Source of the DNA: a virus
Lineage: Duplodnaviria > Heunggongvirae > Uroviricota > Caudoviricetes
IMG/VR virus record: IMGVR_UViG_3300002054_000021
Span: 77,864-141,863 of that record
Direction: 5' to 3' (one strand)
Length of the DNA: 64,000 nucleotides
This document shows positions 1 to 64,000 of this stretch, in pieces. The translations under genes were made by a program, and so were the position numbers. The stretch's first letter is position 1; each line of letters opens with the position of its first letter. The notes under the pieces are model-generated. The model searched no databases. It was given only the letters and a program-made list of their open reading frames with translations, and was not told where the DNA came from.

Positions 1-258
1 AACGAGAAGGTTTACGGACCTATTCAGTTACACGCTAAGCACGGAGGAAAAATTTGTTCAGAACCCGACTGGCCTGCATTGCGCCAAGCTTTCTATGAGG
101 CTCTTGTTGAGGTTGGCGGCGAAGCGGGCGCGGCTGAATATAAGAATTATGCATTTGATGTAGGCAGTAATGGTAAGAGCGCTGATTCTAACACTCGCAC
201 TCACTACAGACTTCATGGGAATAATTACCCTGAACATATACATCCATGTCATCATTAA
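1..258 (+). CDS. hypothetical protein, C-terminal fragment (gene continues upstream of window)
   Basis: Frame 1 is open from the window edge to TAA at 256-258. Absent from the ORF track because no start lies inside the window. Confidence 0.35.
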   Translation, partial: NEKVYGPIQLHAKHGGKICSEPDWPALRQAFYEALVEVGGEAGAAEYKNYAFDVGSNGKSADSNTRTHYRLHGNNYPEHIHPCHH

Positions 259-271
259 ATAGGTATACACT

Positions 272-922
272 GTGATAACTTCTACAAATACTGGAGGAGC
301 GATAGACGCTTGGTCAATATCGCCTACTTTACCTGCTGGTCTAGCATTCAACACATCAACTGGCGCTATTACAGGAACACCAACAGCAGCTTCAACCAAT
401 ACAACATACACTATCACGGCAACTAACGCAACAGGTAATGATATGTGTACATTTGACATAGAGGTAACATTCACTGCCCCAACAAGCACTATAGGTGCAG
501 ATCCATCCTCAAGTCTACTAACCTTGAGGAGAGGAGCCACAATACCAGCTGATGCGACATTCCTTAGATTCAACACTGACGGTTCTTACAGGTTTGAAAG
601 TCAAGATGGCGACTTCTTGTTTATGGATAGTTTTGGTAACTTTGTAAGTCCAGCTGGAGATGCTGCTGATTGGGATGTTTTATTCGATCCTAACTTCACC
701 AGTGATCCAGCAACAGGTGTAACTATTGATGGTCCAGCAGGTAATAATACTTGGATTAACGTTTCTGGAGCAGACGTAGTATGGGGATTTGGTCAGGACA
801 ATACGTCTAGTAATGTTGTTACTGTAGATGTACACTTTAGGCCTAACGGTTCTGGGTTAAATGTAGGTGACGCAGGTACGACAACTTGGACGGTGACTAT
901 AACTGGCAGAAATATGCTTTAA
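272..922 (+). CDS. Ig-like (He_PIG-type) domain structural protein
   Basis: Motif WSISPTLPAGLAFNTSTGAITGTPT, also found in the fibre at 15598. GTG start. Start codon uncertain. Confidence 0.55.
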   Translation: MITSTNTGGAIDAWSISPTLPAGLAFNTSTGAITGTPTAASTNTTYTITATNATGNDMCTFDIEVTFTAPTSTIGADPSSSLLTLRRGATIPADATFLRFNTDGSYRFESQDGDFLFMDSFGNFVSPAGDAADWDVLFDPNFTSDPATGVTIDGPAGNNTWINVSGADVVWGFGQDNTSSNVVTVDVHFRPNGSGLNVGDAGTTTWTVTITGRNML

Positions 923-1269
923 TGAAAATATTAATAAAAATATTTATTGTTATTTTTCTATTGTCATGTTCACCGTCTTCTGATTCTGTTAATATAGGAG
1001 ACGTTCTAGACCCTCCAGAAAAATTAAAAATATCAGAAGGTCAAGTGCTTATAAAAATGCATGACACTCAAAGTGATATATCATTATTATGTGGTGACGG
1101 TGAAGTTTCTGCGTGTATGATAAAAAAAGATGATATCGTAATTATACATATGCCTAATCCATGTGTTTACAGGGATTCATACTCTAAACTTTTATGTCAT
1201 GAATGGGCGCACTATCAACAATATAGATCTGGTTTAAATTTGGATCATCAAGGATGGAAGAAACCATGA
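922..1269 (+). CDS. putative lipoprotein with HExxH zinc-metallopeptidase motif
   Basis: ATG at 922 gives MKILIKIFIVIFLLSCS (signal peptide plus lipobox). HEWAH motif present. Upstream part of the track ORF is probably not translated. Confidence 0.5.
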   Translation: MKILIKIFIVIFLLSCSPSSDSVNIGDVLDPPEKLKISEGQVLIKMHDTQSDISLLCGDGEVSACMIKKDDIVIIHMPNPCVYRDSYSKLLCHEWAHYQQYRSGLNLDHQGWKKP

Positions 1270-1520
1270 TTCCAAAAATATCTCTTAATTTTAATAATAC
1301 TTATATAAAAAGAATTGGTGAATTTTCTGTTATATTTACTAAAGATAAAGATGCAGTAAATTTTAGTGATGCTACCGATAATGTTTCTGATGTCACTTCT
1401 AGTAATATGGATGCAGTATCGCCAATTAAAAATAACAAAAACAATAAAACTAAATTACTTCTTGCATCGTCTGCGGTTGTGATAGTTTTAGCAATTATCG
1501 CCTTTATAGGCGCAAACTAA
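1266..1520 (+). CDS. small C-terminally anchored membrane protein
   Basis: Hydrophobic C-terminus LLLASSAVVIVLAIIAFIGAN. Confidence 0.4.
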   Translation: MIPKISLNFNNTYIKRIGEFSVIFTKDKDAVNFSDATDNVSDVTSSNMDAVSPIKNNKNNKTKLLLASSAVVIVLAIIAFIGAN

Positions 1521-1614
1521 AGGCTATAATATTTATATAAAAATGTGATAAAAACATTGACATATTATAATATTGTGGTATATTTAATAAATATATAGTG
1601 AGTAAAATTTATTT

Positions 1615-1700
1615 GGTACTGTGGCGGAATTGGTTACGCAGCAGATTGCAAATCTGTCAGTAGGCACAGCCTCATGCTGGTTCGAGTCCAGTCAGTACCT
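1615..1700 (+). tRNA. tRNA, anticodon GCA (Cys-like, U73) with an 18-nt variable arm (type II-like); atypical
   Basis: Hand fold: acceptor GGTACTG/CAGTACC, D-stem GCG/CGC with G18G19, anticodon stem GCAGA/TCTGT, loop TTGCAAA, variable hairpin GGC-ACA-GCC, T-arm GCTGG-TTCGAGT-CCAGT, discriminator T, encoded CCA. Confidence 0.6.
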
Positions 1701-1713
1701 CCAAGATTAATTA

Positions 1714-2571
1714 ATGAAAAAATGGACAGATGATGAATTGTTGATACTATCAACTATGGTTTTCAATGGAAGCAGAGATGATGAAATAGGTAAGGTTTTA
1801 GGTAGGTCTAAAAAATCTGTGTCTATAAAAAGATTTAAGTTAAAATTAAAACTTAAGCCAATAGATCTCAAAGAGATAGTGATTTGTAAAAACTGTTCAA
1901 AAGAGTTTGCTGATCTGATTTCAAGAAATAGGAAATTTTGCTCTAATAGCTGCTCAATAACAGAGTCTAATTTAAATACAACTGTCAATATTACTAATTG
2001 CCCTGATTGCGATAAAGAAATAGAGAGTAAATCTAGAAACAGATTGCAAAAATGTAAAAATTGCCGATATAGCTCAAGGCCAAGATTAATAAAGAAAGAG
2101 TTTCACAGGAAAGTTAAGGTTGATACTTTATGCCCTGATCTTTCATTGCTCGATCTTAATCCTATAATCATTAAAAGGTCAATACCATCTAAGGTTTGCA
2201 AAACTTGCACTAATAAAATACCAAATAAAAATATTTACTGTCTATCATGTTCATTTGAATATTATAGTTTATATAGACCTAAATGCGAATTTAAGTTTAA
2301 CCCCTTAGATTTTAGTCAAAAAATAGATTGCTCATTAATACATGAGTTCGGCAGGTATAGTCCCTCAAACAGAGGTGACAATATTAATGGCGCATCATTA
2401 GATCATATGCTTTCTGTAAGGGATGGATTTAGGTTAAAGGTTGATCCTAAAATAATCAGTCACCCTGCTAACTGCAAGGTCATGATTCAAAATAAAAATA
2501 GCGCCAAAAATGATAGATCATCTATTAGTCTTGATGACCTTTTATTAAAAATAAAAAATTGGCATAATTAA
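1714..2571 (+). CDS. HNH endonuclease with multiple CxxC zinc ribbons (homing-endonuclease-like)
   Basis: C-terminal LDHMLSVRDG...HPANCKVMIQNKN HNH-like motif. Many CxxC pairs. Immediately 3' of the tRNA. Confidence 0.55.
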   Translation: MKKWTDDELLILSTMVFNGSRDDEIGKVLGRSKKSVSIKRFKLKLKLKPIDLKEIVICKNCSKEFADLISRNRKFCSNSCSITESNLNTTVNITNCPDCDKEIESKSRNRLQKCKNCRYSSRPRLIKKEFHRKVKVDTLCPDLSLLDLNPIIIKRSIPSKVCKTCTNKIPNKNIYCLSCSFEYYSLYRPKCEFKFNPLDFSQKIDCSLIHEFGRYSPSNRGDNINGASLDHMLSVRDGFRLKVDPKIISHPANCKVMIQNKNSAKNDRSSISLDDLLLKIKNWHN

Positions 2572-2614
2572 ACATAATCGCTAAAGCGGTTTTACATTAC
2601 ATTGGGAATTAAAT

Positions 2615-3340
2615 ATGAGTGTACGTTACGGTGTATCTGACGCATCTAGATGTGGCGCTAGAGCTGTTGTTTATCAACCAGAGGGTTGTGCAACTTGCCT
2701 AACGTTAAAATTAGGTGAAGTTCAGATTTTTGAAATAGACTTCAGTGATGAAGTAAGGTGTAATCCAAGAAGAATAGGTTGCTCTGTGGATTACGATGAG
2801 GTTGTAAATGTTATTTCTTTTTCAGCCACACCTTTGACTGTTTTCGGTGGCGGAGGTAGTATAACTGCATCTATAGGTGATATAGGAAATAGAACTGGGA
2901 TTGTCCAGATATTAGTGGATGCAACAAATATATCATTACAGCCAGACGAAAAGTGGGCACTTAATATGAGTGTATCACTTGAAAGCGGGAGAATTTTGAA
3001 ACAGTGCTTCAATGTAAGACTTATAGAGTGCGGCGAGGTTTGTTTAGATAATTCACCGAGTTGCTCAGGTCCAATATTGAAATCAATAGCTAATTGCGGA
3101 TGTGGAATATTACATTTAAGTGATGAGGTTCCAGTAGGTACTGTCTGTGCTGAAATAAGCCCAGCATGCGATGTTTTTTACACACTAGACGGAACTGACC
3201 CTCATGGAGATTCAGCAATACCTCTTGCTGCTGGGAATACTGTTAGGATAGTTAATAACTCAGAAATAAATGGCTTTAGAATGGAAGCTGTTCATGATGG
3301 CGACGAGATATGTGTTTCAAGAACATATAGAGGATCGTAA
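2615..3340 (+). CDS. cysteine-rich protein with chitobiase/CHB_HEX_C-like motif (possible virion decoration)
   Basis: Motif FYTLDGTDPHG...AGNTVRIV. Confidence 0.4.
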   Translation: MSVRYGVSDASRCGARAVVYQPEGCATCLTLKLGEVQIFEIDFSDEVRCNPRRIGCSVDYDEVVNVISFSATPLTVFGGGGSITASIGDIGNRTGIVQILVDATNISLQPDEKWALNMSVSLESGRILKQCFNVRLIECGEVCLDNSPSCSGPILKSIANCGCGILHLSDEVPVGTVCAEISPACDVFYTLDGTDPHGDSAIPLAAGNTVRIVNNSEINGFRMEAVHDGDEICVSRTYRGS

Positions 3341-3350
3341 TATTTAGATC

Positions 3351-3938
3351 ATGAATTTTATACAGGAGAATGGAGAAGGATTATCTAATAGTGTAACTTA
3401 CGTATCTTATACAGATGTTGTTGGTTATGCGATGAAGGACTTTTTCTATTATGAATGGTTTTATAAAGATGATGATTGTGTTTTCTCTAAGAAAGAAGTT
3501 GAAAGAGCGGGCGCTACAGCTAGTAAATTAATAGATAGTTTGTGTTGGAAGGGCAGGAGGTCAAACTCTATGCAAAATATGGAGTGGCCAAGATGCGGCG
3601 CTCATAGCGATTGTTATTATGGTGCATGCGCTCCGTCTAATATAATTCCTAAAGAAATAATGGAATCTACTATAATTATGACTTTATTAATTCTTAAAGG
3701 TGAAGTTGTTTCAGGGACAAATCAAACCCCAGCAAAAGTGAAGTCATTAAGTTTAGATAAAATGTCTATAGAATTTAAAGATGGTGCCTATATAGACCCA
3801 AATGCAGGATCATGTGGCGGCGGAATGAACACTACGTCATCAGATAAATTTTATTCTGTCAGACATTTAATAGATTGTTACCTCTCTAGATCGTCATCAT
3901 CTAAGTCAGTGAATGTTAAATTTAAGAGAACTTTATAA
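3351..3938 (+). CDS. hypothetical protein
   Basis: 195-aa ORF in the + strand gene series. Confidence 0.45.
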   Translation: MNFIQENGEGLSNSVTYVSYTDVVGYAMKDFFYYEWFYKDDDCVFSKKEVERAGATASKLIDSLCWKGRRSNSMQNMEWPRCGAHSDCYYGACAPSNIIPKEIMESTIIMTLLILKGEVVSGTNQTPAKVKSLSLDKMSIEFKDGAYIDPNAGSCGGGMNTTSSDKFYSVRHLIDCYLSRSSSSKSVNVKFKRTL

Positions 3939-4231
3939 TGATAATAAATAACACAAGAAAGCATAAAATAACTATAGGTAAGGTGCAGGTAGGAAAAAAG
4001 AAAGTGACATACGACTTCGCTGCTGGAAAAGGTGAAGAAAACACCATAACTCAGTATGACTACCATTGCTTAATGCAGAATATATCATTTGAAAGAATGA
4101 TAGAATCTAAAGTTTTAGTTTTAATTAAAGATAACTCCACTAAAAAGCAATCAACTAAGAAAGACGCCACTGATGCTGCTGATGTTGATAAGTTAAATAC
4201 TTTAAGCATGAAAGATGTTAAAGGAGAATAG
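3938..4231 (+). CDS. hypothetical protein
   Basis: 97-aa ORF that overlaps the upstream stop codon. Confidence 0.4.
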   Translation: MIINNTRKHKITIGKVQVGKKKVTYDFAAGKGEENTITQYDYHCLMQNISFERMIESKVLVLIKDNSTKKQSTKKDATDAADVDKLNTLSMKDVKGE

Positions 4232-4236
4232 TTAAG

Positions 4237-4779
4237 TTGTCTATAACAACTGACGTTTCTACAGAATTAAATTTTTTTGGAACCACTGGTTCCGCCCGTA
4301 AAACTTTTGCAGGATCTAGATTAGATGAATTGCAAAAATTTTCTAGAATTATAAGCACTGCGGAATTTTCTGTTGGGTTTACAAATGATAAGCACCCAGA
4401 TTCTGATCTTAGCTACGCTCAGTTGGCAACTATATTAGAATTTGGATCTCCAAGCAGAGGTATTGTAGCTAGGCCTTATCTAGAAAGGTCATCACGTATC
4501 GTTGTTCCAAGTATAAGAAGAAATCTCATACCTGTTATGGAGAGATTAGGGTCGTTAAGGGTCAAAGTGACCAAGGCTCAAATATTAAATGAATTATCTG
4601 CCGTCTCTAATGATGCTGCAGAAAAGACTAAGTCAGTAATTAGAAGAAGAAGTGTTAGGGTTTCTGAAAATAGAGAGCCTTACAGATCTAGAAAAAGGGC
4701 TGGCGGTTTTGGTGAAAGGCCTTGGATAAAAACAGGTAACTTAGTAGCTAATATACAAGGATTTGTAAGGTTAAAATAA
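4237..4779 (+). CDS. hypothetical protein (head-tail joining region by position)
   Basis: TTG start with AAGGAG RBS. Confidence 0.5.
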   Translation: MSITTDVSTELNFFGTTGSARKTFAGSRLDELQKFSRIISTAEFSVGFTNDKHPDSDLSYAQLATILEFGSPSRGIVARPYLERSSRIVVPSIRRNLIPVMERLGSLRVKVTKAQILNELSAVSNDAAEKTKSVIRRRSVRVSENREPYRSRKRAGGFGERPWIKTGNLVANIQGFVRLK

Positions 4780-4798
4780 TTTAATATCTGGTGGGCTT

Positions 4799-5209
4799 AT
4801 GTCGAGAGTTGGTTTGGAAAGCGGAATTTTTAGCATGTTTTCGAGACTTGGGGGTCAGTCCGTAGTTATATACCGAGAGGATTGCTCAGCAGGTTATGAT
4901 AGAGCTACAGGAAAAAGGATTAGATCTAATAAGATAGACATACAATCTTGCGCTATTATTAAGCCAGCGTCGGAAAGTTCTATCATACAAGATTCTGGAG
5001 GAGAGCGAGGGTCTTCCACTATGGTAATACAAACACCTCCAGAAGTGCCGATATATACTACAGACGAAAGGGACGCTGCAGGAGCTGATATAGTTTTTGC
5101 TAGGGGTAAATTTTGGAAGATAATGAAGGTAACAGATCATTGTTATTATTGGGAAGGGGAGATGATGTTGCTTCCAGATAATATATGTAAGGACTTAGGG
5201 ATAGAGTAG
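4799..5209 (+). CDS. hypothetical protein
   Basis: 136-aa ORF. Confidence 0.45.
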   Translation: MSRVGLESGIFSMFSRLGGQSVVIYREDCSAGYDRATGKRIRSNKIDIQSCAIIKPASESSIIQDSGGERGSSTMVIQTPPEVPIYTTDERDAAGADIVFARGKFWKIMKVTDHCYYWEGEMMLLPDNICKDLGIE

Positions 5210-5212
5210 GAA

Positions 5213-5797
5213 ATGGAATCTATTAGAGAGACCGTTCTTAATGGGGTTATAAAGTTTATAACTGGAGTTTGCGACAACCATGAGGACACGAGAGGTCTAT
5301 ATGTTATAAGAAGATACGAAGATGGTGTCAGGCCAAATTCTTCAAAGTTTGAAAACTCTTGTGAAAACTACGGCGCTTCGGCTTTTATGGAAGTTAATAT
5401 AGAGAACCTTTCTAGGTTAAACACTTGCAAGTCTTTTGAGTTTAATGATCAGGGTCAATATCAGGAAATATCTATAAAGAACTACGAAGTAGAAATAAAG
5501 GTAGATGTTTTTGGGTGTGGATCACTAGATGTGTCAAAGATAGTTTTAGATGCTATAGAATTATTTGAATTAAGAAGATCTTTATTGCCTAATAATCTTG
5601 GGTATTTGAATCACACTGACGTAATTGACGTGACAGCCCTTCAGGAAACCATGCATGAAGAACGTGTGACCTTTTCTTTAAACTTTGAATATTGCTGTGA
5701 GGCTGTTGCTGATATTCCAAAGGTAGATTTTAGCGCATGCTTGAAAAAATTAATTAATAACAAAAAATTAGATTGTGAAGATCTAAATAAAATTTAA
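5213..5797 (+). CDS. hypothetical protein
   Basis: 194-aa ORF. Confidence 0.5.
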   Translation: MESIRETVLNGVIKFITGVCDNHEDTRGLYVIRRYEDGVRPNSSKFENSCENYGASAFMEVNIENLSRLNTCKSFEFNDQGQYQEISIKNYEVEIKVDVFGCGSLDVSKIVLDAIELFELRRSLLPNNLGYLNHTDVIDVTALQETMHEERVTFSLNFEYCCEAVADIPKVDFSACLKKLINNKKLDCEDLNKI

Positions 5798-5814
5798 AAT
5801 ATAGAGGTATTTAA

Positions 5815-6930
5815 ATGGCAGACTGTAATACATGCTTACCGTTAGAATGTCTTGTTAAGGTAGATATAGGCATTGAAAATGTCGTAGACCAAGCTGAGTT
5901 TAATTGCTTAGCTATCCTTACAGACAATCTTACAGGTGGTATAGGTGGGGCTGCATCTCCAGTTAATGCTGGCGATTGCGCTAAAGACTACGTGACTTTT
6001 GATGAAGTTGCTTCGGAATGGGACTCGACTAGTGATGTTTACGCTTCTGCTCAACATGCATTTGCTCAAACTCCGTCTGTAGCAATAGTTAAGGTTATGT
6101 ATGTGGATTTTGGGGCTAACATACAAAATCAACTAAACACCCTGTTTGAATGTGAAGTATGTCAAGGTATAGTGGCACCTTCTTTAAGGGATGACCCAAG
6201 AGTTCTTGAAATTGCTGATTGGGTCGAGGCTAGAGGTGGTAGTAACTTCTTCTTTACGGATAGTAATGATGAATTAACCTTGGATCAAAATGATGGTACA
6301 AGCATGGCCGCTATGTTTCAAGCTGCAGCTTACCAATATTCTGCAGTTTATTATCATTCCGATATTGATGAGCAATTTGCATCTGCAGCAATGTCATTTG
6401 GTCTGGGTCAAGACTTAGATTTAGTAGGATCTGCGTTCACAATGGCATTTAATGAGCTTGCTTTAGTTGCTCCAGACTTTGTCAGTAAATCTGAACTTGT
6501 CGCCATAACAGGGCATCTTCCAGCTACTGGATGTGGGCCACAATTTGGTAAATTCGCATCTTTATATGGGTGTGTAGGTGGTCAAAATATGATGCTTTAT
6601 GGCTCAATGGCAGACGGAAATTTCTTTGATACAGCGCTACTTAGAGAATATATGAAAGCTAGAATACAAGAAGGTGTATCTCAAGTATTTGTCAATGGGT
6701 CGGTTCCTCAAACTCAAGTTGGAGCTACAATTTTAGCCAACAATGTTGATTTTATATTGTCTCAATTTGAAGCTGCTGGATGGATAACAGAATACACAGT
6801 TCTTGCTCCAGTTGTGGCTAATTCCACCACCGCGACTAGAGCATGTAGAATACTTGAGTGTATTGAATGGGACGCAACATTAGCTGGAAGAGTGCATTCT
6901 ACTTGTGTTCTAGGCCGTCTGAACTTTTAG
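5815..6930 (+). CDS. putative tail sheath-like protein (synteny only)
   Basis: 371-aa ORF upstream of the tube, chaperone and tape measure genes. No motif support. Confidence 0.4.
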   Translation: MADCNTCLPLECLVKVDIGIENVVDQAEFNCLAILTDNLTGGIGGAASPVNAGDCAKDYVTFDEVASEWDSTSDVYASAQHAFAQTPSVAIVKVMYVDFGANIQNQLNTLFECEVCQGIVAPSLRDDPRVLEIADWVEARGGSNFFFTDSNDELTLDQNDGTSMAAMFQAAAYQYSAVYYHSDIDEQFASAAMSFGLGQDLDLVGSAFTMAFNELALVAPDFVSKSELVAITGHLPATGCGPQFGKFASLYGCVGGQNMMLYGSMADGNFFDTALLREYMKARIQEGVSQVFVNGSVPQTQVGATILANNVDFILSQFEAAGWITEYTVLAPVVANSTTATRACRILECIEWDATLAGRVHSTCVLGRLNF

Positions 6931-6943
6931 GAGATAAAATAAA

Positions 6944-7567
6944 ATGGCAACAAGACTAACAATAAAAGATCCTAACTGTTTATCAGTTACCTTAATTCCT
7001 TGGAGAAATAGAAATATACCTTCAATAGATTCTATAACTGGGGTAGTTAATTCTGCTGGTGTAGGTGGTAATACTCTGAACGGCGATAGGGCAATATACT
7101 TGCAAGGTGTATTCGCTGAAGATGGCGCTTTCGCGACACTTGAATCAACTCAAGAGGAGGATGAATATATTGAGGCTGCTGATGGCAGTATATGTGTATT
7201 TGTAAAAAACAGAATCAATGAAATACTGACACTTAGATTAAATTCTTGTAATGGATTTATTGAATCATTAATAAACTTAAAAAATATAAGGACTGGGTCA
7301 GATACTCTTGGTAATAATAGATTCGGCGCTGTTCCCATATATGTTCACGTCTGCGACTTATGTACTGGTTATTCTCTTGTTTCAGATTGTGCTTGGATTT
7401 TAAGTAATCCAACACTCACATTTGGTAATGATGATTCTCCAGTTGAAGTTAAGATATTATTATCTGGAGCCAGAGATAATAGACTATCTACAGATAGAGA
7501 TCAGTATAATCTTATAAGGCAAATAGAGGCTAGTGGAGGAAGTTCTCCTCTAGGATTTGGTTCTTAG
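6944..7567 (+). CDS. putative tail tube protein (synteny only)
   Basis: 207-aa ORF directly before the frameshifted chaperone pair. Confidence 0.4.
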   Translation: MATRLTIKDPNCLSVTLIPWRNRNIPSIDSITGVVNSAGVGGNTLNGDRAIYLQGVFAEDGAFATLESTQEEDEYIEAADGSICVFVKNRINEILTLRLNSCNGFIESLINLKNIRTGSDTLGNNRFGAVPIYVHVCDLCTGYSLVSDCAWILSNPTLTFGNDDSPVEVKILLSGARDNRLSTDRDQYNLIRQIEASGGSSPLGFGS

Positions 7568-7588
7568 TAAAAACCATAGGGGGTAAAT

Positions 7589-8083
7589 ATGGAAAATAAT
7601 ACAGGACAACAGGATATAGCTGCAATTTTTGATGCTCCGACATCAGTTCAAGCTCTTCCATCAATGGGTGGTCACTCTCAAAAGGAATTTGGGGGTTCTG
7701 TTTTTGTAAATACGAAAATGAATGTTTACGATTCAAGAGTAATGATGGCTAGAATCGGAAAGATACTAGGTGGGCCTTTAATGCAGTTTTTTGGTGCAGA
7801 AGAGGGCGCTACTGGAGATGAAGAAGTAGATGTTTTTGCTAAAGCATTAGCTTCCTTAGATCCAGAAAAGTCAATCATGATCATAAAAGACCTTTGTGAA
7901 TTGACTATAAATCAATCTAGAGGCAGAAAAACCATTTACATAGAAGACTTTAACGCTCACGAGACAACTGATATAGAGGTTGCTTTGTGGGTAGCCGAGG
8001 AGCAGTTTGGAAATTTTTTCAGCGCGCTCGGAGGGAGCACCCTGAGCGCGGATATGATGCAAATAATAAGTGGACAGACGTAG
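7589..8083 (+). CDS. tail assembly chaperone (G-like)
   Basis: Lies immediately upstream of the tape measure gene. GGGGG RBS. Overlapped by a -1 frame ORF. Confidence 0.6.
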   Translation: MENNTGQQDIAAIFDAPTSVQALPSMGGHSQKEFGGSVFVNTKMNVYDSRVMMARIGKILGGPLMQFFGAEEGATGDEEVDVFAKALASLDPEKSIMIIKDLCELTINQSRGRKTIYIEDFNAHETTDIEVALWVAEEQFGNFFSALGGSTLSADMMQIISGQT

Positions 8084-8274
8084 AGTTAGATGAAATAAAA
8101 AGCATAGCTCCAGATCTAGATTTGTTTATGTATACTCCTATAATATCTGAAGTTGCTACTATGTCAGATCTTAGAAATTGCACCTTAGATGATTGGTGTG
8201 ATTTACATGAAGCGATAAGGTTGAAGTCATTTATTACTAATCGAGAATTTAAAAAGGCGGAGGCTGATATTTAG
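7987..8274 (+). CDS. tail assembly chaperone -1 frameshift extension (GT-like product 7589..8274)
   Basis: Slippery heptamer T_TTT_TTC at 8014-8020 in the zero frame of 7589. The -1 frame continues to 8274. Confidence 0.55.
   Translation: MGSRGAVWKFFQRARREHPERGYDANNKWTDVELDEIKSIAPDLDLFMYTPIISEVATMSDLRNCTLDDWCDLHEAIRLKSFITNREFKKAEADI
8014..8020 (+). promoter_or_regulatory. -1 programmed ribosomal frameshift slippery site TTTTTTC
   Basis: Reads X_XXY_YYZ in the frame of 7589. Confidence 0.55.
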
Positions 8275-8276
8275 TT

Positions 8277-9983
8277 ATGGCAATTTCAGCAACCCGCGTA
8301 GCAGCGTTCGAATTTTTAATACAATTCAGATCTGCTGGGAGAAATCAAGTTCGCGGTGCTGTAAGGCAGCTAAGGTCATTAAATAGAGTTCAAAGAAATA
8401 ATTCTTCGACAGCTGCTGCGTCTGCAAGGTCGGTAAGCGCATATGCTGCAAGCCTAAGAAGATCAAATCGTAGTCTGCTAGCGGCGACAACTCGTGAGGT
8501 CGCCCTAACCACTGCGCTTAGAAGTGGCGCTAGAGCTAGAATTAGGGCTGCAGCGGCTACGAGAATAGCTAACGCTAGGGAAAATAATTCGAGACTAGCA
8601 AGGGCATTTGGCTCAAGGTCTGTTCAATTAACTTCTAGATTGTTTGGTGCTAGAGCAGCGGGAAATCTTGCTGGCTTTAGATCTGGTATAGGTAGTGTAG
8701 CATCTAGGATTGTAAAGTTGGGTAGGGCATTAGGTCCAGTAGGCGCTGCGCTTTCTTTATTTTTTGGTTTGGTCAGAGGTGGTTTAGGGCTTCTGGCGTC
8801 TTGGGCTAAGTTTAATGCTATAGTTCTTGGCGGTATAGGTTTATTATCTGTTGGAATAGCTAAACTAGCAGACTCATTCTCAAACCTAACAAATAGAATA
8901 AGGGTTGCTGGTGATGGAACAACGACAGTAGCTGACACCACTCTAAGATTAAGAAATATAGCAAGAGAGTCTAGAACTGAGTTTTCAAATATAGCTGAAC
9001 TTTATGGTCGTGTTTCTATCAACGCTAAAGAGCTTGGTGTTAATCAGGCTGAGGTGTTAAAGTTAACAGAATTAACAGCAAAAGCATTCAAGATTGCTGG
9101 CATAACATCTCGTGAAGAAAGCCAAACAATTATTCAATTTGCTCAAGCTCTTGGTTCAAATAGACTTTCTGGAGATGAACTTAGGGCCGTCAGAGAGCAG
9201 GCTCCAGAACTTTCGCAGTCTTTAGCAAGAGGTTTGACTGCATTAGGTAATTTCGGAACTGTAACAGTTGGTAGACTAAAAGAGTTGGGTGAAGAAGGAG
9301 TCTTAACTACTAGGGTTATAACTGACGCATTACTTCAACAAGAAAAAGTAATAAACCAAAGATTTAACAGAATTAGGCCTAAGGTTGCAGAGGGCGTACA
9401 GCAATTAAAAAGCTCTTTGTTTATTTTCGCTGGCACAATAACAGAATCTCTGAATTTAGGTCCTAGGATGTTTAAATTCTTCGACGGACTGGCTCAAAGG
9501 TTTGATGCTTTAGGCAAGTCTTCTGGAAGAATAGCGTTAGCTATAAGAAGACTTCCTCAATTATTTAGAGCTTTAGGTTTAAATGGCCTAAACCCATTAT
9601 TTAAATTCTTTGATGGCATAAATTCATTCTTCAGTAATCTTCCAGATAAAATAGTAAGATTAGCAAATAATATAAACAGCTTTGTATCTCAAATAAATAA
9701 CGGGGAAAGCGCCCAAGTTGCCGCCCAAAGAGCATTTGGTCAAGACTTAGCAGATGTTAGAAGGATATTTGAACCTTTTTCAAATATAAGCAGTGGATTT
9801 TTTAAGCAATTAGATGCATTTAAAGATGCAGTAGTGACTATATCTAATGCGTTACTATCACTTGCGGCTATAATAGATGATGTAGCTAAAGTATTTAACA
9901 TTATTAAGTTCGCCGCCAATGCGGCAACTCCATTAGGCAGGGCAAGAATAGCGGCTGGGGGATTCCCAAGGAGTGACCAATAA
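8277..9983 (+). CDS. tail tape measure protein
   Basis: 568 aa, Ala/Arg/Ser-rich and helical, with hydrophobic glycine-rich segments. Follows the chaperones. Confidence 0.65.
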   Translation: MAISATRVAAFEFLIQFRSAGRNQVRGAVRQLRSLNRVQRNNSSTAAASARSVSAYAASLRRSNRSLLAATTREVALTTALRSGARARIRAAAATRIANARENNSRLARAFGSRSVQLTSRLFGARAAGNLAGFRSGIGSVASRIVKLGRALGPVGAALSLFFGLVRGGLGLLASWAKFNAIVLGGIGLLSVGIAKLADSFSNLTNRIRVAGDGTTTVADTTLRLRNIARESRTEFSNIAELYGRVSINAKELGVNQAEVLKLTELTAKAFKIAGITSREESQTIIQFAQALGSNRLSGDELRAVREQAPELSQSLARGLTALGNFGTVTVGRLKELGEEGVLTTRVITDALLQQEKVINQRFNRIRPKVAEGVQQLKSSLFIFAGTITESLNLGPRMFKFFDGLAQRFDALGKSSGRIALAIRRLPQLFRALGLNGLNPLFKFFDGINSFFSNLPDKIVRLANNINSFVSQINNGESAQVAAQRAFGQDLADVRRIFEPFSNISSGFFKQLDAFKDAVVTISNALLSLAAIIDDVAKVFNIIKFAANAATPLGRARIAAGGFPRSDQ

Positions 9984-11371
9984 TGGCTATTTTATTTGAA
10001 AAAAGAAATTTATGTGGATTAATTATAGATGCAGCAATAACTGAATCGCACACTAAAACTGCTGTTGTTACAGAGGAAAATATAGCGTCTGCGGCATCAG
10101 TTGCTGACCACATGAGAGCATCAAATCCAGAGATAAATTTAAGAGCTATAATATCTGATTATCCTCCTTTGCAATATAATAACTTAAATCCTAAGTATAG
10201 ACCTTCTGGTTTAGGTATAGAATCTATGCCTATATTAGATGAATTTGACTCTCAGGACTCTACAGAGTTAACCGATAATGAAATAGCCTTAAATAGACTT
10301 TTAGTAGTGAACAATACAGGTTTAAATCATTTCGGTTCTATTGCTTCAACATTTGATTACAGCAATTCTGGGTCAAGAACAAAAGCTGCTTGGACTAGAT
10401 TAAATGAAATAATGGATGATAAAGAAGTATGTAGACTTGTAACTGACATAAAGGTTTATGATGAAGTTGTTGTAACAAATATCTCCACTGAGAGAAATAG
10501 AGAAAATATTGATAAGTTAGATGTCAATATAACCCTTAAACAAATAAAGAGGGTTTCTGCCAAAGAAGATACAATACAAATAATACAATCCAAGGGAACT
10601 AAAAATCTTGGCACTCAGGAAAGCCAGTGTTTAACATTTAACCAAGTTTTTACACAAAATGTAGAAAGAGGTCAAGGTGGAGAAAGGGCAATACAGAGCG
10701 GTAATATTCAAGCTCAGTCTAGAACTTTATCCTCAGAAGATTATGATCAAATATGCGCAAGGATAGCAACGCGCTATAGTAACTTAAAAATAAATGATAA
10801 CGAAGTTGTAACGAGAGATGTTGATGGCAAGCTTATAGTTAGGGCGACTCCAGATATCAACTTTACTGGATTAACTGGAATAGAGAGTTTCAGGGCAGTA
10901 AGGGAGCAGAGCCGAGAAATAAAGAGAAGAAGATTAATTCTTGAGCTTGAAAACAAGGAGGAGCAGAGAAATCAAGGAGTAGCCACATCTGCGTGTAATA
11001 ACTTTTATGCCGAGTTATCTGACAACCAATTAATTACATGTCGAATGACTGAGGCTTGCGGTGACACTGCGTTCAACCCTCCAACAGAGCAAGAAACTGA
11101 AGCAAAAGATGCTGAAGGCGTTCTTAGTCAAGCTGAGGCAAAAAGAAGGCAAGATAGGGCTGAGTTAGATAGGTATAGGCAGGGCGCTTTAGATCCTACA
11201 ACGCAACAAATAAATCAAATAGTTATACAGAATCAAATTGATGCTAGAAGGGAAATAGAGAGAAGTATAGAAGATTCTAGAGTAAATTGCTATACAGATC
11301 AGGTTTTGAAGTTCTTAACCGAAAACAATAGATTTGATGTAGGTGAAGTATTTAGAAATAGCAGACTTTAA
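9983..11371 (+). CDS. hypothetical tail protein (Mu gp43/DNA-circulation position)
   Basis: 462-aa ORF after the tape measure gene. Confidence 0.45.
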   Translation: MAILFEKRNLCGLIIDAAITESHTKTAVVTEENIASAASVADHMRASNPEINLRAIISDYPPLQYNNLNPKYRPSGLGIESMPILDEFDSQDSTELTDNEIALNRLLVVNNTGLNHFGSIASTFDYSNSGSRTKAAWTRLNEIMDDKEVCRLVTDIKVYDEVVVTNISTERNRENIDKLDVNITLKQIKRVSAKEDTIQIIQSKGTKNLGTQESQCLTFNQVFTQNVERGQGGERAIQSGNIQAQSRTLSSEDYDQICARIATRYSNLKINDNEVVTRDVDGKLIVRATPDINFTGLTGIESFRAVREQSREIKRRRLILELENKEEQRNQGVATSACNNFYAELSDNQLITCRMTEACGDTAFNPPTEQETEAKDAEGVLSQAEAKRRQDRAELDRYRQGALDPTTQQINQIVIQNQIDARREIERSIEDSRVNCYTDQVLKFLTENNRFDVGEVFRNSRL

Positions 11372-11385
11372 TTAAGGGGATTAAA

Positions 11386-11748
11386 ATGTTTATACTTCAT
11401 GTCAGTGAAGACACAAATCAAGTTTTTAATTTTACGTCTCAATACAGAACAACAATTAATATAAAGTTTCCAGACGACTCTTTGGTTGATAAAGATAAAT
11501 ACGTACCAGTTATGGATATATATATAGATGGTTTTTCTCCAATTTATGGAATTCCCATGATTCCTTATTCTGATGTTCTTTCAGAATATGTTAAAGCTAG
11601 ATGTATACCTCTTGATTATGGTGGAATTATAACAATTCCGACTAGAGAGGGGGTTATAAACAAAGAATCTATTGTTAACCAAGACGCTCTTTTAGTTTAT
11701 CTTACTCCGCAAGAAATATTAATGATGTCTATAGATTTTGAGATTTAG
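11386..11748 (+). CDS. hypothetical protein
   Basis: 120-aa ORF with AGGGGA RBS. Confidence 0.5.
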   Translation: MFILHVSEDTNQVFNFTSQYRTTINIKFPDDSLVDKDKYVPVMDIYIDGFSPIYGIPMIPYSDVLSEYVKARCIPLDYGGIITIPTREGVINKESIVNQDALLVYLTPQEILMMSIDFEI

Positions 11749-11754
11749 TTTACA

Positions 11755-12822
11755 ATGACGAGTGGTTTATTTTGGTGCCGAAAAATAAGATTGACCATAG
11801 GGTCAAACGAAACTGGCAGGGCTATAAGAATTGGAAATGAAGAGGTTAACCTAGGTGGATTAAGTTCTGATTATAGAGTTGACTTCAATATATTAAGAAC
11901 TAGGGGAAAGTCCCCCAATAAAGGGACTATATCTGTATACAATCTTTCATCCGAAGAGAGGGCGAATATTGATAGAGAGTACCAAAGAGTAAAGCTTATA
12001 GCAGGATATCAAGGCGATACACCTGTTGAAGATGAAAATGGTTTTTGGGGTGTTATAATAGATGGCTGGATTGATAAGATTACTCACCAAAGGTCAGGTC
12101 CAGACATAATAACAACTATGACCTGCACTGATTCAGCGCCAGCAGAAAAAAGGGCGCGTGTTAACTTTACATATCTAGAAGGTGACACTTATGAAAAGGT
12201 TGTAAATGATATTGTCAGTAAAATGCCAAATGTAAAAATTGGAGACATAAGCGGTATTTTAAATCAAAAAACCATACCCTCTAAAGGTTATGTTGTATCA
12301 GGATCAGCTAGAGATGAGTTAGAAAAAATAGCTAAACTTCATGACTCTAGATCAACTATAAACAACGGTGTAGTGGAAATAATATCCAATGACACAGGAA
12401 TACTTAACGGCTATGCTGTACCTCTTTTTGATCTAGATTCTGGTTTAATATCTGCTTCTAAAACTGAAAAAGGAATACAATTTAAAGCTTTTTTACACCC
12501 TTATGTGGAGCCTAATAAGTTTGTTAAGGTTATTGATGATTTGTTGGAGTCTGGAAGAGATACTAGAAAAACATTAAGTCAGACTGAAAGGGCTAGAATA
12601 GAAAACTTGAAAAAGGAAAACAAACCAATACCTAAAGTCAATGATTCAACAGGCGTTTATAGAGTTAACTCAGTTAGATTTGTGGGCACAAACGGCGTTT
12701 CTGGTGGTGACTTTAGTATAACTGTAGAGGGCCAGAAGAGTAATGGTTATAATGTCGATAGGCCTGAATTGGACAAAAGCCCAGTAGGTAGGGTTTCAAG
12801 AGGAACTGAGACAGTTCCATAG
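11755..12822 (+). CDS. putative baseplate hub protein (P2 gpD / Mu gp44 position)
   Basis: 355-aa ORF. Call rests on synteny only. Confidence 0.45.
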   Translation: MTSGLFWCRKIRLTIGSNETGRAIRIGNEEVNLGGLSSDYRVDFNILRTRGKSPNKGTISVYNLSSEERANIDREYQRVKLIAGYQGDTPVEDENGFWGVIIDGWIDKITHQRSGPDIITTMTCTDSAPAEKRARVNFTYLEGDTYEKVVNDIVSKMPNVKIGDISGILNQKTIPSKGYVVSGSARDELEKIAKLHDSRSTINNGVVEIISNDTGILNGYAVPLFDLDSGLISASKTEKGIQFKAFLHPYVEPNKFVKVIDDLLESGRDTRKTLSQTERARIENLKKENKPIPKVNDSTGVYRVNSVRFVGTNGVSGGDFSITVEGQKSNGYNVDRPELDKSPVGRVSRGTETVP

Positions 12823-12831
12823 GGGGTAATT

Positions 12832-13545
12832 TTGTCAAAGATATATCAAGATAAATTCAGCATAACAGACACTGAAGAAGAGATGTTTAACGAGTGGCTT
12901 GATTATAGGCTGTACGACGTTCACACAGCCCATCCAGCGAGGGTTGTATCTGTAGATACATTTTCAGGCGGCAATACTATACCTGCATTTAATGGTAAAA
13001 GAAGAACTGTCAGTGTTCAATTATGTATACAAAGAGATATAAAGGGATTAGCTCACGCAGTTTCTCCATTGATTAATGTCCCTGTTTGCTATCCGTCGTC
13101 CAAAAGCTTTGGTATGACTTGGCCTTTGGAAGAGGGTGACGAGGGGATGGTTATTTTTAGTGAATCTTCTATGGACAGATGGTGGGAAAAAGAGGGAAGC
13201 GATTTTGTTGTAAATCCAGAAGATACTAGAATGCACAGTTATTCAGATGGTGTATTTATTCCTAATATAATGAGAAAATCTGTAGCTGAAGGTTGTCCAG
13301 AGATAAAAGATAATGAATTAATTATTTATAACAAAGACACAACAATATGTTTGAAAGAAGATAATGTAACTGTTTCCGTTGGGGAATTAACCTTAACTTT
13401 ATGTGACGATGGTAAATTTAGTATAAATACACCCACTGGTGAGTTTGTAGAGGTGTTAGCTAGGGCTTTAGAAGTTATTTCTGCAGTGCCTTTAAATGCG
13501 GCGGCGGCACCTTTTGCCGCCCAGATAAGAACGATGGTAAAGTAA
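12832..13545 (+). CDS. putative baseplate spike (gpV-like)
   Basis: TTG start with GGGGG RBS. Weak resemblance to the gpV N-domain. Confidence 0.45.
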   Translation: MSKIYQDKFSITDTEEEMFNEWLDYRLYDVHTAHPARVVSVDTFSGGNTIPAFNGKRRTVSVQLCIQRDIKGLAHAVSPLINVPVCYPSSKSFGMTWPLEEGDEGMVIFSESSMDRWWEKEGSDFVVNPEDTRMHSYSDGVFIPNIMRKSVAEGCPEIKDNELIIYNKDTTICLKEDNVTVSVGELTLTLCDDGKFSINTPTGEFVEVLARALEVISAVPLNAAAAPFAAQIRTMVK

Positions 13546-13546
13546 G

Positions 13547-13870
13547 ATGTCAACTATAAAATTAGATAATGAAAGTTGGGATATAGTGATATCTGATGGC
13601 GGTGTAGATACAGTTGATGGCTGTGACGAAATAATACAGTGTATAAAGCAAAACATTAATGATTTAGACTTTTCTCAGCTTGTCGGTGTTTACAGGGGTG
13701 ATGAGATTGTTTCAGGGTTAATAAAGTCATCCATAAATTCTGTATCTGGAGTCACTTCCATAAACAGTTTTTCAATAGAAAGAAGTGATTATAACTGCGG
13801 TATAATAACAGGGCTTATAATTAATTTTTCTATATCCACTACTTGTGGAAATATAACAATGGGGGTTTAA
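13547..13870 (+). CDS. putative baseplate wedge protein (gpW/gp25-like)
   Basis: 107 aa. Position between the V-like and J-like genes. Confidence 0.4.
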   Translation: MSTIKLDNESWDIVISDGGVDTVDGCDEIIQCIKQNINDLDFSQLVGVYRGDEIVSGLIKSSINSVSGVTSINSFSIERSDYNCGIITGLIINFSISTTCGNITMGV

Positions 13871-13872
13871 CT

Positions 13873-15597
13873 ATGGCTGGAGGATACGGCCTTACATCAA
13901 CAGGGTTTATAGTCCCTACCAGAGATGATATACTATTTGATGTAATTCAAGATATGCAAGCAACTTTTCCTCAATTATCTTTTGAGGACTCTAAAGTCGA
14001 AACTGCTATAGCTAATACTATAACAAATCAAGTCTATGAGGTTTGGTTGACAGTATTCGATATTTATAATTCTCAGAATCCAAATTTCGCATCTGGATGT
14101 AGGCTTGATATACTTGCTTCTAGATCTGGAATAACTAGGCAAATAGAAGAGGATGATGTAGCGCTAAGGTCAAGATTAATATCAACACAATCTTCTAGTG
14201 GGCAGCTTACTGGCAGCGATTGTTTTAATAAACTATTCTCTGATCTATCTGAAATATCTGATGTTCAGGAAATACAAATAAATCTAAATAGCACCTCCCA
14301 GCAAGAAGGTGTTCTCCCTCCAAACTCTTATGAGGTTATGGTTCTAGGTGGAAATCAAGAGGATGTTGCTAACGCCATATGGGACAATCATCCTGTAGGA
14401 ATAACTTTGTCGGGGAACACATCTGTCCAGATAACTGATTGTACAGGAGTTTGCAGAGATATATTCTTTACAAGACCAAAGCTTGTACCTATTTACTTAG
14501 ACATAAGAGTGATAAGAACGTCTACCAATTGTGGTTGCCCAACCGATGATACAACTATTATAGCTCAATCAATACAGGATTATATAGATTCTGAAGACGG
14601 AGTTTGTTTTACTCGAATAGGTCAGGCAATAAACTCTCAAGATTTCTTTAGGCCTGTATACGAGATACAAGGGCTTGGCGTTTCGTGCATAAAGATGTCA
14701 AGGGACGGTGGAATTGTAGATCAAGATTTAATAACCTTGAAAAGAGATGAGGTTCCATTCTTTTCTGCTGAATGTATAAATATAGAATTTACCTCAGAAG
14801 AAAATTCTCCATGCGTAACTGGTGAATATTTAACACCTCCAGAGGAATGTACTTTCACGCTAGATATAGTTAAAACAGCCGATACATCAGGAGTTAATAA
14901 TGTTGGGTCTATAATAAATTATACTTATGTGGTTACCAATAATGGAAGTGTGGACATAACTCAGGATATAATAATAACTGACGATAAAGCTACTGTGAAT
15001 TGTCCTGCGCTACCTACAGGATCGCTTGGCGCGGGAGAATCGGTGACATGTACATCATCTTATGAATTTACTTACGATGATGGTATAGCTGGAGGCGTAA
15101 CTAATAAAGCTCAAGCTGTAAGCGGAAATATATTTTCTCCTTGTGTGGAGCTTACAGTTCCATATACAGGTGATATACTGTTCCATCAAATGTTATTGGA
15201 GAAAGAATTAATAAGCGGCGAGTGTACCGCATTAGCTAATACATTGACTTATAGATATACAATTACTAATACAGGTACTGTTCCCATAACAGGACAGCCA
15301 ATAATAAACGATGACAGAATAGGTGGTATAATTTGTCCTCCGTTACCTGCGGATGGGTTACTTCCTAATCAGTCAATATTCGCTACTGCTGAATATTCGG
15401 TGACGCAAGCAGATCTTGACGCAGGTGAAGTTTGTAATTCTGCTAGAGCTATAGGCCAAACGCCTCTTGGCAATCTAATATCAAACCCAGTTACAGTTTG
15501 TGTGGATTGTATGGATAATGGAGGAGGCGGCGGCTTAAGTGCACCAAATATAACATGTCCACCAAATCAAGATTTAACTGTTGGAGTTGCTTTATAA
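13873..15597 (+). CDS. baseplate J-like protein with C-terminal DUF11-type repeats
   Basis: ATG at 13873 with GGGGG RBS. Repeats NVGSIINYTYVVTNNGSVDIT and LTYRYTITNTGTVPIT. Confidence 0.5.
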   Translation: MAGGYGLTSTGFIVPTRDDILFDVIQDMQATFPQLSFEDSKVETAIANTITNQVYEVWLTVFDIYNSQNPNFASGCRLDILASRSGITRQIEEDDVALRSRLISTQSSSGQLTGSDCFNKLFSDLSEISDVQEIQINLNSTSQQEGVLPPNSYEVMVLGGNQEDVANAIWDNHPVGITLSGNTSVQITDCTGVCRDIFFTRPKLVPIYLDIRVIRTSTNCGCPTDDTTIIAQSIQDYIDSEDGVCFTRIGQAINSQDFFRPVYEIQGLGVSCIKMSRDGGIVDQDLITLKRDEVPFFSAECINIEFTSEENSPCVTGEYLTPPEECTFTLDIVKTADTSGVNNVGSIINYTYVVTNNGSVDITQDIIITDDKATVNCPALPTGSLGAGESVTCTSSYEFTYDDGIAGGVTNKAQAVSGNIFSPCVELTVPYTGDILFHQMLLEKELISGECTALANTLTYRYTITNTGTVPITGQPIINDDRIGGIICPPLPADGLLPNQSIFATAEYSVTQADLDAGEVCNSARAIGQTPLGNLISNPVTVCVDCMDNGGGGGLSAPNITCPPNQDLTVGVAL

Positions 15598-17166
15598 ATG
15601 GCAGAAAATTTAACATTGGATTTAGATTGTTGTGATTTTCCAGACTTAGATATATGTGATATAGTGGCAACTATGCCTGCTCAATATCAACAGTCAAGTA
15701 AGTTGCAGGATTTATTTCTTATACCTCTCATAAATCAGATTAATTGTGCAAGAAGTACATTTAGGGTAATGTGTGGAGACTCTGATTGTACAACATTGCA
15801 GTCTGGCGTTCTTACAGCTTATGGGGAATCTGTTGGGTTTGGTAGAGTCCACTGCGATGCTGCTTGTAATGTATCAGGCGCTACAAGTATTGATGAGGAT
15901 GAGATATATTGTAGATTTATACAAATACATCTTTTATCCAAAAGAGGCGCTAACATGTCTACATTGTGCGAAGCTGTGACTTGTTTTTTTGGTGAAGAGG
16001 GAAGAATCCTAACGTCAACTGGAGGTGTAACTGAAATAGCTGTAGGTAGAGAGTTGACAGATGTTGAAAAGAAATATCTTCCATTGATACAAAGAATTTT
16101 GCCTCACACTTGCGGAACTGAGATAAGGATATATGCCAACGATGCTGCAATGTCTTATGATATAGATAATATCTTTGGTATAAATTGTGATGGCTGTGAA
16201 ATATGGAATGACGACCTATGCGGAGGCGCTCCATTCTTATGCAGCCAGAGTGTTTGTGGAGACCCTCCAAGTTTAGTTTGTCCTAATCCTTTAGAATTAA
16301 TAGTAAATGGAATCGTAAGTATATCTTTCGGAAATACAAGCGATCCAGTTCAGTTAGGAGGTTGGTCGATATCCCCATCCTTGCCCGCTGGTCTTAATTT
16401 TGATAGCCAAAATGGATTTATTTCTGGGGCTGCTACAGCAGTATTTCCAGAGACAGAATTCACTGTCATAGGAGTAAATCCTAATGGTGAAGATTCTTGC
16501 ACATTCTTACTGTCTGTAATTCCAGCCGCTCCTGAAATAACATGCTCTCCAGAAAGGATATTCTCTGTAGGTGTTCAAGAGGGTGTTGTTATAGCTTCTA
16601 ACACAGGCGGTCCCATACCATTGGGTGGCTGGTCAATATCGCCACCTCTACCTGCTGGACTTACTTTCAATTCTGATACGGCTGAAATATCTGGGGTGCC
16701 GACAGCACCATCACCACAGACTCAATATTTAATTGAGGCCACCAATATCGATGGTTCAAGTCAGTGCTTGTTCACACTAACAGTTACTGCAGATACTTCA
16801 CCTTGTGTCGGTGTTGTAAACTGTCAAGGCGATGATATATTGTTGACAAACTTTAGGGTTATGACTGGGGTTGGATTTGTGCCAGATGGCTTAATAGGAC
16901 AAACAATAGGTAGTTGTTCTGGAGATATAAGCGGAATAAATATAACTCAATCATTCCATATTAGCGGCGGTGACGTTACTGTGACATTCGATACGCCTAT
17001 ACCTTCAAATTGGACTATGGTGACATTCGAGGGTAATGGAAGGACGGCGTCGATAGACCTTACCCCATACACTGGATTGAGATCATTTACCTTAATCCCA
17101 ACAGATTCATTTAACTATCAACTAATATTCTCAGGACAGTTCGATGTAACTGTTGACTGTACATAA
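15598..17166 (+). CDS. tail fibre / receptor-binding protein with two He_PIG Ig-like repeats
   Basis: Repeats GGWSISPSLPAGLNFDSQNGFISGAATA and GGWSISPPLPAGLTFNSDTAEISGVPTAP. Confidence 0.55.
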   Translation: MAENLTLDLDCCDFPDLDICDIVATMPAQYQQSSKLQDLFLIPLINQINCARSTFRVMCGDSDCTTLQSGVLTAYGESVGFGRVHCDAACNVSGATSIDEDEIYCRFIQIHLLSKRGANMSTLCEAVTCFFGEEGRILTSTGGVTEIAVGRELTDVEKKYLPLIQRILPHTCGTEIRIYANDAAMSYDIDNIFGINCDGCEIWNDDLCGGAPFLCSQSVCGDPPSLVCPNPLELIVNGIVSISFGNTSDPVQLGGWSISPSLPAGLNFDSQNGFISGAATAVFPETEFTVIGVNPNGEDSCTFLLSVIPAAPEITCSPERIFSVGVQEGVVIASNTGGPIPLGGWSISPPLPAGLTFNSDTAEISGVPTAPSPQTQYLIEATNIDGSSQCLFTLTVTADTSPCVGVVNCQGDDILLTNFRVMTGVGFVPDGLIGQTIGSCSGDISGINITQSFHISGGDVTVTFDTPIPSNWTMVTFEGNGRTASIDLTPYTGLRSFTLIPTDSFNYQLIFSGQFDVTVDCT

Positions 17167-17181
17167 TTCTTAGGGGGAAAT

Positions 17182-17646
17182 ATGACAATAACTGCATCAG
17201 ATCAGCCGCCAATAATTGGTTGCGGAGTTGCCAATCAGGCATTTTTGGATTTACTCAATGATGAGAGGCAAAACACATTCCAGTGTTTGCTTGACTTAAC
17301 TATAAGGTTAGAGGCTTTAGTGGCTGAACTTCCTGATACAATTTGCAATGCATTTGTTCCTAGGTTTCATACTCAAACATCCTCTGGGCAGAATAATTTA
17401 TCTGTGACCGCTCCAGCTGGAGGCACATGGATGTATATCGCTGTACTTGATGGAGCTGAAGCTGCTGTCAATCAAATAGCTGGCGGCACATTAAGGCCTT
17501 TCACTTGGGCGGAAGGTGATACGGATGATGATAGAGGATTCGGCGGATCTCACACAGGAACTGTTGCTGGTGGAACTTCGATAACCGCTAATGTAGGAAA
17601 CCAATCTTCTACATTATCTGCTTTATTTATAAGGACGGATTGCTAA
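17182..17646 (+). CDS. hypothetical tail-associated protein
   Basis: 154 aa with GGGGG RBS. Confidence 0.45.
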   Translation: MTITASDQPPIIGCGVANQAFLDLLNDERQNTFQCLLDLTIRLEALVAELPDTICNAFVPRFHTQTSSGQNNLSVTAPAGGTWMYIAVLDGAEAAVNQIAGGTLRPFTWAEGDTDDDRGFGGSHTGTVAGGTSITANVGNQSSTLSALFIRTDC

Positions 17647-17960
17647 TGGAAATACTTTCTAAAACAAAAAACCCTAATAGAGGGATAAATATAAGGTATG
17701 TACGTGATGATGGGGTTGTAGCTCCATACAATCTGATTGATACCGATATATCAGAGCTTGGTATAATGTTAAGAAAAATGTCTAGGGAAATAAAATTTAC
17801 TGAAGATGAATCAGAGGTTGTAATAGATATTGGAGTTGACAGGAGGGCTGAAAAGGAATCAGCGAGGGCTGAAAAAATTAAAAGAGCTGAGACTTTTATC
17901 GATATGATATTAGATGGTGATAAAGAAAAAGCGCTTGAGATTTTAATCTCTATAATATAA
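17640..17960 (+). CDS. hypothetical protein
   Basis: 106 aa with a charged C-terminus. Confidence 0.45.
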   Translation: MLMEILSKTKNPNRGINIRYVRDDGVVAPYNLIDTDISELGIMLRKMSREIKFTEDESEVVIDIGVDRRAEKESARAEKIKRAETFIDMILDGDKEKALEILISII

Positions 17961-18035
17961 ACTGGATGCTCTATGAGCTAGGCGGGAGTGGAATTTGCCC
18001 CCGAAGGAAACTCCTGCCGATTATTTGGGGAAAAT

Positions 18036-18209
18036 ATGTGCGATTGCAGTAAGTTTAATACTGAATATAAAATTAAAACTAGGTACAATAATGGCCAAAA
18101 GTCTGAATATTTAGAATATTATTGCTCAAATTGTGATAAAATAAAAGAAACCGTTCTATTAAGGGTCATAAAAAGAAAAAAAGAGAGATTTTTTAAAAAA
18201 AGGTGTTGA
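18036..18209 (+). CDS. small zinc-ribbon protein
   Basis: ATG after GGGG. CDC...C...CSNC motif. The track's 17988 start is GTG. Confidence 0.35.
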   Translation: MCDCSKFNTEYKIKTRYNNGQKSEYLEYYCSNCDKIKETVLLRVIKRKKERFFKKRC

Positions 18210-18234
18210 CTTTTATTTATTAAGTTAATATACA
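18206..18234 (+). promoter_or_regulatory. sigma70-like promoter TTGACT-17-TATACA
   Basis: Flanked by the inverted repeat GTTGAC...GTCAAC. Confidence 0.45.
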
Positions 18235-18266
18235 TTTATTGTCAACTTAACTTAAAGGATAAAACC

Positions 18267-18440
18267 ATGACAGACCCAGTAACAGAAACAACAACAGAAG
18301 ATTCGACTCCTGCATCAGATGCTCCGTTTTACGAAACGGTTATGAATGATGTTAAGTCTTTCTTTTCTGAAAGCTTCGTATCAGCCTCAGTGTATACCGC
18401 TGGAGTCGTTGCTCTAACGCTCATTTTTGCGGCTCTTTAG
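18267..18440 (+). CDS. small membrane protein (57 aa)
   Basis: AAGGA RBS and a C-terminal transmembrane segment. Below the ORF-track size cutoff. Confidence 0.35.
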   Translation: MTDPVTETTTEDSTPASDAPFYETVMNDVKSFFSESFVSASVYTAGVVALTLIFAAL

Positions 18441-18464
18441 AAATTAAACACATATGATGTTTTA

Positions 18465-18493
18465 GGGATGGCTTCGGCTGTCCCTTTTTTTTA
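18465..18493 (+). terminator. rho-independent terminator
   Basis: GGGATGGC-TTCG-GCTGTCCC hairpin followed by T9. Confidence 0.6.
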
Positions 18494-18578
18494 TTTGACA
18501 GCAGGCTATTTTTATGATAAACATATAAAAATTAAAAAAAATATAAAATAAAATTTAAGAATCTGGGGAGATGATAAA

Positions 18579-20150
18579 TTGGGGAAAAATAGAACTATAT
18601 CTCGCGATTTAGCAGAGAGAATAAGAGATTCTTGGGCTGAATCTTCATCATTAAAGGATGCGATAGCAAACGCAGGGTCGTCAACTACTGACGAGAGAAC
18701 TATGCGCAGGTATCGCAGGCAGACTGAAGAGTTGTTAGGTATTGAGCTTCCCGCTCACAATGCAAAATTTTCTACTCACAAAAGAACAGAGTGCGAGAGT
18801 ACTTTGGATATATCTGCAGCTAAAGAAAAAAAATCATTCATTATTACTTATTGTGTAAATAACTGTCCAATAAATTCAAAGTTTTTAGATTCATTGGAAG
18901 TTTTAGCTGAGGAGAATGATTCTCAAATACTTATAATTCCCCAAGCTTATAGAAATCCAGATGATTTGGCAAAGGTGGGATTTAAGGATTATAGGTATAA
19001 ATGGCCAGACAGGGTGAAAAAGTACATTCTGAATGAGGAGTTTAAGTTAGGCAACATGCTTGTTGTGTCTCCTATAGGTATAAAGCCGACAGTGAAAAAT
19101 CCTCTGTCTGGTAAAGATCCAAATGAAGGTAGAAAATCTGCCATATATGGGCACTCACAGGTCTCTATGATAACAGTCCCAACTCCATCGAAAATGGAGG
19201 CAAAGAGAGTGTATACGACTGGTGCTATATCTAGGGCTAGATATCCTAAATTAGATACAGGGAGATCGGCAGCATTCAATCATGTTATGGCGGCTTTATA
19301 TGTTCATATGGATGGCAATAATTTCCATACCTTAAATCTTCACTGGAGTGGCAGTGGATTTCATTTTCTTAACAAAAAAGTAACTCCAGATGGTATAGAC
19401 GATGCAGAGCCTATAAAGGCCCTGATACAGGGAGACTCCCATGCCGTGTGGAGTGATGATAAGGTTCTTAAATCTAGGGATAGGCTGATTGATATGATAG
19501 ACCCGCAGGTGCTCGGCTGGCATGACTTGCACGATCACAAGTATCAATCCCATCATGCTACTGTTACTGATAAAATAAGAATGGCGCTAAATAACGAATT
19601 CTTAGTTGAAAAAGAATTGCAATTATCATTGGACCTAATAAATGAAAAGGGCAAGGGTAGAAAAAATTTAATAATCGGATCTAATCACAATGACCACTTA
19701 GATAAGTGGCTAGATAAGTTTAAGGATAAAGAAGACCCACATAACGCCCTCTTCGCGAAAGAGCTTCACGCTGCTGTCATTAGGTCTGGTAAGCCAGCCT
19801 TTGAAGAATGGATGCATGATAAAGTTGAGGTAGATGTAGAATTTGTTGGTAGAAATGATTACTATACAATATCTGGAATAGATGTATCTCAGCATGGTGA
19901 TGTTGGTGGTAATGGATCTAGAGCTACGGCTAGAGGTTTTTCTAGGTACTCTTACAAGACTATTATAGGTCATTCTCATTCACCAAGAATAGAGAAGGGT
20001 TGCTATCAAATGGGGACATCATCAAAAAAAATGTCATATGTTAAGGGTTATTCTTCTTGGGCTGAGTGTGATTGTATAATATATCCAGACGGTAAAAGGA
20101 CTTTGGTTTTCTATACAAATGGAAAAAATATAGGGGATTTTTATGAATAA
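18579..20150 (+). CDS. protein with C-terminal calcineurin-like metallophosphoesterase motifs
   Basis: Motifs GDSH, GSNHNDH and GHSHSP. The N-terminal 280 aa are unassigned. Confidence 0.5.
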   Translation: MGKNRTISRDLAERIRDSWAESSSLKDAIANAGSSTTDERTMRRYRRQTEELLGIELPAHNAKFSTHKRTECESTLDISAAKEKKSFIITYCVNNCPINSKFLDSLEVLAEENDSQILIIPQAYRNPDDLAKVGFKDYRYKWPDRVKKYILNEEFKLGNMLVVSPIGIKPTVKNPLSGKDPNEGRKSAIYGHSQVSMITVPTPSKMEAKRVYTTGAISRARYPKLDTGRSAAFNHVMAALYVHMDGNNFHTLNLHWSGSGFHFLNKKVTPDGIDDAEPIKALIQGDSHAVWSDDKVLKSRDRLIDMIDPQVLGWHDLHDHKYQSHHATVTDKIRMALNNEFLVEKELQLSLDLINEKGKGRKNLIIGSNHNDHLDKWLDKFKDKEDPHNALFAKELHAAVIRSGKPAFEEWMHDKVEVDVEFVGRNDYYTISGIDVSQHGDVGGNGSRATARGFSRYSYKTIIGHSHSPRIEKGCYQMGTSSKKMSYVKGYSSWAECDCIIYPDGKRTLVFYTNGKNIGDFYE

Positions 20151-20295
20151 AATAGATGATTGTAAAAGCAATAAGTGTGGAACAGAGACAAATATAATAG
20201 ACATTAACGGAGAGCTTGTTGAAGTTAGAGGTTGTTTGACTTGTGGAAAGACGGAAGTTGTAGATACATCAAAAGAAAATAAAAATAATATATAA
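20143..20295 (+). CDS. small zinc-ribbon protein (50 aa)
   Basis: GGGG RBS. CxxxxC...CxxC motif. Overlaps the upstream stop (ATGAATAA). Confidence 0.4.
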   Translation: MNKIDDCKSNKCGTETNIIDINGELVEVRGCLTCGKTEVVDTSKENKNNI

Positions 20296-20361
20296 AAAAA
20301 TTATTGACTATTGATTCTAATTGTGTTAGTTAATTATTATCGGAAAAAAGGGGATTGAAAA

Positions 20362-20616
20362 TTGTCTACAGCAACTAAGAAGTGTCTAGCTAATATGTAT
20401 TCAATATTAGATGAGATGTCTAGAATATGTGAAACAACCGAGGTTGGTGATGATTTCGCATCTATGTTTACGGCTTGCGAGTTTCAACTATCTGAACTTA
20501 AGTCAGAGCTAGATGGTACAGGAAGGTATGGTGCAGGTTGCTCTGATTTAGGTGAATCAGATAGCTTTATAGTTAATTCAGAGTTTGATGAAATGGAATT
20601 AAATCACAGATATTAG
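20362..20616 (+). CDS. hypothetical acidic protein
   Basis: TTG start with GGGG RBS. Confidence 0.4.
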   Translation: MSTATKKCLANMYSILDEMSRICETTEVGDDFASMFTACEFQLSELKSELDGTGRYGAGCSDLGESDSFIVNSEFDEMELNHRY

Positions 20617-20639
20617 CGCTATGCAAAGGGGAGGTATAA

Positions 20640-21380
20640 TTGAAAAATTGTAAAGATGTAACTGAACTCTTACAGAAAGAGTTGGACTACAGAAGAATTA
20701 AAAAACATCCTTATAGTGGGTTCGACTATCTTGAATCTTGGGATGTGATAAATTCAGCGAATCTTATATTCGGGCACTTTGGTTGGGATAGCTCAATAAT
20801 GGATGTTCGCGAGATAAATACTATTAACAATGATGGCAAGTATGAAGTTTTTTACCTTGCTAAGGTGAGAGTTACTGTAACATATCTTGACGAAGATGGT
20901 ATAGAGAAGAGTACATTTAGGGAAGATGCAGCTGTTGGTGTTTCTTTTGGTAGGAAGCTATCTGATTGTCACGACAAGGCTGTAAAGGGCGCTGTTAGTG
21001 ACGCTGAGAAAAGGGCTTTGAGAAAGTTTGGTAATCAATTTGGGCTTCCATTATATGATGACGATAAAGCAAATGTTGACTTTAATCCACAAGAAAAAGA
21101 TCAGGGTGTAAATCAAGAAAACAAAGACATGACTAACTCATCATGCTCAGATGATATATTCGACAAGCTTAAGTCTGCATTGCTAGTTGCCGAGAAGAAA
21201 GCATTCGTAGCCTCTGATATAAAAGGCCTCCTTATAAATGATCAAACATCATCCATGATGGCGAGTTTAAAGGAATCTAATAAAGATAATTACGATGAGT
21301 TTATAAAACTTTGCTCTGATGCTGCGGACAGGCTTTCATCGCAATCGCATTCAGTCAGCGTAAATGATGATTACATGTAA
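20640..21380 (+). CDS. Rad52/Rad22-family single-strand annealing protein
   Basis: Motif KAVKGAVSDAEKRALRKFGNQFGLPLYDDD. TTG start with AAGGGGAGG RBS. Confidence 0.65.
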   Translation: MKNCKDVTELLQKELDYRRIKKHPYSGFDYLESWDVINSANLIFGHFGWDSSIMDVREINTINNDGKYEVFYLAKVRVTVTYLDEDGIEKSTFREDAAVGVSFGRKLSDCHDKAVKGAVSDAEKRALRKFGNQFGLPLYDDDKANVDFNPQEKDQGVNQENKDMTNSSCSDDIFDKLKSALLVAEKKAFVASDIKGLLINDQTSSMMASLKESNKDNYDEFIKLCSDAADRLSSQSHSVSVNDDYM

Positions 21381-21401
21381 ATTACTTAAGGGGGATTAGT
21401 A

Positions 21402-22310
21402 ATGGAAGTGGACGAGGTAGAATTATCTAAGGTTTCTGAAAAGATGGCCTTAACTAGAGATGAGGTTAATGATTTAGTTCAAAGGAGCTTTCCTGACATC
21501 AAATCTTTATCCCCATCAAGCTTAAATAAATGGTGTGGTGAATATGGAGATGAGGGGTCTTGGTGTTTAACTTATATTTACAATAAGAGGTTTCAAGGCA
21601 GTCCAGCAACCATAAGAGGTCAGGTTGTGGAGGATGCTTTCTTTAAAATACTTAAGAATGTTGATGGTGGCCCAAAAAGATTAAAGGAATTTGTAGATAG
21701 GGCATATCAAGAGAGGGTCTCTGAATTGGATAATATATCCGCTAAGGCAAACGATAAAGAGTTTTCATCTTTACACGGATTTGTCGATCAGTGCTATCTT
21801 GCTAGGAAAGAGCTTAAATTAGTTCTGCCAAAGCAGGATGATAAAAGGCCAACTCAAGTGAGGGTAACTGCTGACTTAGGCAGTAATCTACCAATTAAAA
21901 CTAGTGGTTACTTAGACTTTGATTTTGGGGACTATGCTTTGGATTTAAAGACAACACATGCTGTTCCTAGTTCTGATATCAAGCAGGACCACAAGTGCCA
22001 GATTGGCATGTATGCTAAAGCCAGAGGTGATGACACAGCAAAAATATTATATCTAAGCTCTAAGAAGTATAGGATGTTTGCACTTCACGGTAGGGAAATA
22101 GATACAGCGCATGCGTCACTTGTGACTAAAGCTGAGGGGTTATGGTATAGACTTTATGCTGCCTCGATCATGGCTCTTCATAACGACACTGACCCTAAGG
22201 ACGAGATATCTAAGCTAGTTACACCTAACTTCGGTAGTTGGAATTGGGATGATGAGGCTATGTCATTCGCGGCAAGCCTTGGGCTATGGAATATAAAATA
22301 TAACGGATAA
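21402..22310 (+). CDS. PD-(D/E)xK exonuclease (lambda-Exo/RecB-family)
   Basis: Motif DFDFGDYALDLKTT plus QIGMY. Lies next to the annealing protein. Confidence 0.6.
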   Translation: MEVDEVELSKVSEKMALTRDEVNDLVQRSFPDIKSLSPSSLNKWCGEYGDEGSWCLTYIYNKRFQGSPATIRGQVVEDAFFKILKNVDGGPKRLKEFVDRAYQERVSELDNISAKANDKEFSSLHGFVDQCYLARKELKLVLPKQDDKRPTQVRVTADLGSNLPIKTSGYLDFDFGDYALDLKTTHAVPSSDIKQDHKCQIGMYAKARGDDTAKILYLSSKKYRMFALHGREIDTAHASLVTKAEGLWYRLYAASIMALHNDTDPKDEISKLVTPNFGSWNWDDEAMSFAASLGLWNIKYNG

Positions 22311-22325
22311 AAAGGAGATAGTTAT

Positions 22326-22895
22326 ATGAAAAGAGAAAGAAGAAATGGTGACGCCACCATGAATAGAAATCAATACAAACAGAACGTTGGTGACGCCAAT
22401 GCTATTGTAAAAATTTTTATAGATGGTGACGATTACACTGGATCGATCTGGAGATTTAATGAATACTCAGATCCTAAAAGGCCTGCAGACAGACAGCCTA
22501 ATCCTAATGACCCCACCTATTTAGGGGATCTGGACTATAATGGAAGGAAGTGTAGGATAGCTCTATGGCTTAACTTTAAAGGTAAGGACGTTGAGAATTT
22601 AAATGCAGGTAAAGGCCCTAGACCAAATGTTACAGGCAGGGTTAATTTTGCTGGTTACTCTAGATCTATATCTATGTGGGAGAGGGTCAATTCCAACACA
22701 AATGAGATATTTTGGTCTGGGAGCTTAGATATGAGGGATGAGTATAAAAAGGTTTATAATCCACCCCAAGGACATCAGGGCGGAAGTTCTACAAGAGGAG
22801 ACTCTTACTCTCAATCACAATCTCAAGGCGGCGGTCAAAATCAAAAAGCGGCTGAAAATAAGGCATTTGATATTGAGGAAGACCTTCCTTTTTAA
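22326..22895 (+). CDS. ssb: single-stranded DNA-binding protein
   Basis: Gly/Gln/Ser-rich tail ending in DIEEDLPF. Confidence 0.55.
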   Translation: MKRERRNGDATMNRNQYKQNVGDANAIVKIFIDGDDYTGSIWRFNEYSDPKRPADRQPNPNDPTYLGDLDYNGRKCRIALWLNFKGKDVENLNAGKGPRPNVTGRVNFAGYSRSISMWERVNSNTNEIFWSGSLDMRDEYKKVYNPPQGHQGGSSTRGDSYSQSQSQGGGQNQKAAENKAFDIEEDLPF

Positions 22896-22927
22896 CTAAC
22901 AATAACATTTAAAACAGGTACTCTTTT

Positions 22928-23275
22928 TTGCCCTTATCTGATCTGCAAAAGTTTTTTTATAAACATATAAATATCATAAAGTCGGAAAGGAGAACCTGCT
23001 CTGAATGTGGGTGTGACTTGATGGGTGATTTTGGCGAAGTCGCCCATATTATTCCTAAAAGTAAATTTAAATCTGTGGCAACTAATGATTTAAATGTAAT
23101 TTACCTGTGCGGCTGGAGTTCAAAAAACAACTGCCATGCAAAGTTTGATAACTATTCTCTTGATAAAGTTAAGTCTATGAATTGTTATAAAGAATGCCGT
23201 GATAGGTTCGCGGAAATTGAAAGTGATATAGAAGAAAATATATCTTACAAATATTACGATAAATGGGGAGATTAG
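22928..23275 (+). CDS. small HNH endonuclease
   Basis: Motif CSECGCDL...HIIPKS...NCHAKFD. TTG start is uncertain. Confidence 0.45.
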   Translation: MPLSDLQKFFYKHINIIKSERRTCSECGCDLMGDFGEVAHIIPKSKFKSVATNDLNVIYLCGWSSKNNCHAKFDNYSLDKVKSMNCYKECRDRFAEIESDIEENISYKYYDKWGD

Positions 23276-23276
23276 C

Positions 23277-24305
23277 ATGGCTAAGCTTGAAGAGGTTTTA
23301 AGAAAGCTAAATAAAGGAAAATCAGAAGAAGATAAGTATTCTGGTGTGGTTGGCGACAGGAAGATAGAGAGAAAATTTTTATCAACAGGAAGCCCGTTCA
23401 TAGATAAATTAACAGGTGGTGGATTTGTAAAAGGCGCGTACAACTGTATAGTTGGAGCAGGTGGCGCGGGAAAGACTTCTATAGCATTGTTGGCTTGCGC
23501 TGAAGCAACTAGAAATAAAGAGCTTGCTGTATTCATAGATGGCGAGGCTACTGTAGAGGATTCTTATATAGGAAGGATGGGAGTTGACAGGGAATATTTC
23601 GTTCATGAAAGAATAAGAAACCTTGAAGCTATGTTAGATTATGCAGAAGCGATGTCAACCGTTGATGATGTGGGTGTTATTGTTATGGATTCAATTGCTA
23701 TATTCACATCAACCGCAGCTGAGAATAAGGGTGCAGATGAATATACGATGGCAGATGAGGCGAGAAGATTTAGTCAAAGAATGTGCATAATAGAGGGGAA
23801 TTGCATAAAAAGAGATATAGCTATAATTGGACTAACTTCTTATAAAACAGACCTGTCTGTTAGAATGGGGGACAATCGCACATTGCCTAGAGGTATATGG
23901 CAAATACAAATGATGAATACATTTCTTGATTTTACGAGGAAGTCATTTATTTTTGGAAGCGGGGATACTCCTATAGGTCACGAGATTGACGTTAGAATTA
24001 AGAAAGCTAAGACCAGCGCTTACGACACAAAAAAGGCCTATAGGTTAAATTTTTATTATGACAGAGGATTTGATAAAAGTGAACAGCTATGTGAGCTTTT
24101 CTTAAAGGCTGGTCTTATAGAGCAGTCTGGAGCTTGGATTAAGTTCAATGATCACAACGGCGTTGAACAGAAAGTCCAAGGAAAGTCTAAATTGGTAGAC
24201 TACATGGATGATAATAAAGAATGTTTTGATTATTATACTTCAATGATGACGTCTGAAGATAATCATATATTTATTGAGGGTGATATTGAAGAGGGAGATG
24301 GTTAA
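23277..24305 (+). CDS. RecA-fold ATPase (Sak4/RadA-like)
   Basis: Walker A GAGGAGKTSIAL and Walker B VIVMDS. Confidence 0.55.
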   Translation: MAKLEEVLRKLNKGKSEEDKYSGVVGDRKIERKFLSTGSPFIDKLTGGGFVKGAYNCIVGAGGAGKTSIALLACAEATRNKELAVFIDGEATVEDSYIGRMGVDREYFVHERIRNLEAMLDYAEAMSTVDDVGVIVMDSIAIFTSTAAENKGADEYTMADEARRFSQRMCIIEGNCIKRDIAIIGLTSYKTDLSVRMGDNRTLPRGIWQIQMMNTFLDFTRKSFIFGSGDTPIGHEIDVRIKKAKTSAYDTKKAYRLNFYYDRGFDKSEQLCELFLKAGLIEQSGAWIKFNDHNGVEQKVQGKSKLVDYMDDNKECFDYYTSMMTSEDNHIFIEGDIEEGDG

Positions 24306-24306
24306 T

Positions 24307-24729
24307 ATGAAGCTTAATGACTTAATATCAGACTTCGATAACCTTAGAGATAACTTTAATAATTACACAAGAACTCAGTCCCTGACAAAAACTTCACTTA
24401 ATGAATACCAACATAGATTTATGGATATTAAGTCGAAGCTTAGACCTTGGAAGAAAGAGGTTCAGGGAGAATGGATGAAGAGAGACGATAAGGCTGCTAC
24501 AGCATACAAAGGCAGGTTGGCTATTTCTTTATCGAGAGGTGAAATTGAGGGTTATGATAAGATGAGCTTAAATCAAGCTAACAATTACGCATCTTCAACT
24601 CCTCATTACGAAAAGTTTGTGGAAGAAAGGGCTTTTTACAAAGAGAGTCTCGTTAATTTGCAAGACATGAGAGATGATTGTCAGGGTTATATAAACTTGT
24701 GTAAGGATTATTTAAAGGATGTTTATTAG
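24307..24729 (+). CDS. hypothetical protein
   Basis: ATG at 24307 after GAGGGAG. The track's 24274 start overlaps the upstream gene. Confidence 0.45.
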   Translation: MKLNDLISDFDNLRDNFNNYTRTQSLTKTSLNEYQHRFMDIKSKLRPWKKEVQGEWMKRDDKAATAYKGRLAISLSRGEIEGYDKMSLNQANNYASSTPHYEKFVEERAFYKESLVNLQDMRDDCQGYINLCKDYLKDVY

Positions 24730-24737
24730 GGGTTGTT

Positions 24738-25022
24738 ATGTCAGGTTTAGATAAAATTGATGAGGATACTAAGAGGTCAATAATTGATGAGTTAATAATA
24801 GATGCAAACCATCAAAAAGAGAGAGTTAATCACCCAGACCATTATAATCAAGGGTCTATGGAAGTTATTGATGCTATAGATGGCCTTGGATTTGCTGAGG
24901 GGTTTTGCGTCGGAAATATAATAAAATATGTTTCAAGGCATGAGTATAAAAACGGGAAAGAGGATCTAGATAAAGCGCTTTGGTATTTAAAGTGGCTTAT
25001 AGATAATAAATATAATGACTAA
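24738..25022 (+). CDS. DUF3310-like phage protein
   Basis: Motif PDHYNQG...IDAIDGL...GNIIKYVSRH...KDLDKALWYLKWL. Confidence 0.5.
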   Translation: MSGLDKIDEDTKRSIIDELIIDANHQKERVNHPDHYNQGSMEVIDAIDGLGFAEGFCVGNIIKYVSRHEYKNGKEDLDKALWYLKWLIDNKYND

Positions 25023-25548
25023 AAGAAGTAATTTTAAACGTAGAAAAAATGATGCGTATGACACACCTGTCAAAGCCATGACTCCACTACTTCCTTATCT
25101 TCCAAAAAAATGCAGGTTTATTGAACCTTGTGCTGGAAACGGTCAGATGGTTGATTATTTCGTAGAGCAGGGTCATGAGTGCGTTGATTACTTCGACCTA
25201 GAGCCAAGAAGGGACGATATAAAAGAATTTGACGCATTCGATTATAGCGTGGCTAATTATTATGATTGTGATTTTATAATAACCAACCCTCCTTGGACAA
25301 GGCAATTGTTACACCCAATGATAGAGCTTTGGGCAAGTGTAAGGCCTACTTGGGTTTTGTTTGATTCTGATTGGATTTTCACTAAGCAGGCGATACCTTA
25401 TTTAGAATATTGTCATAAAATAGTTTCTATAGGTAGAGTTTCTTGGATGGATAATGGTGTTTCAGGAAAAGATAATTCAGCATGGTTTTTATTTGATAAA
25501 ACCACGACAAGAGTTACTGACGGTCCTGTAATTTATGGAACTAAGTAA
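25015..25548 (+). CDS. small phage Dam-like N6-adenine methyltransferase
   Basis: Motif I-like CAGNGQ and motif IV NPPW. Overlaps upstream by ATGA. Confidence 0.45.
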   Translation: MTKRSNFKRRKNDAYDTPVKAMTPLLPYLPKKCRFIEPCAGNGQMVDYFVEQGHECVDYFDLEPRRDDIKEFDAFDYSVANYYDCDFIITNPPWTRQLLHPMIELWASVRPTWVLFDSDWIFTKQAIPYLEYCHKIVSIGRVSWMDNGVSGKDNSAWFLFDKTTTRVTDGPVIYGTK

Positions 25549-25579
25549 AAATTTTTTAACAAAAAAAAATAAAAAACCC

Positions 25580-25608
25580 TTGACTTGACAGTGTTGTTAT
25601 GTTATAAC
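25580..25608 (+). promoter_or_regulatory. sigma70-like promoter TTGACT-17-TATAAC
   Basis: Follows an A-tract. Confidence 0.45.
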
Positions 25609-25618
25609 AATACTTACT

Positions 25619-26422
25619 ATGAGTGAGATATCTCACCATCAAGGGGAAAGATTAATGAGTCATCTAAATTACCACACCCAAGGCAAGGGTAGACCTAAGA
25701 AAGAGGGTGGCGTCTATACCGATGTTTATACTCAGAAAAAGAAAGTTCTGCTAAGAGATGGTGACGGGTCTCCTGATTGTCCTATAGATGTGCTCAAAGC
25801 TCAGAGAATAATAACTGATGAAGAATCTATGGCCATAAAGCTTTACAGAAGTATATGGTCATCAGCCTATGGTTCACCAATAGGATATTGTGGTAGTATA
25901 TGGTCTGGAATACTTGGCGGATCTGGACCAAGAAGTGGTGATCAAAATGAAGAATATTATCAAAATAAGAAAAAGAAGATAATAAAGAAATATCACGAAC
26001 TAGATGAATATGTATTGAATTGCTCTAAGGAGGGAAGGAAATGTATAAGAGATTTAGCTCAAGGAGTTTTGCCTAGCTATCTTCGTAGTGTTATATGGGC
26101 GGCTTCAAAAAACTTCAAATACGTAACTCGTATAGAGGCTATAGATGAAGCTATAAGTGATTTAGGGGTAGAGGATATAAAGCCTAAAGAGCTAGCAAAG
26201 GCAGTAAAAAAATTAAAAGATAGTGGAACTTTAAAAAAACCTATAAGTTACTACGCCTCAAAAAGAAAGTTAGTTGACGACCTTATAACCGAGAAAAGAA
26301 ATTTAGATAAAAAACTGTCGGCAATAACAACAGACAAAGAGCCTAGTTTTGATATATACGCTCGTGACCAATTTAGATTGTCTCTTAGGTGTTTAATTAG
26401 ATATTTTAATAGCTCTTCTTGA
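25619..26422 (+). CDS. hypothetical protein
   Basis: 267-aa ORF. Confidence 0.5.
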   Translation: MSEISHHQGERLMSHLNYHTQGKGRPKKEGGVYTDVYTQKKKVLLRDGDGSPDCPIDVLKAQRIITDEESMAIKLYRSIWSSAYGSPIGYCGSIWSGILGGSGPRSGDQNEEYYQNKKKKIIKKYHELDEYVLNCSKEGRKCIRDLAQGVLPSYLRSVIWAASKNFKYVTRIEAIDEAISDLGVEDIKPKELAKAVKKLKDSGTLKKPISYYASKRKLVDDLITEKRNLDKKLSAITTDKEPSFDIYARDQFRLSLRCLIRYFNSSS

Positions 26423-26449
26423 CATTTTAGTAAACGGTGGTATAATTAA

Positions 26450-26782
26450 ATGGTAGGAAAAATATTTATTCATGCTGAAGAAATATATTCTGACAGCTCC
26501 ATGTCAGAGATTGTAGATTATATAGAGCATGATTATCCAAGGGGTAAAACTAATCAGGATAGAGGGTGGTTTTTTATTCACTCTGAGTGCGAATCTAACA
26601 TAAATGAATATCAACAAGATTACATGCTGGTTAATAATTCTAGAATGTATTGCGTGGATAGATGCTTTTGTGGGCTTTATAGAATAAAGTTGTGGGAAAG
26701 TATAAAACAATTAAAGATAAAAAGAAGTTGGGTGTTATTAATTGCTGGATTTAAGCGAATGGTAATAAACTTCAGGGAATAA
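26450..26782 (+). CDS. hypothetical protein
   Basis: 110-aa ORF. Confidence 0.4.
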   Translation: MVGKIFIHAEEIYSDSSMSEIVDYIEHDYPRGKTNQDRGWFFIHSECESNINEYQQDYMLVNNSRMYCVDRCFCGLYRIKLWESIKQLKIKRSWVLLIAGFKRMVINFRE

Positions 26783-26785
26783 AAT

Positions 26786-26944
26786 ATGGCGTGTTCATCA
26801 TGTGAAAAAAGAAAAAGAGAAATGGCCGCTAGAATAAAGGCCACACAAAGAAATGCTAATGGGCTTAGAACGCCTCCTTCTAGACCTAGAAGAAAAACTC
26901 AGAGTGTGATAAGGTCTGTAAGGCCTAGCGCTAGGAGGTCTTAA
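26786..26944 (+). CDS. small basic Cys-containing protein (52 aa)
   Basis: AGGGA RBS. CSSC motif. Arg/Lys-rich. Confidence 0.35.
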   Translation: MACSSCEKRKREMAARIKATQRNANGLRTPPSRPRRKTQSVIRSVRPSARRS

Positions 26945-27409
26945 GTGTCTAAGTCAACAAAGTTAGAAGAATTAAGGGCTTTTAGGGGGTCATCTAGTAA
27001 GTCATCTGGTCTTGAGTTTGGTAATGTTGCTGCTGCTCTGGACAGATCTGCAGGAATAGTACTTAAAGCCGCTAGGTTGCTTCAGGTATCACCCTATGAA
27101 TTAAATAAATTTATAAAAGATAATCCTGATATTGAACAGGTCGTCATGCAGTCGAAGAGAAATACAGTAGACTTAGCTAAAGAAAAGCTTATTGAAAAAA
27201 TAAAAGAGGGCAACTTAAGAGCTATAACATATTACCTTTCCACTGTTGGTAAAGATGAATTCTCTACTCGGCAAGAACTCACTGGCGCTGATGGAGAAAA
27301 GTTGTTTGAAGCTACTGAGGATGATAAAGACCAGATAATAGCTCACCTTTTAAACGTGAAACAGATACAAGTTCCAAATACAGATGAGAAAGACACGTCT
27401 ATACATTAA
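26945..27409 (+). CDS. DNA-binding regulator with Fis/NtrC-type HTH
   Basis: GTG start after AGGAGG. Motif KAARLLQVSPYELNKFIK. Confidence 0.5.
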   Translation: MSKSTKLEELRAFRGSSSKSSGLEFGNVAAALDRSAGIVLKAARLLQVSPYELNKFIKDNPDIEQVVMQSKRNTVDLAKEKLIEKIKEGNLRAITYYLSTVGKDEFSTRQELTGADGEKLFEATEDDKDQIIAHLLNVKQIQVPNTDEKDTSIH

Positions 27410-27491
27410 GTATGCTGTAGAAGTCACTCTTTAGAAACAACTGCAGACTGGTAGATATTCACGACAATTAATATCTCGCGATTATCGATTT

Positions 27492-27521
27492 CCCTGACCC
27501 TATGGGTCGGGGATTTTTTTT
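27492..27521 (+). terminator. rho-independent terminator
   Basis: CCCTGACCC-TAT-GGGTCGGGG hairpin followed by T8. Confidence 0.55.
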
Positions 27522-27573
27522 GTTTAAAAATTATCTTGACTTACATCTTTAGTTATGATAACTTCATTGCAAT

Positions 27574-27903
27574 ATGAATAAGGGGAATAAAGTGGAAAAT
27601 GAAAATGAAGTACCTGTTGAGTCTAATGATTCCTCAGGAGGCAATCTTGTCACCAATGACAACAATGCAACAGTTGAAAAATTAAAGCAATTTATTGCGC
27701 GTATAGAAAGATTAGAGGCTGAGAAGGCTGAAATATCTGATGATATAAAAGAGGTTTATTCAGAGGTTGGTGTTTTTGGGTTTGATAAGAAGATTGTAAG
27801 AAAGGTTATATCTCGCAGAAAGAAAACAAAAGAAGAATTAGCTGAAGAAGATATGATGATTCAGAATTACACTGATCATATAGAGGGGAATAATAATGGA
27901 TAG
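27574..27903 (+). CDS. hypothetical coiled-coil protein
   Basis: 109-aa ORF. Start could be GTG at 27592 instead. Confidence 0.45.
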   Translation: MNKGNKVENENEVPVESNDSSGGNLVTNDNNATVEKLKQFIARIERLEAEKAEISDDIKEVYSEVGVFGFDKKIVRKVISRRKKTKEELAEEDMMIQNYTDHIEGNNNG

Positions 27904-28228
27904 AATGCCAAGTGCAGTTACACTAATAACTGATAATTCAGATAAAATTGACGTGGATAGATTTAGGAATAGGGTTCAAGATATGACTAAAGCATTCATG
28001 GATTTTACTGCTAATGAAATTGACGGTATAGAAGGTGCTGTAAATCTTGAAATGCCCCTTACCTTAGCTATGGCCCTAACGCATATAAACTCAATACCTT
28101 TAAGGCTTGGGATTAACGGCGCTAGTGATGATTTTGTTAAGGTTGTGAAGAATTCTATATTGGAAGCCGTTTCAGAAGATTTTGACATTTGCTTAGATAT
28201 GGCGAGACAGGATGTCTTGGATGGCTAG
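27896..28228 (+). CDS. hypothetical protein
   Basis: 110-aa ORF. Confidence 0.45.
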   Translation: MDRMPSAVTLITDNSDKIDVDRFRNRVQDMTKAFMDFTANEIDGIEGAVNLEMPLTLAMALTHINSIPLRLGINGASDDFVKVVKNSILEAVSEDFDICLDMARQDVLDG

Positions 28229-28583
28229 TTCTTATAAATTTATTTATCCTGAAAACTATTTTGGCGATAGGGAGTTTTTAAACGAGCAAGATTCTATACA
28301 CACAGGATCTGCCAAGGTTGGCATGTATGTGTCTAAAGTTAGAAAGAAAAAAGGTGACCCCAAATATCATAAACCTTTGACGATAGACGGCACTGTAGAA
28401 ATACGGGACTGTATTAAGAGGATAGATTTAATACTAGATGGCTCTACTTCAGATCAAGATGGGGCAGAAAAACTGCTTAACTCTAGAGACAAGCTTATAA
28501 GATTGATAGGCGTGTGTCAGACAGGCGTTGATGTTATAGAAAGTATGTTTAATCAAAGTAAATTTAAAAAAATGATAGAATAA
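28212..28583 (+). CDS. hypothetical protein
   Basis: 123-aa ORF. Confidence 0.45.
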   Translation: MSWMASSYKFIYPENYFGDREFLNEQDSIHTGSAKVGMYVSKVRKKKGDPKYHKPLTIDGTVEIRDCIKRIDLILDGSTSDQDGAEKLLNSRDKLIRLIGVCQTGVDVIESMFNQSKFKKMIE

Positions 28584-28595
28584 TTTTCGCATCTT
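28584..28595 (+). repeat. TTTTCGCATCTT motif copy
   Basis: Exact match, 27 nt upstream of the ATG at 28623. Confidence 0.6.
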
Positions 28596-28622
28596 TGCGC
28601 ACTAATATTTGTAGGCTTTATT

Positions 28623-29309
28623 ATGAAAGTTGGAATAATATCTGACACTCACAACAGGTTGTCTAAAGAAAATCTTTCTGGAGAGGAAGAGTTTATAATA
28701 TCTGCTGGCGATATATGTGATGCGTATGATTATGAGTCAGTCATGGATTCTTTAGGCTTGCCTTATGTGGGGATAGCTGGGAATCATGAGTATTATGGGC
28801 ACGAGTATGAAAGCGTTAATATAGATGTTTTTAACAACAGTGGCAGAATGTTTGAAAACTTCACTGTAGAAGTTGGTGATACTAGTGTTCATATGTGTAC
28901 TTTGTGGACTAATATTGAAAATGAATTTTTATGGTACAAGTACAAGAATGGCTTAAATGACTGCAGGTTTATACGTGGGTGGACTTACGATAAATATAAA
29001 AATGCATACGACGATTCTGTAAGGTTTATAAATGAAAATGTTAAGGAAGGCGACGTTGTTGTGACTCATCACTCACCCTCATCGCAAAGTGTCGATCCTA
29101 AATTTATAGGAAATGACTTAAATTTCTGCTTCCATTCTGATTTAGATGATGTTATACTTAATCTTAAGCCATCCATTTGGGTGCATGGCCACATGCATGA
29201 TGCGTGTGATTATTTGTTAGGAGATACAAGAATTATATGCAACCCTATGGGTTATCGCTTTGAACGAAGTGCCAGTAATTCTTATAAAGCTAAGATTGTT
29301 GATTTGTAA
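28623..29309 (+). CDS. calcineurin-like metallophosphoesterase
   Basis: Motifs DTHN, GDICD, GNHEY, THHSP and HGHMHD. Confidence 0.65.
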   Translation: MKVGIISDTHNRLSKENLSGEEEFIISAGDICDAYDYESVMDSLGLPYVGIAGNHEYYGHEYESVNIDVFNNSGRMFENFTVEVGDTSVHMCTLWTNIENEFLWYKYKNGLNDCRFIRGWTYDKYKNAYDDSVRFINENVKEGDVVVTHHSPSSQSVDPKFIGNDLNFCFHSDLDDVILNLKPSIWVHGHMHDACDYLLGDTRIICNPMGYRFERSASNSYKAKIVDL

Positions 29310-29638
29310 TGAGAGATGTTTCTGATTTATACTACGACTGCCACGTAACGATAGACCCAGTCTTTGATGAGTCTAGAGACATTCTGAGGGAATTAATTCA
29401 TCCATTCGGATTTAAGTTGGCAAAATTGGCTATGAAGAAGAGTAAAGGAGGGTCGTGGGAAGATTCTAAGTTAGACACCTTTTTCACGGCTCATGGTAAA
29501 AATTATAGCGATCTACAACAAAGGATGGTTGATTGTATAAGGACTGTCAAGTCAAATGGTTATGCAGTAAGAAGATACAAAATTGAAAATACAATCATTG
29601 ACTCTAGAGGTGAAGATATTTTGAGATTAATACAGTAA
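29309..29638 (+). CDS. hypothetical protein
   Basis: 109-aa ORF. Confidence 0.45.
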   Translation: MRDVSDLYYDCHVTIDPVFDESRDILRELIHPFGFKLAKLAMKKSKGGSWEDSKLDTFFTAHGKNYSDLQQRMVDCIRTVKSNGYAVRRYKIENTIIDSRGEDILRLIQ

Positions 29639-30108
29639 TGACGCCAGCCCAAAAGTTAGTACAAGAAACATCTAATCTTGAAGTATTACCATATTCTTGT
29701 ATATTATGGCCATTTTGCCTGTCTTCTGCTGGTTATGCTATATATAAAGATAAATCTGTAGGCGAAAATAACATCTATGCTCACAGGGAGGTTCTGCGCA
29801 GGTATCATGGTTTGGATGAATGTCCAGATGAAATGAATTGCCTGCACAAACCTCTGGTTTGTAATAACCCGTCTTGCATAAATCCTCGTCATTTAAGATG
29901 GGGAACTCAAATGGAAAATTGTAAAGATAGGGCAATTGATGGGTTTAGCTATGTCGGAGAGTCTAACAAAAATGCGTCTTTGACGGAGGCTGATGTTTTG
30001 GAAATACGATCATCTAACTTAAAGGGAGTTGAGCTAGCTGATATTTATGGTGTTAAAAAGTCTTGCATAAGTAAGATTTTAAATAACAGAACTTGGAAAC
30101 ATATATAA
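29638..30108 (+). CDS. HNH homing endonuclease (HNH_3-like)
   Basis: Motif NPSCINPRHLRWGTQMENCKDR. Confidence 0.55.
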   Translation: MTPAQKLVQETSNLEVLPYSCILWPFCLSSAGYAIYKDKSVGENNIYAHREVLRRYHGLDECPDEMNCLHKPLVCNNPSCINPRHLRWGTQMENCKDRAIDGFSYVGESNKNASLTEADVLEIRSSNLKGVELADIYGVKKSCISKILNNRTWKHI

Positions 30109-30109
30109 T

Positions 30110-30355
30110 ATGACTAGATCTGAAAGATCTCAAGTTGAAGCCATTAACGCTTATTTGTCCAATCTAGGGCTTAAGGAGGGGGTCTTTGTTGCTGGTAAAA
30201 AACACGGAAAATTTGTTTATGAGGATGACGTTATAGGTAAAATAACCTGCACTATAGCATGCACTCCTAGGTCTGAAGAAAGGTCCACAACAATAGCTCT
30301 GGGAAATTTTAAGAGAATTTTTAAAATACGGCTTTCAGAAATGACATCTAAATAA
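30110..30355 (+). CDS. hypothetical protein
   Basis: 81-aa ORF. Confidence 0.4.
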   Translation: MTRSERSQVEAINAYLSNLGLKEGVFVAGKKHGKFVYEDDVIGKITCTIACTPRSEERSTTIALGNFKRIFKIRLSEMTSK

Positions 30356-30422
30356 AAATTTATCGTTGACAATACCATTTTATTACTTATTAGGGGTTAA
30401 GATCAAAAATAAGGTAATAATT

Positions 30423-31580
30423 ATGGCAGACGATGTTAAAGAAGTTGCTTCAAATAATACAAAATACAACTACAGTGGCGGCACGGTTAGGATTAGCTCT
30501 GGTAAGTCTGTTGAAGATTTTCTTCTTCCTGATTTTTATAAGCTTTGCTTATGTCCTCTTACGGGCTTCTATCTTGAAATCGTCCCTCCTTTTAAAGTTC
30601 CATCAAAAGTTTATGGTCAAGTCGAGGGGAGAATAGATACTATCTTAAACACATATGACGCTGTTAAAGATAAGAATCTTGGCGTACTTCTTGACGGTAT
30701 AAAGGGTTGTGGAAAAACTTTATTGATGAATTCTCTATGTGATAAAATGGTTAATTATAATAATGTCCCAGTCATATCTATATCTGACAGATTTGGCGGC
30801 GGTAATTTTGTAAGTTTTATAAACTCCATAGATCAAGATTGCGTTATAGCGTTTGATGAGTTTGAGAAAATATATTGCACAAGCGACAAAGACCACCTGC
30901 CAAGCATTCTTGAGCTTCTAGATGGCCAAAGCAGGTCCCATAAAATGTTCCTATTTACTTGTAATGATTCATATAGGATGACCCAGTACCTGCAAAATAG
31001 ACCTAGTAGGATAAGGTATAGGTATAGGTATGGTTATCTGGATGCAGAAATTGTCAATGAGATTGTTGGCGATATGATTATCGAAAAGAAAAGACTAAAT
31101 GAAGTCTCTACATTTATCAACTCTATAGGCAATGTAACTTTTGATATAGTAATCGCCATGATATCTGAGATTAATCTATATCCTAAAGATTCACTTTCCG
31201 ATATATTCTCAAGAATGAATGTTGAAATGTCTAACGAAAGAGAGAATTTCACTATTGTTGGATTCAACAAGGGTGAGAAGATTAAATCTGAAGATATTGA
31301 TTTTCCAGACTTTTCTTTGCAGGATAGTAATAAAGATTTATATTATGGTAGAGTTAGGGGCTTAAGTGAATTCGATATGAACCACTGTGTAATAGATCCT
31401 AACGACGAGGAGAATGTTCTGCTTGATGAGGAAATGATCTTTACTTGGATGGACGCAGACTTAAATCGTAGCGATTATTCTAAGCACAAATATGTGTTCA
31501 AGAAAGGTCATTATTCTATGATTATACAAAAAAATGAAAATACAGCATTTACATTTGCTGATGCTTACTTCAAACTGTAG
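30423..31580 (+). CDS. AAA+ ATPase
   Basis: Walker A GIKGCGKT and Walker B VIAFDEFE. ATG at 30423 preferred over the track's 30366, which overlaps a TTGACA -35 element. Confidence 0.55.
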   Translation: MADDVKEVASNNTKYNYSGGTVRISSGKSVEDFLLPDFYKLCLCPLTGFYLEIVPPFKVPSKVYGQVEGRIDTILNTYDAVKDKNLGVLLDGIKGCGKTLLMNSLCDKMVNYNNVPVISISDRFGGGNFVSFINSIDQDCVIAFDEFEKIYCTSDKDHLPSILELLDGQSRSHKMFLFTCNDSYRMTQYLQNRPSRIRYRYRYGYLDAEIVNEIVGDMIIEKKRLNEVSTFINSIGNVTFDIVIAMISEINLYPKDSLSDIFSRMNVEMSNERENFTIVGFNKGEKIKSEDIDFPDFSLQDSNKDLYYGRVRGLSEFDMNHCVIDPNDEENVLLDEEMIFTWMDADLNRSDYSKHKYVFKKGHYSMIIQKNENTAFTFADAYFKL

Positions 31581-31606
31581 GCATCTTAAACGAAAAGGAA
31601 AAACTT

Positions 31607-32443
31607 ATGTCTATTAAAAGATTAGCATTATCGGCTTTTGCTGCGATCACCCTAGCTGCTTGTACTCAAATCGGTACTGGTGAAGTCGGAGTTAAAACTA
31701 CAATTGGCGGGAAGGTCAGCCCAGAAGAGCTTACTCAAGGCTTCCATTTTGTGCCTCCTGTATTTATGTCTGTTCAAAAATTCACAGGAAAGGAACTTAA
31801 GGTTAACATCACTGACAAACCTATGCTTCCTGTGTCTGTGGAAAACCAAGAGCTTGAGAAGTTTGATGCTGAGGTTTATTACTATGTTATCAATAGTGAA
31901 ATCGCTGACATCGATATTAAATATGAAAACAACCATGAAAAGGTTGATGGCATTTGGGCACCATCCCGCGACCTTGTTTATTCCACGAGTAGATCTGCCG
32001 CTAGGAATACAGTATCTAAAATTAAGTCTTTAGATATTACAAGTAGTAGAGATCAAATTGTTGAAGACATGAAGAGGACTATACAGGCCGCTTTAGACCA
32101 ATCAGACCCTGACACTTTCGTTATCACAAAGGTTATTATTCGCGATATTAAGCCAAACAAGAGTGTTGCTTTGTCGGCGGCTAAAAACGTCAATAAGCAA
32201 AACGAAGCCGAAGCTATTGAGAAAGAGGTTGGTATTGCCAAAACTCAAGCCTCAATTAACAGAGAGCTTTCACCGTCTATTACTCCAGAGTTATTGCAGA
32301 TGCGCAAACTTGATATTGATGAAAAAAGAATCGACATGATGCTTCAAGCTTGCTCAAAAGGACCATGCACATTCTTCATTGACAGTGGCGCTTCTGATGT
32401 ATCGCCTATACTTCCAGTTGCTCCAACATCGCCATCTCAATAA
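31607..32443 (+). CDS. putative lipoprotein
   Basis: N-terminus MSIKRLALSAFAAITLAAC (lipobox). Confidence 0.5.
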   Translation: MSIKRLALSAFAAITLAACTQIGTGEVGVKTTIGGKVSPEELTQGFHFVPPVFMSVQKFTGKELKVNITDKPMLPVSVENQELEKFDAEVYYYVINSEIADIDIKYENNHEKVDGIWAPSRDLVYSTSRSAARNTVSKIKSLDITSSRDQIVEDMKRTIQAALDQSDPDTFVITKVIIRDIKPNKSVALSAAKNVNKQNEAEAIEKEVGIAKTQASINRELSPSITPELLQMRKLDIDEKRIDMMLQACSKGPCTFFIDSGASDVSPILPVAPTSPSQ

Positions 32444-32466
32444 GAGGTTGAAAATAAAGACAATTA

Positions 32467-32490
32467 TGGGGCTTACGCCCCATTTTTTTT
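32467..32490 (+). terminator. rho-independent terminator
   Basis: GGGGC-TTAC-GCCCC hairpin followed by T9. Confidence 0.55.
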
Positions 32491-32556
32491 GCCAAAAAAC
32501 TATTGACTAAATCTGTATTTGTGCTAATACTTCATTAAATAAATTAAGAGGATGAA

Positions 32557-33078
32557 ATGAAAAAAGATTCTAAAACCGCTCCTGCGATTTCTACGATGAC
32601 TATCAAGGAAAACATTACACACAAAGATATAGGCGAGTCTTTTTCTGTAATGGTAAATCCTTCACACAAAAGAAAATTCATGCAAACTAAGAAGGCACTG
32701 AAGTCATATATAAGAACAATCTCATACTCATCTGGAAGGTATATTGAGATATCTGAGTCTAGAGTTAGAGGTAAGGATGTTTTAACTTCTACTATTATAG
32801 GAAAAAAGCTAGAAGGAAAAATGGTTGGTCAAAAAATTGGCTCAGGAAGATCTGTCTCATCTAAGAACAAAAGACTATCTGGAAGAATTAACAATCTTGA
32901 CGTTGGTGGTGAGTTTAGGTTGAGGTCTAAAGTTGATAGCAATTTAATGAATGAAACTGACCCAAAAAGCATGAGGCAGAGAGTTTATTCTCTCAAAGAT
33001 AGGGGTTTGGTTAATAATGGGTTGACTTTCTCTGTATCTATTGTTAAGAATGGCGTTAAAATAAAAAGAACGGCTTAG
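32557..33078 (+). CDS. hypothetical basic protein
   Basis: 173-aa ORF. Confidence 0.45.
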   Translation: MKKDSKTAPAISTMTIKENITHKDIGESFSVMVNPSHKRKFMQTKKALKSYIRTISYSSGRYIEISESRVRGKDVLTSTIIGKKLEGKMVGQKIGSGRSVSSKNKRLSGRINNLDVGGEFRLRSKVDSNLMNETDPKSMRQRVYSLKDRGLVNNGLTFSVSIVKNGVKIKRTA

Positions 33079-33087
33079 GAGTTTGTA

Positions 33088-33465
33088 ATGTTTAGTAGGT
33101 TTTTCTGTGCAATAATGACTTATTTTTCTGGCGCTTTAGTCGCTGGGTCGTTAGTGGCTTATAATTCCCAAAAGGCCTCTGAAACGTCTTGGATAACACT
33201 TCTTCTAGTCATCGTGTCTATAGCTCTCACGGTTTTCTTTCTTCCACAATCCGCTTTCAGGTCATTTGTTAGTAAGGACTCCAAGGTCAAGAAAGCCACA
33301 AAGATAAGAGAGGCCGCAAAGAAGGATGTTGAGGAAGAAAAAATTAGGCAAGCAAAAGAGAAGGCTGAAATAGAATCTAAAATAAGAGATGAAGTGAAAA
33401 AAGAAATACGTGGATCTTCGCCAAAATTAGGTTTTTTTAGCAAAGGGAACAAAAGCAAGAGTTAG
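33088..33465 (+). CDS. membrane protein with charged C-terminal tail
   Basis: Two N-terminal hydrophobic segments. Confidence 0.45.
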   Translation: MFSRFFCAIMTYFSGALVAGSLVAYNSQKASETSWITLLLVIVSIALTVFFLPQSAFRSFVSKDSKVKKATKIREAAKKDVEEEKIRQAKEKAEIESKIRDEVKKEIRGSSPKLGFFSKGNKSKS

Positions 33466-33469
33466 ACCG

Positions 33470-33802
33470 ATGGAATTTATATCAAAAACAAAACTTCAGT
33501 TAATGCAGAATGAGATAGAGACAGCTGTAAGAAGTGCATCATGGACAACGGTTGAAGATGTCGAAAAGGTATTTGCTAATGCCGTCACAAGATCTTCTGA
33601 TGCTAGGTTCGAGAATCCTTATATAAGGATTGAGCCATTGGTAAAAGGCTCTCCGTGTACAGTTCTAATAAAAGCTGATATACCAACTGATAGAGAGGGT
33701 GTTAATAGGCTTGAGTGTGATAAACCCGCTCAACTTTCCCATAACCTATCCTTTAGACTAACCTTTAAGAGAAAGACCTTTAAAGAGGCTCAAGAGAGTT
33801 AA
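33470..33802 (+). CDS. hypothetical protein
   Basis: 110-aa ORF. Confidence 0.4.
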   Translation: MEFISKTKLQLMQNEIETAVRSASWTTVEDVEKVFANAVTRSSDARFENPYIRIEPLVKGSPCTVLIKADIPTDREGVNRLECDKPAQLSHNLSFRLTFKRKTFKEAQES

Positions 33803-33848
33803 TAACATCTCATCGAAGCAAAAATATACAGATGAACTTCTTTCAGAG

Positions 33849-34451
33849 ATGTCTGAGTGTTGGATTAAGGGTGATTTATCCTTAAGGCAGTTGGCAGATA
33901 AGTTTGACCTAACTAGTGGGCAAATGTCTGGCCTAACTAGAAGGAAGAGGGATCTCTTTCCAATGAGAACAAAAGAATACAATAGAGTATCCTCTCACGC
34001 CTCAAAGTCAGAAGAGATTCAAAAGATGCTTAATGTCGGAAGGACTATAGTAAGCATAGCTAAGCACTTTAGCATATCAAGAGAGTCTATTTATAAGGTG
34101 ATAGAGGACTGTAATCTTGATTACAGTTTTAAGAAAGTTGCGGTTAACGCAGGTAAAGCCTCTCTCTCGAAGAAAAATAGGAAGTATTCAAAAACAAGAT
34201 CACACAACACGACCACATCTATAAGCAAGGGCAGAGTCATAAGGGTTGCTAGGGTTGGGGAGGGGTACAATATACTGTCATCAGGAAGATTCCTTCACAT
34301 GTCTGGTGGCTGTCTATCTGATAAAAGATCTTACGCTTGGAGAGGGACTTATCATCAAGCTGAAAATATGATTAAGTTCGCATCAGAGAAGATAGGTGTT
34401 GATTTTATTATTATAAAAGAACGATCTTACGATAAAGGTTTTTCATCATGA
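33849..34451 (+). CDS. hypothetical protein with putative HTH
   Basis: Motif VGRTIVSIAKHFSISRESIYKVIED. Confidence 0.4.
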   Translation: MSECWIKGDLSLRQLADKFDLTSGQMSGLTRRKRDLFPMRTKEYNRVSSHASKSEEIQKMLNVGRTIVSIAKHFSISRESIYKVIEDCNLDYSFKKVAVNAGKASLSKKNRKYSKTRSHNTTTSISKGRVIRVARVGEGYNILSSGRFLHMSGGCLSDKRSYAWRGTYHQAENMIKFASEKIGVDFIIIKERSYDKGFSS

Positions 34452-35272
34452 TTAGAGACAGGTATAATTATGATTACCAAGAGATTTCATTACTAAATGT
34501 TGAGGATTTTGTAATAGATTATATGCCTCCTTATAGTGATAGTGAGGCATTCAGGTACATTGAGAGTGAATTTTATAGGTCAAGAGTTCATAGAGGTTAT
34601 ACTGGGGACCCAAAATTCATACATCAAAGAGACGGTAAAAGCGCTTGGTATGTTTGGGAGGTAGATTTTTTCTCAAATTACTTCAAAGGTCCAAACAGAG
34701 GGGCTTTTAGGTCCAAAAGAGATTTTAATTCTATGCACCAGTATGATAAAAACTCTTATTCAACAAACAAAAATGATGTAATATCATCTTCTTCATACTT
34801 TAACATTATGTCAGATTATGTTGTTATTAAGATATCAGAATCTTTTGTAAACTCTGCAGTAATGTCAGTTGTTCCATCTAAAATATCTAGAGATTGCTAT
34901 AGATTTCCAAGGTCTTTAGATGATTTATTTTCTGAGGTTGGGTATTATTTCACTGAACGAATAAGAGGAATAACTGAATGCAATGATGTTTACAAGATAA
35001 TTGGCAGTACATTTATGCCTGCCGTTCCAGAAAACAGAATAAATATGAGATTAAGGACAGAAGATTATTTCAATCATGGATATCCAGTTTTATTTAAAAA
35101 CATAGATATGGCAGTTGATCAAATGAGTTGTATATATGAAATATTTTGCAGCAATATAGAAGGATGGGTTAGGAGTCACATTGATAGAAATCTCGGAAGA
35201 ATAGAGAGAAGTGTCGCTCAGATGGCATCAAATAATGATGGCTTTACTAAAATTCCAAGACTTGATAAATGA
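34448..35272 (+). CDS. hypothetical protein
   Basis: 274-aa ORF. Confidence 0.5.
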   Translation: MIRDRYNYDYQEISLLNVEDFVIDYMPPYSDSEAFRYIESEFYRSRVHRGYTGDPKFIHQRDGKSAWYVWEVDFFSNYFKGPNRGAFRSKRDFNSMHQYDKNSYSTNKNDVISSSSYFNIMSDYVVIKISESFVNSAVMSVVPSKISRDCYRFPRSLDDLFSEVGYYFTERIRGITECNDVYKIIGSTFMPAVPENRINMRLRTEDYFNHGYPVLFKNIDMAVDQMSCIYEIFCSNIEGWVRSHIDRNLGRIERSVAQMASNNDGFTKIPRLDK

Positions 35273-35532
35273 ATAAGGTGAATAATTACGAGGATTACTT
35301 AAAATTCGTTGTTGAAAATATAGAGCTTACCAAGAGCTTTGATATGTGGATATCAGCTATTGGTTCACATAGATATGTCGCATTAGTCAAAATTGGAACT
35401 AGGTATGAGGAGTATTCAGGATTCGTTGAAAACGAGTCGTTTTGCATATGCGGAGATATATTAGGTGATATTTGCAGAGAATCAGTAAGAATGGCAAATG
35501 ATTATTTATTAGAAAAAGGTAAAATCTCTTGA
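35269..35532 (+). CDS. DLW-motif small protein family, paralogue 1
   Basis: N-terminus YEDYLKFVVENIELTKSFDMWISAIG. Confidence 0.55.
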   Translation: MNKVNNYEDYLKFVVENIELTKSFDMWISAIGSHRYVALVKIGTRYEEYSGFVENESFCICGDILGDICRESVRMANDYLLEKGKIS

Positions 35533-35831
35533 CAGTAGGGCTAAAATATATAGATTATCTAAGTTTCGTTTGTGAAAATAAAGACATAATAGATGGAAAC
35601 GGATTATGGATATCGCTTGTAAATAACCATGTTTACTTTATAATTGGTGATGATTATATTGACGGAGAACATAGATGTTTAGAATCAGAAGATAAACATG
35701 TATTCTCTGGTAAGGTGTCATCAATTGGGAATAATATTTCACACGCATCGACTTTGATAAGTAGATTTAGGTCAAGGTTTGAAGATGAAAATTTATCTTA
35801 TGGAATATCATCAATGGAATATTATTTATAA
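35529..35831 (+). CDS. DLW-motif family, paralogue 2
   Basis: N-terminus YIDYLSFVCENKDIIDGNGLWISLV. Confidence 0.55.
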   Translation: MTVGLKYIDYLSFVCENKDIIDGNGLWISLVNNHVYFIIGDDYIDGEHRCLESEDKHVFSGKVSSIGNNISHASTLISRFRSRFEDENLSYGISSMEYYL

Positions 35832-36139
35832 TGACCGCTAAATATAAATATGAAACATACCTCACGAAAATGTCCATGCTTTTTGATATGGATATGTGTA
35901 CAGATGTTTGGGTTGATATATCTTCATTTAATAAACCGCATAGAGCTGAGTGTGTATATTTAATTAGAACTGATAGTAAGCATACTAGATTCCTAAGAAA
36001 CCGGAGAGATGGAATGGCAGCTCCTTGCGCTAGAGATATTTTATATTTAAACCAGAAGAATGTCGGTTTAGTAAATGGTAGGCTTTTAATGAAAACAAGT
36101 TATGATCTTGGCACTTCTTGCTTTTACAGTAATTATTGA
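35831..36139 (+). CDS. DLW-motif family, paralogue 3
   Basis: N-terminus YETYLTKMSMLFDMDMCTDVWVDIS. Confidence 0.55.
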   Translation: MTAKYKYETYLTKMSMLFDMDMCTDVWVDISSFNKPHRAECVYLIRTDSKHTRFLRNRRDGMAAPCARDILYLNQKNVGLVNGRLLMKTSYDLGTSCFYSNY

Positions 36140-36140
36140 T

Positions 36141-36464
36141 ATGGCGCATTACTTTGATTTACTACAGCTCTGTGACAAGATAAGGCGTATGAATTTGAAT
36201 AATGACTTATGGATTGAAGTGCTGCCAAATAGGGACGAGTTTCTTTTTGTGGCGCTAGTAGGCGTTGATTGTTCACTATCCAGAGGTTGGCATTGTAAAG
36301 AGGTTGAAGATTATGAAACCTTTGACATTATAATTAATCCAAAAAAATACATTCAGAACGGAAGAATGTTAGAGGTTGATAAGAGGCTACACGATTCTAT
36401 AATTGCGTCTAAATTAAGTGCTCTAAATACGGTATTGGGCGACAAATATTACATTAAGAAATAG
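36141..36464 (+). CDS. DLW-motif family, paralogue 4
   Basis: ATG at 36141 gives MAHYFDLLQLCDKI...NDLWIEVL. Overlaps upstream by TGATATG. Confidence 0.5.
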   Translation: MAHYFDLLQLCDKIRRMNLNNDLWIEVLPNRDEFLFVALVGVDCSLSRGWHCKEVEDYETFDIIINPKKYIQNGRMLEVDKRLHDSIIASKLSALNTVLGDKYYIKK

Positions 36465-36535
36465 TTGTATATCATTGATATATAAGGATATTTATAATTA
36501 TTACCTTTTAAGTTGGTTGCTTTAGGAGTTACAAA

Positions 36536-36787
36536 ATGTTTTCATCTTTGGAAAAAAAGAACATAAAAAAAGAAGTCTCTAGTTGGACAGAGGATCAAAG
36601 ATCTGAAGCTATGTCTTGGCTAAATAACGCATCTGCGTCTGCAAGGTCGAAAGCTTATGCATTCGAAAGAAATGGCTTTACTCACTCATATAATTCATGT
36701 ATAACAGAAGCTGTTAGGCTTGCAGATTTGAGAGAGCTTATATCTAAAGTGACACTTAAGAAGGGTAGTAAAAATGTCGGAAAGTAA
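36536..36787 (+). CDS. hypothetical protein
   Basis: 83-aa ORF. Confidence 0.4.
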   Translation: MFSSLEKKNIKKEVSSWTEDQRSEAMSWLNNASASARSKAYAFERNGFTHSYNSCITEAVRLADLRELISKVTLKKGSKNVGK

Positions 36788-37094
36788 ACTCAAGGGACCG
36801 ATAAGTCCAAGTGATATTGCTGCAGCAAAAGCAGAATTTATACCAAATTGTGTTTTCGATGCGTTTAATGAACTTATAGCTAAAAACTACACTAACGGAA
36901 GGGCGAAGGTTGAGCAGAGTGATGTTAAGTCTTTACTTGCCGCCAATATGGGTGAATCTTGGATGGAAGATAACTTCTCTTTTAACATGTTGAATGTTGA
37001 GGAGTCTTATCGTGAAAAGGGTTGGAGTGTTACTTATGATAAACCAGCGTATAATGAGTCATATTCAGCTTCATTTTTATTTAAGGCTCAGTAA
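36774..37094 (+). CDS. hypothetical protein
   Basis: 106-aa ORF. Confidence 0.4.
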   Translation: MSESKLKGPISPSDIAAAKAEFIPNCVFDAFNELIAKNYTNGRAKVEQSDVKSLLAANMGESWMEDNFSFNMLNVEESYREKGWSVTYDKPAYNESYSASFLFKAQ

Positions 37095-37286
37095 TTGAAA
37101 AGATACACTTATACTCAACTTCTAGAATTTTGTGTTAAATTTTCAAATGTAACGTCTAACAGGGATTTATGGATAGGGACATACAAAATAAAAAGCGGTT
37201 TGTCTGTTGTCAATTATTTGCTTATTTGCAACCCAAAGATTGGACATTTAAGACACCCAAGTTCGTCAGAGTCACCCCCTTTTTGA
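37095..37286 (+). CDS. DLW-motif family, paralogue 5 (short, possibly decaying)
   Basis: TTG start. N-terminus YTQLLEFCVKF...RDLWIGTY. Confidence 0.4.
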   Translation: MKRYTYTQLLEFCVKFSNVTSNRDLWIGTYKIKSGLSVVNYLLICNPKIGHLRHPSSSESPPF

Positions 37287-37445
37287 TATGAATACTAGAA
37301 TTGCACTACCAGATATAACGATTACCTCTATAAAGAGGTATAGCTCTATGATGAATGAAAGCAATGGGAGATTTTTGGATAATTTGTGATTATAATAATA
37401 CAAAATATTGGCTTATTGTAGGGCTCACTATTATGGGATATCATT

Positions 37446-37769
37446 ATGTCAGGTAGACGCTTAAAAAGTAAGTATGAATATATAGACTATTTGTCTTTTT
37501 GCAATGATTTTCATGAGGAAAATCCAAATACTGAATTGTGGATCATAACAAATCTTAATAGACCTCATCCAACTAATGTCGAGACTGTTTTATTGTGTCA
37601 GGAGGGTTTAAGGCACCTCTACTCTAATAGCTGTATGGGCTTCTTGACTTTTGTTCAAATAAAGAAAGATATTAAAAACTGCAGTAGAAAAGAGATAAGC
37701 CAATCTATAGATAAATTAAAATTAGATATTGAGGCTTCAGAAATTAGAAGGTTAAATCGTGAGGTCTAG
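37446..37769 (+). CDS. DLW-motif family, paralogue 6
   Basis: N-terminus YIDYLSFCNDFHEENPNTELWIITN. Confidence 0.5.
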   Translation: MSGRRLKSKYEYIDYLSFCNDFHEENPNTELWIITNLNRPHPTNVETVLLCQEGLRHLYSNSCMGFLTFVQIKKDIKNCSRKEISQSIDKLKLDIEASEIRRLNREV

Positions 37770-37989
37770 CGTAAATTATCAGAGACTTCTTGAAAATATA
37801 ATCAGGATATCTGATGAAAATATGGGTTGCGATCTATGGATTGATACTAGTGGATGGGGAGGGAATATTGCGTTAGTTGCAATAGAAGATCTAGATTGTA
37901 GCACACCTATTCCAGACAGAGATAGACGTAAATGGATGCCATATTTCAATAAAGACGGACCTGTAAGGATGTCTAGTTTTAGTCTGTAA
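37759..37989 (+). CDS. DLW-motif family, paralogue 7
   Basis: N-terminus YQRLLENIIRISDENMGCDLWIDTS. Confidence 0.5.
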   Translation: MRSSVNYQRLLENIIRISDENMGCDLWIDTSGWGGNIALVAIEDLDCSTPIPDRDRRKWMPYFNKDGPVRMSSFSL

Positions 37990-38003
37990 AGTAGGAGTTA
38001 ATA

Positions 38004-38288
38004 ATGCTAAATACATCATATACATTAAATATAATATCGTCATTTATAATGGGCATTGTGCTCGGAGTTATCATATATTCTAAATTTGGGTACGTAGAAA
38101 ATTCTGAAATCATTAACCCTCCCTTAGTTGACAGGCTTATAAAAGAGTGCCAAGATATGCCTTGGAAGTACGAGCCTCCTATAAGGCCAAGTTGCAAAGA
38201 TATGTCCTATCTTAAATATAACGAGCTTATGTCAAAAGACTGCATTATGTGCTCATTGTACAATATTGATATTGAGGGTAATCAATGA
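38004..38288 (+). CDS. small membrane protein
   Basis: N-terminal transmembrane segment IISSFIMGIVLGVIIY. Confidence 0.45.
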   Translation: MLNTSYTLNIISSFIMGIVLGVIIYSKFGYVENSEIINPPLVDRLIKECQDMPWKYEPPIRPSCKDMSYLKYNELMSKDCIMCSLYNIDIEGNQ

Positions 38289-38575
38289 CATTAGATAGTG
38301 ATAAAATAGATTCTTTTATATCAAAATTACAACTAAGGTCTGATGATTTTAAGTCTCAAAATATGAGAAAATTTAGCCAAGCTAGAGACTCTTATAGAGT
38401 AGAGTTGGATCAGGCAATAAAGCTGTTAACGCAACTCAATATTGAGTATAAAAAAGATTTGGCGATCAATCATTATTTAGATAGTACTTGGTGTTGCTCT
38501 GGACATGATTGCGGATGCATGGGTGTGTCAAGAAGAGAAGTTATTATGCATCGCGCAAATCTATCAGATCTATGA
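38285..38575 (+). CDS. hypothetical protein
   Basis: 96-aa ORF. Confidence 0.4.
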   Translation: MTLDSDKIDSFISKLQLRSDDFKSQNMRKFSQARDSYRVELDQAIKLLTQLNIEYKKDLAINHYLDSTWCCSGHDCGCMGVSRREVIMHRANLSDL

Positions 38576-38922
38576 ATAATAAGATACCATATATAAAAAT
38601 TCTTGAGCTAATGTCTGACTATTATAGGGAGGGAAATGCCGTAAATGTTTGGGTAAAATATATATGCATAAGGTCAGCAAGTAGGTTTAATTATTGCGCG
38701 GAGATTTCTGTTCAAAGATCTTCCCCTAATCCGCTACCTTTAAAATTTTCAAGGCAAGCTTCTAGGCCAGCTAATATACCAGAAGTCATGATGAAGGGGT
38801 GTGCTGGATTTGAGGTAAATACAGTTGCATATGACGAAGTTAATGACGGGTTAGTAAGTGCCAATCAGTTCATTGCGTCAGCTAGGCGTAGAGCTAGAAA
38901 AACATCTTATAGACTGAGGTGA
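38572..38922 (+). CDS. DLW-motif family, paralogue 8
   Basis: ATG at 38572 gives MNNKIPYIKILELMSDYYREGNAVNVWVKY. Overlaps upstream by ATGA. Confidence 0.5.
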   Translation: MNNKIPYIKILELMSDYYREGNAVNVWVKYICIRSASRFNYCAEISVQRSSPNPLPLKFSRQASRPANIPEVMMKGCAGFEVNTVAYDEVNDGLVSANQFIASARRRARKTSYRLR

Positions 38923-39043
38923 TGTGATTCACCTTTTCTACCCCCAAATTATGCGATTTTTAACCACCCTATAGGTATAAAAATAATAACACCTTGACAT
39001 TAGGGCAAATATGGTGTTATAGAGTTGAAAATATCAAGATAAT

Positions 39044-39316
39044 GTGTTTATTCTGGGGGTTGATATAGACATGGTTTCTATAGAGAATAGGTATATTGAG
39101 CTATTAACTTTCCTAGTTGGCCATAAAGGTAATAACGAGGGTTTGGATATTTGGATTGATTATGACGCTGATAGCAAAAATATTAAAATTATAACAGAAA
39201 AAATTGATGGATCAAAGCCTAATTGTTGGCAGAGAAGGCTAGATTGGGTTTACTATATGGACGTTACAAGTTGCACAAGTTTTGATTTTAACTATGATCA
39301 TAAGGAGATATTTTAG
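39044..39316 (+). CDS. DLW-motif family, paralogue 9
   Basis: N-terminus YIELLTFLVGHKGNNEGLDIWIDYD. Alternative start at 39071. Confidence 0.5.
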   Translation: MFILGVDIDMVSIENRYIELLTFLVGHKGNNEGLDIWIDYDADSKNIKIITEKIDGSKPNCWQRRLDWVYYMDVTSCTSFDFNYDHKEIF

Positions 39317-39592
39317 ATGTCAGATAAAATGAGAGACGCCTTCATAGCTTACAGTAAAGATGAGGATGAAAAAAACAGGATTTCCTCGATACATGATTTT
39401 AGTGCAGGTTGGAAATATTGTAGAGAGTTAGGGGTGTCTGTTGATAGTGCCAGACTTACCAAAAGAGAGATGTTTGCAGTTATGGCTATGCAGGGTTTTT
39501 GTGCTAAAGATACAGGTCTTGACAGCAATATTTCTAGTAGGGCATTACGCATCGCAGACGACCTTATTAAAGAGTTGGAGAAGGTTGATTAA
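39317..39592 (+). CDS. hypothetical protein
   Basis: 91-aa ORF. Confidence 0.45.
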   Translation: MSDKMRDAFIAYSKDEDEKNRISSIHDFSAGWKYCRELGVSVDSARLTKREMFAVMAMQGFCAKDTGLDSNISSRALRIADDLIKELEKVD

Positions 39593-39779
39593 CTCTTACA
39601 AAATTATATTGGAAAAGATATGCGAGCTGTCAGATCAAGAAGATGATATGTGGGTGCATATAGATCATGATGGGCATTACTTTTTCATCTTTCGTGGATC
39701 AGCTTTTTCTAAACTAACGCAAGAAGAAAAAAGGCAGGGAATGCTTGCTTCCCCCGTCTGTTTCAGGAAAAATATCTAA
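39585..39779 (+). CDS. DLW-motif family, paralogue 10 (short)
   Basis: TTG at 39585 after GGAGAAGG. N-terminus INSYKIILEKICELSDQEDDMWVHID. Confidence 0.4.
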   Translation: MINSYKIILEKICELSDQEDDMWVHIDHDGHYFFIFRGSAFSKLTQEEKRQGMLASPVCFRKNI

Positions 39780-39830
39780 TCCAGAGAAAGTATCAATACG
39801 AGTAAAGCTATCAGATAGACCAATAGATAA

Positions 39831-39842
39831 TTTTCGCATCTT
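39831..39842 (+). repeat. TTTTCGCATCTT motif copy
   Basis: Ends 5 nt before the ATG at 39848. No Shine-Dalgarno sequence. Confidence 0.6.
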
Positions 39843-39847
39843 TACAC

Positions 39848-40174
39848 ATGAATAACGTCATGAACATATACAGAGAAATATTGTGTGGAATAATGGATAA
39901 TAATGACGGCATTAATGATATGTGGGTGCAAGTCCATAAAAGTTTTTTTCTTATCCACCACGAACAAGGATACAAAGACGTAGCAATTAAAAGGCTCGAT
40001 CTCCCAATGAGAAATCAAATGCGTATTAAATTAGTCAATGGAGTTCCGTATAGGTCCAATTATATAATCTCTGATGACGGTGTAAAATTGTCTTCAAGAT
40101 CCATGCAGGAAGATGACATGGGGAAAATAGTTTCAATATCTTACAAGAAAATTGCTACTTCAAATGAAAAGTGA
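39848..40174 (+). CDS. DLW-motif family, paralogue 11
   Basis: N-terminus YREILCGIMDNNDGINDMWVQVH. Confidence 0.55.
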   Translation: MNNVMNIYREILCGIMDNNDGINDMWVQVHKSFFLIHHEQGYKDVAIKRLDLPMRNQMRIKLVNGVPYRSNYIISDDGVKLSSRSMQEDDMGKIVSISYKKIATSNEK

Positions 40175-40496
40175 AGAAATAAAATATATCGATGTATTGA
40201 GCAAAGTTGTCGAGCTTAGTAATGATCCGCAAGTAAAGGATGTGTGGGTGAGGTACGGATTAGATAAAAAGTATTTATCGACTGAAGAATTTTTAACTGT
40301 AATTGAAATGCACGACAATGAAGATATGATAATTGGGGATAGGAGGAGAAGTTTTTTAAATACGGCTGTATTGATAAGTAATAGAGGCTCCTTTAAAAGA
40401 GGGTGCCTTTTCTCAGATCATAAATTGTGGAAAAAAATTCCACAAAAAAACAAAATACTTGGCATTTTAGAGTTAAAAGATATCACTGAGGGGTGA
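40164..40496 (+). CDS. DLW-motif family, paralogue 12
   Basis: ATG at 40164. N-terminus YIDVLSKVVELSNDPQVKDVWVRY. Confidence 0.5.
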   Translation: MKSEEIKYIDVLSKVVELSNDPQVKDVWVRYGLDKKYLSTEEFLTVIEMHDNEDMIIGDRRRSFLNTAVLISNRGSFKRGCLFSDHKLWKKIPQKNKILGILELKDITEG

Positions 40497-40497
40497 G

Positions 40498-40779
40498 ATG
40501 AAATTTAAGTATATTGATATATTGAGTTTAATGGTTGAAAATTTTGACCCAAATTATGATTTATGGGTGTCTATAAATCATTACCATGTAAGCGTTTACT
40601 ATGAGAGGGGATTCACAGAGATATCAGATTCTGAAAGACGGATGGATTCGCTAGTTACAGCTACTCGCTTCACCAATCTTTCTAAAGATCATTATTATAA
40701 AAAAATATATAAACCAACAAATCAAGGAAGTCTAACTAAACATGAAGTATTGAGCTATTCGAAGTTAATCAGCGATTGA
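40498..40779 (+). CDS. DLW-motif family, paralogue 13
   Basis: N-terminus YIDILSLMVENFDPNYDLWVSIN. GAGGGGTGAG RBS. Confidence 0.55.
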   Translation: MKFKYIDILSLMVENFDPNYDLWVSINHYHVSVYYERGFTEISDSERRMDSLVTATRFTNLSKDHYYKKIYKPTNQGSLTKHEVLSYSKLISD

Positions 40780-40836
40780 CATCAGGTTAAATCACATGTA
40801 ATAATATTTTCTATATTTATTCAAATTGAGTTCGAT

Positions 40837-41820
40837 ATGCCAGAAGAAGAAAAAGAGCGTGTACGCATTGATCATATGACTATAGATTACAGTTCGCATA
40901 ATGTAGGTCAAGGTAGGCTTATAGGTTATGATATGGGTATTCGAGACAGGACTATGATAGCTACTAGTACAATAGGTGCATACACATCTCAAATGGCTCA
41001 CTATCAAAGGTCTATGCATGAGGCAGCTCAGCAATTTTCAATGACGATGAATAGTGGTATGCATGAACGCCTCATAGAGATTTTTACAAACAGCACAAGA
41101 AATCATAACAGTGTATCAAGTGAGGGCCAAAATACATTCAAACGAAATAAGGGTTATTTTTCTAATTCTAATCTTATTTGGGAAGAGTATAGAAATCATA
41201 TAAAAAGAAATAAACCTGAAGATCTAGATTTTAAAACTATTTCAGAGGGCATAACGAGTAAAGACTATATACCATATGTCAAAAAAAGAATAGATTATAT
41301 GACTAGCGCGTCCGATGTCAGGTCGCACATTAACGGACTTAATAGTTCTATTAAATATATCGGTCATAGTAATGGTTACATCACGACAGACATGAAAAAT
41401 ATTTGGGAAGAACTAATAGCATCTTCTGATAATGCAATTGATGACTTAAAAAAATCTTTTGGTATAGATATTTTACCCATTATTAAAATGGTGAGGGCTA
41501 TAACCCCAATACCATCATATGCAAGTTTGTTAAACTTAACTAATTTTGTTCAACATCTGATAGGTGCGAGGTTTTACAATGAGGACTATAACTTCAAAAT
41601 AAATCCTTCTGCAAGCGGAAAGTTCTCATTTAAACCTCACAAGCCTCACATGTATTTAAATATTGAAATAGGAAGTCTGCTTGTAATTATAGACTGTAAG
41701 TCTTCAATTAGTAATTGGGAGCCAGTAGGGCTTTATGTTGCTCACGATAAAGATCCTGAAAAACACAAGAGTGAGGACAAAGCAAGGTCTGAACGAGGGC
41801 TTCTTGCAATGTACCCCTGA
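40837..41820 (+). CDS. hypothetical protein
   Basis: 327-aa ORF. Confidence 0.5.
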   Translation: MPEEEKERVRIDHMTIDYSSHNVGQGRLIGYDMGIRDRTMIATSTIGAYTSQMAHYQRSMHEAAQQFSMTMNSGMHERLIEIFTNSTRNHNSVSSEGQNTFKRNKGYFSNSNLIWEEYRNHIKRNKPEDLDFKTISEGITSKDYIPYVKKRIDYMTSASDVRSHINGLNSSIKYIGHSNGYITTDMKNIWEELIASSDNAIDDLKKSFGIDILPIIKMVRAITPIPSYASLLNLTNFVQHLIGARFYNEDYNFKINPSASGKFSFKPHKPHMYLNIEIGSLLVIIDCKSSISNWEPVGLYVAHDKDPEKHKSEDKARSERGLLAMYP

Positions 41821-41973
41821 GGCAGAAACCATAGGACAAAGTTCATGAATAAACACAGTATTGAAAATTACGAAAAAAAAATAGAGGAAGAAGATGTCAG
41901 CTAAGTTAGATGAAAGGCCTGTTAATTGTAGGTTTAGATTTAAGGACGAAGGTAAGCCTTATGGAAAGTCTGG

Positions 41974-42192
41974 GTGCAGAGTTGTAAATTGCGGCGGGTC
42001 TTTAACCCCAAATGCAATTATAGTAATGTAAAATTCAAACCCCCAACGACAGCACAAACAAAAAACCAAATTCAAGACTTGATAGATCGTCACAAGTCGG
42101 ATGGGAAAAATTCAGAAAAATGGCAAGATGAATATAGACAGCTACATTTAGATACACTTGAAGCTTTGAGGAGATATAAGGAGCTATTGTGA
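41974..42192 (+). CDS. hypothetical protein (start uncertain)
   Basis: GTG start. Overlaps an alternative 45-codon ORF at 41894. Confidence 0.3.
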   Translation: MQSCKLRRVFNPKCNYSNVKFKPPTTAQTKNQIQDLIDRHKSDGKNSEKWQDEYRQLHLDTLEALRRYKELL

Positions 42193-42473
42193 CAATAATT
42201 CCATACAAAAATATATTATCTGTTATGGTTGAATTATCTAAAGATGAATCTGTTGAGGATGTGTGGTGCGATTTGACTAATAAATCTTGTCTTTATGGCT
42301 CAATTCCAATTATTAGACAGATGGGGTCGTCAAGGTTATTAGATGATGAGCATAAAAGAAGACATTATCTAAGTAATTATATAGTGCATTCATCAGGGTA
42401 CACAGTGCAAAAGAGCGGCATACACATTGAAGGTCAAGCGCCTTGGTTAAATATGTCTAGGATTATATTTTAA
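42189..42473 (+). CDS. DLW-motif family, paralogue 14
   Basis: GTG after AAGGAG. N-terminus YKNILSVMVELSKDESVEDVWCDL. Confidence 0.5.
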   Translation: MTIIPYKNILSVMVELSKDESVEDVWCDLTNKSCLYGSIPIIRQMGSSRLLDDEHKRRHYLSNYIVHSSGYTVQKSGIHIEGQAPWLNMSRIIF

Positions 42474-42489
42474 ATACGATTAATAAATT

Positions 42490-42843
42490 ATGATAAATGA
42501 ATATAGATTGATACTTGAGAAGATATGTAGCATTGAGGGCAGTCAAGACCTATGGGTAGTGCCTTATAAGAATAAAGGGTGCGAAGATTTAAAAGTAACC
42601 ATATACAACGAAAATGGAATTAATAATATGCCATATTCTGCAAGAAGGCAAGATACACCATTTTTTTATTCTGAGACAAAGGCAAAATATAATGTGGCAT
42701 ATAGATTAGATTATGACGTTTCCGAAGATGGTCTTAATTTGGTTTCTGTAAAATATAGAGGTATAATACATAATGGAATGAATTTTGATGAAGAAGATTG
42801 CTATAAGGGTATATCTCCTATTCAATTACCAAATAAAAGATAG
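42490..42843 (+). CDS. DLW-motif family, paralogue 15
   Basis: N-terminus YRLILEKICSIEGSQDLWVVPY. Confidence 0.55.
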   Translation: MINEYRLILEKICSIEGSQDLWVVPYKNKGCEDLKVTIYNENGINNMPYSARRQDTPFFYSETKAKYNVAYRLDYDVSEDGLNLVSVKYRGIIHNGMNFDEEDCYKGISPIQLPNKR

Positions 42844-42851
42844 TGATTTAA

Positions 42852-43370
42852 ATGATAAACCTGTATAAGTACACACTTCAGAAGATAGTTGAGTATGACT
42901 TAGACGGAGATTTGTGGGTTTACCTCGACAAGGAAAGGGGAATTGTGTCAATATACAATGAGGATTGCCTATATTCTGTAAGGGAGCAGGATAGAAGGAG
43001 GGCTATAGCTACACACTCTCTGAGGCATAATAGGAGAAAACAATCTAATTCATTTAGATCTGATAGGCATCCAGAAGAGTATGATTATCATGACGAGGAT
43101 TTCAAAGCGGGGTATGAGGCAAAGTCACAAGAAGTGAAGTGGTATGAGATCAATGATCCTATAGTTGAAAAATGGAAAGATGGGCGCAAAGTTGACCTAA
43201 TGATTAACAACATATCCCCCAATAACACAAAAATAACCAAAAGAAGAGTTGTTGATATGTATTATTGTCCAAAAATTAAAGCATGGAGAGGTGATTATTA
43301 CATACCGTCATATATAGATATAACACACATCATGCTTCCTATGTTATTAAGTGATAATAATGCCAAGTGA
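42852..43370 (+). CDS. DLW-motif family, paralogue 16 (long basic C-terminal extension)
   Basis: N-terminus YKYTLQKIVEYDLDGDLWVYLD. Confidence 0.55.
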   Translation: MINLYKYTLQKIVEYDLDGDLWVYLDKERGIVSIYNEDCLYSVREQDRRRAIATHSLRHNRRKQSNSFRSDRHPEEYDYHDEDFKAGYEAKSQEVKWYEINDPIVEKWKDGRKVDLMINNISPNNTKITKRRVVDMYYCPKIKAWRGDYYIPSYIDITHIMLPMLLSDNNAK

Positions 43371-43764
43371 AATATCTAAAAAACTAACAAACATATCTAA
43401 AAAGATGAGAGTTGAACTCCTGCCAATAGTCATACCTGCTAAGAATTACTGGGAATATGAATATAAGGACTTATTGGCTTTAGTGGTTAATGTAAAGAAT
43501 TATATCGAAAATGCTGGTTTTTTATTAAATGATATTATATTTGTTGAATCAGAATATGGTCATGCTGATCGCGGGAATCCTGTTGTCATAATAAGGTTCA
43601 ACCATTATTACGTATTGGACTTCTTTAACGGAGGGGGTCAAGTTCACATAGAGATATCACAATATGACGATAACTTGTCTCACAACCGTATAGCTATGAG
43701 AAATTGTCAATTACAATATGTAAGTGTCGGAGATAAGTTTGAATTAAGGCTTATCAAGTATTAA
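43351..43764 (+). CDS. family-B small protein, paralogue 1
   Basis: Motif NYWEYEYKDLLALVVNVKNYIENAGFLLNDIIFV. Related to the genes at 46295 and 46642. Confidence 0.5.
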   Translation: MIIMPSEISKKLTNISKKMRVELLPIVIPAKNYWEYEYKDLLALVVNVKNYIENAGFLLNDIIFVESEYGHADRGNPVVIIRFNHYYVLDFFNGGGQVHIEISQYDDNLSHNRIAMRNCQLQYVSVGDKFELRLIKY

Positions 43765-43803
43765 AGCTATTGATTTATATAAATAACAGTATATAAGTCT
43801 CCC

Positions 43804-44142
43804 ATGACACATATTAATAAATTAGACAAAGACCTAAGAGGCGCGGCGGAATCCCTTAAGGGAATAATGGACAATATTGAAATACACATAGAATCCATGA
43901 GGCAATACATATTAGATTTAAACCTACACCCCGATACAATGACAGAAGTCAGTATAGGAGAGTTTAACCTAAGCGGATTTACAAAGTATAAGATACCTTT
44001 CCTAAGATTCGAAAAAAACAAAATCATATTTGACAATCCTAATGGATATCACAAAGACACATTGGAAGTTCCTATGGTTGATATGTCTATAGAGGGTATA
44101 AATAAACTTATAGAAGAATATGAGGACGGCAATAATGAGTAA
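43804..44142 (+). CDS. hypothetical protein
   Basis: 112-aa ORF. Confidence 0.45.
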   Translation: MTHINKLDKDLRGAAESLKGIMDNIEIHIESMRQYILDLNLHPDTMTEVSIGEFNLSGFTKYKIPFLRFEKNKIIFDNPNGYHKDTLEVPMVDMSIEGINKLIEEYEDGNNE

Positions 44143-44286
44143 GATGACTAAGATATATAACCTATTCTGTTATTGCTGTGTATATAGGAATAACTATGGA
44201 CTTTGTTCTAATGACAGAGTTTAGTGGATTGGGCGTTACACTTACATTATTAACTATATTAGGATTAACATACCTATGGCGGGGAA

Positions 44287-44532
44287 TTGATAGTGATTAA
44301 ACAAAAAGAAATAAAAGAAAGTCAATGTGATCACTGCCTTGAGACAGAAAAGACGAGCACTAGAAAGCCTTTTAATATATATAGGATAACTGTTAACTTC
44401 GATCATGCTGGAAAACTTGAAGAGTTTACAAAGGATTTCTGTGGAAGATGTTGGGTAGAGAATAACAGACTGTTTTATACAGGAGATAAGACAGTAATAA
44501 TGAGAGATGGCGGCAGTGTTAGTAAGGTGTAA
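44287..44532 (+). CDS. small zinc-binding protein
   Basis: Motif CDHC...CGRC. Confidence 0.45.
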   Translation: MIVIKQKEIKESQCDHCLETEKTSTRKPFNIYRITVNFDHAGKLEEFTKDFCGRCWVENNRLFYTGDKTVIMRDGGSVSKV

Positions 44533-44537
44533 TAATA

Positions 44538-44789
44538 ATGAAAACAGAATACACATTTGAAACAACTCTCAATATGGGAGATTATCAGCATATAGTCACT
44601 ATGAAGATATATAATTGTCGTATGCATCCGAATAAATGGTCATGGCAAGTTGATGGGTTAAGTAATGGATACCTTATACATATAGCAAGGACAAAAGGAA
44701 GGGGTTCGGCGGGACCATTTAACTCAGCCAATAATGCTATGAAAAATGCAGAAAAGCACGGAGTAATAGCTCCCGAAGGATTCTATTAA
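44538..44789 (+). CDS. hypothetical protein
   Basis: 83-aa ORF. Confidence 0.45.
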   Translation: MKTEYTFETTLNMGDYQHIVTMKIYNCRMHPNKWSWQVDGLSNGYLIHIARTKGRGSAGPFNSANNAMKNAEKHGVIAPEGFY

Positions 44790-44822
44790 GCAATAATACT
44801 GTTTTATAAAGGAAACAATAAC

Positions 44823-44969
44823 ATGATAGATATATTAGAAGAAGATGATGTAGAGATAACAATAGATCAATTTGGTAAATTATGGGTCAATACAAAGGAT
44901 GGATGTCAATTACGTATTGGTAAATGTAAGAATATTGTTATAGATGACAAGTTTAATAATAAGACTTAG
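44823..44969 (+). CDS. small protein (48 aa)
   Basis: AAAGGAAA RBS. Below the track's size cutoff. Confidence 0.35.
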   Translation: MIDILEEDDVEITIDQFGKLWVNTKDGCQLRIGKCKNIVIDDKFNNKT

Positions 44970-44987
44970 TATAGCAATTGGATATAA

Positions 44988-45338
44988 TTGGGTATTGTTA
45001 TGAGTGATAATTTAATGAGGTTAATATCATCAATAGAGGATATATTGAAACATGACATCAATTATGAAGATATAGACTTAATAGGGAATGAAGCTAAAAG
45101 GGAAAGGGTTACTTCGGCACATAAGGCTATATTGGATTATAAGGATAGTGTTAATGATGAAAAAACTCAAGAAGCTATCGACTACTTTAAGGATATGGCA
45201 AAAAGTAAGAGGATGAATGCACAATATAATCGCAAAACACCTAGACGGGGTAATCCGAGGGAAGATTTAGCGAAGGTTAATGATAAGCATGCTCTATATT
45301 ATGACTTAGCTGTTGTGAAATTGTCGAATATTGGGTAA
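44988..45338 (+). CDS. hypothetical protein
   Basis: 116-aa ORF. Confidence 0.45.
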   Translation: MGIVMSDNLMRLISSIEDILKHDINYEDIDLIGNEAKRERVTSAHKAILDYKDSVNDEKTQEAIDYFKDMAKSKRMNAQYNRKTPRRGNPREDLAKVNDKHALYYDLAVVKLSNIG

Positions 45339-45341
45339 GAA

Positions 45342-45890
45342 TTGGTGGTTATGAAGGAATTGGGTAAAAATATTGATGAAAAGTGGGAGATTGCCAAAAA
45401 GAGTACTTTAGTGTCTATCTATGACCTAATTTATATTTTTGACGTCGATATTACTGGGTTTTTGGATTTGATTCCAAGTTTTCGCAATAAGATTACATAT
45501 TTGCAATTTTTACAGATTTCCAGAATATTTAATGATATTATCGATAAACGATATGAAGACTACGATTGCAATCTAAAATTCAATCATAACTCAAGCGCCA
45601 AGATTAATATCTTAGGTGATCCAGAATGTATGTCCGAGATATATATAAACATGGAGTTCTCTAACCTCCTTGTAGTGATAGAGCTTAACTGTGTTTTCGA
45701 GAGTCCTAATGTAAATTGGTTTGTCAGCGATGTTTCTGCGTGCTATCTATATGGGGACGATTTGAAAGATAGTGTGCCTTATTATGGTTATAAGGACAGA
45801 ACGCTTTGGCCTATGTATGATTCGTATCACAATAAGGAAAATGATGGCGGTATGACTGTAGATTATAAAAGATATTATGAGGCGAAGTAA
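45342..45890 (+). CDS. hypothetical protein
   Basis: 182-aa ORF. Confidence 0.45.
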   Translation: MVVMKELGKNIDEKWEIAKKSTLVSIYDLIYIFDVDITGFLDLIPSFRNKITYLQFLQISRIFNDIIDKRYEDYDCNLKFNHNSSAKINILGDPECMSEIYINMEFSNLLVVIELNCVFESPNVNWFVSDVSACYLYGDDLKDSVPYYGYKDRTLWPMYDSYHNKENDGGMTVDYKRYYEAK

Positions 45891-46298
45891 ATGAGATATC
45901 CCAACTCAAAAGACACCGCAATTCTAGATATTATGGGAAAAGACCTTATTTTCTCTATTTTATCTATAAAGGATCATGGAGAATTGTCTTATATCTACAT
46001 GTTGAGCGTTATAAATGCAGCTGATATTCATACTAATGGAGAGGTGGGTGTAAAAGTTAATAAGTTTGTAGATAGCTCGTTCATTAATATTGTCTATCCT
46101 TATCATGTAGCGGAGGTTAACTTTTCAGCAAGTTCTGATAGAAAGTCGTGGAATTTTGCTTATGTGAGATTTATGGAGTGTACTAAATGCTGGTCAAAAA
46201 TGGATACTAGAGCTGAGATGACTATAAATATCAGTGAGCATGGAATCAACAATTCTGTAATATATAGAGAGTCTGACTTAAAAGGTATGATGTCATGA
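45891..46298 (+). CDS. hypothetical protein
   Basis: 135-aa ORF. Confidence 0.45.
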   Translation: MRYPNSKDTAILDIMGKDLIFSILSIKDHGELSYIYMLSVINAADIHTNGEVGVKVNKFVDSSFINIVYPYHVAEVNFSASSDRKSWNFAYVRFMECTKCWSKMDTRAEMTINISEHGINNSVIYRESDLKGMMS

Positions 46299-46651
46299 AC
46301 TCCGAAAAGCTTAATACAATTAGGGATGAGCTTAATTTAAAAGACCTTATAAAGATATTTCCTGTTGGAGAACCTGCAAACTATATGCAATCTCTAATGT
46401 TAACTGTAAATTTAAAGAAATTTTTAGAATCAAAAGGCGTGAAGGTTAACGATATATTTTTCTGGGGTGGTAATTATGAAGTCTTAATTATAAGAATAGA
46501 TGATAGTTTTTTAATTGAATATGATCATGAGAGAGTGTGTTTGACATGGAGTTATAGTTATGATGCGATTAAAAAGATTTTAAGAGACTGTAAATCTGTT
46601 TATGAAACAGGATCTGTTATCCATGCTAAACTAGGACAAAAATGTATATAG
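46295..46651 (+). CDS. family-B small protein, paralogue 2
   Basis: Motif NYMQSLMLTVNLKKFLESKGVKVNDIFFW. Confidence 0.5.
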   Translation: MNSEKLNTIRDELNLKDLIKIFPVGEPANYMQSLMLTVNLKKFLESKGVKVNDIFFWGGNYEVLIIRIDDSFLIEYDHERVCLTWSYSYDAIKKILRDCKSVYETGSVIHAKLGQKCI

Positions 46652-47118
46652 ATAGCTCTAAGACAAAGAAAGCCACTGACCGTTGTCATAAATTTATCCT
46701 TAAATATTATGATAGGACAGCATTTGCGTTTAATTTTGATGATTATCGTATTGATACAAGTATGATAATTGATACAAGTATGATAAATAACAGAAAGATA
46801 ATAATTCCTAATTACACTCAAGCTCTTAAGTCGCTTTTATTTATTATGAATAAATTTGAAGAGCTGAACATGCCAGTTTATGATATAATATATGATATAG
46901 AGCATTATATAGTGGTTTGCTGTATTACCGAGCACGAGGGTATTTATCTATCTCTCACAAAAGAAAGAAGCCCAATGATGTATTTTAGCATATACAATCT
47001 GAATGAACTGGGCAGAAATATGTGGTTTAGATACCCTGAGCTTGAAATTGATGATGTAGTGGAGATGAAAGGTATAAATATTATAAATAAATTCGCATCT
47101 TCAGCCGTGTCCACTTGA
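46642..47118 (+). CDS. family-B small protein, paralogue 3
   Basis: Motif NYTQALKSLLFIMNKFEELNMPVYDIIY. Confidence 0.45.
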   Translation: MYIDSSKTKKATDRCHKFILKYYDRTAFAFNFDDYRIDTSMIIDTSMINNRKIIIPNYTQALKSLLFIMNKFEELNMPVYDIIYDIEHYIVVCCITEHEGIYLSLTKERSPMMYFSIYNLNELGRNMWFRYPELEIDDVVEMKGINIINKFASSAVST

Positions 47119-47154
47119 CAGGGTTTAAATAAGGGTTTACACAATCATATAATT

Positions 47155-47418
47155 TTGGAGTCTATCATGTTACTATCTTTACTTTCTTTCATTTTCATCA
47201 TTGGCCTTATTTGGTTTGGTGCGGGTTACGTTGCTATTAAAATTGTTGTCAAATATGATGAAGACCCCATTGACCGTGATGATGTTAGGACTTTGCTCTT
47301 GCTTGGTATATTTTCATTGGCTCTAACAGTCTGGGAATATATTCTAAAGCTTGAATTTGAAAAGATTGTTGGCCGCGTACTTAATAAAGTTCAACCCACA
47401 GACAAAGAAGATAGATAA
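47155..47418 (+). CDS. small two-transmembrane protein, family C paralogue 1
   Basis: Tandem homologue of the gene at 47418. Confidence 0.5.
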   Translation: MESIMLLSLLSFIFIIGLIWFGAGYVAIKIVVKYDEDPIDRDDVRTLLLLGIFSLALTVWEYILKLEFEKIVGRVLNKVQPTDKEDR

Positions 47419-47699
47419 TGCTTAAGTCATTTATATCAGTTTTATTTGTATGCTTACTGTGCTGGGCTGCTTGTGGTTTTATCGCGTGTAAACTAGCCAC
47501 TATGAGTGGTAGGTATAGAATTGACAGGCAAGAGGCTAAATTTTTGCTGTCTTTGGGTCCGTTTGGTATATTTATAGCTTTGATCATAATGGCAGATATA
47601 GGTGATTTTAAATTTATTGGAGAATTTACTGACAGGATTGGCCAGAGGATTGCTGATGCAGTAAATAAGGATGAACCCCCTACTTCTGAGGATAAATAA
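47418..47699 (+). CDS. small two-transmembrane protein, family C paralogue 2
   Basis: Shares its transmembrane architecture, the R-D/E...LLSLG stretch and an acidic C-terminus with the gene at 47155. Confidence 0.5.
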   Translation: MLKSFISVLFVCLLCWAACGFIACKLATMSGRYRIDRQEAKFLLSLGPFGIFIALIIMADIGDFKFIGEFTDRIGQRIADAVNKDEPPTSEDK

Positions 47700-47711
47700 T
47701 TTTCGCATCTT
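47700..47711 (+). repeat. TTTTCGCATCTT motif copy
   Basis: 33 nt upstream of the ATG at 47745. Followed by CACCCGTCTCCATTTT. Confidence 0.6.
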
Positions 47712-47744
47712 CACCCGTCTCCATTTTTACACAAGAATTTTTAT

Positions 47745-47981
47745 ATGCTTAAAGGTGAATACAAGATAAAAAGATCCATTACTCTAGATAATGGTGACGA
47801 ATATGTCGGATATGTCTTTACTGATCAATATAGTTACGGCATAACTCTTGATATAGATAAAGCAACTATATATACTAAGCACCCTAAGGATATTTTTAGA
47901 GGATCAAAAACCCTGCATGGTTATATTAGCAAAAAGAACCCTCTTGTTAAAACAGAGAAGTATAGCTTTATTGCGCCATAA
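47745..47981 (+). CDS. hypothetical protein
   Basis: 78-aa ORF. Confidence 0.45.
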   Translation: MLKGEYKIKRSITLDNGDEYVGYVFTDQYSYGITLDIDKATIYTKHPKDIFRGSKTLHGYISKKNPLVKTEKYSFIAP

Positions 47982-47982
47982 A

Positions 47983-48023
47983 TTTTCGCATCTTCACGAG
48001 TCTAGTTACAATATTCGCATCTT
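47983..48023 (+). repeat. two TTTTCGCATCTT-type motif copies (47983-47994, 48013-48023)
   Basis: Tandem pair upstream of the ATG at 48039. Confidence 0.6.
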
Positions 48024-48038
48024 TAACAGGTTATTATT

Positions 48039-48545
48039 ATGGATATGAAATTAGATTTCTATATTAATAAAATTGGCAAAATACTCCCTATGCTGAAAGA
48101 CTTTCCAACAACTGGGAAGGTTGAGCGCAGTTATAAGGAGATGATCGAAACATCCATGATGGCAGAGAAGATATTTAAAGACTTGGGATATGATTACATA
48201 GATATTATAGACACTAAAGGCTCAGCTCTTATTTTATGTCACCTTGGCAACGGATTCTGCGTATCCATAAATACATCTGTTCAAACTAGAGTTATAATGG
48301 TTGTTTATCAATTTGACAGGCAGTGTGATTTGGATCACCTAAAGAAGATAAGTAGGCAGTCTTTCGGAATGTTAAATGGTAATGGTGACGTTATTAGGGT
48401 AACGGGTGGTTATAAATTTGATGGTGTTCATGAACCTATCATAAGGACTGCCCCTAGGGACGAATATGATGACCTTATAGAGGGTTATAATCGCAGACTG
48501 GATATAGAGTTGGACTTTCCTTTAGACTGGGATGCCCCTCTATAA
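48039..48545 (+). CDS. hypothetical protein
   Basis: 168-aa ORF. Confidence 0.5.
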   Translation: MDMKLDFYINKIGKILPMLKDFPTTGKVERSYKEMIETSMMAEKIFKDLGYDYIDIIDTKGSALILCHLGNGFCVSINTSVQTRVIMVVYQFDRQCDLDHLKKISRQSFGMLNGNGDVIRVTGGYKFDGVHEPIIRTAPRDEYDDLIEGYNRRLDIELDFPLDWDAPL

Positions 48546-48557
48546 TTTTCGCATCTT
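48546..48557 (+). repeat. TTTTCGCATCTT motif copy
   Basis: Followed by GACATGTCTCCATTTT, the same extension as the copy at 47700. Confidence 0.6.
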
Positions 48558-48680
48558 GACATGTCTCCATTTTCATATAAAGATATAATATCTGAGCAAA
48601 GGGTTCGACTCCCTTATTGGTGAACAATACATGTTAAGTAACTTATTCGACTTAAGGCGAAGTTGTGGAACTGCTCAGTT

Positions 48681-48728
48681 TTTTCGCATCTTCAACCGTG
48701 TCTAGTTTTCGCATCTTCAACCGTGTCT
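48681..48728 (+). repeat. tandem direct repeat 2 x TTTTCGCATCTTCAACCGTGTCT, then T8
   Basis: Two 23-nt units at 48681 and 48706. Confidence 0.65.
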
Positions 48729-48960
48729 GTTTTTTTTGAAAAAAGTGAGGCTCGAACAAGAATACATGAACGAGCCTCTGGCCCGTTTTGAGAAAACGCA
48801 ATTAGGGCCAATAATTTATATAGGGATAATTTTGTGATTTGTCAAGATGGAGCGAGTGACAAGAAAAACTAATGACTAAAAAACCTGCCACTCGCTGTCA
48901 CCATCTGTGCGACACTATATATAACCACAAAAAAAATTTGAAGTCAATGCAAAATAACTG

Positions 48961-48989
48961 TTGACGTATTATTTTATTTTTGTTATGAA
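48961..48989 (+). promoter_or_regulatory. sigma70-like promoter TTGACG-17-TATGAA for infC
   Basis: Lies 47 nt upstream of the IF3 start. Confidence 0.4.
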
Positions 48990-49035
48990 TGAGTCGTTCA
49001 ATAAAGAAAAGGTAAAACATGTTGAAAGTAAAACG

Positions 49036-49518
49036 ATGAGCAAGCCGCTTATTAATGAGATGATTACGGCGCGGGAAGTGTTGTTAATTCAAGAAGATGG
49101 TAAAAGCGATGGGGTGTGCTCTATCTTAGACGCATTAGAATATGCTAAAAGTGTCGAGTTAGATCTTGTTCAAGTGAACAATAACGCAACCCCTACATGC
49201 CGAGTTATGGATTATTCTCGCAAAAGCTTTCAGAAGAAGAAAAACAAAGGTGGTGGCCGCAAAATTAAATTGAAAGAAATTAAACTGCGTCCTAATATCT
49301 CTCAACATGATCTAGACACTAAGTTTAGAAGCATGGATAAGTTTTTCAGTAAGGGAGACCGTGTTAAAATTAGCGTTCAGTTCCGTGGCCGTGAAATATC
49401 TCATATCGAAAAAGGCAATGAGCTTATTGAAAAAATAAAAGAGAGATTCTCTGAAATCAATATTCATGCCGACTCTAAGCGTGATGGAAAAACTATCACA
49501 ATGGTTCTATCTCCATAG
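49036..49518 (+). CDS. infC: translation initiation factor IF-3 homologue
   Basis: INEMITAREV, CRVMDY and IKLKEIKLRP...VQFRGREISH...TITMVLSP align with the N- and C-domains of bacterial IF3. ATG at 49036 is the first in-frame ATG after the promoter. The track's 48961 start includes the promoter. Confidence 0.7.
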   Translation: MSKPLINEMITAREVLLIQEDGKSDGVCSILDALEYAKSVELDLVQVNNNATPTCRVMDYSRKSFQKKKNKGGGRKIKLKEIKLRPNISQHDLDTKFRSMDKFFSKGDRVKISVQFRGREISHIEKGNELIEKIKERFSEINIHADSKRDGKTITMVLSP

Positions 49519-49696
49519 GAAAAATTATGTTTAAGAATTTTATTAAAAGAATAAACACTCCTAAAGATGATTCCTTGGGAATGACTCCATTTTAAGAATT
49601 TCAACTCATGGCGGCTATTGTTATTCCTGCAATTGTTATTATTGTTGTCGGAGTGGCTGTAGTCTGGGCTATAATTGCGGGACTAATATACATTCT

Positions 49697-49972
49697 TTAA
49701 TTAAACGGTGACTCAGGGACGCCTCTTTGAGTCATCGATGCTAACATGCCTTGCATATCTTGAAATATTTTCTTTTCGGATATTATTTCCACCGCATAAG
49801 CGTCAATGAAAGATTCGAATACGGATTGATCGTCAAAATCCCATATCACCTCTTCATCGTTAGACAAGAAGAATGATATTGATTGCTCTACTCCACTAAC
49901 CCTAACATTCTCAACCTTATGGGTTGGCAATAGATCATTGTCATATGGTCTCTCTGGGTGTCTTATAATCAT
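49697..49972 (-). CDS. hypothetical protein (- strand)
   Basis: AGGAGAGGG RBS on the - strand. Has its own promoter. Confidence 0.5.
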   Translation of the reverse strand: MIIRHPERPYDNDLLPTHKVENVRVSGVEQSISFFLSNDEEVIWDFDDQSVFESFIDAYAVEIISEKKIFQDMQGMLASMTQRGVPESPFN

Positions 49973-49990
49973 ATCCCTCTCCTATTATTT

Positions 49991-50019
49991 TTATATATCA
50001 TATTTTTATTGTATTGTCA
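49991..50019 (-). promoter_or_regulatory. sigma70-like promoter (- strand) TTGACA-17-TATATA
   Basis: Divergent from the + strand promoter at 50074. Confidence 0.5.
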
Positions 50020-50073
50020 ATAATTACATATGAAAAAATATTTATCACTTGACAAACTTTTTTATTTTTCTTG

Positions 50074-50102
50074 TTGACTCTGGGTTCTAATGATGTATTT
50101 AG
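50074..50102 (+). promoter_or_regulatory. conserved early-type promoter cassette (TTTATTTTTCTTGTTGACT)
   Basis: First member of the 8-copy cassette class. Confidence 0.5.
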
Positions 50103-50133
50103 GATGAAATTGATATTGAAAAGGTGGATTATT

Positions 50134-50457
50134 ATGAAAGATTTTTATATTGGTACTGTTAATGCTAGTGGCGGTTGGCAAAGGACTTATGGAGTTCATG
50201 CCGAATCTCCAGAGCAAGCTTTAGAATTAATGAAGAATGGAAATTCAACTCACTTTTACGACGATCTTTTAGAGGCGGACTGTCAATATGAAGATTCTAT
50301 GAGCATAGATGATATAGAGCTGGGAGATGAGATTCGCATGGCAGACACTCAAAAAGAAGCTCCGCAAGCAGCTTGGGATACTCTTCGCAAATTCAAAGAT
50401 AAGTGGTATTGCCCTAAAGCAATCCGTAACGCTATAAATCAGATAGCTTACATTTAG
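50134..50457 (+). CDS. hypothetical protein
   Basis: ATG after AAGGTGG. The track's 50071 start lies inside the promoter. Confidence 0.5.
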   Translation: MKDFYIGTVNASGGWQRTYGVHAESPEQALELMKNGNSTHFYDDLLEADCQYEDSMSIDDIELGDEIRMADTQKEAPQAAWDTLRKFKDKWYCPKAIRNAINQIAYI

Positions 50458-50465
50458 GAATAATT

Positions 50466-50597
50466 ATGTCTAATAATATTATTAAAAATCATGTCCCAGA
50501 ATGTCCTGAGTGTGGACAAAACACTAACATTGATTGTGAAAATGGAGGTCAAGAGGTCATTTGTCCTTGTGGTCTTGGGTGGGAAAACGAGGAATAA
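50466..50597 (+). CDS. small zinc-ribbon protein (43 aa)
   Basis: Motif CPECG...CPCG. AGGA RBS. Confidence 0.4.
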   Translation: MSNNIIKNHVPECPECGQNTNIDCENGGQEVICPCGLGWENEE

Positions 50598-50599
50598 TT

Positions 50600-50860
50600 A
50601 TGTCTAGAATTTATGTATATGTTACAGACACTGATGACGGCGTTGATATTAATCACTATCTTTCCAAAGATGAGTACTTAAAGCAGGTCAAAGCAGATTT
50701 AACTGAGGTCTGGAGTGTTGACAATCTTGGCGATATGCCTGAAGATTTATCAGCGGCATATGAAATTTATTCTGAAGATAGAAATAATGGAGACCTTGAC
50801 AATCCTTATTTTTGGTTTGAACATATTATTGAATTAGACGCTGGGATGCTAGAGGATTAA
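50600..50860 (+). CDS. hypothetical acidic protein
   Basis: ATG after GAGGAA. Confidence 0.5.
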   Translation: MSRIYVYVTDTDDGVDINHYLSKDEYLKQVKADLTEVWSVDNLGDMPEDLSAAYEIYSEDRNNGDLDNPYFWFEHIIELDAGMLED

Positions 50861-50864
50861 TAAT

Positions 50865-51074
50865 ATGCCAGATGACAAAAAAGACGAATTCAAGTTCAAA
50901 AAAGACGAACACGGATTAACCAAGATAGAATCAGCTCAGGCTGTTGTTGAAGAGGTTTGCCGCAAAGTTAAAGCAGGTGAGTATAAGCGCGATTCTGTAT
51001 TGCGCGAAATGTTTGTTGCTATTGACTTGCTAGACGAAGCCTGTCAGGAAATAGAAGAAAGTGAGGAAAAATGA
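50865..51074 (+). CDS. hypothetical protein
   Basis: 69-aa ORF. Confidence 0.45.
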   Translation: MPDDKKDEFKFKKDEHGLTKIESAQAVVEEVCRKVKAGEYKRDSVLREMFVAIDLLDEACQEIEESEEK

Positions 51075-51160
51075 GAATATTTTGGGGGTTTGTAACCCTA
51101 ATGGTTTTAGGTGTAATTAGCTTAATCGTGCCAGATAGAAATTAATTTTATTTTTTACTG

Positions 51161-51189
51161 TTGACTCTTTTGTTTTTCACATGTAGGCA
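51161..51189 (+). promoter_or_regulatory. conserved early-type promoter cassette
   Basis: Sequence TTTTATTTTTTACTGTTGACTC. Confidence 0.5.
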
Positions 51190-51217
51190 AATCCTGCATT
51201 TAAGAAAGGAATCAACT

Positions 51218-51580
51218 ATGCAAATGTATTCATTCCCCGAAGAGGTAGATTATGAACCCGAATATACAGGGTCTTTTGATGAATGGCAAAAGAGAGAGGA
51301 AGATCCCAAAGCTAGGCTAATTAAATGGCTTAAAGAAAATGATTTTAATGGCCCTAACACTGGTAAGATATATTATACTCCAAGAGGCGATGGGTCAGCT
51401 ATGTATATGATAGCTCATGCGACTCATGGCTCTGGCAGGAAATCTGGATTAATGCATTTGCCTTATGGTGATGCGTGGGATTGTCCTAATATTCAATATA
51501 TCCCGCAAAAGGTTATATTTGAATCTGTCAATCAGCCAAGTATTGCAGACATGCTTGCAAAGCATAAAGAAAGCACATAG
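51218..51580 (+). CDS. hypothetical protein
   Basis: ATG after AAAGGA. Confidence 0.5.
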   Translation: MQMYSFPEEVDYEPEYTGSFDEWQKREEDPKARLIKWLKENDFNGPNTGKIYYTPRGDGSAMYMIAHATHGSGRKSGLMHLPYGDAWDCPNIQYIPQKVIFESVNQPSIADMLAKHKEST

Positions 51581-51627
51581 AATTTCTTGCGGGTAGTTTT
51601 CAAACTTTCCAGTACCGCAAGCGATAG

Positions 51628-51660
51628 CGGCTCCGTAATGATGCGGGGCCGTTTTCTTTT
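51628..51660 (+). terminator. rho-independent terminator
   Basis: CGGCTCCG-8nt-CGGGGCCG hairpin followed by TTTTCTTTT. Confidence 0.5.
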
Positions 51661-51688
51661 GTCTTAATGATATTTTTTATTTTTCTTG

Positions 51689-51717
51689 TTGACTCTATAT
51701 TTAATTCATGGTTTAAC
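51689..51717 (+). promoter_or_regulatory. conserved early-type promoter cassette plus CAACAAAACAAAAGGA leader
   Basis: Directly follows the terminator at 51628. Confidence 0.5.
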
Positions 51718-51743
51718 AAGGTAACAAAACAAAAGGAATTGAT

Positions 51744-52547
51744 ATGTCAGTATTAAACGGAATTCGTGAACGGGCTATAGAGCGCTTTAATAATGGTGAG
51801 CGCAACAAAGTCTTAACGTCACAAAATGCTAAGATTATGAAAAGTGAGAAGCTTGGATATCTTACAACTGGCATTCATTTGTCACCCGCAAAATTGGTTA
51901 GCAAGAAAACTTTATGTCCGCATGCGTCAAAAGGTTGTGAGGCGGCTTGCTTGAATCAGGCAGGTCAAGCGCAATTACACTTTGTACGCAAAACGGGCAG
52001 ATTTACAGGCTTGAATATTCCACAAGAGAGTCGCGCCCTTCGCACGATATGGTATGAATTAGACCGCCCTTCATTCATGGCTCAATTACGCAAAGAATTA
52101 AAAGCGTTTGTAAAAAAAGCGGAACGTGAAGGCCTTAACCCCGTTGCAAGACTCAACCTTACATCGGATATTGCTTGGCACAGAACGGGCATTATGCAAG
52201 AGTTTCCAATGATTCAGTGGATGGACTATACAGCAAATCTCTATAATGACAAATTGCCAGAAAACTATCATCTTACATTCTCTAAAAAAGAGGATAATGA
52301 TTTACGTGTTCAAGAGGCAATAAATCGCGGAATGAATGTAGCTATCGTATTTGCAGATATGCCAGATACTTATATGGGACTCCCTGTAATTGATGGAGAC
52401 AATGACGATTTGAGATTCTTGGATAATAACGGCGAACAATGTATAGTAGGACTAAAAGCAAAAGGCCCCGCTAGAAAAGATAATAGTGGATTCGTTGTTC
52501 AAGATAATAAAAAGACTTACACACTTATTGATAAATTAGCGGCGTAA
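51744..52547 (+). CDS. hypothetical Cys-containing protein
   Basis: 267-aa ORF with motif CPHASKGCEAAC. Confidence 0.5.
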   Translation: MSVLNGIRERAIERFNNGERNKVLTSQNAKIMKSEKLGYLTTGIHLSPAKLVSKKTLCPHASKGCEAACLNQAGQAQLHFVRKTGRFTGLNIPQESRALRTIWYELDRPSFMAQLRKELKAFVKKAEREGLNPVARLNLTSDIAWHRTGIMQEFPMIQWMDYTANLYNDKLPENYHLTFSKKEDNDLRVQEAINRGMNVAIVFADMPDTYMGLPVIDGDNDDLRFLDNNGEQCIVGLKAKGPARKDNSGFVVQDNKKTYTLIDKLAA

Positions 52548-52650
52548 ATTAACGCCCTTAATATCCTCAGTGATTAAAACACCATCCTTTAAATGTTTCT
52601 TTATAGCCTGCCTTGATATATTGAAGTGTTTAGAGGCTTGGTGCCAGTTA

Positions 52651-53253
52651 TTAAAAAAACATACCGTTTATTTTTATTTGCTCATGATCTTCACATCTGT
52701 AATAATCTTTATTTGAAACAGAATATATTCTGGAAGTCAATGTAGCAATATTAATACCTTCTGCTTCTGCTGCAAGTCTTATTGTTTTGAATTTTCCATA
52801 GGGAGTTATGACAGGGTTTCTGTTCTGCTTAGATCTTCTCCCTTTTTTAGATACTCCAGTCATCCACCTGTTAATCGTCCCTTTAGATAAACCTAAATCC
52901 TTAGCTGCGGCTTTCTGTGATATATATGTGACTCCGTTTATAGTACATTCTTTATTGGTGCCGCTTAATTCTGGAGTTAAGCAACCTTTACCACCGCAAA
53001 CTTTATTATAACAGTCCTCTTGATTAACAACATTTTGAGTTACGATCTTGGACTCATATTTATAGGCGTCGTCAGCATTATCAAACTCAGATAATATTTT
53101 CATATGAAAATTTTCTTTACCGTATTCTTTTAATGCTTTTTTGAAATCTTTACCACTACCCAGATACGTGCACGGAGAGCAGTTACAAGAATGCTTTCCA
53201 ATATAGTATTTACCATTGACAAGGTTAGTAGTTTTATAGACAATATGTTTCAT
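52651..53253 (-). CDS. GIY-YIG homing endonuclease with IENR/NUMOD-type C-terminal DNA-binding helices
   Basis: N-terminus KTTNLVNGKYYIGKHS...YLGSG. GGGGAA RBS. Paralogue of the gene at 63181. Confidence 0.65.
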   Translation of the reverse strand: MKHIVYKTTNLVNGKYYIGKHSCNCSPCTYLGSGKDFKKALKEYGKENFHMKILSEFDNADDAYKYESKIVTQNVVNQEDCYNKVCGGKGCLTPELSGTNKECTINGVTYISQKAAAKDLGLSKGTINRWMTGVSKKGRRSKQNRNPVITPYGKFKTIRLAAEAEGINIATLTSRIYSVSNKDYYRCEDHEQIKINGMFF

Positions 53254-53377
53254 GCTGAATTCCCCAACGAATTTAGATTTGGCGGAGTCTGATCACTCGC
53301 GGCCAATATTTTTATATATGAAATAATTATACCATATAGAACGCTATAAATCAACTGAAAATAATTTATTTTTCCTG

Positions 53378-53406
53378 TTGACATAGCCAATTCATTGTCG
53401 TAAAAA
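53378..53406 (+). promoter_or_regulatory. conserved early-type promoter cassette plus CAACAAAACGAAAAGGA leader
   Basis: -35 element TTGACA at 53378. Confidence 0.5.
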
Positions 53407-53434
53407 GAATCAACAAAACGAAAAGGAACACATC

Positions 53435-53956
53435 ATGGGTCAGTATTACTCTCCAGTTATCTTAAGCGATAATAAAAAAGAAGTCTTAAAGACAATTTAT
53501 TCACATGACTTTGGCAACGGGTTAAAGTTGATGGAGCATTCATATCTTGAAAATGAATTTGTCGCCACATTTGAAAGTGAAATTATTGATAGCCCAAAGC
53601 GTATAGTTTGGGCGGGTGATTACGCCGATGAAGAGAATGGTGAGGATTATAATCTTTATAATCTTGCGGATGACGCGCCTAAACTTACAAAGCTTAATAC
53701 ATCTTCTATGGAGACTAACTTTCTCATTAACCACGACAAAAAATTATATGTTGATAAAGCAAAAATTAAGGTTGGTATGTTTGACCTTAGAATCCACCCT
53801 TTGCCATTATTAACTTGTGAGGGCAATGGTCGCGGTGGTGGTGATTATCGCGGTGACAGTGATTTAGTCGGCACATGGGCGCGTGACAATATTAGTTGCT
53901 CAAAAGAAAAACCAGAAGGCTTTGAAGAGTTAATCTTTGATTTAGTCGAGGAATAG
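53435..53956 (+). CDS. hypothetical protein
   Basis: 173-aa ORF. Confidence 0.5.
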   Translation: MGQYYSPVILSDNKKEVLKTIYSHDFGNGLKLMEHSYLENEFVATFESEIIDSPKRIVWAGDYADEENGEDYNLYNLADDAPKLTKLNTSSMETNFLINHDKKLYVDKAKIKVGMFDLRIHPLPLLTCEGNGRGGGDYRGDSDLVGTWARDNISCSKEKPEGFEELIFDLVEE

Positions 53957-53957
53957 C

Positions 53958-54401
53958 ATGATAGATTTTTCTGAAAACGAAAAAATTATAATCAGTAAGT
54001 TTGACAATCTTTTAGAATATCAGAAAAAAAGACTTGCAATTATTCTTATAGGAGACACCTTAAACGGGTTGGCACTTAGTGATATTGGAAAACATTTTAT
54101 TGAGAAGCATCAAGATCAAGTCGCTCAAGAGCACTCTGTTACTTGCTCAATTCATAATGAACGCAGAAATAGTGACGGCACTTGTGATAGCTGTGAGTTT
54201 AATGAAAAGTGGGAAGGCCCTACGGATCATAATGGCGAACCCATTTTATTTCTAAATCATTATACGTGTCCGACATGTAAACATAAATGGGAAGATGAAT
54301 ACTCTTGCCAAGTTGATGGTGAATGTCCACAATGTAGCGCGGGGCCTATTGAACCCCATACGTCAGAAGATATAAACCAAGAGTTTTTACCAAAGGATTA
54401 A
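53958..54401 (+). CDS. hypothetical Cys-rich protein
   Basis: Motifs CPTC and CPQC. Confidence 0.45.
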   Translation: MIDFSENEKIIISKFDNLLEYQKKRLAIILIGDTLNGLALSDIGKHFIEKHQDQVAQEHSVTCSIHNERRNSDGTCDSCEFNEKWEGPTDHNGEPILFLNHYTCPTCKHKWEDEYSCQVDGECPQCSAGPIEPHTSEDINQEFLPKD

Positions 54402-54403
54402 AA

Positions 54404-54607
54404 ATGAGTGAGCATTCAAGAAGACAAGTCAGTGATAAAATAAATTGGAAGCTTCTCAGAGAGCAAAAGGACTGGCTACTTTCTCAGACTGATGAGCCAG
54501 ACTTGACAATGGCTACAGGTCTTATTGGTTTAATTGATGAAATTCAAGATATAGCTGTTGACTATGAGGGAATACCAAGTGAAACTGTTTTTGGTTTTGC
54601 TAAATAA
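54404..54607 (+). CDS. hypothetical protein
   Basis: 67-aa ORF. Confidence 0.4.
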   Translation: MSEHSRRQVSDKINWKLLREQKDWLLSQTDEPDLTMATGLIGLIDEIQDIAVDYEGIPSETVFGFAK

Positions 54608-54796
54608 AATATGGAGAGTAAATCTGCATGCCTGTCACCTACGTTTCGTGGTAAGAGACATAGGACTAGTCTGGGTGACTATGGGCAGAAGTTGGTATGA
54701 TTTGTTGTTATCTAGCTATGGTGCACAAGTAGCTTTTTAATTCCGTTGGTTCAAATCCTTCACTCTCTACCAAAATTTTTATATAAGGAATAAATT

Positions 54797-55057
54797 ATGA
54801 AAGTCTCAGAACTAATAAAAAAATTGAGTGGTCTTGATGGAGACCTTCCAGTTATAATGTCGAGAGACCCAGAGGGCAATGGATTCTCAAAACTTGCAAG
54901 TGACGGCATTACTGTTTACATGGCGGATGTGACTGATAACTTTATTGATGAAGTTAAAATATGTGAGATAACGGATCAACATAGAAAAATTGGTTACACT
55001 GATGAAGATGTGGGAGACCCAGAGACTATGACAAAATGTCTAGTACTTTGGCCATAA
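54797..55057 (+). CDS. hypothetical protein
   Basis: 86-aa ORF. Confidence 0.45.
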   Translation: MKVSELIKKLSGLDGDLPVIMSRDPEGNGFSKLASDGITVYMADVTDNFIDEVKICEITDQHRKIGYTDEDVGDPETMTKCLVLWP

Positions 55058-55092
55058 TTTTCGCATCTTTATATATGCATGATTCGCATCTT
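55058..55092 (+). repeat. two TTTTCGCATCTT-type motif copies (55058-55069, 55082-55092)
   Basis: Upstream of AGGAG and the ATG at 55106. Confidence 0.6.
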
Positions 55093-55105
55093 TAGGAGAC
55101 GTATA

Positions 55106-55348
55106 ATGAACGCCTTTAAAAAACTTATAGATAAAAATTTAACAATAACAAAGCGTGAAAACTTTGAAAAAATGGTGGAGTTCGCCGTACATGAGAAGCA
55201 ATTATCTGAAATTAAAGGCGACTACGTACTGCACAATGTGTTCCTTGTTAGTGAAGATCAGTATATTTATATAAGCGATTCTTTAAGCCATCTTTTAACG
55301 TTTGCTGATTTAACTTATGATGAAAACGGTATACACATAGGAGAGTGA
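55106..55348 (+). CDS. hypothetical protein
   Basis: ATG after AGGAGAC. The track's 55079 start would translate the motif repeat. Confidence 0.5.
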   Translation: MNAFKKLIDKNLTITKRENFEKMVEFAVHEKQLSEIKGDYVLHNVFLVSEDQYIYISDSLSHLLTFADLTYDENGIHIGE

Positions 55349-55350
55349 AT

Positions 55351-55440
55351 ATGAGAATTTTAATGTTTGGAATTTTATATATGATGATCAATGTGGGAAA
55401 ATTTGTTGCTTTTGCAGCGCTAATGATGGGTGGTGAATAA
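55351..55440 (+). CDS. 29-aa hydrophobic peptide
   Basis: GGAGAG RBS. Confidence 0.3.
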   Translation: MRILMFGILYMMINVGKFVAFAALMMGGE

Positions 55441-55454
55441 ATTTTATTTTGTTG

Positions 55455-55483
55455 TTGACATTAAATAATCAATAGCGTAATAC
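55455..55483 (+). promoter_or_regulatory. conserved early-type promoter cassette plus AACAAAACAAAAAGGA leader
   Basis: -35 element TTGACA at 55455. Confidence 0.5.
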
Positions 55484-55512
55484 AGTCCTAACAAAACAAA
55501 AAGGATTGCACT

Positions 55513-57795
55513 ATGCGAATCGAAGAAAGAACTAATGATTTTGCTTACAGTAATACAGTAGGTATTAAAGCACATGTTGGTAATGCAAGAGCTATTATCG
55601 CCATGCTTGCCAATATTTATGAAAACCCTGCGCTAGCCTTTATTCGAGAGATGGCATGTAATGCTTATGACGCTCATGTCATGGCAGATAACCTAGATAA
55701 GTCTTTCGACTTGCACTTTCCCACAAAAGATAATCCTAATCTTATTATCAGAGATTATGGAACTGGACTCTCAAAAGAGTTTATGGAAACGCGCTATACA
55801 TCTGTTGGCGATTCAACAAAAAAGAATAGCGATGATGAAATTGGCGGATTCGGTATCGGGCGACTTAGCTTCCTTTCAGTAACTGAAATGGCTATTGTCA
55901 CTTCTTACTATGAAGGCATGAAATATGCTTATAATGTAAGCCGTGACGAGAATCTTGATTTGTGCTTTTTTCCAATGGGTGAAGAGGAAACTGATGAACC
56001 TAACGGCCTTGAAATTATATTCACGCCTACGCAAGACGTTATTTACAAAACTATCGAGGCGTCAAAAGATTTTTTCAAAAGATTTAAAATGATGCCTAAC
56101 CTAACTGGCGCTGTTGTTCCGTTAGTTAGTATGGATTATGCTTTCGAGAATGAAAAATGGGGTGTTAGAAACGGGCCTTCATACGAGAATCAATTGAATG
56201 TGGTTATGGGTGGTGTTGCTTATCCTGTTAATCGGACACTAGCAGGTAATGATATATTTTCAGGTGTTGAAAATTTGATCGAGTCAAATATAGATTTATT
56301 CTTTAACATAAGTGATATTCAGCTTGCCCCTTCAAGAGAAGGTGTTATGCAAACTGACGACACTCTTAAAAAGATTGCCTCAAGACTTAATGAGATTAAA
56401 GATTATTATTTAGAATCATATCGCGATGGGCTGTCTAAGATTAATTTCTTACATGAAAAAAAGATATTCTTTTCTAAGTTTATTGTAGGTTTGCCAAATG
56501 GTGTAAATTCTCTTATCCGCTCTATTGCACGTAAAGAGGATTGCGGAGATTTAACGGAAATTAGCGTAAAGTTTCAACCGCACCGTATGAAGCTTAAGCA
56601 ATTTTATGAAACAAGAAAATTAGACAAGGCGGGTAACGTAGTAAGAGATTCTAATGACGAACCTGTTATGGAAACAAAGTCTAGAATAGTTGATGGGGAT
56701 TATGCCTATCGCTTTCATGAAAAAAGCTCATACCGCACTAGGTCTTGGAATACTGCGCACCGTTGGGATAAATCAACAACAAGCATGATTAAGATCAATT
56801 CGGAATTATTACATAGACAAAAATTTATCCTTATGGATATAGAGGATAGGTCTTGGAAGGCTACTATTGAACATAATTATGGCGATGATGACGGAGTTAG
56901 AGCCATCTATATGGGTAAAAGACAGAGTGACTTTAAGGCTATATTAAAACATATGACTAAGTTTGGTTTTAAGCCTAGTCAATTCACTAGACTTTCTGAA
57001 TTAGAAAAAAAGCCGCGTGTTAGGAAATTGCTTAACGGACGTAATTTTAGACGTAACAATATTAGCGACTCAACGTCTGGATCATTTTCCTCTTATAGTG
57101 AGGTTCCATTCACTTCGATATCTGAATCAGATGTTGTCTTTGTTGAAACAAATCGCCATGAGGTTGTCTGTCAAGAGTCCATCGAAGCTTTAAGGGACGC
57201 TAGGTTTGCTCATGCGGTGGGATTGTTGAAAAACTTTTCAGTTTACGCTGTGAGTAAATCTTACCTGTCTATGGTTCCTGATAACTGGATTAATATTGTT
57301 GACTATATGAGTGAGATAGATTTGCGGAGTATGAAAAAACTTATTAAATCTCAATACCGCTCTATGGTTATCTGTGAAGGATTAAAAAGTATAAGTTATA
57401 AATTTAAACCCACAGAAGACACTGATGTCCCATATAAAGACGAACATGGCCATGTAAAAATTCTTGCTGTAAGAGAGTATGAATCAAAGCACATGAAGTT
57501 TTTACGTATGGGAAAAAACCTGTCTGTCAATATGCTTAATGATTTAGAGTTCCTTTATGAGCGACATAAAAATGTTCGTGATATGTTCAAAGAAACTAAC
57601 GTAGAAGTTTCAGATGCGCGTGAATGCCTTGACTTGACAAAAAGCAAGATGTCTGCTAACAATATATTAGACCAGAATTATGCTTTTTCTAAAATTCAGG
57701 GCTTTCTGGGAAGTGATGTTCACAATTTCCTATCATCCAAGAAAGACCCCATTGCATTTATCGTTAAGGTCAACAATTTTGTAAGAGGACATTAA
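55513..57795 (+). CDS. GHKL-superfamily ATPase (Hsp90/MORC-like HATPase_c) with 560-aa uncharacterised C-terminal region
   Basis: Bergerat-fold N-box REMACNAYDA, G1 box IRDYGTGLS and G2 box IGGFGIGRLS. Confidence 0.6.
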   Translation: MRIEERTNDFAYSNTVGIKAHVGNARAIIAMLANIYENPALAFIREMACNAYDAHVMADNLDKSFDLHFPTKDNPNLIIRDYGTGLSKEFMETRYTSVGDSTKKNSDDEIGGFGIGRLSFLSVTEMAIVTSYYEGMKYAYNVSRDENLDLCFFPMGEEETDEPNGLEIIFTPTQDVIYKTIEASKDFFKRFKMMPNLTGAVVPLVSMDYAFENEKWGVRNGPSYENQLNVVMGGVAYPVNRTLAGNDIFSGVENLIESNIDLFFNISDIQLAPSREGVMQTDDTLKKIASRLNEIKDYYLESYRDGLSKINFLHEKKIFFSKFIVGLPNGVNSLIRSIARKEDCGDLTEISVKFQPHRMKLKQFYETRKLDKAGNVVRDSNDEPVMETKSRIVDGDYAYRFHEKSSYRTRSWNTAHRWDKSTTSMIKINSELLHRQKFILMDIEDRSWKATIEHNYGDDDGVRAIYMGKRQSDFKAILKHMTKFGFKPSQFTRLSELEKKPRVRKLLNGRNFRRNNISDSTSGSFSSYSEVPFTSISESDVVFVETNRHEVVCQESIEALRDARFAHAVGLLKNFSVYAVSKSYLSMVPDNWINIVDYMSEIDLRSMKKLIKSQYRSMVICEGLKSISYKFKPTEDTDVPYKDEHGHVKILAVREYESKHMKFLRMGKNLSVNMLNDLEFLYERHKNVRDMFKETNVEVSDARECLDLTKSKMSANNILDQNYAFSKIQGFLGSDVHNFLSSKKDPIAFIVKVNNFVRGH

Positions 57796-57796
57796 G

Positions 57797-58759
57797 ATGG
57801 TTAGCATGAAAGAAGGTTCCAAAGTATTAAAAGCGCAACCGACTCGCGGCGCTGTTCCACCTATTATTTTTGATGGAGCGGGAAATATCTTATCGTTTTA
57901 TTTTGACGGAAATCCTTATATGGTAAGAAGTGAGAATATGAATTTCTTGCTGATTAAAGATTTAGTTAAAGAGGGTGAAACATTAAAGCGCGAAGGCAAG
58001 GATGAAGAGTCCGCCCAAAAAATGCAGGATGCAATTAACCTTATTGACCATAAGAAAGCAATGCAGTCACTAACGTATGGACGTATTCAGGTTGTAGGAA
58101 AAGAATTGTATTATTCTGGCGTCCGTGTTGATGATAGATTGACTCAGTTAATGGTTAAGCTTGCAAGACAGAGAGAGAAGTTTGAGCCTCTTGGCAAATT
58201 CCTTGAAAACCTTGCTAACAATGTTAGTGATAGATCGAGAGAGCAACTATTTGATTTTATTGAAAGGCATTTATTTTCTATTACACCAGATGGAAAATTC
58301 TTAGCGTATAAAGTTGTTCGTAGTGATTATACGGATTGCCATACTGGAACATTTGACAATAGTGTTGGAATTACTGTTGAAATAGACAGAAGTGAGGTTG
58401 ATGACAATCCTAACAGGACTTGTTCTCATGGATTGCACGTATGTGGAAAGAGCTACATTAACTCATTTAGGCGCGGTAGTAATAGACTATTGCTAGTCGA
58501 GGTTGACCCTAAAGATGTCGTGTCTGTTCCAACTGATTACAACGGCGCTAAAATGAGAGTTTGTAAATATCGAGTAATAGAAGAGCTTGATGATGTTTAT
58601 GAAAATGACAATGTTGGTATTGTTATTGACACTAACAAAAAGACTCGCCGCGATGCAAAGGGAAGATTCCTTCCTGCTAAAGTCTATACCCCATTGCGTG
58701 GTGAGGATGGGAAATTTATTCCAGACACAAATAATTTAAACAAATGTTTGATTTGGTAA
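57797..58759 (+). CDS. hypothetical protein translationally coupled to the GHKL ATPase
   Basis: TAAGATG overlap with the upstream gene. Contains CSHGLHVCGKSY. Confidence 0.5.
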   Translation: MVSMKEGSKVLKAQPTRGAVPPIIFDGAGNILSFYFDGNPYMVRSENMNFLLIKDLVKEGETLKREGKDEESAQKMQDAINLIDHKKAMQSLTYGRIQVVGKELYYSGVRVDDRLTQLMVKLARQREKFEPLGKFLENLANNVSDRSREQLFDFIERHLFSITPDGKFLAYKVVRSDYTDCHTGTFDNSVGITVEIDRSEVDDNPNRTCSHGLHVCGKSYINSFRRGSNRLLLVEVDPKDVVSVPTDYNGAKMRVCKYRVIEELDDVYENDNVGIVIDTNKKTRRDAKGRFLPAKVYTPLRGEDGKFIPDTNNLNKCLIW

Positions 58760-58860
58760 TAGAACATCGTCACCGAGAGGATTTGTTACCCTTGAAGACG
58801 TGACGGCACAGAGGGGCGGTGTCTAGGTTTAATCGCCATGTTGGATACTGCCCCTTGAAA

Positions 58861-58872
58861 TTTTCGCATCTT
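58861..58872 (+). repeat. TTTTCGCATCTT motif copy
   Basis: 28 nt upstream of the ATG at 58901. Confidence 0.6.
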
Positions 58873-58900
58873 TACAGGTGCGCACATATGGAGAAGTGAA

Positions 58901-59344
58901 ATGAAGTATATATGTTTTCTTGCTTGGGCTTTCTTATTTATAAGCATGTCTTTTGATTTTGGCGGCAATATGCTTTCGATTGTAGGATCACTTACAAGTG
59001 ATAAGGATTCTGCGATTGACTCTATAGATATAGTGACTTCATTTGTCGGGTTTATTGCTATCATTTACCCCATTATTCTCATGGTTGAATCAGAGAAAAT
59101 TAATAGTAAATGGAAAAAGTCTAAAAAAACTGTTAACGAACTGATAGACGAGCGGGATAATATTGAGGCGGATTTAAATACACTCAAAAAGAAAACTGAT
59201 AGTCAAATTGAAGACTTAAGAGGAAAGCTTGAACATGCAAATTCTCAAACGATAGAATCTTATGAGACGTTCACTAAGCTTAGAGATTTTGAGGAAATAG
59301 AGAAGCTTGCTTTAGCTGAAAGAAAAGCCGTTGACGAGGGTTAA
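58901..59344 (+). CDS. membrane protein with coiled-coil C-terminus
   Basis: GGAGAAG RBS and two transmembrane segments. Confidence 0.5.
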   Translation: MKYICFLAWAFLFISMSFDFGGNMLSIVGSLTSDKDSAIDSIDIVTSFVGFIAIIYPIILMVESEKINSKWKKSKKTVNELIDERDNIEADLNTLKKKTDSQIEDLRGKLEHANSQTIESYETFTKLRDFEEIEKLALAERKAVDEG

Positions 59345-59359
59345 TTTTTATTTTTGTTC

Positions 59360-59388
59360 TTGACTCCCTTTATTGAATATTGTAATTT
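59360..59388 (+). promoter_or_regulatory. conserved early-type promoter cassette
   Basis: Sequence TTTTTATTTTTGTTCTTGACTCC. Confidence 0.5.
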
Positions 59389-59415
59389 TAATGCAGTATT
59401 CAAAAGGGAATCAAA

Positions 59416-59898
59416 ATGACTAAAAAAGCACATATTCATACGCACACATTATCTATTGAGGGCGATGTTCCAGATCATGTCTTTAAGGACATAATAAAAA
59501 CTGGCAACAAAATTATCAAATCATTCAATGAAGAGAATAGATATTCTGGCATTGTTGTAAATTGCGGTAAAGAAAAATTTAAAAAGAAAAAGAAAAAGAT
59601 ACAGGTTAACGGCCTAGGTATTAGGTCTTATGAAACATTCTACATAAAACCTGAATTAATGATTAACGGCACTGTTCACACCTGCAAAACTAACGATGAG
59701 ACATATGATGGTGCTGTTGGCGCTATATGTATGATGGCAGAAGCGCTTTCTGGTGGTCTTATTAAGTACACTGGTGGTAATTTTCGCAATAAACGCCCAA
59801 AATACGAGAGAGTTTTACATAAATCTATAGGATTCGCCACAAATACCGCTTTATGGCCTAATAAAGAAGGTGAAATACGAGCAATATCAACAACATAG
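59416..59898 (+). CDS. hypothetical protein
   Basis: 160-aa ORF. Contains an (AAAAAG)x3 tract. Confidence 0.5.
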   Translation: MTKKAHIHTHTLSIEGDVPDHVFKDIIKTGNKIIKSFNEENRYSGIVVNCGKEKFKKKKKKIQVNGLGIRSYETFYIKPELMINGTVHTCKTNDETYDGAVGAICMMAEALSGGLIKYTGGNFRNKRPKYERVLHKSIGFATNTALWPNKEGEIRAISTT

Positions 59899-59929
59899 AT
59901 AAAAAATGCATTATTTTTGCTTTTTATTG

Positions 59930-59958
59930 TTGACACCTAGGATTTATTATTCTATAAA
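59930..59958 (+). promoter_or_regulatory. promoter TTGACA-17-TATAAA
   Basis: Best-fitting consensus promoter in the window. No ORF follows it. Confidence 0.55.
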
Positions 59959-59963
59959 ATGAA

Positions 59964-60078
59964 CATCGGCAAAGTCCTCCCCTGATTAGCCGATCCGCGA
60001 TCCCCGACCTCCCCTTTGGGTTGATCGCACACCTTGGCTCCTTCTGGCTCCCCCTTTGCCAGTTGGGGCCATTTTTTT
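59964..60078 (+). ncRNA. candidate small non-coding RNA 1 (about 114 nt)
   Basis: Promoter, then a C/U-rich GC-enriched segment with no ORF, then a hairpin plus T7 terminator at 60047-60078. Confidence 0.4.
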
Positions 60079-60081
60079 ACA

Positions 60082-60110
60082 TTGACTAAAGGTTAATAAA
60101 ATTGTATATA
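60082..60110 (+). promoter_or_regulatory. promoter TTGACT-17-TATATA
   Basis: Sits immediately after the terminator of candidate sRNA 1. Confidence 0.5.
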
Positions 60111-60116
60111 TAAGAT

Positions 60117-60266
60117 CCAGTCACACTCCATGCACAGCTTTATGTTAGAGAGGCTTGCAAGAGACTATGATGCTACTTCGTGTCTGGAAGTTGGTTATGG
60201 CCATTTGGGAAGTGAATAGTCTCAATCTAACGTAAACTAGGTCGCTCTTTGAGCGGCCTTTTTTAT
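60117..60266 (+). ncRNA. candidate small non-coding RNA 2 (about 150 nt)
   Basis: Only a 29-codon ORF without RBS. Ends at the GGTCGCTC-TTTG-AGCGGCC plus T6 terminator at 60240-60266. Confidence 0.4.
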
Positions 60267-60274
60267 TTTTCTTG

Positions 60275-60303
60275 TTGACAATCTATGTAAACTATGCGAA
60301 AAG
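60275..60303 (+). promoter_or_regulatory. conserved early-type promoter cassette plus CAACAAACGAAAG leader
   Basis: -35 element TTGACA at 60275. Confidence 0.5.
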
Positions 60304-60330
60304 AGAATCAACAAACGAAAGATTATTAAT

Positions 60331-60630
60331 ATGCCAAAAAACTCTTTACAGAAACTTATTGATAGGGCGATAGAAAGCACTGGAGATAAAGCAGAGGATT
60401 TTCTTGTTATAGCTCATGATATATCATTGGACGCAAAGCATAAATCTGGCACATCGGAAGGTATTAGACTTTTCGGAGATGACACCCTTTCTGACTTTTA
60501 CGAGCTTGTCAGCAATACAGTTAAAGATGTTAGCGGCAAATCAAGAATGAAGTTTCATGAGTATGTCGAGGACAGTAATTTTAACATAAATATTTTCTTG
60601 CAAGAACTGAAAGACAGAGCCGAGGCTTGA
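60331..60630 (+). CDS. hypothetical protein
   Basis: 99-aa ORF. Confidence 0.5.
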   Translation: MPKNSLQKLIDRAIESTGDKAEDFLVIAHDISLDAKHKSGTSEGIRLFGDDTLSDFYELVSNTVKDVSGKSRMKFHEYVEDSNFNINIFLQELKDRAEA

Positions 60631-60631
60631 G

Positions 60632-60766
60632 ATGGTAGAAAAGAATGTCCCTATAACATTTTATGATTTTTGCACACAGCAAAACAAATCAAACGATAAG
60701 TTTAAAGATATGAGTTGGGGTGAAAAACAAGCCGCTTATGTAAAGCATGTAAAAGGATTATCATAA
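60632..60766 (+). CDS. small protein (44 aa)
   Basis: GAGG RBS. Overlaps the next gene by TAATG. Confidence 0.35.
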   Translation: MVEKNVPITFYDFCTQQNKSNDKFKDMSWGEKQAAYVKHVKGLS

Positions 60767-61233
60767 TGCCTGTCAAAGATGTGAAAGATACCAACAATCA
60801 ATTACAAAGATTTGTTGACGCTCAAGATAGATTGCAGGGCGGAAAATATGGCGATGCTACTATTTTCGAGGTTGCATGTTTAGAGATGCTTCAAGAGCAA
60901 AAAAGGACTCACTGGATGTGGTTTATATTTCCACAATTAAGAGGCCTTAGCCCTAGCACAACAGGAACCCATTATGGATTGCGAGGAATTGAAGAAACTA
61001 TTGCCTTTATGTGCCATCCTGTATTGCAAAATAGATATAGAGCTTGCGTTGGAATTGTTAATAATCCAAAAACTATAGAATCATTTAGTGAGATCGATAA
61101 AATGAAGTTAAGGTCTAGCTTAAGTCTGTTTTATGTCGCCAACGGCTCTCCAGAAAATATTTATTTGGATGTATTGGATTGCATGGGTTGGGACTTATGT
61201 GATAAAACTTTAGAATTGTTAGGAATGATTTAA
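60766..61233 (+). CDS. DUF1810-family protein
   Basis: Motif LQRFVDAQ...HWMWFIFPQLRGL...HPVLQNR. Confidence 0.5.
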   Translation: MPVKDVKDTNNQLQRFVDAQDRLQGGKYGDATIFEVACLEMLQEQKRTHWMWFIFPQLRGLSPSTTGTHYGLRGIEETIAFMCHPVLQNRYRACVGIVNNPKTIESFSEIDKMKLRSSLSLFYVANGSPENIYLDVLDCMGWDLCDKTLELLGMI

Positions 61234-61234
61234 A

Positions 61235-61441
61235 ATGGTTACTTTAAAAAACGGAACAACGATTAAATTTCGTGAAGTGTTATCCCTTCATCAGGTTAAT
61301 GTTATAGTTAATAATACACCTATGAAAGGGTTCAGTGAATATACATCTGCGGCTAAGTGGGCACAACAAAGATACGGTTTGACAGATGGGCAGTTAATGC
61401 AAATATATAGAGATTATAAAGAAGACTACGACAGTCTTTAA
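61235..61441 (+). CDS. hypothetical protein
   Basis: 68-aa ORF. Confidence 0.45.
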   Translation: MVTLKNGTTIKFREVLSLHQVNVIVNNTPMKGFSEYTSAAKWAQQRYGLTDGQLMQIYRDYKEDYDSL

Positions 61442-61496
61442 TTTGGAAATTGACAAATCACTTCATTTAGTGTATTTATAATTAAAAGGAATAATT

Positions 61497-61688
61497 ATGT
61501 TTAGATTTATTTTAGCGCTATTCGTCATTGCTTTTGGCATAGCATGTTTTTATGTTACTTGGTTTGAGATAGCGCCCTTCTATGAGCAAGAGCAGCTTCA
61601 ATACGCCCCCATAGTTGTAAGGATTGGGGCCGTCCTCTCTTTAATCTATGTTATATGCGTGGGCGCTAAAATAACACTTGAAGATTAA
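61497..61688 (+). CDS. small membrane protein
   Basis: Two hydrophobic segments. Confidence 0.45.
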
Positions 61689-61694
61689 AATTAC

Positions 61695-61768
61695 GCATCC
61701 GTAGCTCAATTGGATAGAGCAACTGCCTTCTAAGCAGTAGGTTACAGGTTCGAGTCCTGTCGGATGTG
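61695..61768 (+). tRNA. tRNA-Arg (anticodon TCT)
   Basis: Acceptor GCATCCG/CGGATGT, G18G19, anticodon loop CTTCTAA, T-arm ACAGG-TTCGAGT-CCTGT, encoded CCA. Confidence 0.75.
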
Positions 61769-61786
61769 CCATTTTTGGAAATTATT

Positions 61787-62032
61787 ATGTCTATAAATTA
61801 TTACTTGACAGATGGTGATAACGAGGAGGTTATAGCAACAGCTCTAAACTCTACTATCCAATTAGAGTTATCTGAGAAAGAATATAAATCATTCAGTGGA
61901 CACCTTGTCTATGGGGTGGATCAAAACAATGATATAACTGAGACGGCAGTCCTTGAAATGGCGGTGAGACTTTCGATTATATTTATAATAATGAATGGAC
62001 AACCGAAGAATTGCTTGATAGGATGGGTATAG
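61787..62032 (+). CDS. hypothetical protein
   Basis: ATG at 61787. The track's GTG start at 61766 lies inside the tRNA. Confidence 0.4.
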   Translation: MSINYYLTDGDNEEVIATALNSTIQLELSEKEYKSFSGHLVYGVDQNNDITETAVLEMAVRLSIIFIIMNGQPKNCLIGWV

Positions 62033-62046
62033 AGGTGGAAAAATAG

Positions 62047-62565
62047 TTGAGTTCAAAGATAAAATTAGAATATCCATATAATCAAGATTGGAAATGGGGA
62101 TACCTAACTGAAAAAACAACTGGGCGCGATAAGGGCCGCAAGAATATAAGCTTAGTAAATTCTCGCAATAATAGAAGTAGCGTTAGTTACGCTCGTTATT
62201 TAATGTCTGTTCATTTAGGTAGATATCTTACAGATGATGAGCATGTAGATCATATCAATGAAGACAAAGCAGATGATAGAATGGACAACTATCAGATACT
62301 AACTAATGCTGAAAATACCAAAAAGTCACAAGCATTTGCAATTTATGTTGATTTGAAATGTCCTCAATGTGAAAGTAGATTTCTAAGAAGGCGCAAACAC
62401 ACTCACTTATGCGTTAAGAAAAAATTTGTTGATTTCTGCTCTAGAAGCTGTTCTTCAAAGTACTATTCTAGAAAAGACAAAATTAAGTTTACAGAAGAGA
62501 ATAGTAATGCTATAAGTGAAGTCATACTTCATGTGAATGAAGTGGAAGATTATGTATTTGATTAA
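62047..62565 (+). CDS. HNH homing endonuclease
   Basis: Motif HVDHINEDKADDRMDNYQILTNAEN. GAGGTGG RBS. Abuts the tRNA-Met gene. Confidence 0.6.
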   Translation: MSSKIKLEYPYNQDWKWGYLTEKTTGRDKGRKNISLVNSRNNRSSVSYARYLMSVHLGRYLTDDEHVDHINEDKADDRMDNYQILTNAENTKKSQAFAIYVDLKCPQCESRFLRRRKHTHLCVKKKFVDFCSRSCSSKYYSRKDKIKFTEENSNAISEVILHVNEVEDYVFD

Positions 62566-62578
62566 TTTAGGGCGTGAA

Positions 62579-62650
62579 GCTAAACGGTTAAGCCACCTCC
62601 TCATAAGAGGTTGATAGTAGGTTCGATTCCTACCGCGCCTACCAAATTTC
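62579..62650 (+). tRNA. tRNA with CAT anticodon (Met or Ile-lysidine)
   Basis: Acceptor GGGCGTG/CGCGCCT, anticodon stem ACCTC/GAGGT, loop CTCATAA, T-arm GTAGG-TTCGATT-CCTAC, encoded CCA. Confidence 0.7.
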
Positions 62651-62654
62651 GCAT

Positions 62655-62703
62655 CTTTATACGCATCTTCATACATATACACTTTTCGCATCTTCACATG
62701 TAA
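62655..62703 (+). repeat. three TTTCGCATCTT-type copies (62655, 62670, 62692) plus a degenerate fourth at 62756
   Basis: Lies between two tRNA genes. No + strand ORF downstream. Confidence 0.6.
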
Positions 62704-62783
62704 AGAAACTTAAATATTCTTTGCATGATTGTCTAATATGTAAATATTTTTCGCATTTTCATAAGTATTAATGAACGCGCCTA

Positions 62784-62856
62784 GCAGGATGGTGAGAATC
62801 GAACTCACGAAATTCGGGTTCTAAGCCCGACGACCTTCCAACAGATCAACATCCAC
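62784..62856 (-). tRNA. tRNA-like gene, anticodon TAG (Leu-type) but type-I short variable loop and mismatched 1-72 and 2-71 pairs
   Basis: Reverse-complement fold: U8, G18G19, anticodon stem TCGGG/CCCGA, loop CTTAGAA, T-arm GTGAG-TTCGATT-CTCAC. Acceptor GTGGATG versus CATCCTG. Confidence 0.45.
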
Positions 62857-63180
62857 TAACGAATTCGGAAGCTATCCGTATAAGTTAGCTGCTAGACTGA
62901 ACTACGCTAGGATCAGCTTAATCCTTGGCATAGAACCGATGTCTTAGTATTATCATCTGTTTATTATGTCAAGTACTAACTTATTTTTTATTTTTCTATA
63001 TCACTATTGACTCACGTCTTATTTTATGGTATACAATAATTATCATTGGGTTCATTTGCCCCGATTACTAAATGTTTGTTAAATGCAGACAACGATAATT
63101 TCGCTCCTGTAGCGGTTGCTATCGCGGCTTAGTCCACGAAAAGCTGAGTTGGTTCAATCTGACTTGGAAACAGAATTAAA

Positions 63181-63912
63181 TTAGAGTGTAGCGTTCTTCG
63201 CTACACTTTCATTTTTGATTTTAGGTACTCTTCCAGAATTTACACACTTTACTATAGTTGTGCGGTGAACTTGAAAATATTCAGCAGCCTCTTTTGTTGA
63301 TTTAAATAAAATTCCACCTAAGGTGAAATTCTTCATATTTTTCCTAAGGTAATTTGATCTTCCATTATTTTTTGCCCATCTTTTAATTGTGTTAGTGCTA
63401 ACCTTAAAATGCCTAGCGGCATCGCTATAAGATTTAAATACAATACTATCTATCACAACTTGTATAGCGTCCTTACCTCCCTTTTTTAAAGAAAGTGATT
63501 TTCCTCCTTTAGATATCCATCTCGCTATAGTTTTATTACTGACACAAAAATGTCTAGCGGCGGCTCCGTATGACTTAAAATATATGTCATCTATAGTACA
63601 TCCTATAGACCTCCTGCTTTCATTAACGTAGCAACCCTTGCCTCCGTTTATCCCGTTGTAACATTCATTTGAATCTATCATCTCTTTAGTTATAATATCG
63701 GACTCGTATTGGTAAGCCTCTTCTTCTGTCTCAAAATGCAATAAGACTTCTTTGCAAAAGTTATGCTCTCCGTATTTTTCTATTGCTTTCAATAAAGCAT
63801 AACCAGACCCTAAGTACGAACATTGATCCCCGCACCTATTAGAACAAGAATGCTTTCCAATATAGTATTTACCATTGACCAAGTTAGTAGTTTTATATAC
63901 TGTATGTTTCAT
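63181..63912 (-). CDS. GIY-YIG homing endonuclease with three or four IENR/NUMOD repeats
   Basis: N-terminus MKHTVYKTTNLVNGKYYIGKHS. GGGG RBS. Upstream cassette is shared with the gene at 52651. Confidence 0.65.
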   Translation of the reverse strand: MKHTVYKTTNLVNGKYYIGKHSCSNRCGDQCSYLGSGYALLKAIEKYGEHNFCKEVLLHFETEEEAYQYESDIITKEMIDSNECYNGINGGKGCYVNESRRSIGCTIDDIYFKSYGAAARHFCVSNKTIARWISKGGKSLSLKKGGKDAIQVVIDSIVFKSYSDAARHFKVSTNTIKRWAKNNGRSNYLRKNMKNFTLGGILFKSTKEAAEYFQVHRTTIVKCVNSGRVPKIKNESVAKNATL

Positions 63913-64000
63913 GCTGATAACCCCTAACGGTTTTTAGATTCAGGGGAAGTTACCGCTTCGCGCCTGATATTTTTTATATATGAATTTATTATAGCACGAA

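What the first reader, a model, noticed from the sequence alone, without database searches (positions are those of the whole stretch)
59930..60266. Two tandem promoter/terminator-bounded transcripts with no ORF
The best consensus promoter in the window (TTGACA-17-TATAAA at 59930-59958) is followed by about 110 nt of unusually GC- and C/U-rich sequence (CCTCCCCTGATTAGCCGATCCGCGATCCCCGACCTCCCC...), which ends in a hairpin plus T7. A second promoter (TTGACT-17-TATATA at 60082-60110) drives about 150 nt that ends in a second hairpin plus T6 (60240-60266). Neither unit contains a credible ORF. Phage tRNA regions are known to harbour stable small RNAs of unknown function. The C/U-rich composition could act as an anti-Shine-Dalgarno or sponge sequence.
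Basis: seen in the sequence. Interest (0 to 1): 0.6.

Follow-up and report, generated by a model that had tools for sequence, protein, structure and literature searches.

The report
Phage small RNA with C-rich loops
A large uncultured phage carries a conserved gene of about 114 nt for a non-coding RNA that displays CCCC motifs on hairpin loops, the design bacteria use to block ribosome-binding sites; the second "transcript" next to it has little support.

Summary
The sequence features are at the stated coordinates. Unit 1 (59965-60078, + strand) is very likely a real small-RNA gene.

- **Structure.** It folds into three hairpins (z = -5.9). Each apical loop carries a C-run: CUCCCCU, CCUCCCCU and UCCCCCUUU. 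The last hairpin plus U7 is an intrinsic terminator.
- **Conservation.** The only divergent relative I could find has the same promoter and three hairpins at the same position. Its flanking gene is 55% identical at the protein level. The UCCCCU motif stays in loops 1 and 2. The stems differ by 5-6 compensatory changes and none of the homologous pairs breaks. No ORF is conserved.
- **Closest analogue.** The design matches Xanthomonas sX13 (115 nt, 4C/4C/5C loops). It is not a member of any Rfam family (sX13 20 bits against a cut-off of 50).
- **Likely mechanism (inferred).** The loops pair with G-rich ribosome-binding sites. In this phage, 12 of 111 genes have GGGG-type Shine-Dalgarno sequences. 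One, a Rad52-like gene, is complementary to loop 2 over 12 nt. Target statistics are not significant.

Unit 2 (60117-60266) has a strong terminator, but its body is not unusually structured. It has no homologue and is absent from the relative. It remains unexplained.

I rate this a new member of a known kind, of moderate interest.

The parts
59930..59958 (+). Sigma-70-type promoter of unit 1: TTGACA, 17-nt spacer, TATAAA
   Evidence: Read from the sequence. It scores 11/12 to consensus. A promoter is conserved at the same position in the relative: L144 TTGACT 524-529, 17-nt spacer, TACACA 547-552. The -35 to -10 stretch is 76% identical between the two phages.
59965..60078 (+). Unit 1: predicted sRNA of about 114 nt with three hairpins (the 5' end is inferred from the -10 box)
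   Evidence: MFE is -46 kcal/mol with z = -5.87; none of 200 shuffles folds as well. The opposite strand gives only z = -2.15. A homologue at L144:557-670 folds the same way with z = -5.64. A covariance model built from the window sequence finds L144 at 25.8 bits, E = 0.0025.
59965..59994 (+). Hairpin 1; apical loop CUCCCCU at 59977-59983
   Evidence: P(unpaired) of the C-run is 1.0. The L144 counterpart has loop UUAUCCCCUUUU. In the stem, one pair changes on both sides and one on one side.
59997..60028 (+). Hairpin 2; apical loop CCUCCCCU at 60008-60015
   Evidence: P(unpaired) is 1.0. The L144 loop is UACUCCCCUUU. Three compensatory pair changes and none broken among the homologous pairs.
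60035..60078 (+). Hairpin 3, which is also the intrinsic terminator; loop UCCCCCUUU at 60049-60057; U7 tract at 60072-60078
   Evidence: In L144 the terminator hairpin is kept, with two compensatory and three one-sided changes, but its loop is a UUCG tetraloop with no C-run.
60082..60110 (+). Promoter-like site of unit 2: TTGACT, 17-nt spacer, TATATA
   Evidence: Read from the sequence. It scores only 9/12 to consensus. No counterpart can be checked in the relative.
60117..60266 (+). Unit 2: stretch of about 150 nt of unknown nature; strong intrinsic terminator at 60239-60259 plus T6
   Evidence: The terminator was found by the scan. The whole unit gives z = -2.19, but the body 60117-60238 gives z = -0.32. 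No homologue. Small ORFs at 60130-60219 (29 aa) and 60167-60235 (22 aa, MMLLRVWKLVMAIWEVNSLNLT).
20624..20635 (+). Candidate target site: CAAAGGGGAGGU, covering the Shine-Dalgarno sequence of the Rad52-like gene 20640-21380 (TTG start)
   Evidence: It is perfectly complementary over 12 nt to sRNA positions 43-54 (ACCUCCCCUUUG, loop 2 plus flanks). The 246-aa TTG-start product is also what public gene calls give (P0123, PF04098). The match is not significant on its own: 14.6% of shuffled sRNAs reach 12 nt somewhere in the window.

Best explanation
Unit 1 is a stand-alone, trans-acting small regulatory RNA of a large virulent-type phage. The phage contig is about 208 kb and carries rIIA/rIIB.

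The RNA is transcribed by host sigma-70 RNA polymerase from its own early-type promoter. Transcription ends at its third hairpin, giving an RNA of about 114 nt made of three stable hairpins. These display single-stranded UCCCCU-type motifs in their apical loops.

By analogy with sX13, RsaE/RoxS, RNAIII, RepG and the 'cuckoo' RNAs, the loops would pair with G-rich (GGGG) motifs at or near ribosome-binding sites. That would block 30S binding and so repress translation of a subset of host and/or phage mRNAs. Phage genes with GGGG-type Shine-Dalgarno sequences are the concrete candidates. Among them, the Rad52-like gene at 20640 has the best match.

- **Shown here:** the gene anatomy, the fold, the exposure of the C-runs, conservation with compensatory changes, and the absence of a conserved ORF.
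- **Inferred:** expression, the pairing mechanism and the identity of the targets.

Unit 2 is not explained by this model. I treat it as an orphan cassette bounded by a promoter and a terminator. It could be a non-conserved RNA, a small-peptide gene, or a leader with an attenuator for the downstream 99-aa ORF.
For: **Fold.** Three hairpins, z = -5.87 on the + strand against -2.15 on the - strand.

**Exposure of the motifs.** The three loop C-runs have P(unpaired) = 1.0.

**Conservation.** The only divergent relative is L144, whose flanking 160-aa ORF is 55% identical. At the same position it has:
- a promoter with the same spacing;
- three hairpins (z = -5.64);
- UCCCC and CUCCCC in loops 1 and 2.

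**Covariation.** In my manual structural alignment of 27 homologous pairs, 17 are unchanged, 4 change on one side, 6 are compensatory and 0 are broken. On the model-fitted alignment:
- 96.5% of cells are paired, against 24-44% when partners are slid;
- 5 pairs change on both sides, against 0-2 when slid;
- 17 of 500 shuffles reach the observed values.

**Constraint.** The sRNA is 68% identical at the nucleotide level, the same as the flanking coding genes (65-68%).

**Non-coding.** L144 has no ORF of 20 aa or more on either strand across the RNA.

**Rfam leads.** The only matches, all sub-threshold, are to C-rich-loop RNAs (sX13, 6C).

**Architecture.** It equals published sX13: 115 nt, three stem-loops with CCCC, CCCC and CCCCC loops, repression of mRNAs that carry G-rich motifs at the start site, Hfq-independent (PMC3771888).

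**Possible targets.**
- GGGG runs are 4-fold enriched at -20 to -4 of phage start codons: 12 of 111 genes, p = 3e-5.
- Canonical GGAGG is not enriched.
- The longest perfect complement of the sRNA in the window, 12 nt, joins loop 2 to the Shine-Dalgarno sequence of the Rad52-like gene.
Against: - There are no expression data.
- Only two distinct sequences exist, so covariation cannot be tested statistically, and the hairpin-1 alignment is manual.
- Predicted duplex energies of the loops with translation-initiation regions are no better than with intragenic control windows (Mann-Whitney p = 0.65).
- Counts of 8- and 9-mer complements are not above those for shuffled loops.
- The 12-nt match is reached by 14.6% of shuffled sRNAs.
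- Loop 3 loses its C-run in the relative.
- CCUCC is not conserved; only UCCCCU is.
- The host is unknown, so host targets cannot be predicted.
Confidence: 0.5

Rival explanations
1. Unit 1 is a protein-binding decoy or sponge RNA. Its repeated C-rich loops would titrate a host or phage RNA-binding protein, or a G-rich host sRNA, rather than pair with mRNA ribosome-binding sites.
For: It presents the same short motif in several loops, as protein-sponge RNAs do. There is no statistical support for mRNA targets within the window.
Against: From my own knowledge, I know of no bacterial RNA-binding protein that prefers CCCC loops. The characterised RNAs with this design act by base pairing (PMC3771888, PMC4615179). 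The relative keeps only two C-rich loops.
Confidence: 0.13
2. Unit 1 has no trans function. It is a cis element: the structured 3' UTR plus terminator, or an insulator, of the upstream 160-aa gene. In that case the promoter match is fortuitous.
For: No terminator lies between the stop codon at 59898 and unit 1, so read-through from the upstream gene would end at the same terminator. Promoter-like sites are at chance frequency.
Against: The -35/-10 pair is kept at the same spacing and distance in the relative, and is 76% identical. Two extra hairpins with conserved loop sequence and compensatory stems are not needed for termination. 3'-UTR-derived sRNAs with the same trans function would look identical, so this rival partly merges with the best explanation.
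Confidence: 0.12
3. Unit 2 is either a small-protein gene (22-29 aa) or a transcribed leader with an attenuator terminator that controls the downstream 99-aa ORF (60331-60630). It would not be a stable regulatory RNA.
For: - ORFs at 60130-60219 (29 aa) and 60167-60235 (22 aa, hydrophobic), the latter with GAGAGG 13 nt upstream.
- The body is not unusually structured (z = -0.32).
- The 99-aa ORF begins 65 nt after the terminator. The TTGACA box in between (60275-60280) has no recognisable -10.
- GAGAGGCUU (60148-56) could pair with the 5' arm of the terminator as an antiterminator. This is my reading of the sequence: 8 of 9 pairs.
Against: The Shine-Dalgarno spacing is poor (13 nt, or none). 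There are no homologues with which to test coding or leader conservation. Public gene callers call nothing there.
Confidence: 0.35
4. The whole finding is chance: an AT-rich phage intergenic region that happens to contain promoter-like hexamers and two ordinary terminators.
For: Promoter and terminator consensus hits are at the frequency seen in shuffled sequence over 54-64 kb.
Against: For unit 1:
- z = -5.9 in the window and z = -5.6 in the relative;
- a unique C-run cluster;
- conservation with compensatory changes across phages whose proteins are 55-69% identical.

Chance remains possible for the body of unit 2.
Confidence: 0.04

Closest known systems
sX13 sRNA of Xanthomonadaceae (Rfam RF02232; Schmidtke et al. 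2013, PMC3771888)
   Same: - Almost the same size: 115 nt against about 114 nt.
- Three stable stem-loops.
- Loops 1 and 2 carry CCCC and loop 3 carries CCCCC (UCCCCCU).
- Encoded in an intergenic region.
- The last hairpin with a U tract acts as terminator, as read from the Rfam sX13 consensus.
- sX13 represses mRNAs with GGGG motifs near the start codon. About 5% of Xanthomonas campestris pv. vesicatoria (Xcv) genes have such motifs at the RBS, against 11% of genes in this window.
   Different: - No sequence homology: 20.1 bits against a gathering score of 50, and the relative L144 does not hit at all.
- Encoded by a phage with 36% GC rather than next to polA in a bacterium with 65% GC.
- The C-run in loop 3 is not conserved in the relative.
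- Function is untested here.
'Cuckoo' / CcsR (RSs0680) / alpha-r14 (NfeR1) sRNAs of Alphaproteobacteria (PMC4615179)
   Same: - A modular chain of 2-4 adjacent hairpins.
- Only the C-rich, anti-SD-like loop motif is conserved, while the stems drift by compensatory changes. This is the pattern seen between the window and L144.
   Different: - The defining loop motif CCUCCUCCC is absent. The loops here are CCUCCCC or UCCCCU.
- No Rfam hit to these families at E <= 10.
- Phage-borne and single-copy in the window.
RsaE/RoxS, RNAIII and other UCCC-loop sRNAs of Firmicutes; RepG of Helicobacter pylori; 6C RNA of Actinobacteria
   Same: C-rich apical loops are used, or for 6C presumed to be used, as seeds against G-rich or Shine-Dalgarno sequences. 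The 6C model gives a weak match over hairpins 2-3 (17.3 bits).
   Different: All fall below the Rfam thresholds or give no hit. The architectures, hosts and genomic contexts differ.
Known phage-encoded sRNAs, as reviewed in PMC12197685
   Same: A phage-borne, promoter-to-terminator small RNA that is presumed to tune host or phage gene expression.
   Different: The review's text has no occurrence of 'C-rich', and the passages retrieved for 'lytic' mostly concern temperate or prophage sRNAs and antisense RNAs. Apart from prophage- or island-borne S. aureus Spr RNAs, which I recall from memory and did not check, I know of no virulent-phage sRNA of the multi-C-loop type.

Membership tests
sX13 (Rfam RF02232) | Covariance-model score at or above the curated gathering score (50 bits) | tested here: not met
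   20.1 bits, E = 0.11 in a 401-nt search. L144 gives no sX13 hit at E <= 10.
sX13 (Rfam RF02232) | Three stem-loops with apical 4C, 4C and 5C motifs | tested here: met
   Window loops are CUCCCCU, CCUCCCCU and UCCCCCUUU, each with P(unpaired) = 1.0. The relative keeps only loops 1 and 2.
sX13 (Rfam RF02232) | Xanthomonadaceae chromosome, polA-adjacent locus | tested here: not met
   The element lies in a phage contig with 36% GC, between a 160-aa ORF and a 99-aa ORF downstream of rIIA/rIIB.
sX13 (Rfam RF02232) | Hfq-independent repression of mRNAs that carry G-rich motifs near the start codon | not testable with these tools
   Only indirect evidence: GGGG-type Shine-Dalgarno sequences are enriched in phage genes. 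Duplex statistics are not significant.
Cuckoo / CcsR / alpha-r14 family | Each hairpin loop carries CCUCCUCCC | tested here: not met
   The sequence has CCTCCCC twice and CTCCCCC once, with no CCTCCTCCC.
Cuckoo / CcsR / alpha-r14 family | 2-4 adjacent hairpins; stems variable through compensatory changes; only the loop motif conserved | tested here: met
6C RNA (Rfam RF01066) | Covariance-model score at or above the gathering score (47 bits) | tested here: not met
   17.3 bits.
Trans-encoded base-pairing sRNA (generic kind) | Own promoter and intrinsic terminator, no conserved ORF, conserved structure with an accessible conserved seed | tested here: met
   Expression itself was not tested.
Trans-encoded base-pairing sRNA (generic kind) | Demonstrable complementarity to target mRNAs beyond chance | tested here: inconclusive
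   There is a 12-nt perfect match to the Shine-Dalgarno sequence of gene 20640, but P = 0.146 by shuffling. No enrichment of duplexes at translation-initiation regions. The host genome is unknown.
Rho-independent terminator | G+C-rich stem-loop directly followed by a U tract | tested here: met
   Unit 1: 60035-60071 plus U7. Unit 2: 60239-60259 plus U6.
Type III antitoxin repeats / CRISPR-repeat mimics (anti-defence RNAs) | Tandem direct repeats of about 30-36 nt, or similarity to a CRISPR direct repeat | tested here: not met
   No tandem repeats within 59900-60300. No CRISPR-DR family hit in the window.

The most novel reading that the evidence does not exclude
The phage uses an early sRNA as a selective translational switch for one class of ribosome-binding site. 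Its genes fall into two Shine-Dalgarno classes. The GGGG type is found mostly in the 7.5-28 kb block of tail, baseplate and recombination genes. The AAGGA type includes rIIA, rIIB and many small ORFs. The UCCCCU loops match only the first class. The sRNA would then delay or limit translation of that gene class, and/or of host mRNAs with G-rich ribosome-binding sites, as a phage-encoded timing or host shut-off device. The Rad52-like gene at 20640 would be a direct target.
Probability: 0.15. Interest if true: 0.75.

Novelty: new member of a known kind. Interest (0 to 1): 0.45.

Why it matters
Small RNAs with C-rich loops that occlude G-rich ribosome-binding sites have arisen independently in several bacterial lineages. 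Finding the same design in a large virulent-type phage, conserved with compensatory changes, would extend that convergent solution to viruses.

It also gives a concrete, cheap test. One can ask whether lytic phages use trans-acting sRNAs to reprogramme translation of host mRNAs, or of one class of their own genes.

The practical lesson from the rest of the finding is that a promoter plus a terminator alone, as in unit 2, is weak evidence for an sRNA.

Tried and rejected
**Similarity and family searches that found nothing useful**
1. DNA similarity of 59880-60300 to 50,697 phage records: no match.
2. Rfam at gathering and permissive thresholds: only sub-threshold hits.
3. Pattern scans for more family members:
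   - Viral contigs three times;
   - Metagenome contigs;
   - Genome contigs.

   All hits were chance matches in GC-rich or coding DNA.
4. One apparent family of about 35 IMG/VR contigs turned out to be the antisense strand of a protein-coding gene.

**Searches in related phage loci**
5. Seventeen distant rIIB loci, plus contigs for P0003, P0004, P0007 and P0010: no CCCC cluster and no covariance-model hit.
6. Exact-protein look-ups gave only identical copies of the same phage, 100% identical across the gap.
7. MAFFT could not align hairpin 1 correctly, so I counted pairs by hand and on the model-fitted alignment.

**Target tests**
8. Loop-to-initiation-region duplex energies, k-mer complement counts and the longest-match test were all non-significant.
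9. Testing sRNA/target co-variation in the relative failed. No orthologue of the Rad52-like gene from that phage is in the database.

**Unit 2**
10. No pairing with unit 1 beyond shuffles.
11. No complementarity to phage mRNAs.
12. No relation to the HNH gene that occupies its place in L144.

**Other**
13. Host or sample identification through the literature: nothing. The proteins are under 30% identical to those of cultured phages.
14. Readings I rejected: CRISPR-repeat mimic, type III antitoxin, and an antisense 28-aa ORF (not conserved).

Full report
**Setting.** The finding lies in a 432-nt gene-free gap. The gap sits between a 160-aa ORF (59416-59898) and a 99-aa ORF (60331-60630), about 1.2 kb downstream of rIIA (55513-57795) and rIIB (57797-58759). 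Almost all genes are on the + strand. The window belongs to an uncultured phage of about 208 kb that has been assembled from several metagenomes. Those copies are 100% identical over the gap. Its proteins are under 30% identical to those of cultured phages, so the host is unknown.

**Observation.**
- The C-rich stretch stands out: GC 0.54 and GC skew -0.30, against about 0.3 in the flanks.
- It contains the only cluster of at least three CCCC runs in the 64-kb window.
- Promoter 1 scores 11/12 with a 17-nt spacer. It is among the best sites but not the best, since 26419 scores 12/12.
- Promoter 2 scores 9/12.
- Consensus promoter and terminator hits occur at the frequency seen in shuffled sequence in this AT-rich DNA. 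On their own they are not evidence.

**Unit 1 is a structured RNA.** On the + strand, 59965-60078 folds into three hairpins. The MFE is -46 kcal/mol, z = -5.87, and none of 200 shuffles folds as well. The opposite strand gives z = -2.15.
- The three apical loops are CUCCCCU, CCUCCCCU and UCCCCCUUU. Their C-runs have an unpaired probability of 1.0.
- The third hairpin is followed by U7 and serves as the terminator.

**Conservation.** Searching 5.8 billion proteins with rIIB and with the 160-aa ORF found only one divergent relative phage, in sample ERR4592243. Its rIIB is 69% identical and its ORF is 55% identical. On contig L144 the homologous ORF is followed by several matching features:
- a promoter with the same geometry (TTGACT, 17-nt spacer, TACACA);
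- an RNA that again folds into three hairpins (z = -5.64);
- loops UUAUCCCCUUUU and UACUCCCCUUU;
- a terminator whose loop is a UUCG tetraloop.

A covariance model built from the window sequence alone recovers the L144 element at 25.8 bits, E = 0.0025, in 240 kb. It finds nothing else in the window or in more distant phage loci.

In a manual structural alignment of 27 homologous base pairs, 17 are unchanged, 4 change on one side, 6 change on both sides and none is broken. On the model-fitted alignment of hairpins 2-3:
- 96.5% of cells pair, against 24-44% when partners are slid;
- 5 pairs have compensatory changes, against 0-2 when slid;
- 17 of 500 shuffles reach the observed values.

Other points:
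- Nucleotide identity of the RNA (68%) equals that of the neighbouring coding genes (65-68%). The promoter is 76% identical.
- L144 has no ORF of 20 aa or more on either strand across the RNA. The 28-aa antisense ORF and the 20-22-aa TTG ORFs in the window are therefore not conserved.
- With only two distinct sequences this is good but not statistical evidence.

**What it resembles.** Rfam gives only sub-threshold matches, and they are to C-rich-loop RNAs: sX13 at 20.1 bits (cut-off 50) and 6C at 17.3 bits (cut-off 47). L144 hits neither. It is therefore not a member of a described family.

The architecture, however, is that of sX13 as published. sX13 is 115 nt long with three stable stem-loops whose loops carry CCCC, CCCC and CCCCC (UCCCCCU). 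It represses mRNAs with G-rich motifs at the translation start and does not need Hfq (PMC3771888).

The evolutionary pattern is a conserved loop motif with stems that drift by compensatory change. That pattern is the one described for the CCUCCUCCC 'cuckoo' RNAs (PMC4615179).

A 2025 review of phage-derived sRNAs does not use the term 'C-rich' anywhere in its text (PMC12197685).

**Mechanism and targets.** The motif conserved between the two phages is UCCCCU. CCUCC, the true anti-SD core, is present only in the window phage.
- The most enriched 5-mers upstream of start codons in this phage are GGGGG, AGGGG and GGGGA, followed by AAGGA.
- GGGG runs occur at -20 to -4 of 12 of 111 ORFs, against 2.8 expected (p = 3e-5).
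- GGAGG is not enriched.
- Ten of the 12 genes lie between 7.5 and 28 kb. They include a tail-chaperone, a baseplate-wedge and a UvsX-like gene.
- The longest perfect complement of the sRNA anywhere on the + strand is 12 nt. CAAAGGGGAGGU at 20624-20635 pairs with loop 2 and its flanks. This site is exactly the Shine-Dalgarno sequence of a TTG-initiated Rad52-like gene.

These observations fit a model of GGGG-class ribosome-binding-site occlusion, but they do not prove it:
- loop-to-initiation-region duplex energies are no better than for intragenic windows (p = 0.65);
- counts of 8- and 9-mer complements are not above those for shuffled loops;
- 14.6% of shuffled sRNAs reach a 12-nt match;
- host targets cannot be examined.

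**Unit 2.** The terminator at 60239-60259 plus T6 is strong. Everything else is weak.
- The body 60117-60238 folds no better than shuffles (z = -0.32).
- The whole-unit z of -2.19 comes from the terminator.
- There is no homologue in phage records or in any locus fetched.
- There is no pairing with unit 1 or with phage mRNAs beyond chance.
- In L144 the equivalent place holds an HNH homing-endonuclease gene.
- It contains a 29-aa ORF and a 22-aa hydrophobic ORF with poor ribosome-binding sites.
- It could equally be a leader with an attenuator for the 99-aa ORF. That ORF's own TTGACA box (60275-80) lies in a 22-nt repeat of the region upstream of promoter 1 and lacks a -10.

I leave unit 2 unresolved.

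**Searches for more members.** Five pattern scans of the viral, metagenome and genome collections returned only chance matches. The family currently has two members.

**Verdict.** Unit 1 is very probably a genuine phage sRNA gene of the C-rich-loop type. It is a new, non-homologous member of a known mechanistic kind in an unusual carrier, a large virulent-type phage. Its mode of action is inferred and its targets are open. Unit 2 is an orphan cassette with weak support. Interest is moderate.

Noticed in passing
window 63003-63212 (+): Another unit bounded by a promoter and a terminator: TTGACT 63007-12, 17-nt spacer, TATACA 63030-35, and a hairpin terminator at 63183-63209. It gives a sub-threshold alpha_tmRNA match (20.1 bits against a cut-off of 50; E = 3.6e-4 in a 411-nt search). 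The aligned part is a tag-like reading frame at 63085-63132, GCA GAC AAC GAU AAU UUC GCU CCU GUA GCG GUU GCU AUC GCG GCU UAG, which reads ADNDNFAPVAVAIAA-stop. A T-arm-like GGUUCAAUC follows. ARAGORN called no tmRNA. This may be a reduced phage tmRNA, and it hints at an alphaproteobacterial host.
   Followed up: partly
window, start codons of 111 + strand ORFs: The phage uses two kinds of Shine-Dalgarno sequence. The GGGG type occurs in 12 genes, mostly at 7.5-28 kb. The AAGGA type occurs in 14 genes, among them rIIA, rIIB and many small ORFs. Canonical GGAGG is not enriched upstream of starts.
   Followed up: partly
window 60259-60280 versus 59914-59935: A 22-nt direct repeat (86% identical) duplicates the T-rich stretch and the TTGACA of promoter 1 just after terminator 2, upstream of the 99-aa ORF. 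No acceptable -10 hexamer follows it.
   Followed up: no
L144:737-1339 and 1567-2109; window 62047-62565 and 63181-63912(-): Homing-endonuclease genes (HNH and GIY-YIG/I-TevI-like) are scattered through this early/tRNA region and differ between the two related phages. One sits exactly where unit 2 and the 99-aa ORF are in the window. This suggests cassette turnover right next to the conserved sRNA.
   Followed up: partly
L153:2295-2460 and about 35 other IMG/VR 3300045988 contigs: A nearly identical C-rich stretch containing CTCCCCTTTGG...CTTGGC looked like a second C-rich RNA family. It is the antisense strand of a 166-aa arginine-rich, zinc-ribbon-like ORF (L153 1971-2471, - strand). It is not an RNA gene.
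   Followed up: yes
window 62784-62856 (-): tRNA-Leu(TAG) lies on the minus strand in an otherwise + strand region, between tRNA-Met(CAT) and the tmRNA-like unit. tRNA-Arg(TCT) at 61695 directly abuts the stop of a 63-aa ORF.
   Followed up: no
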